Shown here: one piece after another, positions 1-64,000 of the stretch | Position numbering within the stretch: the stretch's first letter is position 1 | Layout: each line of letters begins with the position of its first letter | Source: Octopus bimaculoides | Taxonomy: Eukaryota | Reading direction: 5' to 3' | Assembly (NCBI RefSeq): GCF_001194135.2 | Contig: NC_068985.1 | Span: 126,922,638-126,986,637 of the forward strand | DNA: 64,000 nucleotides | The notes under the pieces: generated by a model | What the model was told of the DNA's origin: nothing | The model's database searches: none | Seen by the model: the letters and a program-made list of their open reading frames with translations, nothing else | Made by a program: the position numbers and the translations under genes

Positions 1-37
<37 letters not shown>

Positions 38-559
38 TTACTGAATTATTTCATTACGAATTGCAGTAAGTTTCTACCTTACACTCTTGGATCATCTTTC
101 GATACAAGTTGAGCTAATTAATTTGACAAGTTGGTAAGCTCGAGACATATTGCACTGCGTAAGATTTGGTGGAATAATCAGGTACTAGAACTCAGTATAT
201 AACAGCAAATATATATGTTATACGGCTGTAAAGTTACACAAGTGAATCAAGAGCCGGGAGTTTCGTCGCAGTCCTTAGTGCTATACACAAAACTCTCAGC
301 TCTTGAGCCCGTTATATAACTTTACAGCTGAATAATCCCTCCCCTCTGTCTTTTCCTCTCTACCTAGTTATCTATCTATGAATATATATATGTATATTTA
401 TGAATGTATGTATCAGTGTATATGTATGTATGTATGTATGTTGTATTTAAGAAAGAGAAAGAGTGGAGGGAGGTAAAACAGATGGTATCACGTGATTACA
501 TCAGCTGCTGAACAAAATGCAAGCAATACACACCAATGAGTAAAAAACAAAATATAAAA

Positions 560-653
560 ATAAGGTGTTATCTGTAGTAGTAGTAGTAGTAGTAGTCTCA
601 GCAGCAGCAGCAGTGGTGGTGGTAACAGCAGTGGTTATATAACAGCAGCAGCT

Positions 654-686
<33 letters not shown>

Positions 687-815
687 ACTTAGCAAAAACA
701 ACAATAACAGCAACGATTCCGGATTTTAACCACGACGACGACATATCGTCATCATTACAACCTTCACTATCACCACCTCCACCACCACCACCTACTGTCA
801 TCAACATCATCATCG
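560..815. repeat. Compound trinucleotide microsatellite cluster (AGT/CAG/GGT/CAT/CCA) upstream of the IDH1 start
   Basis: Directly visible runs. Confidence 0.9.
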
Positions 816-982
816 ATACGTATTAATTACAAAGATTGTAAAGTACATCCAGTGAACTGTGGTTCAGTTCAATTCAATCGAATAGAAAGAAAGGCGGTGG
901 CTGATAAAAAGTTAACTTATACAAACAGTAAAACTAATTGGCATTTGACACCTATTACTGCAAGATCACCAACGCTGTCAAG

Positions 983-34313
<33,331 letters not shown>

Positions 34314-34316
<3 letters not shown>

Positions 34317-34355
34317 CTCGGCAGATTTAAACCAATTACTGAGAGTAAATTATGA
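34314..34355 (+). other. In-frame C-terminal extension behind the IDH1 stop: (X)LGRFKPITESKL* ending in the PTS1 tripeptide SKL
   Basis: TGA CTC GGC AGA TTT AAA CCA ATT ACT GAG AGT AAA TTA TGA read directly from 34314-34355. Confidence 0.7.
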
Positions 34356-34577
34356 CTTTTAAGCACTATAGCTTATAAGCATGCAAAGGTCTTTTTTTTT
34401 TTATTTTCCCATTTTAACTTTCTAGCATCTTCTATTCATTCTGTACGGTTTTAATGAAAATAAGGGCTCATCAAATCAATCAGTGCTAGCCTGTATTAAA
34501 AAAAATTTTAATCTGAAATTCTTATAAATAATCCTGCCAGTAATCTATAAATACTAACATTTTGTGAATATTTTCGA

Positions 34578-34583
34578 AATAAA
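34578..34583 (+). promoter_or_regulatory. Candidate polyadenylation signal of IDH1 (AATAAA)
   Basis: AATAAA about 260 nt after the stop, followed by T-rich sequence. The hexamer is common in AT-rich DNA, so support is weak. Confidence 0.35.
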
Positions 34584-34804
34584 GAATTTTGGTATCTTTT
34601 GGGAATTTGTGTTTGTTTTGTTAGCATGCTAGACAAAATCCTTTGTAACATTTTGTCTGTCTTTGCATTCTGGGCTCAAATTCTGCCAAGGTTGACTTTG
34701 CCTTTCATCCTTTTGGGGTGAAACACTGGGGTCGATGTCACTGACTAGTCCCCTACCCCCAAATTTCAGGCCTTGTGCCTTCAGTAGAAAGGATTATTAT
34801 TAAT

Positions 34805-36082
34805 GGCGGTGATCTAACTGACTCTTTGAATTTGGAGGTGACAGAAATGAAATTTTGCAAGATTTTGTGCAAGTGGACTATGATAACAGAGAATATAAAC
34901 TTATACTGGATTGCAGAACTAGGTGGAATTGCACATTCCATATGATTGAGAGATTTTTGAAATTGAAAAGCTGCATTCCAAATGCTCTACGAGCAGTACT
35001 TTCCACAGATGCCGTAGTGTGATGAAGAATGGAAATTTCTCGATTTACTATATGAAATTCTGCAACCAGTACAAATTATTTTGAAGGCTATTTGCGCTGA
35101 TGATATGGATTTACTGAAATCGGAATATTCTATAGAATTTTTATTGAATAAACTTAATATCGTCGGCAACCCTTTGGCTCCAAATCTTCGTGAAAGACTT
35201 ATGCATAGATATAATAAGAGAAGAAATGTTGAAACCTTGACTCTCTTGAAGTATTTACATAACCCAATGAAGTTTAAAGGTGAATCAATTTCTGGACCTT
35301 TTCTTTTTTTAACGAAACAACATTTAAGGAAGTATGCTGAACAAACATATAGGAGATTATTTCCTAAACATGACGCTGAGAACACAACAGAATTATACAA
35401 AGGAAATGAAATAGGAGGGAACCTAAAATAAGTGTTACTGTTGTCCCATTACTTATGAAGGTAATGAACTCATGCGTGAATACACAAGCGCAATCAAGAA
35501 AATGAAGGAAGAGCCCAAGATAGTAACAGATGGATTTGAAATCTCTAAAGAATTCGAATATTTTGAAGCAACTTCGAACAGAAGTGAAAAGCTCGAGAAA
35601 CTTTATAGAGCATTGCTTACAACTAAAGCAACTAGTGTCCAGTTGGAAAGAGCTTTTTCAATTGCTGGACTTTTCAACACAAAATTTAGGACAAGTTTGT
35701 CAGGTAAAACACTGAATGCATTGTGTTTTTTAAAAGATTATTTTCGAAGGAAAGTGAATCATCAAGCAAGTCAAGAAATTTGATTGATTCTCAAAAATAC
35801 GACTTGGAAAAACGTTGCATTCCTGATTAAATAAATATAATACCATTATTTTTTGTTATTGTTTGTACATAGATACAGATACAGGCACCACCAACATATC
35901 TGTGGATATCAGTCAACCTGTTGCTTTCTCTGTGTATGTATATAAACAAAATACAATATACGACAAACTTCTTCGTTACAGGAACACCGCTCTAAATCCG
36001 CGAAAACCAGTTTTTAACCAGTTTTGAGAATTACATATACTTAAACTCGGTTTTGGGAATTATCGGTTTTTTGCAAGCCCTA
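34805..36082 (+). mobile_element. hAT-superfamily transposon relic (3' half of transposase plus right end)
   Basis: LILDCRTRWNCTFHMIERFL, EEWKFLDLLYEILQPV and TKATSVQLERAFSIAGLF...LNALCFLKDYF (hAT C-terminal dimerisation-domain pattern). Right end ...ttgcaagcccta corresponds to a TAGGG-type TIR. Frameshifted and 5'-truncated. Confidence 0.8.
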
Positions 36083-36244
36083 CCTCTGCGCAAATTGTAA
36101 CAGCTTGTGTTTCCATCAATTGTTTTTGTGAAAGAGGTTGTGTGTGTGGCCAGTTTATGTACAGAGCTGTTCTGTTGTGCCTTTGCAAGTATTCTGTTGG
36201 TGCCAGTCTGCTGCAGTTCTATATTTGAGAGATGAGGAATTATG

Positions 36245-39112
36245 TACATTATTTATATTAGACAGATATTTGTCCTCATCTTGTCTGTTGTTTACGCAAT
36301 GTTTTGGCTGATATGCTCTCCAGCCTTCTTCAGGTGTCCTGGGGAAATTTTGAACCTGGGTTCTCATTCTTAAGGTATTATTATTATTAATATTATTCAG
36401 GTCACTGCCTGGAATCGATCTCAGAATCTTGGGGTTAGTAGCCCACACTCTTAACCACTACACCATATGCCTATGGCCAATTATGGAGTGAATTTTAGGG
36501 CTTATAAATCTAATATTTTCCTATTCTTCCTTAATACCAGTTCCCATAAGCTATTCATATCTGCACTCGGTCTGCTTAGGAGGTTGTTGTGTCTTAGCAT
36601 ATGTGCTGCTTCTTTCAGTTTTCGTATTTTCCAGTGTTGTTCCCTGTCTATTATTTTAACTTCATCCCACAGGGGGAGGTGGTTTCCATTTTTCCATACA
36701 TGATCAGCTATACCCGATTTATCAATATCTCCTCGTGTCACAGCTTTGCGATGTTCCTCTACCCTTANNNNNNNNNNNNNNNNNNNNNNNNNNNNNNNNN
36801 NNNNNNNNNNNNNNNNNNNNNNNNNNNNNNNNNNNNNNNNNNNNNNNNNNNNNNNNNNNNNNNNNNNNNNNNNNNNNNNNNNNNNNNNNNNNNNNNNNNN
36901 NNNNNNNNNNNNNNNNNNNNNNNNNNNNNNNNNNNNNNNNNNNNNNNNNNNNNNNNNNNNNNNNNNNNNNNNNNNNNNNNNNNNNNNNNNNNNNNNNNNN
37001 NNNNNNNNNNNNNNNNNNNNNNNNNNNNNNNNNNNNNNNNNNNNNNNNNNNNNNNNNNNNNNNNNATGGTGGGAATTGAAGTTGAGGTATTGTCCAGTGA
37101 AGGTTGGCTTGTGGTATATCGATGTCCTGGATCCATATTTGGTGCATGTTATTAATACGTCCAGGAATGTTAGTTGATTGTCTTTTTCCATTTCCATTGT
37201 GAACTGTATGGATGGCTTTATTGAATCCACATGATCTAACAGCACTTGGACATCTTCCTGGTGGGGCCAGAGTATAAAGGTGCCATCAACATATCGCAGC
37301 CATAGGGTTGATTTTAGTGGTGTTGATCCTAAAGCCAAATTCTCAAAGTATTCCATGTATATATTGGCTATTATCAGTGATAATGACGAACCCATAGCTA
37401 AACCCTCTTCTTGTTGATATATATCAGTGTCCATTCTGAAGTAGGTAGTTTTTACACAGAGGGTCAACATTTCCATCAAGTATACATTGGTATGTGGAAG
37501 CGCATGGCTTAGTGGTTAGGGTGTCAGCATCATGATCGTAAGATTGTGGTTTCGATTCCTGGACCGGGCGATGCGTTGTGTTCTTGAGCAAAACACTTCA
37601 TTTCGCGTTGCTCCAGTGCACTCAGCTGGCAAAAATGAGTAACGCTTCGATGGACTGGTGTCCCGTGCAGCTGGGGAACACATACACCATTGAAACCGAG
37701 CCCATGAGCCTGGCTAGGCTTTAAAAGAGCGCATTTATTTTTATACATTGGTATACTAGTGCATTCTTTTAGATGGGTGTCTGTCACCAGTTTTTCTTGA
37801 ATCAATGGTAGTGCTTCATCAGTTGAGACTTTGGTGAACAGACTTATCACATCTAGACTCATCATCTGGTTGGATTCAATGGGGGTATCTTTGATCTATT
37901 CTGTGAAGTGGGTGGAATTCTTTATGTATGATGTTGACTTTCCTGCTAATGGACTGATTATATCCACAAAGAAGCGGCTCAGTGGATGGCATGCTGAACC
38001 TCTACAGCTCACTATAGGTCTTTATGGAATACCATCCTTGTGAATCTTAGGAAGACTGTACATGTGTCAGCTGTCTGTACTTCATTGGTATAAAGTGATC
38101 CTTGTTTGTGATCAAGATCTGTGACAACTTCCTCTATGTTTTCAGAGTTGGGTCTTTATTTTCTTTGCTGTAGCTATCAGCATTTATAAGACTTGCCAAA
38201 TTTTCAGAATAGTCAGACTTGTTCATCACCACTGTAGCATTTCCCTTGTCCGCTGGAAGTATTATGATGGAATTGCCACTCTGTAGTGTTTTGATAGCGA
38301 ACTTTTCTTCTTTAGTGATGTTTGGTTTGGGAAGTTTCGCTTTTCCTAGTAACTGTCTCATTTTCCACCTTAGTTCATCTTCCTGTGCTTTTGGTATCTT
38401 TATGGCTATCTCTTCAATAGGGGCTATTATCTCCAAGTATGGAATGCGCTTGATGGTTGTCGCAAAGTTGAGAATTTTGTTTAGTACTGCTTCTTCAGAG
38501 CTTTCTAGATGTTGGCTACTTGCTTTAATTACTGCTTTCACGGGTGGGTGACAGACTTCATTCTTCATTCTCTGACCTTTGAGCTTCGTAAGCTTCTTAA
38601 GCCTGTATGTCTTCACTTTTTTCAAATTCTTTCTCGTACAACTTTTCTAGATCTTGTTGGATTCTCTTTCTATCATCATCTCTGGTTATTCTCCTAAGTA
38701 ATGAAGATAACCTCTTGCTGATTTCGTTATTTAATTGATGCTTTTTCCAATGGTTGTAATGGATCCTCTCACGGACAAGGGCATGTCCTGCCCATTCTGC
38801 TGCTCTTCGAGCTTCATATGAATCCACTGGTGTCATTACATTCATGCCAGGTGGTATTAGCTTTTAGTCTCTACATCTACACAGGAAAGTTAGATGGTTT
38901 GAAAGATGAGCTAGTTTCTGATGGACCTGAAGAATAATAATAATGATGATGAAGATGATGAGGATGATAACATCGAAAAATACCTTAGGAATGAGAACCC
39001 AGGTTAGAAATTTCCCCAGGACACCTGAAGAAGGCTGGAGAGTATATCAGCCAAAATGTGTTAACAACAAACAAGATGAGGACAAATGTCCATCAAATGT
39101 AAGTCATGTGCA
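36245..39112 (-). mobile_element. Penelope-like retroelement (RT + GIY-YIG endonuclease), degenerate, with inverted terminal repeats
   Basis: Minus-strand fragments IIILPADKGNATVVM, LDVISLFTKV, GLAMGSSLS..IANIYME, WLRYVDGTF, FLDVLI..YHKPT and RVEEHRK..SGIADHVW..RKLKEAAHM. About 135-bp inverted copies at ~36245-36385 and ~38977-39112. Interrupted by an N gap and a SINE. Confidence 0.88.
37494..37741 (+). mobile_element. tRNA-derived SINE inserted into the Penelope-like RT, with 13-bp TSD
   Basis: A box TGGCTTAGTGG (37505-37515), B-box-like GGTTTCGATTCC (37548-37559), and direct repeat TATACATTGGTAT at 37481-37493 and 37742-37754. Degenerate heads of the same family lie on the minus strand at ~4225-4335, ~5225-5300, ~26945-27055 and ~57770-57845. 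Confidence 0.88.
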
Positions 39113-39149
39113 GTCTGCTGCATTCAGGGGTTATGTGGTTGATTGTCCC

Positions 39150-39352
39150 TAGGTGCTCTCTGCATATGTGGTATAATGAGCTGCTTTCATATATTTCAGG
39201 ATATCACTCTGGTAATTCTTAACTGGAAGGGACTGGTCCTGAGTCGCAATGATGTACCCCTCAGTTTCTGATATGAGCACGGCAGCCACTGATGAATAAG
39301 AACTTGATTTATTAGGGTGTAATGAAAGTTCTATCTGCTTTTTAAAGTTCAA
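39150..39352 (-). mobile_element. Non-LTR retrotransposon fragment (R4/Dong-like, region preceding the C-terminal zinc knuckle)
   Basis: SETEGYIIATQDQSLPVKNYQSDIL resembles the ETEGxIxAxQDQxLxTRNY motif of restriction-like-endonuclease LINEs (recalled, not searched). Confidence 0.5.
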
Positions 39353-40113
39353 TAAAACAATATATCTGATCTATTTAATTGGTAGTATAGTCACCATTCT
39401 TCTCTATGACCTCTTTCCACCTGTCAATGAACTTTTTAATGCTACAATTATAAAATTCCTTAGGTTTAGAAATGAAAAAGAAAATTAACTAATTTTTTTA
39501 CTTCTGCTCTTGAGGCAAGTTTAATCCGTGCAAATGGTTTTATAAACTTCTAAAGAAATGGTAATCTGTAGGTGTGAGATCTGGAGAGTATGGTAGGTGA
39601 TGCATAATTTCCCAGGTATATAAATAAATAAGATAAAAAGGCTAGTTATTATTATTATTATGAAATTTGAACTTTTCTTTAATTATTGTCCAGATATTGT
39701 GTATAACCATATCAAGTTGAAAGTATTGGTTCTTGTCTATTCACCTTAGTTAAACAAAAATCTAATTTCTGCTTAGATGGGGGACTACTTAGGAAACCTA
39801 AGTTCTGAGTGCTGTAAGCACTTTTCATAGATGATAGACTTAACTTATTACTCTGTTTAACAACATCACCTGGTTCTTGAGTGTCATTAGCAGAATTCAC
39901 TATGTTGCAATCATTTGTCTCAGATCTCCAGTGTAAGGATAATTCCTCCCTTAACTTCCACCTATCTTGGAGGACATGACAAAAAAACAAAACAGAAAAA
40001 ATGTCATGGGCTGTGGCCTTCTTCCTTCACTGACTAAATAGTAAATAGCGATATCACAGACCTGACCTTGACACTTTATTATTTAAGGACCTGATTCGCT
40101 TGAATCCTGAATT

Positions 40114-40144
<31 letters not shown>

Positions 40145-43100
40145 GAATGAAAAGATGTATAAACGTACTGAATGTAAAAACGAATGGGAGACAAACAGAA
40201 GGTCCATTATTCTTCATCAGTTATTTACCAATTGGTACTGTTTAATTTCACACCTTTAATGATAAGACTGAGTGCTTCCCGATTGACGGTGCATACAAAA
40301 AATTGTTTTCTTGCGTAGAATTAGGGACAAGAGCAAACAAAATAGAACAAGACAAGCAAAACGACATAGAGTGTGATTTAGGGCAGTGGACGAGGACAAA
40401 CAATCAAACAAAATACGGCCTTGGGGCCAGATAGATAGGTGATGGGCTTCCACAGTTTCTATCCACCAAATTTACCTACAAGGCATTGGGTTAACCCAGG
40501 GCTACAGTAGAAAACCCAATGTACTGCATAAAAAAATATTCACTTAAACATTGAAAGCTTGTTTCCAATAGGGGTCTTTGTTGGTCAGGGTTAGCTATAT
40601 ATTTGTACATGTATGCACAATCCCAGGCAAACTACTCTCTCCATGACACTGATATTGTCCAAGGAAATGGCTGCTACTTTAGGACTGATATAGCTTGGTA
40701 TCAGTGTGATTACTGGCATTGCTGACAGAATGTATTGAATCAGGGCAAATATTGCAAGGCATCCCATCTGACTCTCTAAAAATTCTGCTAATCTACCATC
40801 CTGGATTGGTATTTCACATAGATATATGACACAACAGTAAGTCAACAATGGAGCTTCTATATAGCCACTCAATCTGCTAGAAATGACAACCAAATTTTTC
40901 TCAAATAACACCTATTTAAAAAAAAAGGAAAGATTAAGCCAAATTCCCATCACACAGCTCTCAAGTATGAACAAATATTATTTGGCAACATATACCATAC
41001 TTTTGATCATTATTTTAGGTGCCTTTGTAGTTGTGAGCAGACATAAACACTTTCTTGACTCTCTTGCCCTTGATCCATTAGAACATCCAGAATGAGACAG
41101 CTGGAGGGAGAAAGGACCGTAGACACTAGCATCCAGCTGGGTACAATGGAGCAAAAACGCAAAGAGCTACTCACTCCAGGAAACTGAACCTACAGCCTTA
41201 CGATTATTAGCCAAACCCCGTAACCACAGCTTACCATTAAAAAAAAACAACCCAAAACGCAATAACACATTAGATAATGTAGTCTTGTATACATTGTTCA
41301 GAAATAAGATAGAATAGTCATAGCAGCATCGGTTTATCGTAAGTCTACTTGATCAAAACTGACCTTAACTAAACAATAACCATAGTTACACTGTTACTGA
41401 TACTTTTGGGATTTATGAATTAAATGGAAGGCCTTGAAGGGAATAATAGATGCTACTTATCAGGAATATAAAACCCTGGCGTCTCGAGGGATGCATTCAA
41501 AGGTGTTAATTTCTCTTAAGAATCAATATTTTCTCACATTGGCACAAAGTCACGAATGTGTTGGATATTTCCAGTACTTATCAATACATAACTAAGGATT
41601 TGGATTTTGACTGTGGAGGGATAAAACCCAAGTAGGTGTTAATTCATTTAATGCCTCCCTCCACAGTAATTAATGAATTCTTGTATTCGTATTTCGATAT
41701 AAGGCACTTGTTCCCCCAGAATCCAGACGGATGAAAAAGCAAAGTTAATTAACCCTAGCAACTCTTGTAGAGATGAAACAACCTGCAACTGAATCGCTCT
41801 TTCCTTGAAAATAAATGGTAATAAAATAGATTTTATAAGACTTTTTAAAAATTCATTTCGAGAGAAAGATATTACAGACTACAAGCACTCATTTCTCATT
41901 TTTATAGACATTTGAAAGTATTAAACAAGCAAAGTGCATATGAAAAGCTTGAAACACCGCAGAGATGTTTATCGATTTCCGTTTTGGTTGTTCCACTTAT
42001 ATTTAGAAAGAAGGGCGATTACTTCCATTGATACTACTACTACTTCGTCTCTACTGATGCTTATTATAAATAATCAGAGAACTGATTATTTGTGGTAGAA
42101 CCAGACAGCTAGGCCGATTGTTTTTATTGTAGTTTAGTCTAGTCGTTCATTACTTTTAGAGCAAACACTCCAGAGGTCTACTTCGTAATTTTGGGCCTGG
42201 GTTCGATAAATAACCACCAATAAAATATTAGATGATAGTTTCTATTGATTATAGTGAACGGAAGTAAAGCCAGTGTTTTAGTTAAGAAAAAAGTCATATC
42301 TCAGTTGAATTAAATATTTAACTGAGCATACATCATCACGTATACAGAATAACAACGCAAATGGCATTATGTGTGTCAAAAACACATTTTATTCGATATA
42401 ATGAATAAAATAAAGTGTAAAACCTATTAAATTCAACTGCGACAGTTTCTCCCAGGAAATTCCCAACAAAAAATTGGCTTTGTATGAAGCCAAAATAAAT
42501 TAAATCTTATACTGTATTAAAAACAAAAATACAACTTATCAGCAATAAGAAATAGAATGGATTTAAATTTTATTTTCTTCGAAAATTTTGTTGCTTTGGA
42601 CCCTAAATCATTTTATTTTAGGCCTCAATAAGTAGATAAGTGAGAAACACTGTCCTGTAACATGGCGACAGGCAACAAAGAAGCGCTGGGTCTAATTAAT
42701 TTGAAAAAAAAAAAAAAAGCTGAGGTTATTTGATACACATATTTCGCAGTTTCTTTTTAATTTTCGAATTGGATACATAGATAAAAATCAATAAATAAAA
42801 CCACATAATAAGTGTTTGGACAGATAAGTTGTGGAAAAATTGAATGTTTACACTAAAACCAAATTATATATTATACACACACTTCTACATACGCTTCCTG
42901 CAACCTTTTTGGTCATTATAAACAAATCATTCGTCTTCAACGGGAGAATTCATACATAATACACACACACACTTATTTCGCTTACATTGGTAGCCTAATC
43001 TGAAAATTTACTATTACGCGCAGCGTACTGCTCAAAGTTCCGAATGAATTGTAGCTTTCAGTTAAAACGGTGTGCGAGGTGTAGTAACGAACACTTTAAT

Positions 43101-43699
43101 CGCAAATAGAAAGGCAGTTGAACGATCGCTTGGAAATATCAGTCGGGAAACCTTTCTTGAACTCCCTCAGAAGCACTTGCGTGGGAGGGGCGTCGTCCTC
43201 TGTTTTAACGTCTGTCTTACTTTACCTACAGTGTAGTGTCTCCTATGAAAAGGTGACATTTATGAAGTTATCGCGTATTGTTGCTCTACTAACAGTAGAA
43301 ATTTTGCTAATATATGCAACCATGCTTCCAAACGCTTTGTATTTTCCAGTTGTGTCGATTTATTTTTAACAAATTTACATTCTCATAAGGATGAAGATTT
43401 AAATCAAGGTGTAATATCCTACGCAAACTACGTACTTAAATACCTAATGCAGGGGAAATACTTCTTTCAACAGAACCCACGTAAGGGGCTCAATATCTTT
43501 GTTGTTCGGATAGTTCACACAATTCACGGTGTCTTTTTTCCATGCTGAATGGGTCAACCTTAAGTTTTCTACGATTAACAAGATGATATTCCGATCAAGC
43601 GCTTTTCCATCATGGCCCTACATTAAAATGCAAACGAAAATTTTGTTACGTTTAATTAAGGGAGTAATCGCTTAAATAACAGAAACCCCCTCCCCCCAA

Positions 43700-44120
43700 A
43701 CAAGACGATGTGGCACATTCAACTGCTTCGCAGCTACTGACATGGCGTCATGTGTGTTGCTTTATACCACCGAGCACGTGACCTCCAACACCTAACACTC
43801 AAATTACCGCCATTTTAAAAACCATCAGGTTTCCCTGCCGGACCTTGCAGTTTTATTGTATTCTTAGAGTATTCAGTTAAAGGATTTACTCTACAGGAAT
43901 AAATCGTCAATACATCTTAAGCAAAAAATTTTATTTGGTCAACCAATCAGATTTCGAAGTCACTAAGCTAGCTAGACCCATATTGCAATGCGTCGGATGT
44001 GGTAATAGCGGGAACTAACGAATTAACTCCCTTGACAAAACCAGCTAGTTCCTAGAATAAATTACGGATGACTAAAAGTTTCAAAATAATCCATGAAGTC
44101 AGCGCCATCGTGTTTTTATA
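43700..44120. promoter_or_regulatory. Putative housekeeping-type promoter zone
   Basis: CG dinucleotides are visibly more frequent than in the flanks (not counted). YY1-type CCGCCATTTT at 43807-43816, E-box CACGTG near 43775 and CCAAT near 43943. Confidence 0.35.
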
Positions 44121-45326
44121 CTTAATTTTAATTTGGACTGAAGTTTCTTCGTATCTTATGCAATTTTCTCTATTTATATTGTTTTATAGCAAACAGAGAT
44201 TAAATAAAAAAGTACATTTATAAAGAAACTGCTATTATTTTCAAAGAGTTCAGAATGCACTTGAAATATGGAAGCGCAAATTGTGACACGTTTAGGTTTT
44301 CATAACTATATAACTGTAGTTTCGTCAGCAATCGTTTGCTATTTCTAAATGGAAATGCTTGTTGTCGCACATGTTATGTGGCCAACTAATATCTGATTCC
44401 AATTGAAATTTCAACTTGAAAATAGGTTTAGAACTGAGTTTGAGCGGAATACTGCTTGTCCAATCTGTTGGTAAAGTGTTGATTTTAATATCGATACTGA
44501 TAAAGTAGAATTTCGATAAATATTAACATTTAATATCAATGACTGTTTCGACACCGTCTGCAACCAGGAAAATTTATAGCTTTTAGTAAGCTTTGTTTTA
44601 TTTTTTCTCCAAATTGGCTTTCTGTATATATATTTTATTGCCATTATTTTATCTTTACATTTGCATTTACCAGCTTGATTAACCGTTTTACAAAACACTT
44701 CCCCTATTCACTAATACGGAGAAATGATTCCCATTGTATTTCATGTGGTGTGTGTATATATATATATATATATATACATATATATATTGTGTGTGTGTGT
44801 GCAACGATTTTCCTTTTCTATTTAAAAACATTGTTTTCTCTTCTAAATGAGATATTTATTTACATATATGTATCTTTAATTCTGCAGATTTAAATTTGTT
44901 TTACCTTTTCAATTTTTTTTTCTATATTTATATAATGAATTTTGTCGGTTTGTGTAAATCTTATGATGGAATATTTTCGTTTTTTTATCTTTTAATAAAT
45001 TAAATCAAACAGTCACAATGTAATGTAGTGAAAAAATCTTGAATATCCATAAATTCTCTGGAAAGCTTATCCTTGCCTAATTTGTAAAATGGGGGTCCAG
45101 ATTTAGTGAGAAGATCTAAACGATTTTGGCAACTCATTTTGTGTCCAACAAGGCCTTAGCTAAATTCAAAAACTCAGTATCCCTCTTCTGGTTTTCCCTC
45201 CCTATAAATATGTATATATTTCTTCGTTTATTCAGTGTTTCGTCTAGATTATTAAGATTGTTTTTTTTTTATCACTATTTGAGGTTTTGCCTTAATCTCG
45301 AACCATTTTTTTTTTGTTTTCTTTAA

Positions 45327-45524
45327 CCCATTAAATACATAAACTTTTTTTATGTTTTCATAAAATAAATAGTATGGATGGAAAAAGTCTAAAATATTAT
45401 AGAAATTGTTTGGGATTTGCGGAAAATTAATACAAGAACAAAACTATTTTAAATTGAAATATAGACTTCATAGTGTTTAATTTTCTTACTGTCCTGTTTT
45501 TTGGGACACTTGTGCATTAATGGG
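45327..45524. mobile_element. TTAA-flanked MITE (CCCATTAA...TTAATGGG)
   Basis: Perfect 8-bp TIR and TTAA on both sides (45323-45326, 45525-45528). Confidence 0.7.
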
Positions 45525-46133
45525 TTAATTATAGTCTTCCCTCAAAGTATTCTTTCCGTTTATTTTTGGGTGTTCCTTTCCTCTCATCCTTTAATAGTTT
45601 TCCCCCCATGTTTTTGATGTGAGTACTTTTTTTTTCTGAAAGTGAGAACAAGGAAGTTTTAATTAATTTATTTATTGTGGTATATTTAATATGTAGGTTT
45701 AATGTTTTTCTTACATTTCTTTATGAATTCCTCTGTACACATGAAGTTTTAGTCAATATTTTTTTTAATGAAACACTTTAAAGATATATTTCGCGACGAT
45801 CACAATAAGAATTGAGAAAGGTTAAACCTTTAACGATCAGTGCTTGCGAGCCAGTTTCGATTCCGGGTAGATTATTTTCTTTTACTTATGTTGCTAATAT
45901 ATTTGAAGAGGCATGACTGTCGCACCAGTCCTTTTTGCCACCTCAACAACTCTTACGAGTTTATGTCTATGCAAAGAAGTCAGTAAGTTTTAAACTTTTT
46001 TTTTTTTAATTTACCCATTCGTTGAAGAGCTGATCTAATTAATCGTGCGACTACAGAAGATTATCTTGGTGTTTTAATTTAGGTGTCGATGAAATGATAT
46101 ATATTCATATTCAGCTGAATCGCTTATGTTTGC

Positions 46134-46171
<38 letters not shown>

Positions 46172-46181
46172 NNNNNNNNNN

Positions 46182-46213
<32 letters not shown>

Positions 46214-48340
46214 GTGTGTGTGTGTGCCATTCGAGCGATCTTTCGCCTCGACGTTGTGTTTATATATTTTCTTGAGTGTGTTTATGCGCAGGTATCTATA
46301 ATTGTGTATACACATGCATACATACACGCATAAACACAATACATACCCCAAAAATACATAGATAAAAGCGATGCAGCTGAAAAAAATAATAAAAATTACG
46401 GAAATTGCCGAACAAATTTACTTCTCGTATACTTTGTTCGAAAGATTGCTATATATATATATAATTAGTCGAAAGAAATTGAGCCGAATGTGTCGCTCAA
46501 ATTTGATTCTTTGTAAATCGATTCATTTACATCACTTATGTCCTTGGAAAATGCATGAACGTTACCTAGTCTAATCCTCTTTATCGTAAATTCCACCACC
46601 TTGTGCATAAGCAAGTACTATTGTATTGCAAAACACCCCGATACAACGTTAGCTTCTATGTTACACCGAACACCCGTGCCGGTTTCGAATCCTTACTGGA
46701 AAGCAAATCCGCTTTAATTTCAGCATATTTTCCTTTATGAAATAATGCAGAAAAGGGGCAGTCTTTTTTTTCTCTCATAGAAAATGGGCCGGTTGGGGAC
46801 AATAGATAAGGTATTGGGTTATGATTTTTTTTTTTCGGTTTTATCTGCTTTGTTACAGTTTATTTACAATGCCTCTGCTCTAACTGTCGGGGATAGGTGA
46901 ACACCGATTTAGGCTCCGGCTCGAGAGCAACTGTATAGACTGAAGCCTAGCTCCAGTCTGTTACCTCTCCCCTTACTCTATTTTCTTTCGTGTGTGTGTG
47001 GTAAATTCAACAGGTTTTTTGTAGGTATATCGAGTTCAATTTCTATCGAGTCATTAAAATTATTTCTGGCCTTGTCTAATCTGTCGAATTTGTTTCTCTG
47101 GCACCAAGTAAATTGAAGGCGATATGCTCCTATACGATCATAGTCAAATGTCCGAAACAATTAAAGAATATGAAAAAAGATGTCATATACCTCATTTAAT
47201 GTAATTTCTGGTTAATATTTTGTGTCCTACACATGGTTAGCGAAAATTGGACTGTTTTTGTTAATTTTCCTTTCCGTTTTACATCTACACCTAAGAGTAA
47301 ATATATAGTTCCTCAAACAGTGGGAACAATGTATAATTGTTTCATTTAGTTATTTACAGTAAATTATTACAGTATTAAATATTGTAGAAACCAGTGTATA
47401 TCAACTTGATCGATGCCAGCAACTAGTTGGTTTATTATTATTATGGAATATTGTTTACGGTGTACAGCATTCTTAAAAAAAGAAAAATCTTCTCAGATTT
47501 TGCCTAAGTTGAATTTAAGCGTATTGAAAAATATTCACATAATTTTCTAACTTGGATAATTTTCTATGCATATTTTTCTACTTACATGTGCAAATTCTAA
47601 TGGAAAATATTGAACATAATACAATGAGTTAGAGGTGGACTGCATTACTGCCGTTTTGCATTTGAATCTTGCTAGGTCACTAAAGCCCACTCATCTCCAG
47701 AAAACATGAGCTGCGAGGTCTTTGTTGTTGAAAACATAAGGATGCTTGACTTTTCATGTGTTTTGCAATGTATCAGTCAGCTTGTCTTGGGACTTGATTG
47801 TTTATATGCAAGAACTATATTTTGGCGCCTTTGTACACGAGGTCTTTGAAGTCGCCTTTGAAAACTTACACCAAGGAGTTGCATAATATGTATGGTCTGT
47901 TCAGGATAGTACGTCTTATCCATTTTAGGTGATAGGAAAATGAGAATTCACGTGTTTATTCAAAGATTTAGCACAAAACATGAACGAAATGGTTTCAGTG
48001 GATAATAAAAACCAAATTACCACAGTAATCCTAGTGCTCTGCTTATTTTTTTATCTTAAAGCACATATAAAACGTACAAGCAATATTGGATTTATCATAT
48101 TTTTCTCATGAATTTAATCTTTATTTTAAAGCGGAATTTGATATATATTTTTTTTATTTTTTATTAACAGGTTTATGAACTTTGCTGTTCAGCATGTATG
48201 ACTAAAGATTGAAAATAATTGTAACAATAATAATTAGAAGAAAAGTGAAACAAAGCAAGAAAATATCAGCAGGTTAGAAAGTTTCTAAACTGGTGTGTAA
48301 TATGAATGCAGCTGTTTGCTGATAGCTTGCTTTTGTTGAT

Positions 48341-49513
48341 ATGTCACCTCACGGAATCAAAGGAACAGGCAAGAAAAATAAGTGCACATCACTTAGTGTT
48401 AATGGACCAAAAATGCTTGCAAAGAAAAAAAGGAAGATTTTAAGTGAGACTCCTGATGTTGATGTGTCTGGAAAAGCAACCAGTTGGCGTGGTCTTAAAT
48501 TTGAATCCTCAAATGATCTTAAAGAGAAGATACTGAAGCAGTTAACATGCCCATCTCGCCAATACAAAGGGAGAGATGGCGAAATAGAGCTTCCTCCCAA
48601 GAAAAAGCGGAAATTTCAAAACAATGGCAGTGTTGAAACTGATTCAGATGTAGAGCAAACTAGTCGTCGAAGCAAACTGATGAAAAAACAGTATCTGGAA
48701 AAGCCTAGCTCTAAAATACATAGATGGAAGAAGCTGGCTGAAGATGCTGAATTGTATGGGTCTTCAAATTCTGCAAGCAAAGGCAAAAAGAAAAAGAAAT
48801 TAATGACTGTAAATTATGAAGATGGGGTTTGTGTTTATGATTTGCACACACCCAGCAAATTGAAGAAAATGAAACGGCAAAAAGGTGCTAATCACATAGT
48901 CAACAAAAAGAAGGTTCATATTGGTAAACGTGTCATTACTCCTCACAAGGGAGGCCGAAAGGAAGCCATGAAACCAAAACTCGATGTCAGCAGCAGTCGT
49001 TTAAAACTTTTGTCTAAAAAACAACGAAAGAAGCTTGAGGAAAATTATTCACTGCAGATCTACAGTGATGTGGAATTGTCAGACAGTGATGTGTCTGCTG
49101 ATGGACAAAATGTAATTTCAACCAAGAAAGGCAAGCTTTCAATGCCTGACAAGTGGAGTTATCGACAACTGCTGAGCAAGAAAAAGGCCAAGTCTAAGAA
49201 AGAACAGGAATGCAATGTTGGCAAGATAAAAAAGTCAAAGCAGCAACACGAGCAGGTTTTGGAGGATGAAGATTCCTACGACAATATTGATGAAGCTTCA
49301 TCTGATGAAGATATATCAGAAGTTGCTGATGATGATGATGACGATGATGAGGATGAGGCTGATGATGCTGAAGAGGATGATGAGGAGGAGGAGGAAGAGG
49401 ATGATGATGATGATGAGGAGGATGACGACGACGAAGACAGTGAGGCCCAAACGAGTGATGAAAGACTTGGTGCAGAAAAGAAAAATGTATCAAATCAGCA
49501 TTTACCCAAGTAA
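48341..49513 (+). CDS. 390-codon Lys-rich (NLS-like) ORF with Asp/Glu tract; unidentified, probably nuclear/nucleolar protein; either a complete CDS or a large first coding exon
   Basis: 1173-nt open frame in AT-rich DNA; KKKRK-type clusters (PPKKKRK, KGKKKKK) and a long D/E run. In-frame TAG at 48323 precedes the ATG. Strong acceptor ttattaacag| at 48170. The ORF ends at CCCAA|GTAAGT, which is both a stop (TAA) and a consensus splice donor (49510). Confidence 0.75.
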   Translation: MSPHGIKGTGKKNKCTSLSVNGPKMLAKKKRKILSETPDVDVSGKATSWRGLKFESSNDLKEKILKQLTCPSRQYKGRDGEIELPPKKKRKFQNNGSVETDSDVEQTSRRSKLMKKQYLEKPSSKIHRWKKLAEDAELYGSSNSASKGKKKKKLMTVNYEDGVCVYDLHTPSKLKKMKRQKGANHIVNKKKVHIGKRVITPHKGGRKEAMKPKLDVSSSRLKLLSKKQRKKLEENYSLQIYSDVELSDSDVSADGQNVISTKKGKLSMPDKWSYRQLLSKKKAKSKKEQECNVGKIKKSKQQHEQVLEDEDSYDNIDEASSDEDISEVADDDDDDDEDEADDAEEDDEEEEEEDDDDDEEDDDDEDSEAQTSDERLGAEKKNVSNQHLPK

Positions 49514-51224
49514 GTTATTTATTTCTCATTACTTGATTACTTTTTTCTTCGTTTTTTATGACTGGTCTTTTCTAAAATATGCATAACATTAAGTCACTGG
49601 ACTTTGTCAGCATAGGTATTTTTTGTTGTTTTTTGCTTTTTATATCATTTATGTATACAAAGAGAAGAGGAAACATTAATGGTTAAGTAAGAATTGAATT
49701 TGCATCTCTTGGTTTAATGCCCAAGTGTTTCCCAAATTAAACTTCTGTTAACAGTCTAAGCATTATTCATATATGTAGTTAAAATCTTTTCTAAATGTGT
49801 GCAAAGGCTTGTAAAATTATATGAAAATATTGATGAAGCATGAAGTAGATAATATCAAAGAGACTCAAGTTAACAAGAGATGTGGGTTTAAATCTTAGCT
49901 GATTCTAGCTAGAAATGCTCTTTTTGTCAGTATGTATATTATCATTTTAGAAATGTTTGCACATTGAAAGTAAACAGTATCTCATGTTTAATGATGCAGG
50001 CACAGGGAAGATATATTGAAAAAAAAGTGAGCTAACTACGATTTGAACCTCTGATTTTTTTTTTTTTTTTTTTACAAGCTATTCAGTTAAGCTGCAAGAT
50101 CTTTTACCAGTTTATCATGTTTATAAATTTAGACGTATTTAATCACATGTTCCTTTGATTATGATATTCTAAGGGCTACTGGTTTCCCCATCTTTTATGT
50201 TTCATATTTCTATTCATCATTACATAGATTTGTATCACACATTAATATATTGTTTTAATGTTAAAGATCCCAGTGTGAAAGTTTTTCTTGTTTTGATATC
50301 TCAAAATCGGTTCAGATGGTTAGTTTCATTTCAGATCTTATTTTATTTAATGCTTGGTTTCAGGTGTAGGAGATATCCTTGCAGTTCTCTTGCTCTGTTC
50401 ATCAGCGCCACTTTTTTCATACCTGATACATATTACTTCATCTGTTGTTGGTTTGACAGATTTACATACATCTAACATGTTCCTCTCTATAGCAGTTTTT
50501 ACAGTTTTATTCTTTTAAGCTACACACCAATGACAGACCAGTCACATGACTGCTCAAATTTTTCTTTTTGTTTAAGGTAATCAGAAAATAAGTTAGGATA
50601 ATATTGCCTATGACTTATATATTTCCCTTCAAAATTCTTGGTTAATTCTTTTAGCTTGATTGAATGTTTTGTACCTTAGCTTTACTTTTTGGTTGGTTAG
50701 AACTTTGGTGAATTCTAATTTTAGCAAAATAATATTTGGTTAGTTGCAGATATTTACAAATGGTACATATATTTGCTACTAAATCCTAGATTCTATTTCT
50801 GCTTTAAATGTCTATCTCATCAGCCATTATCTTAAGGTTAAAGCTTTTAAATTTTTCTGGTATTGTTGAGAAAGCAATGTCTTTGCTGGTTTATTCAGCA
50901 TGCAACTATTGAAGACTTACATTAATGCACACATTTTATACAGTATATTCTTTTCTTTAGGCACAAGGCTCAAAATTTTCGGGGAGGGGGCCAGTTGATT
51001 AGATCGACTCCAGTACGCAACTGGTACTTGATTTATTGAACCTGAAAGGATGAAAGGCAAAGTCGACCTTGGCGGAATTTGAACTCAGAACATAAGAGAT
51101 GAAATGCATACAGTATAGATATTGCATTACAGTTCTTATCTTTTGAGAATGTATCTAAACCTGCACAAAATACTAAAGTAGCAGTTAGTAACTACTACAG
51201 CTGTAATTGGGGGTTGGGGGTTTT

Positions 51225-51791
51225 CAGTGCAAGAGAGACGATTGCGCTGGTATGGACATGTGGTGAGAATGGAGGAGGATAGCTGCGTGAAAAAGTGCCA
51301 CACCCTAACAGTTGAGGGAACCCGTGGAAGAGGTAGGCCCAGGAAGACCTGGGCTGAGGTGGTGAGGCAAGACCTTCGTACATTGGGCCTCACCGAGGCG
51401 ATGACTACGGACCGAGACCTTTGGAAATGGGCTGTGCGTGAGAAGACCCGGCAAGCCAAGTAAGATCGTTGCCAGTGCCCCTGGACTGGTTCTTGTGCGG
51501 GTGGCACATGAGATGCACCATTTTGAGCGTGGCCGTTGCCAGTACNNNNNNNNNNCGGGTGGCACATAAAAGACACCATTTCGAGCGTGGCCGTTTTCGT
51601 GCGGGTGACACGTAAAAGCACCCACTACACTCTCTGAGTGGTTGGCGTTAGGAAGGGCATCCAGCTGTAGAAACTCTGCCAAATCAGACTGGAGCCTGGT
51701 GTTGCCATCCGGTTTCACCAGTCCTCAGTCAAATCGTCCAACCCATGCTAGCATGGAAAGCGGACGTTAAACGATGATGATGATGATGATG
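51225..51791 (+). mobile_element. RTE-clade LINE 3' end (ORF end, 3' UTR and (GAT)n tail), 5'-truncated
   Basis: RRLRWYGHVVRMEEDSCVKK...RGRGRPRKTW...DRDLWKWAV* is a typical RTE C-terminus; the UTR ends cggacgttaaac(gat)n. Confidence 0.88.
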
Positions 51792-52499
51792 ACTTACAGT
51801 GCCTGAATGTTTTGACTTAATCTTATTGGCATAATAAATAGATGTACTTGAACAAACAGCCCAGTTATCTACACACACACACACACACACACAAGCACTA
51901 ATTTCGGTTGGTTGGATGGAGAGCTAGGGTTTTTTTTTTTCCTGTCCAAATGTAAATATATTATATTGTCTAATGAGATGTTAACCACAGTTTTTCCAGT
52001 TAAGATATTTTACTCTGTTCGTAGGAAGGTGTTATTTTTTAAAATTACTGAACTGTTATGTACTTAGACGAAGGCTGTGTGGTTAAGTTTGCTTCCCAAT
52101 TGCTTTGTTACAGGTTCTGTTGTACTATGTGGCTATTTGGGCATTTGTTTTCTATTGTAGCCCCTGGCTAACCAAAGCTTTATTAGTGAATCTGGTCGAT
52201 AGAAACTGAAAGAAGCTTGTCTTATATGTTTGTGCAATAGTTGTAATCAAATATCACTATCTTACATGTGGGGTCAGTCATTTCCAATCTTCTGTGAAAG
52301 TGTTTGGCCATAGAAAAATATTACTTTGCTTGGAAACAAGTGAGAGTTGGTGACAGAAAGGACATCCTGCTGTAGTAAATTTGCCTTCACAAATTCTGTT
52401 TCCTCCATGCAAGGAAAGGAAAGTGAACATTAAAACAATGCTGATAATGAAATAATTTAGTAACTGGCAATTGTGATCTTAAGTTGATTAGATTGGTCT

Positions 52500-53270
52500 A
52501 AGTATTTTAATGGTCCTTTATTCCTTGATCTGCTGCAGAAGCTAATAGTAGATGAATGGCTGGTGAGAGCTGTCCAAGTCATGCACAGGAGTGCTGTTAG
52601 TGAGGTGACAGTAGTGTGCACAGTGATGAATTTGGTGTGCAGATAGTTCATCAGGTCTACACCTCCTTCTGTTTGTCGGTCCTTTAAGCCATGAGAACTC
52701 ATTGCCTGTCAGAAATCCTTTCTGCTGATTCTCTTGTTCATACAGCTGAATCTGGAGTAGAATTAGAAAAATTTCAGATGTGCTAGTAAAACTTGGAATC
52801 AAAGGGCCTTAAGGTTAACTTAGCAAAGTCCTAGTAAGCAATAAAGCAGTACACTAATCCCTTTAGGAAAATGGCCTTGTTCAGTATGTAGAAATCTCAT
52901 ATGGTGTACTCAGTGCAAACTATGAACATATTAGAGGTGCAGTGGATTCACAGGAAGATTAACAGAAAGTAGACTTTGTGGAAGCTAGCATTCTCTACTA
53001 GACATACCTTGTTAGTGTGCATATATGACAAAGTGTAAATGTATTGAAAGAAAAATTGGGCATAAGAGGCATCAGCTGTAGTGTGCTGGTATGGTTAGGT
53101 GATGTGTATGGATGAGGATAGTTGTATAAAGAGTGTCAATCACTAAATGTGGATAAAACTTGTGGAAGGGGGAGGTCCATGAGAAGAGACTGACCTCAGG
53201 TTGTTGAGCCACAGCAACGTTGTCAAAGGACCAAGATGATTGGCAGTTAGTTGTGCTTGAGAAAACCCTT
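52500..53270 (+). mobile_element. Old RTE-like LINE fragment (RT region to C-terminus), heavily mutated
   Basis: Broken frames give DEWLVRAVQVM, NLESKGLKVNLAK, GKWPCSVCR and KLGIRGISC...TCGRGR. Confidence 0.7.
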
Positions 53271-56200
53271 TCCTCTTAACGTATTGATAATGTTTATGTC
53301 CCTGCACCCAATCTGTACCTGTGAAGCCTTCCACACAACTCATTTTTATAACCCTCATCCCTCCACCTTTTTAATGAGATACTATTTCCTCAACTGCTGC
53401 AATTTTATGAACAGAACTGCACATATTTCATCCCTTTTGTGCTACCCTCTTCTTGGAACCACTTCTTTTGTCACTCATCCTGCACTCCCCAACATTATTC
53501 CTTTCAATTTTATTTTTCAGAGGAGTTTCCTTTCCCTCATACCTTTTGATGCATTCCATTGAACTCTCCCCGCCCATATTTTCCTGTCATTATATCCACC
53601 ACTATGTCCTTCTGACTTGCATCTCTGTTTCTCCTACATCTTTATTCATCTCCCTATTTTGCATGTCTATGGTTATATTATACTCTTACTCGCCACCCAC
53701 TCCTATTTTCCTTTACCCTAAACTGACATTCATCATTAACCACACCTCTAACCTTGTTCACCATTGACTGCATTCACCTTTATCTTCATCTTTGTTTGTC
53801 TCTCTACTTTCACACTTGCACAAACCTATCCTCTTATCCATCCTCAATTCTCCGTTCCTATTTTTCCTTTAGGCCCTCGCACCTCATCTCTCCCATTCTT
53901 TCTCCTTTTTACTAGGGTAGCTATATATCTTCTCTGCAGCAAGACATCCGTTCCTGTCTGTCTATCATGCTTTAGCCTCTCAACACAAAGCTACCTCCCT
54001 CAGTACTGCACTTCCATTCTGTCAAATGGTCTTGTGAGTTAATTGGTGATCTCATGTGCGCCACTGCCATAAAAATAAAGCACCCAGTACACTCCATAAA
54101 ATGGTTGGCACTGGGAAGGGCATCCAGCCATAGAAACCATGCCAAAGTACATATTGGAGCTTGACACAGTCCTCTTGCTTGTTTGATCCTGTCAAACCAT
54201 CCAATCTCTGCCAGCATGAAATATGGATGTTAAAGAAGGATGATATATATTGCGGCTGAGAACATGGGTTTTATGGTTGTCATATCTTTACCTATTTGTG
54301 TATAATGTAAACTGATTGCTTGATGCTTGGGTTTTTGGAGATCTTATAAAGAAATTAATGATTGAAAACAAAACAAACAAAAATTAGTTTAAAAAGAATT
54401 CATATCAATAGCATTATTACAACTAAAATTTTTTAATCACATTTTACAAGAGAATTATTAAAGCTTTATCTGAATTAATTAGATATGTTGATTAAATAAA
54501 ATTGATTTTTTAAAAAGGCTAGAGTACTTAGTTGAATAATTGTTTGTTGTTTAGTTAGTGTTTAGGTATAAAATTCAATACCAAGCAAAATTGTATAATC
54601 TCTTTTGCCGTCTATAGCATCATATTTCTGTATGTATAGTTACTGAAATTCTTAAGAGTCTCAGCTACTTGCCAATTACTTTTAACCTAAGTTTGATAGG
54701 TTTTGAGTGTAATACTCTTTATTTTGGGGCTTATTTCTTTCTGGTTGTATCAGGGAGCTATTTGAAGGCTCTTCTTTTCTTGTCCAAAGGAAAGGTTATA
54801 TTCCAATCAACATAGTATTTATTTTGGCTGGACTGCCTGTACTTATTTCATTAAACCATGAGCAATGAAGGACTAAATTGACTGGTGAAACATTAAGGGC
54901 TGAAATTTGTTGCTAATAAGTATTAATCACTTGACATTTATCTCTGTACTAATTCATTGCTTTTCTCTGTTAGTATATGTTTGATAAGTTCATCTCATTG
55001 TATATTAATATACTTCAGAGCATCACCTCTTTTGTACTTAGATATATAGTCTTATGTATAAGGTGGTTTGCCAGCAAGATAGGGTTGCTGTTGTCCTGTC
55101 TTTATCCCTGGTTAAAGATCAGTTCAGTGCTAACTTTTGACTGCAGGTGCTACTACATTTAGAAATAAACGTTTTTTTTAATTGGACACCTTTCATTTTC
55201 ACAAACTGCTGCTAAGATCAGACTAGTACATTTTTTTCCCCCATTTGACTCTTTTCGTGTGACAATAACATTTAATTCTCCAATATTTTTAGCATTTCCA
55301 TGTTATATTAGATTGTTTTACACAGTTTTTGTTTTATCAACATCATTCAACACTGTGCTGCATTTTCATACTCAATACAAAATAAGATATCTATATTTTT
55401 ATCTATTATTTACTATTGTAGGAAGGAATTAATGTTAAGATGATATAATTCATAACACTTTTATCACCATTCTCAGTCTCACTGCTATTACATAAGACAA
55501 CATATTTGGTGTAGTTGTTAGAAATTGGTTTAGTTGCTGTAAGTCTAGCTGTTTTGAGCTCAAACCCTGTCTGTCTCAATTTGACATAAAAACTCAACAT
55601 TTATACCAGTAATATATCCCACTCCCTTACAAAATTAGTCTTATCCCAACACAAAATAAAATGTATTCATACCACAGAGGTATATAAGCATCTCTTACCT
55701 TTGGCTATGAAGTCCCATATGGATGGTTAAATGACACATATAGGCTTCTCTGGGATTTTACAATGTAGCAAGTAGGGTGCATATAAGTGTCTCTGGTATT
55801 TTAGGGCTATCTTTAAGCAATGCATATATGTGCCACTGGGATTTCATAGCTGTAAATAAGACATGCTAATGTGCATCTGTGGTGTAGATGGTGTTAAATG
55901 TCCATAGAGATGATTAAATGAATAGCTTTATTATAGCTGTTTTATCAAGATGTTGAAATTGTTGCTTCATCGTTTCTTCAAGGAAAATCTTTCGACTCCC
56001 TATCATCCTTCTGAAGAAGGAGAATTTATAAAATTAATTAATTGCAGTAAAATGATGAGGATCAAATCTCTTGAATTATTTCTTAAAATGATAATCAAAA
56101 AGACTTGGTGCTGAGCAGAATATTATTTGTGGTTAATTTATACTAGAGTCACTTAGAAACCACTGTTATTGGTTTCAAATTTTGACACAGGGCTAGCTAT

Positions 56201-59200
56201 TTCAGGGAGAGGCTAAGTTGATTACATCAATCCCAGTCACTGACTTGTACTCATTTTATTGATTCCAAAAGGATGAAAAGCAAAGCTAACCTCAGTGGAA
56301 TATAAACTCAGAATGTAACGATGGACGAAATCCTGCTAAGCATTTTGCCCAACACGCTAACGTTTCTGCTGGCTTGCTACCTTAACCACTGTTCAAATAT
56401 TACTGACTGTTTTCTATTTTCTATTACAATCTGAACAGGCTTGAACTGCTGATGTTTTATTTTAAATCAGAGAGTATGTAGTGTTATAATTCCCTTGATG
56501 TTTTTGCTGTCAGAAAATTAATTTTCTTTCCAAACACAATGGCTGAATTTAATTATGCTGGACTACTGGCTAATACAGTCAGTCATTAGCCATAGATCTA
56601 TTTTTGTTTAATGATGAAATGTAATTCCTACAGTAAGATTTGAACTTGTGGTTCTATACATCTCTAGTTCAATTTTGTTTTGGCTTTAAATGTGAAAAAG
56701 TTTGACAAAGTTGTTTTGCTTAATTATCGCAATAAGACTGTATGGATGTGCTCCTGTAGTTTTCTGTAACAGAATTCAGTTAATTTAACATATCTTGATT
56801 GGTCGATTGATAGATATTTACAGTTGGTTTTCACTGAGTACTGATGGATGGGTAAATTCATAGCTTTACCCATGTGTGTACACACTTATCACAGGAATAA
56901 GTTTTTACAAATATATATAGTCTCGGTAGAATGTTTTGTTTTGTACAAATTGACACCAAAAACGTATTTAATGTGAGAAAAACATAGGTAAGTTTAGGAT
57001 TGTTATTACTATTATTTTTATTTTATTTAAAAAGATGTTTTGACAGCTTAACTGAAGCATAACACTAAAATTAATTGCATTTTTAACATTTAAAAAAAAT
57101 TTGCTCTTTGACATTTTATACTTGTAAATATGAAATACATGTTTTTTTTTTTTGTTAAATATATAGTTATGCATTGGTTATTTCTCATTGATTATGAGTG
57201 CTAAGCCAAAATTTGCTTAGATACCCTTTTTTCCTTAATTATTTCTGGTGGTGGTGGTGGGTGTAATTTTTTTCCTGTTCTAATATAAATTAACTGTCAG
57301 GTAAAAATTTTTTTTTTTTTTATAATATAGTTTTTAAGTGAAGTTCTGTTTTGAGAATGTTGTTTAATCTAAGGGAAAATATTCAATCACTAAAACTTCA
57401 TAGCTAATTGCAGCACTTTTAATGGCTCAAGAATTTTTCATGTTAGTGTTAATGAGTTAATATTTGCAAATTTTGTATATTGTACAATTTGGAAGTAATT
57501 TCAATAGCTTGTAACAGAATTTGAATTGCTGACATTCTAATCAAAAGTCCCCAGCACCTTAACCTCGCACCTACTGTCTCTAGGCTCATTATAACTATTA
57601 TGATTGTAAATCATTTTATAAGTAAGAAATAGGTGGTAATATAATTTGTTGATATTTATATCAAGTGCAAAAAAGTTCTGTAATTTTTTGTTGGACATTA
57701 GCTCACTTCCTCCATTAAATTAACATTGCCAGTATAGATGCATGGTGTGCCACATGTCAAATGTCAGAGATTGCAGTGCAATGTGAGATGAGGTGTTTAG
57801 CTCAAGAACACGATGTACCGCCTGGTCAAGGAATTGAACCTCTCATCTTTTGTAAGGCCACTTGTTAATGGAAAGTTTTCTTTTCCTGTTGGTTAAATTT
57901 TTAAAAAATTTTTCTTTAGGCTACAGCTATTAGTTCCAGAAAAACATGTTATTGTTTACTGTACATTTGAGCAAGAACGAAATTTTGATCTATACATTAC
58001 TTTCTAATTTTTTAAACTATTTGCAGGAGTCATGGAAATTAATTTTAGTTTATATCTTTTTCATCTGGAGATGTTCAGAGACTGAAGTTAAGGTGCTGGA
58101 ATATTAAGTCTTCCTTTTATTTAAAAGTGTTTTTTTTTTCTTATCCCTATTAACAAGATAGATTTTTTTCTGTTTTGATTCTGCTCCTTTAGGGTTTAGA
58201 AAACTACGGCTAATTTTTCTTTGGTGAATTCATACATATACAGTGTTTGTTTTCTATTCCAAAATATAAGTGCTAGATACTTCAGTTTATGTATCTGTGT
58301 GGCTGTGTACACACATGTATACACTTATCGTAGGAATAAGAATATCTCTCTCTCTCTTTTTTTTTTTTTTTTTGAGAGTTGCATATAGTTCATGTTCTGA
58401 TTTGGTGACTGATCTTATATTGAAATCACTAAAAAAGCAATTTCCCCTTCTCCCATGACCAGACCCCAAACCCTTCCCCTCACATATATTGAGCAACAAT
58501 TTATAACTTTGAGGCCTGTAACACTTGTAAATCTGCAAGTTAAACATTTACATTGAGAAAAACTGATCATAGATTCTTATTCAAATATTTGTTTGTTGGG
58601 TTGAATATGGAATTTTATAGTTATTTTATTTATTCTACATTATGGTATTCTAACAGATAAATTTTTGAAGAACTTAAGTTAAATCTGTATTGTCAACATC
58701 TGCTGGAATTTNNNNNNNNNNNNNNNNNNNNNNNNNNNNNNNNNNNNNNNNNNGGGCAAAGATAAATTTCTGCTCTGACAAGGAAGGACAAATGTTAGTT
58801 TGTTTTTTATGGTACTCTTTTGTATTTTAGTACCTGCTCACGTTAAAAAAGAAAAGGTTGATGTAGGGTTGGCATTTGTGATTGAAATATCAGTTCCGGT
58901 TCTCTGTTATTGATCTTAAGATTTCTACAATTAGAATTCATATTACTTGTATGATTTTTTTTTTCAAGTTCTTTGTTTCTGTTTCTTGTTTGTTAATATT
59001 GTAGCAGCTCTCATTACAAATTCCAAGGTTTAAATAATTTTCTTGATAAGAATTATTACGTGATTGTAAGATTGTCTTTCACTCAAGATACTTCCCTATT
59101 CGAAAAATGCTTAAGTTAAAGTCTTGCCACTGAAATAATTGTTTTAATGAACTGCCTGTTCCAGGGTTGCATTGGTAAGTTGTCTAGAGTCTACAGACCA

Positions 59201-61871
59201 ACTTGAATAAATTCTAATTGTAACCACTTCAATTTTGTTAATAGTGCTCTTTTTGAAATGTTTAAACATAACATTCTCGTGATTTTCCCCTTACCTATAA
59301 ATTCAAGACCTAATTAACAAATCCTGATAATTATTTGAAGTTGAGTACATTGTGAGCATGTTAGAATCCATAGTGTTCAACATATATTTTCATTCTTCTT
59401 GTTTATCATTAGTTCTCATAAGTCATTTATCCAGAGTGAATCTGCCAACATGTCTTCATATTCTCAGCTGGTTAATATGGTAACTGAGTATCTGAAATGG
59501 TTTTCAATTTAATCCGTTCACCATTAGTAATGTTAAAGTGAGTTGGTTATTATAGTTGATAACTACTTTTACACTATCACTGACTGGCATTGCTCATGAT
59601 TTTGGTAGTCTGAAAAGCTACAAAAACTGAAGCTAACTTTACAATAAATTGTTAATCTGTATTTTTATAAAAATAATTGCTTTAACATACTTAACAATTA
59701 CAATAGTTGAATAACTTGGATCAGTAACATGATCATCTGCACTGAATCTTTTCCTCGTTAATAAATCTAAGCCGCATCTAATTTACCGAATATCTTCAAC
59801 ATTTTCTTTTTACTGTTACTGTGATAAATTCTGCTCTTTCAAATTTACCAGCTTGTACACATTATATGCATTCATTTCAATCAACCCTTACTAATATTTG
59901 AACCAAGTATAACCAAATAGTCCTTAACAAAGGCTGAGAACTCTGCTTTATTGGAGAACTAAGCTCTTGCCATTAGTCTTCAATTAATATTCCATTGTCT
60001 TAAATTGCTTAGTCCACAGCTGTGGGAATAAGTGCCAACATTTCTGAAAATGTTACCTTTTGTTTAATTAAGGAGATTAATCCAAACTGCACAACTAAAC
60101 TCTGGCTTAATGGGTACCTATAACTCTTGGAGATATTCATTTTTTTATAATTGGAAGGCAGAGGTTGAGTGGAGGTAATAACATCACAGAGTCAATTAAA
60201 ATTTGCAATTATTACATTGGTAACAATTGGAAATATCAAAAGTAAAATCTTGTAAGTTTAAAAAAATGGGATTATTCTTGACTTGTCTGTGGTATTGTAT
60301 CCTATAAGAGTCATACACATTAATATATCTCAAATATTTCTAGCAGGTTATAAATGATTTGTTACTTAGTGAGTTATTAGAAGAAAAAATCTCATTCATA
60401 GAATATAAGATTACAAGTTACAGTATTATTTAGTCTTTAATGTTTCCCTCTCTACTTTTTTTGCTCTTTATATAGTAATCTGCTTGTGTGAATTTGTAGG
60501 GCCAATGACGGTCAATATTAACCAAGCATCTGCACATATATGTGCAGGCCTGGACAAAATTTATTGAAGAGGATTAGCAGTTGTCCATGCATGCAAATCT
60601 CCCCTTTTCACACCACTGACGTTTTTCCTGGGGAAAGGTTACTGACCTGGGCTAGTACAGATAGGGACCAGTGTTGATGCAAGCATTGCTGTCAGAACAC
60701 TGAGTTAGAACACATACTACAAGGCACTTTGCCAACTTTCTAACAGTTCTACCAACCCACCACCTTGATTTGCTACATTTTTATTGCCCCTAGAAAAAAG
60801 AAAGTCAAAGTTAACCATTACAGGATTTGAACTCTGATGCAGACAGTCACCACAAAATGTTCCTATTGCCTCTATTAGCATAATTTGCCACCCTGAGTTT
60901 GTATTCAAGTTTTTTTGCCCTACAGAAATTGTCATTGTCTCATATAAGAGCCTAGTGTTAAAATGGTTTCAAACATTAGACCAAAATTAACGTAATGATT
61001 AGATAAGATATAATTGGATGTTTCTTTCTCTAGAAACATTATCAATGGAAAGGTTTTTTGTTTTTTTTGCAGGGGTGGGGGTTGTAACATTGTTCCAAAT
61101 CCATAAATTTGTAGGAATTTGTTGAACCCAGCATCCCTCATGTTATGGAAACACTGTGATCCTGAAAATCAAGTCTTACATGGAAGTCAGTGACAGAAAG
61201 AATTTGCATTACAAAATTATGGCAAGATTTTCAGGAATGCAAGGATTCCATAATGCCAGAGATTTATGTACCTGTTTTAAGGACCCTAAATGAATGAAAG
61301 GCCATAAGTACCTCAGTAGCACTTAAACTCAGAGCACAGAATGGAGTTAAGTTTACTTTAATATTCTACATTTTCTAACATGCCAGATGGCAGTTTATTG
61401 ATTACATAAAACCCTCTCCATGGTTGCTCAGTCTGCTAGAAATAGCACCCAAATACCCTCAAATTGTACTCTTACTGCCTTATAAAAAGACACTCTTGTC
61501 TTAGATGGGATTGTCACGGCAAGAATTCCTTCAATCAAAAGTCTGCTCATTCAGAGCTGATATGAAATGAAACAACTCACCGCAAAAGAAGTTTGGCTAT
61601 ATATTATGTGCTGTGATTTTGGTAATGATTTCCAGCCACAAATTAATCTCAATAATTGTCTGACATTTTTTTTATCAATGACAGATAAGGTTGACCTGAA
61701 TGGGATTTGAACCCAGAATCTGTAAGAATATAAAAGAGATGTAACTAAATATCTCAAGGCTCTCTGAGACTCTTCAGTAATTTATTAAACTAACTGCATC
61801 CATTTTTTACATGAATCTTTGATTTTCATGGAATTTCCCTTGCATTATATCAAATTTGACTTATGGTTTGT

Positions 61872-62615
61872 TTTCATCATCATCATTTAACGTCTGTTTT
61901 CCATGCTGGCATGGGCTGGGCAGTTTGACATGGAGTTGGCCAGCTAGGGAGCTGTCTAAACTTCAGTTGTCTGTTGTGGTATATTTTCTACAGCTGGATG
62001 CCCTTCCTAACGCCAAACACTTTACAAAGTGTGCTGGGTGCTTTTTATGTGCCACCAGCATGGTTGCATTTATGTAGCACTGGCATGAGTGCATTTCATG
62101 TAGCACTGGCATGAGTGCATTTCATGTAGCACTGGCACCTGTAAAGGACAAGCCTGTATGTATGGATGATGCTAATTTTACTTAGCTTGGTGTGACTTAA
62201 GTACAGCAAATTGCCACAACTCCTGGTCCTTGTCATTTCCTCAGTGAGGTTCAGCATCCAGTTCCTTTCTCAGCACTTTGTCCCACATCTTCCTGGGTCC
62301 ACTCCTTCCACAGGTTCCCTCTACAATTAGAGCTCTACACTTCTATAAGCAGCTGTCCTCATGCATACACACCACATGACCAAACCAGCATGGTCTTCTC
62401 TCTTGCACACGACATATGATGCCTCTTACACTCTGTCATGCATGCACACTGACATTACCCATCCAGTGGCAGATGCTAGATTCATTTCTTTCAAGCCTTT
62501 GCAAGTCCTCTATAGCCAGAGCCCATGTTTCACTGCTATGTAGCATAGCTGTACACACACAGGCATTATACAGTCTGCCTTTTACTTGTGAGAGAGGCCT
62601 ACTCCAGTCAAAGTT
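61872..62615 (-). mobile_element. RTE-clade LINE 3' fragment with (GAT)n tail
   Basis: KGRLYNACVCTAMLHSSETWAL..LQRLERNE; same 3' UTR and tail as 51225-51791; contains a 26-bp tandem repeat at 62072-62138. Confidence 0.8.
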
Positions 62616-63539
62616 TTTAAGATTCAGCAATGTCAGAGTTGGGTTGGTAAGAATGTTATATTTAGTTACATCTCTTTTATATTCTTACACATTCTGGGTT
62701 CAAATCCCATTCAGGTTAACCCACCAACACTGACTTATCATTTCTGACTTTTGGTAGCCCAGAGCTAATTTGATTACATCCTATTTGAATAAACTTAGCT
62801 AGTCTACTGAAATCTCAGATAAAGCTAATAACCATATGACATTTCCCCCCGTAGCATCTGTAGATTAGAGGACATTGGAATAGTCTACAAAATCGAGATG
62901 AGTGAAAATATTAGTACCTGAGGCATCAGGCAACCACTNNNNNNNNNNTTGATATTACAAAAATACACAGAAAAACTGAAATGTTTTACCATTTTAATGA
63001 TAATGGTGGTGGGTTGTAGTAAATTCTTCAAATTAGGTTATTTTTACTGATATCTTTTTTAAGATACTTGTTTTATCATTCTTGGTTTTGATATTATTCT
63101 TCACTAAACTTTGCATTTCATTAATTCATAAAAATAGATCATACAGTAAAAATTACTTTACACTACTGTACATAAAGGTTATGCTAAACTACCATAGCTC
63201 CTCTAGTATTAATAACTCATTTCATAATCATTTCTCCAGAACTATCATGCAGTACTTAACCTTAATGGTTAAGGTTTTGAAGAAAGGAAGCTTGATGTTA
63301 TTTACTACTTGTTAATAAGAAAACTAATTGATTATATATTCATTACTTATTTTGTCAAACCTTCTTTGTGTGTGCATATGCACATGAAGTTATTTCTGCT
63401 TCTTCACTTGAGCAGCGTTTTGTTTACATTCTCAGTAAACATTACATTCTGCAGCTCTACAGTTTAGAAGTTTAGTGGAATAAAAGACACACAAAAAAAA
63501 AATCCCTTACTTGAGAAACCTGTAAGGGTTGGCAACAGG

Positions 63540-63765
63540 AAGAGCATTGAACCATAAAATATTTCCTCAAATAAGTATCTCTCCAATCTGTGCCAGTATA
63601 GAAAAATGAGCAAAAAATAATTTAGTTGATTTATCCCCTGTTCTTCTTTTCTCCTTCTTGGGTAGTAGCAATATTTCTCTATTTGGACTATGCATGTATG
63701 ATGTTTTACCCATTTAAAAAAAATTTGGGAAAAAATTCTATATGACTTACTACGACCCCTATAAA
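63540..63765 (-). mobile_element. Possible mariner-type terminal fragment/MITE
   Basis: Minus strand begins tataggggtcgtagtaagtcatatag, resembling mariner TIR starts. No partner TIR or transposase recognised. Confidence 0.25.
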
Positions 63766-64000
63766 TAATTTCGCCTTCTAATTCAAGCATTATAAAATTT
63801 CACTTTGTATTAAACAAAGAATCTAAATCTATTAATCCTTCATCTCTTAGAGAAGACCATTAAATACTGCTTTATTTTAGTAACTAAGCAAAACTTGCAC
63901 ATAATAATATGAATGTTCTTTTACTCATTGGATTAACTTACAATGAAATCTCTTGGCTTTAAGTGATGTATGCAAAAAATATTATATTAAGCAAATACCT

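Follow-up and report, generated by a model that had tools for sequence, protein, structure and literature searches.

A Peroxisomal Targeting Signal behind the UGA CU Stop Context of Octopus bimaculoides IDH1 Points to a Minor Read-through Isoform

Introduction

Peroxisomes depend on NADPH for redox defence and to break down unsaturated fatty acids, and the cofactor does not pass freely through their membrane. An isocitrate/2-oxoglutarate shuttle, with an isocitrate dehydrogenase (IDH) on both sides of the membrane, supplies the peroxisomal pool. The route by which invertebrate IDH1 would reach peroxisomes is puzzling because the annotated proteins are without a targeting signal. The IDH1 gene of Octopus bimaculoides, located in a window of 64,000 nucleotides (the whole stretch of DNA that was analyzed), raises the question of whether such a signal (PTS1) lies hidden behind the stop codon and is exposed by translational read-through, as an earlier note on this DNA had proposed.

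Identity and Exon Structure of the Gene

The 410-aa product of the gene is 100% identical to the NCBI protein [quoted passage not shown] (P0001). It is the cytosolic NADP-dependent IDH1: human cytosolic IDH1 structures match it at 763 bits and mitochondrial IDH2 at ∼648 bits, which places it closer to the former. The Iso_dh fold (PF00180) is present, and the N terminus, MTKIKGG, aligns with human MSKKISGG and is without a presequence. The exons were placed by tblastn with human IDH1 and inspection of the splice borders, with the first exon found by pattern match. This revealed 12 coding exons with GT-AG borders throughout, whose joined translation is 100% identical to P0001.

983..998, + strand: IDH1 coding exon 1, ATG ACA AAA ATC AAA G/gt = MTKIK-, which fits the P0001 N terminus MTKIKGGAVVEM
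1516-1555, 14351-14457, 15926-16012, 18045-18205, 19403-19546, + strand: first five internal coding exons
21898-21965, 25127-25195, 26271-26422, 26549-26689, 30187-30349, + strand: last five internal coding exons
34232-34316 (sense part 34232..34313), + strand: last coding exon, encoding the conserved C-terminal helix

A 14-residue motif in the C-terminal helix is kept in 120/120 homologues (the best 120 matches). A protein search with the C-terminal 88 aa alone returned short fragments of unrelated animals and no additional cephalopods; an old 104-aa O. bimaculoides gene model with the same C terminus was also among its matches.

The Stop Codon and the Sequence behind It

The IDH1 frame ends in ...LMASI-TGA, and its normal terminus, ASI, is no PTS1. 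Directly after the stop the same frame reads CTC GGC AGA TTT AAA CCA ATT ACT GAG AGT AAA TTA TGA; both the stop after LMASI and the continuation to SKL and a second stop, as described in the earlier note, were confirmed by the sequence and its translation. The lengths of 410 and 423 aa given there for the normal and extended products are likewise right, the latter comprising 410 residues, one recoded position, and 12 further residues.

34314..34316, + strand: stop codon TGA (UGA), predicted to be leaky; TGA in 13/13 taxa
34317..34319, + strand: CTC directly after the stop, the putative read-through context with the UGA CU core motif
34317..34352, + strand: 12-codon extension LGRFKPITESKL, the same peptide as in O. 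vulgaris
34344..34352, + strand: AGT AAA TTA = Ser-Lys-Leu, the canonical PTS1 tripeptide; background frequency 9e-4
34353..34355, + strand: TGA, the next stop in this frame, leaving SKL as the C terminus of the extended product
34578..34583, + strand: AATAAA, a likely poly(A) signal judging from its sequence, with which the 3′ UTR would be ∼0.3 kb

The SKL tripeptide fits both [SAC][KRH][LM] and PROSITE PS00342; Glu, which occupies position -4, is less than ideal there for such a signal. The third base after the octopus stop, immediately behind UGA CU, is C and not the stimulatory A, most other taxa having CUA(G). No stimulatory downstream RNA structure was predicted in the fold of 34232-34420 (z = +0.39). 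The inverted repeat nearest to the stop has a 20-nt arm, is 75% complementary, and ends 10 nt upstream.

The chance level of such an ending was taken from all stop-to-stop segments in the six frames of the window (n = 7,813). SKL stands just before the next stop in 7/7813 segments (9e-4, or 0.09%), and a tripeptide of the form [SAC][KRH][LM] in 27/7813 (3.5e-3, or ∼0.3%). The previous estimates of 3e-4 for SKL and 3e-3 for the loose pattern were of the right order of magnitude, with that for SKL about threefold too low in this AT-rich sequence. As IDH1 is a single pre-specified gene with partly peroxisomal orthologues, an accident is already unlikely at these frequencies; the lone octopus case, taken singly, proves little.

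IDH1 3′ Ends in Other Animals

The DNA of 12 orthologues was read past the stop, which together with O. bimaculoides gives 13 taxa, or 12 lineages with the two Octopus species counted once.

Octopus vulgaris: TGA CTC, extension LGRFKPITESKL
Magallana gigas (oyster): TGA CTAG, extension LAGRDPSKL
Pecten maximus (scallop): TGA CTAG, extension LDMEDEPASRL
Lingula anatina (brachiopod): TGA CTG, extension LAAGEAQGLSKL
Stegodyphus dumicola (spider): TGA CTA, extension LHMQNSRL
Apostichopus japonicus (sea cucumber): TGA CTAG, extension LVVDARL
Amphimedon queenslandica (sponge): TGA CTA, extension LNESRKSHL
Biomphalaria glabrata (snail): TGA CTA, extension LNNSNISDLCKPKL, ending in ...CKPKL
Haliotis rufescens (abalone): TGA CTA, extension LKPTIETTRSSL, ending in ...TRSSL
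Liolophura sinensis (chiton): TGA CTG, extension LRKRSSQL
Argonauta hians: TGA GTC, extension VRL
L003 (Logan transcript from run SRR8281685, cephalopod-like): TGA CTT, extension LNES

The stop is TGA in 13/13 taxa and is followed by CT in 12/13. A core PTS1 ends the extension in 7/12 lineages (Octopus, oyster, scallop, Lingula, spider, sea cucumber, and sponge), and weaker recognized PTS1 variants do so in a further 3/12, namely PKL in the snail, SSL in the abalone, and SQL in the chiton; zebrafish Idh1 has PKL as its accepted PTS1. Binomial tests against the pooled background of the same loci, in which a core PTS1 has a frequency of 0.29% and TGA CT accounts for 2.2% of stops, gave P = 1.4e-15 for a core PTS1 in at least 7/12 lineages and P = 6e-18 for TGA CT in at least 11/12.

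Extension length varies between 3 and 14 residues, and most extensions cannot be aligned from one phylum to another, yet the terminal PTS1 is kept. What is conserved across phyla is the stop, its context, the open frame, and the terminal tripeptide. Extensions so dissimilar and so varied in length that still retain a terminal PTS1 are what selection on the last three residues would leave behind, and the pattern of conservation seen in these sequences is that expected of a functional read-through PTS1. The comparison thereby supports the probable read-through-generated peroxisomal IDH1 isoform of the earlier note.

The annotated proteins point in the same direction. Among the best 120 matches, an in-frame PTS1 was found in 0/∼70 non-vertebrate IDH1 proteins (mollusc, spider, horseshoe crab, brachiopod, echinoderm, and sponge), whereas hemichordate IDH1 ends in SKL and most vertebrate IDH1 in AKL, SKL, or PKL. 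With no in-frame PTS1 in the non-vertebrate enzymes, a hidden signal would fill a real gap.

Two controls were available. Read in the +1 and +2 frames behind the 13 stops, 0/26 extensions terminate with a core PTS1. In addition, metagenome contigs scanned with the C terminus of the octopus protein yielded 80 IDH loci, almost all bacterial, which were reused as a negative control. The 78 prokaryote-like loci (58-68% identity) have TGA, TAA, and TAG stops in the ratio 34/29/15, with TGA CT in one and a core PTS1 in the extension of none. The only positives of the scan are its two most eukaryote-like loci, L014 (79% identity; TGA CTAG, extension LARL) and the eukaryotic L015, which is described at the end of this report.

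The Hidden Signal within Cephalopods

Alignment of orthologous 3′ ends, suggested in the earlier note as a check on the octopus reading, bears it out from sponge to echinoderm, where a terminal PTS1 recurs, but not uniformly among cephalopods. Argonauta hians, with 94% protein identity, has G in place of C after the stop and reads VRL and then TAA after three codons; VRL falls outside even the loose PROSITE pattern. In a by-eye alignment, a 2-nt indel relative to Octopus puts the counterpart of AGT AAA TTA TGA, which reads AGA AAA TGA TG, out of frame. The transcript L003, which is cephalopod-like by identity alone (86.6-87% to octopods and at most 81.4% to other molluscs), keeps TGA CT and stops after LNES. 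The putative hidden PTS1 is thus patchy within cephalopods, and under the refuting condition named in the earlier note Argonauta and L003 would speak against the read-through reading.

Between O. bimaculoides and O. vulgaris, the last intron has diverged by 5.7%, the first 300 nt of the UTR by 5-6%, and the extension by 5.6% (2/36), and the alignment is ∼95% identical up to ∼34655, where it breaks down. As the extension changes at the intron and UTR rate between such close species, a rate-based test of constraint has little power here. Both substitutions in the extension are synonymous (AAA>AAG and ATT>ATA), which, with 21% of the possible changes being synonymous, has a probability of ∼0.05.

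These observations bear on the strongest rival explanation, in which the octopus SKL is a coincidence, or an ancestral remnant that has not yet decayed, in a non-functional 3′ UTR. The absence of a PTS1 from the Argonauta and L003 extensions suggests that constraint may be relaxed in cephalopods, the Octopus pair cannot separate coding constraint from UTR conservation (5.6% versus 5-6%), and the CUC context is weaker than CUA. Coincidence is countered by the probability of at most 3.5e-3 for a gene that was an a priori candidate. For a relic, the TGA, the CT, 12 open codons, SKL, and the second stop would all have to have survived since the split from the losing lineages, whereas the Argonauta 3′ UTR, alignable to Octopus over only ∼60% here (by eye, and with the indel), shows how fast unconstrained sequence decays; the synonymous nature of both Octopus substitutions is a further point against it. 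Chance or relic is consequently regarded as improbable. Given that the arrangement is much older than the cephalopods, its intact state in Octopus, with TGA-CT, 12 open codons, SKL, and stop, implies continued selection, and Argonauta and L003 are most simply taken as secondary losses. On the sequences compared, deep conservation elsewhere outweighs the cephalopod exceptions.

Other Routes to a Peroxisomal Isoform

A peroxisomal isoform could also be produced by splicing, if the donor at 30349 were joined to a cryptic acceptor, CAG/A, at 34324/34325. The acceptor named in the earlier note does exist, its AG at 34323-24 being in frame with the donor phase and also present in O. vulgaris, and cryptic PTS1s exposed through alternative splicing are known in fungi (Freitag 2012). 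Use of the site is unsupported, however. Such splicing would remove the final 27 residues, which form a helix shared by sponge and human and kept between them, and the coding sequence ahead of the AG makes a poor tract, with no more than 55% pyrimidines and lacking a T-run. Moreover, splicing leaves the universal TGA, the CT context, and the stop-frame PTS1 of other phyla unpredicted, whereas read-through predicts all three. An alternative 3′ splice site is therefore a very unlikely origin of the isoform.

A-to-I editing, the second route raised in the earlier note, would open the same extension if ADAR turned UGA into UGG (Trp) at 34316, again yielding the 423-aa isoform that ends in SKL. Cephalopods edit RNA heavily; ADAR disfavours a 5′ G neighbour. 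The route finds no support at the stop itself, where the local fold is unremarkable (34232-34420, z = +0.39) and no inverted repeat within ±2.5 kb (31500-36500) covers 34314-16; long-range or imperfect pairing may still occur. Furthermore, the arrangement of TGA, CT, and PTS1 is also found in sponge, echinoderm, bivalves, and spider, in which massive recoding by editing is, to our knowledge, not known. Its presence in animals without known massive editing makes read-through the common explanation. Editing is accordingly given little credence as the source of the extension; it could add to read-through in the octopus.

Decoding of the UGA as selenocysteine with a SECIS in the 3′ UTR would fit the specific conservation of UGA in 13/13 taxa, but can be set aside almost entirely. 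Of the five matches listed when 34200-35400 was searched permissively against Rfam, all at chance level (E 1.2-6.7), none is a SECIS, and nothing in the window as a whole reaches the Rfam gathering score. The CU(A) conserved behind the stop is a read-through motif and no requirement for Sec, and we know of no IDH1 that is a selenoprotein.

Proposed Mechanism

Taken together, these data make it quite probable that read-through at UGA CU gives a minor, 423-aa peroxisomal IDH1 isoform in the octopus. Most ribosomes would stop at UGA 34314-16 and release the 410-aa cytosolic enzyme. Because UGA CU is a context of weak termination, a few would instead decode the UGA via a near-cognate tRNA (in other systems, one for Trp, Arg, or Cys), translate the 12 further codons, and terminate at 34353, yielding the isoform that ends in ...FKPITESKL. 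PEX5 would bind the C-terminal SKL, and the minor isoform would be imported into peroxisomes, where it may regenerate NADPH from isocitrate, as do Idp3 in yeast and IDH1 in mammals. For the octopus, we infer from sequence the read-through itself, its rate, the inserted amino acid, and the peroxisomal import.

In Ustilago and in HeLa cells, UGA CU suffices for read-through, which rises further with A as the next base; a following G likely helps, and UAA and UAG give lower read-through (Stiebler 2014, PMC4207609). The octopus UGA CUC corresponds to the core motif without these enhancers, so that a low rate of read-through is to be expected. In a ribosome profiling study of Drosophila (Dunn 2013), Idh is absent from the extensions with a PTS1 and the gene is not mentioned, so that flies offer the prediction no experimental backing.

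Comparison with Known Systems

The closest precedents are NADP-IDH genes for which a read-through PTS1 has been predicted: Drosophila melanogaster (TGA CTA, N10-SHL), Apis (SKY), and Tribolium (ARL), and the mollusc Aplysia californica (TGA CTA, N16-SKL) (Stiebler 2014 Fig. S3, Table S2, PMC4207609). The Drosophila case was correctly given in the earlier note (Stiebler 2014, PMC4207609). All of these are predictions without experiments (Stiebler 2014, PMC4207609), and a review from 2016 repeats only the fly IDH. They share with the octopus gene the enzyme, UGA followed by CU, a short in-frame extension, a terminal PTS1, and a standing as predictions from sequence alone; the octopus differs in having CUC in place of CUA and a 12-residue extension of unrelated sequence. 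Phylogenetic conservation of both stop context and hidden PTS1, the criterion of Stiebler 2014, is found for octopus IDH1 and not for Argonauta or L003. No further reports of invertebrate IDH read-through were found in the literature beyond the three insects and Aplysia, and no experimentally shown read-through isoform of an animal IDH was found in the literature searched. Octopus IDH1 therefore joins a kind already predicted, and the novelty of the octopus gene itself is modest. The parts that appear new are how widely the arrangement occurs (sponge, echinoderm, brachiopod, chelicerate, bivalves, abalone, and chiton) and its loss in some cephalopods.

The human isoforms MDH1x and LDHBx arise by read-through at UGA CUA(G), as verified by reporters and microscopy (Stiebler 2014, PMC4207609; Schueren 2014). 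Like octopus IDH1, they derive from cytosolic redox-shuttle dehydrogenases with a leaky UGA CU and an extension that carries a PTS1 (CRL or SRL), and they make up a minor pool in peroxisomes. Their extensions measure 7 residues in LDHB and 19 in MDH1. They differ in that they are experimentally verified enzymes of NADH shuttles, whereas octopus IDH1 belongs to an NADPH shuttle and its isoform is predicted from sequence; mammalian IDH1 itself has its PTS1 in frame.

Among fungal glycolytic enzymes with a cryptic PTS1, Freitag 2012 describes Ustilago PGK, exposed by read-through, and GAPDH, exposed by alternative splicing. In PGK, as predicted for octopus IDH1, the PTS1 is hidden behind the normal end of a cytosolic enzyme and reached by read-through at UGA CU. 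The fungal cases concern other enzymes, and the IDH of U. maydis, Idp1, has an in-frame PTS1. Pre-duplication yeast IDP2 belongs to the same family as octopus IDH1, is likewise mostly cytosolic, and has a minor peroxisomal form from a cryptic PTS1 in the 3′ UTR that is exposed by +1 frameshift (PMC4526572). The yeast signal, lying in the +1 frame, needs slippage, whereas the octopus signal lies in frame 0 behind the UGA, with none in +1 or +2. Vertebrate and hemichordate IDH1 is orthologous to the octopus enzyme, ∼80% identical, and dually cytosolic and peroxisomal via a PTS1. There, the signal (AKL, SKL, or PKL) stands in the normal frame, on every molecule and with no recoding, in contrast to the octopus PTS1 behind the stop.

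Evolution of the Hidden Signal

The predicted arrangement is ancient in animals and not a cephalopod innovation. The claim in the earlier note that this lineage had moved its peroxisomal signal behind the stop therefore has the polarity wrong, the hidden PTS1 being general in non-vertebrate animals. From the sequences, hiding the PTS1 behind the stop looks ancestral, and carrying it in frame, as vertebrates and hemichordates do, looks derived. We lean toward a history in which a PTS1 hidden behind UGA CU(A) was the ancestral state of animal IDH1 and was maintained by selection among sponges, echinoderms, molluscs, brachiopods, chelicerates, and insects, later becoming fused in frame in vertebrates and hemichordates and being lost in Argonauta, in a second cephalopod-like lineage, and in C. 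elegans. If this is true, read-through in animal IDH1 would rank with the oldest cases of conserved, programmed read-through that animals are known to have.

Together with its orthologues from at least eight animal phyla, the octopus gene suggests how IDH1 may reach peroxisomes in general, with a small and possibly tunable fraction of the enzyme extended by read-through. For genome annotators, these genes would provide a concrete missing isoform, of 423 aa in the octopus, and for the study of UGA CU read-through a deeply conserved natural test case. The contrast between Octopus and Argonauta could allow loss of the signal to be linked to peroxisomal metabolism. An intermediate between the two arrangements may be represented by the scan locus L015, a eukaryotic sequence with an in-frame AKL followed by TGA CTA and an extension ending in ...IIPSKL, which, with signals both before and after the stop, may be a transitional form.

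Variation at the IDH1 C Terminus

The 3' end of IDH1 in Argonauta hians (locus L002, 20826-20846) reads TGA GTC AGG TTG TAA, giving the extension VRL, and differs from that of Octopus in the loss of the C after the stop and in a 2-nt indel. These two changes in the sequence suggest that this octopod, a pelagic one, no longer has the hidden PTS1, the targeting tripeptide that ends the in-frame extension past the stop.

Two metagenome contigs carry a hidden PTS1 of their own. Contig Ga0247645_1011362 (L015) encodes a eukaryote-like IDH1 of 40% GC with an intron upstream, in which an in-frame AKL PTS1 is followed, just downstream of the match at 581-820, by TGA CTA and a 16-residue extension with SKL as a second, terminal PTS1. 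The presence of AKL in frame and SKL behind the stop may represent a transitional or redundant state. The IDH1 sequence of contig Ga0314711_10000864 (L014) is animal-like, has 56% GC and is without introns, its C terminus (...NLKLKLNQ) being followed by TGA CTAG CG just downstream of the match at 601-846; the extension, LARL, is at four residues the second shortest among the hidden PTS1 extensions seen.

Passerine IDH1 from Geospiza fortis and Dryoscopus gambensis (P0087 and P0092) ends in PKA rather than PKL, and this end falls outside the PTS1 consensus.

Other Features of the Window

48341-49513, plus strand: uninterrupted 390-aa ORF, lysine-rich body with a long Asp/Glu tail
28576-29085, plus strand: 169-aa ORF with a match to the mariner-type transposase family (Pfam Transposase_1, E = 3e-26)
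36502-37479, minus strand: reverse-transcriptase-like ORF (RVT_1, E = 1.7e-6, narrowly missing the Pfam threshold)
1003-1020: (TATC)n microsatellite

A Pfam search of the 390-aa ORF returned no matches; the ORF could correspond to a gene with only one exon, or to one large exon, for a protein of nuclear or nucleolar type. The mariner-type ORF, probably a transposon remnant, sits in an IDH1 intron with exons 26549-26689 and 30187-30349 on either side. Approximately 2 kb downstream of IDH1, the RVT_1-like ORF, which is broken by an assembly gap (a run of N), looks like a retroelement copy. The microsatellite starts right behind the splice donor of IDH1's first coding exon.
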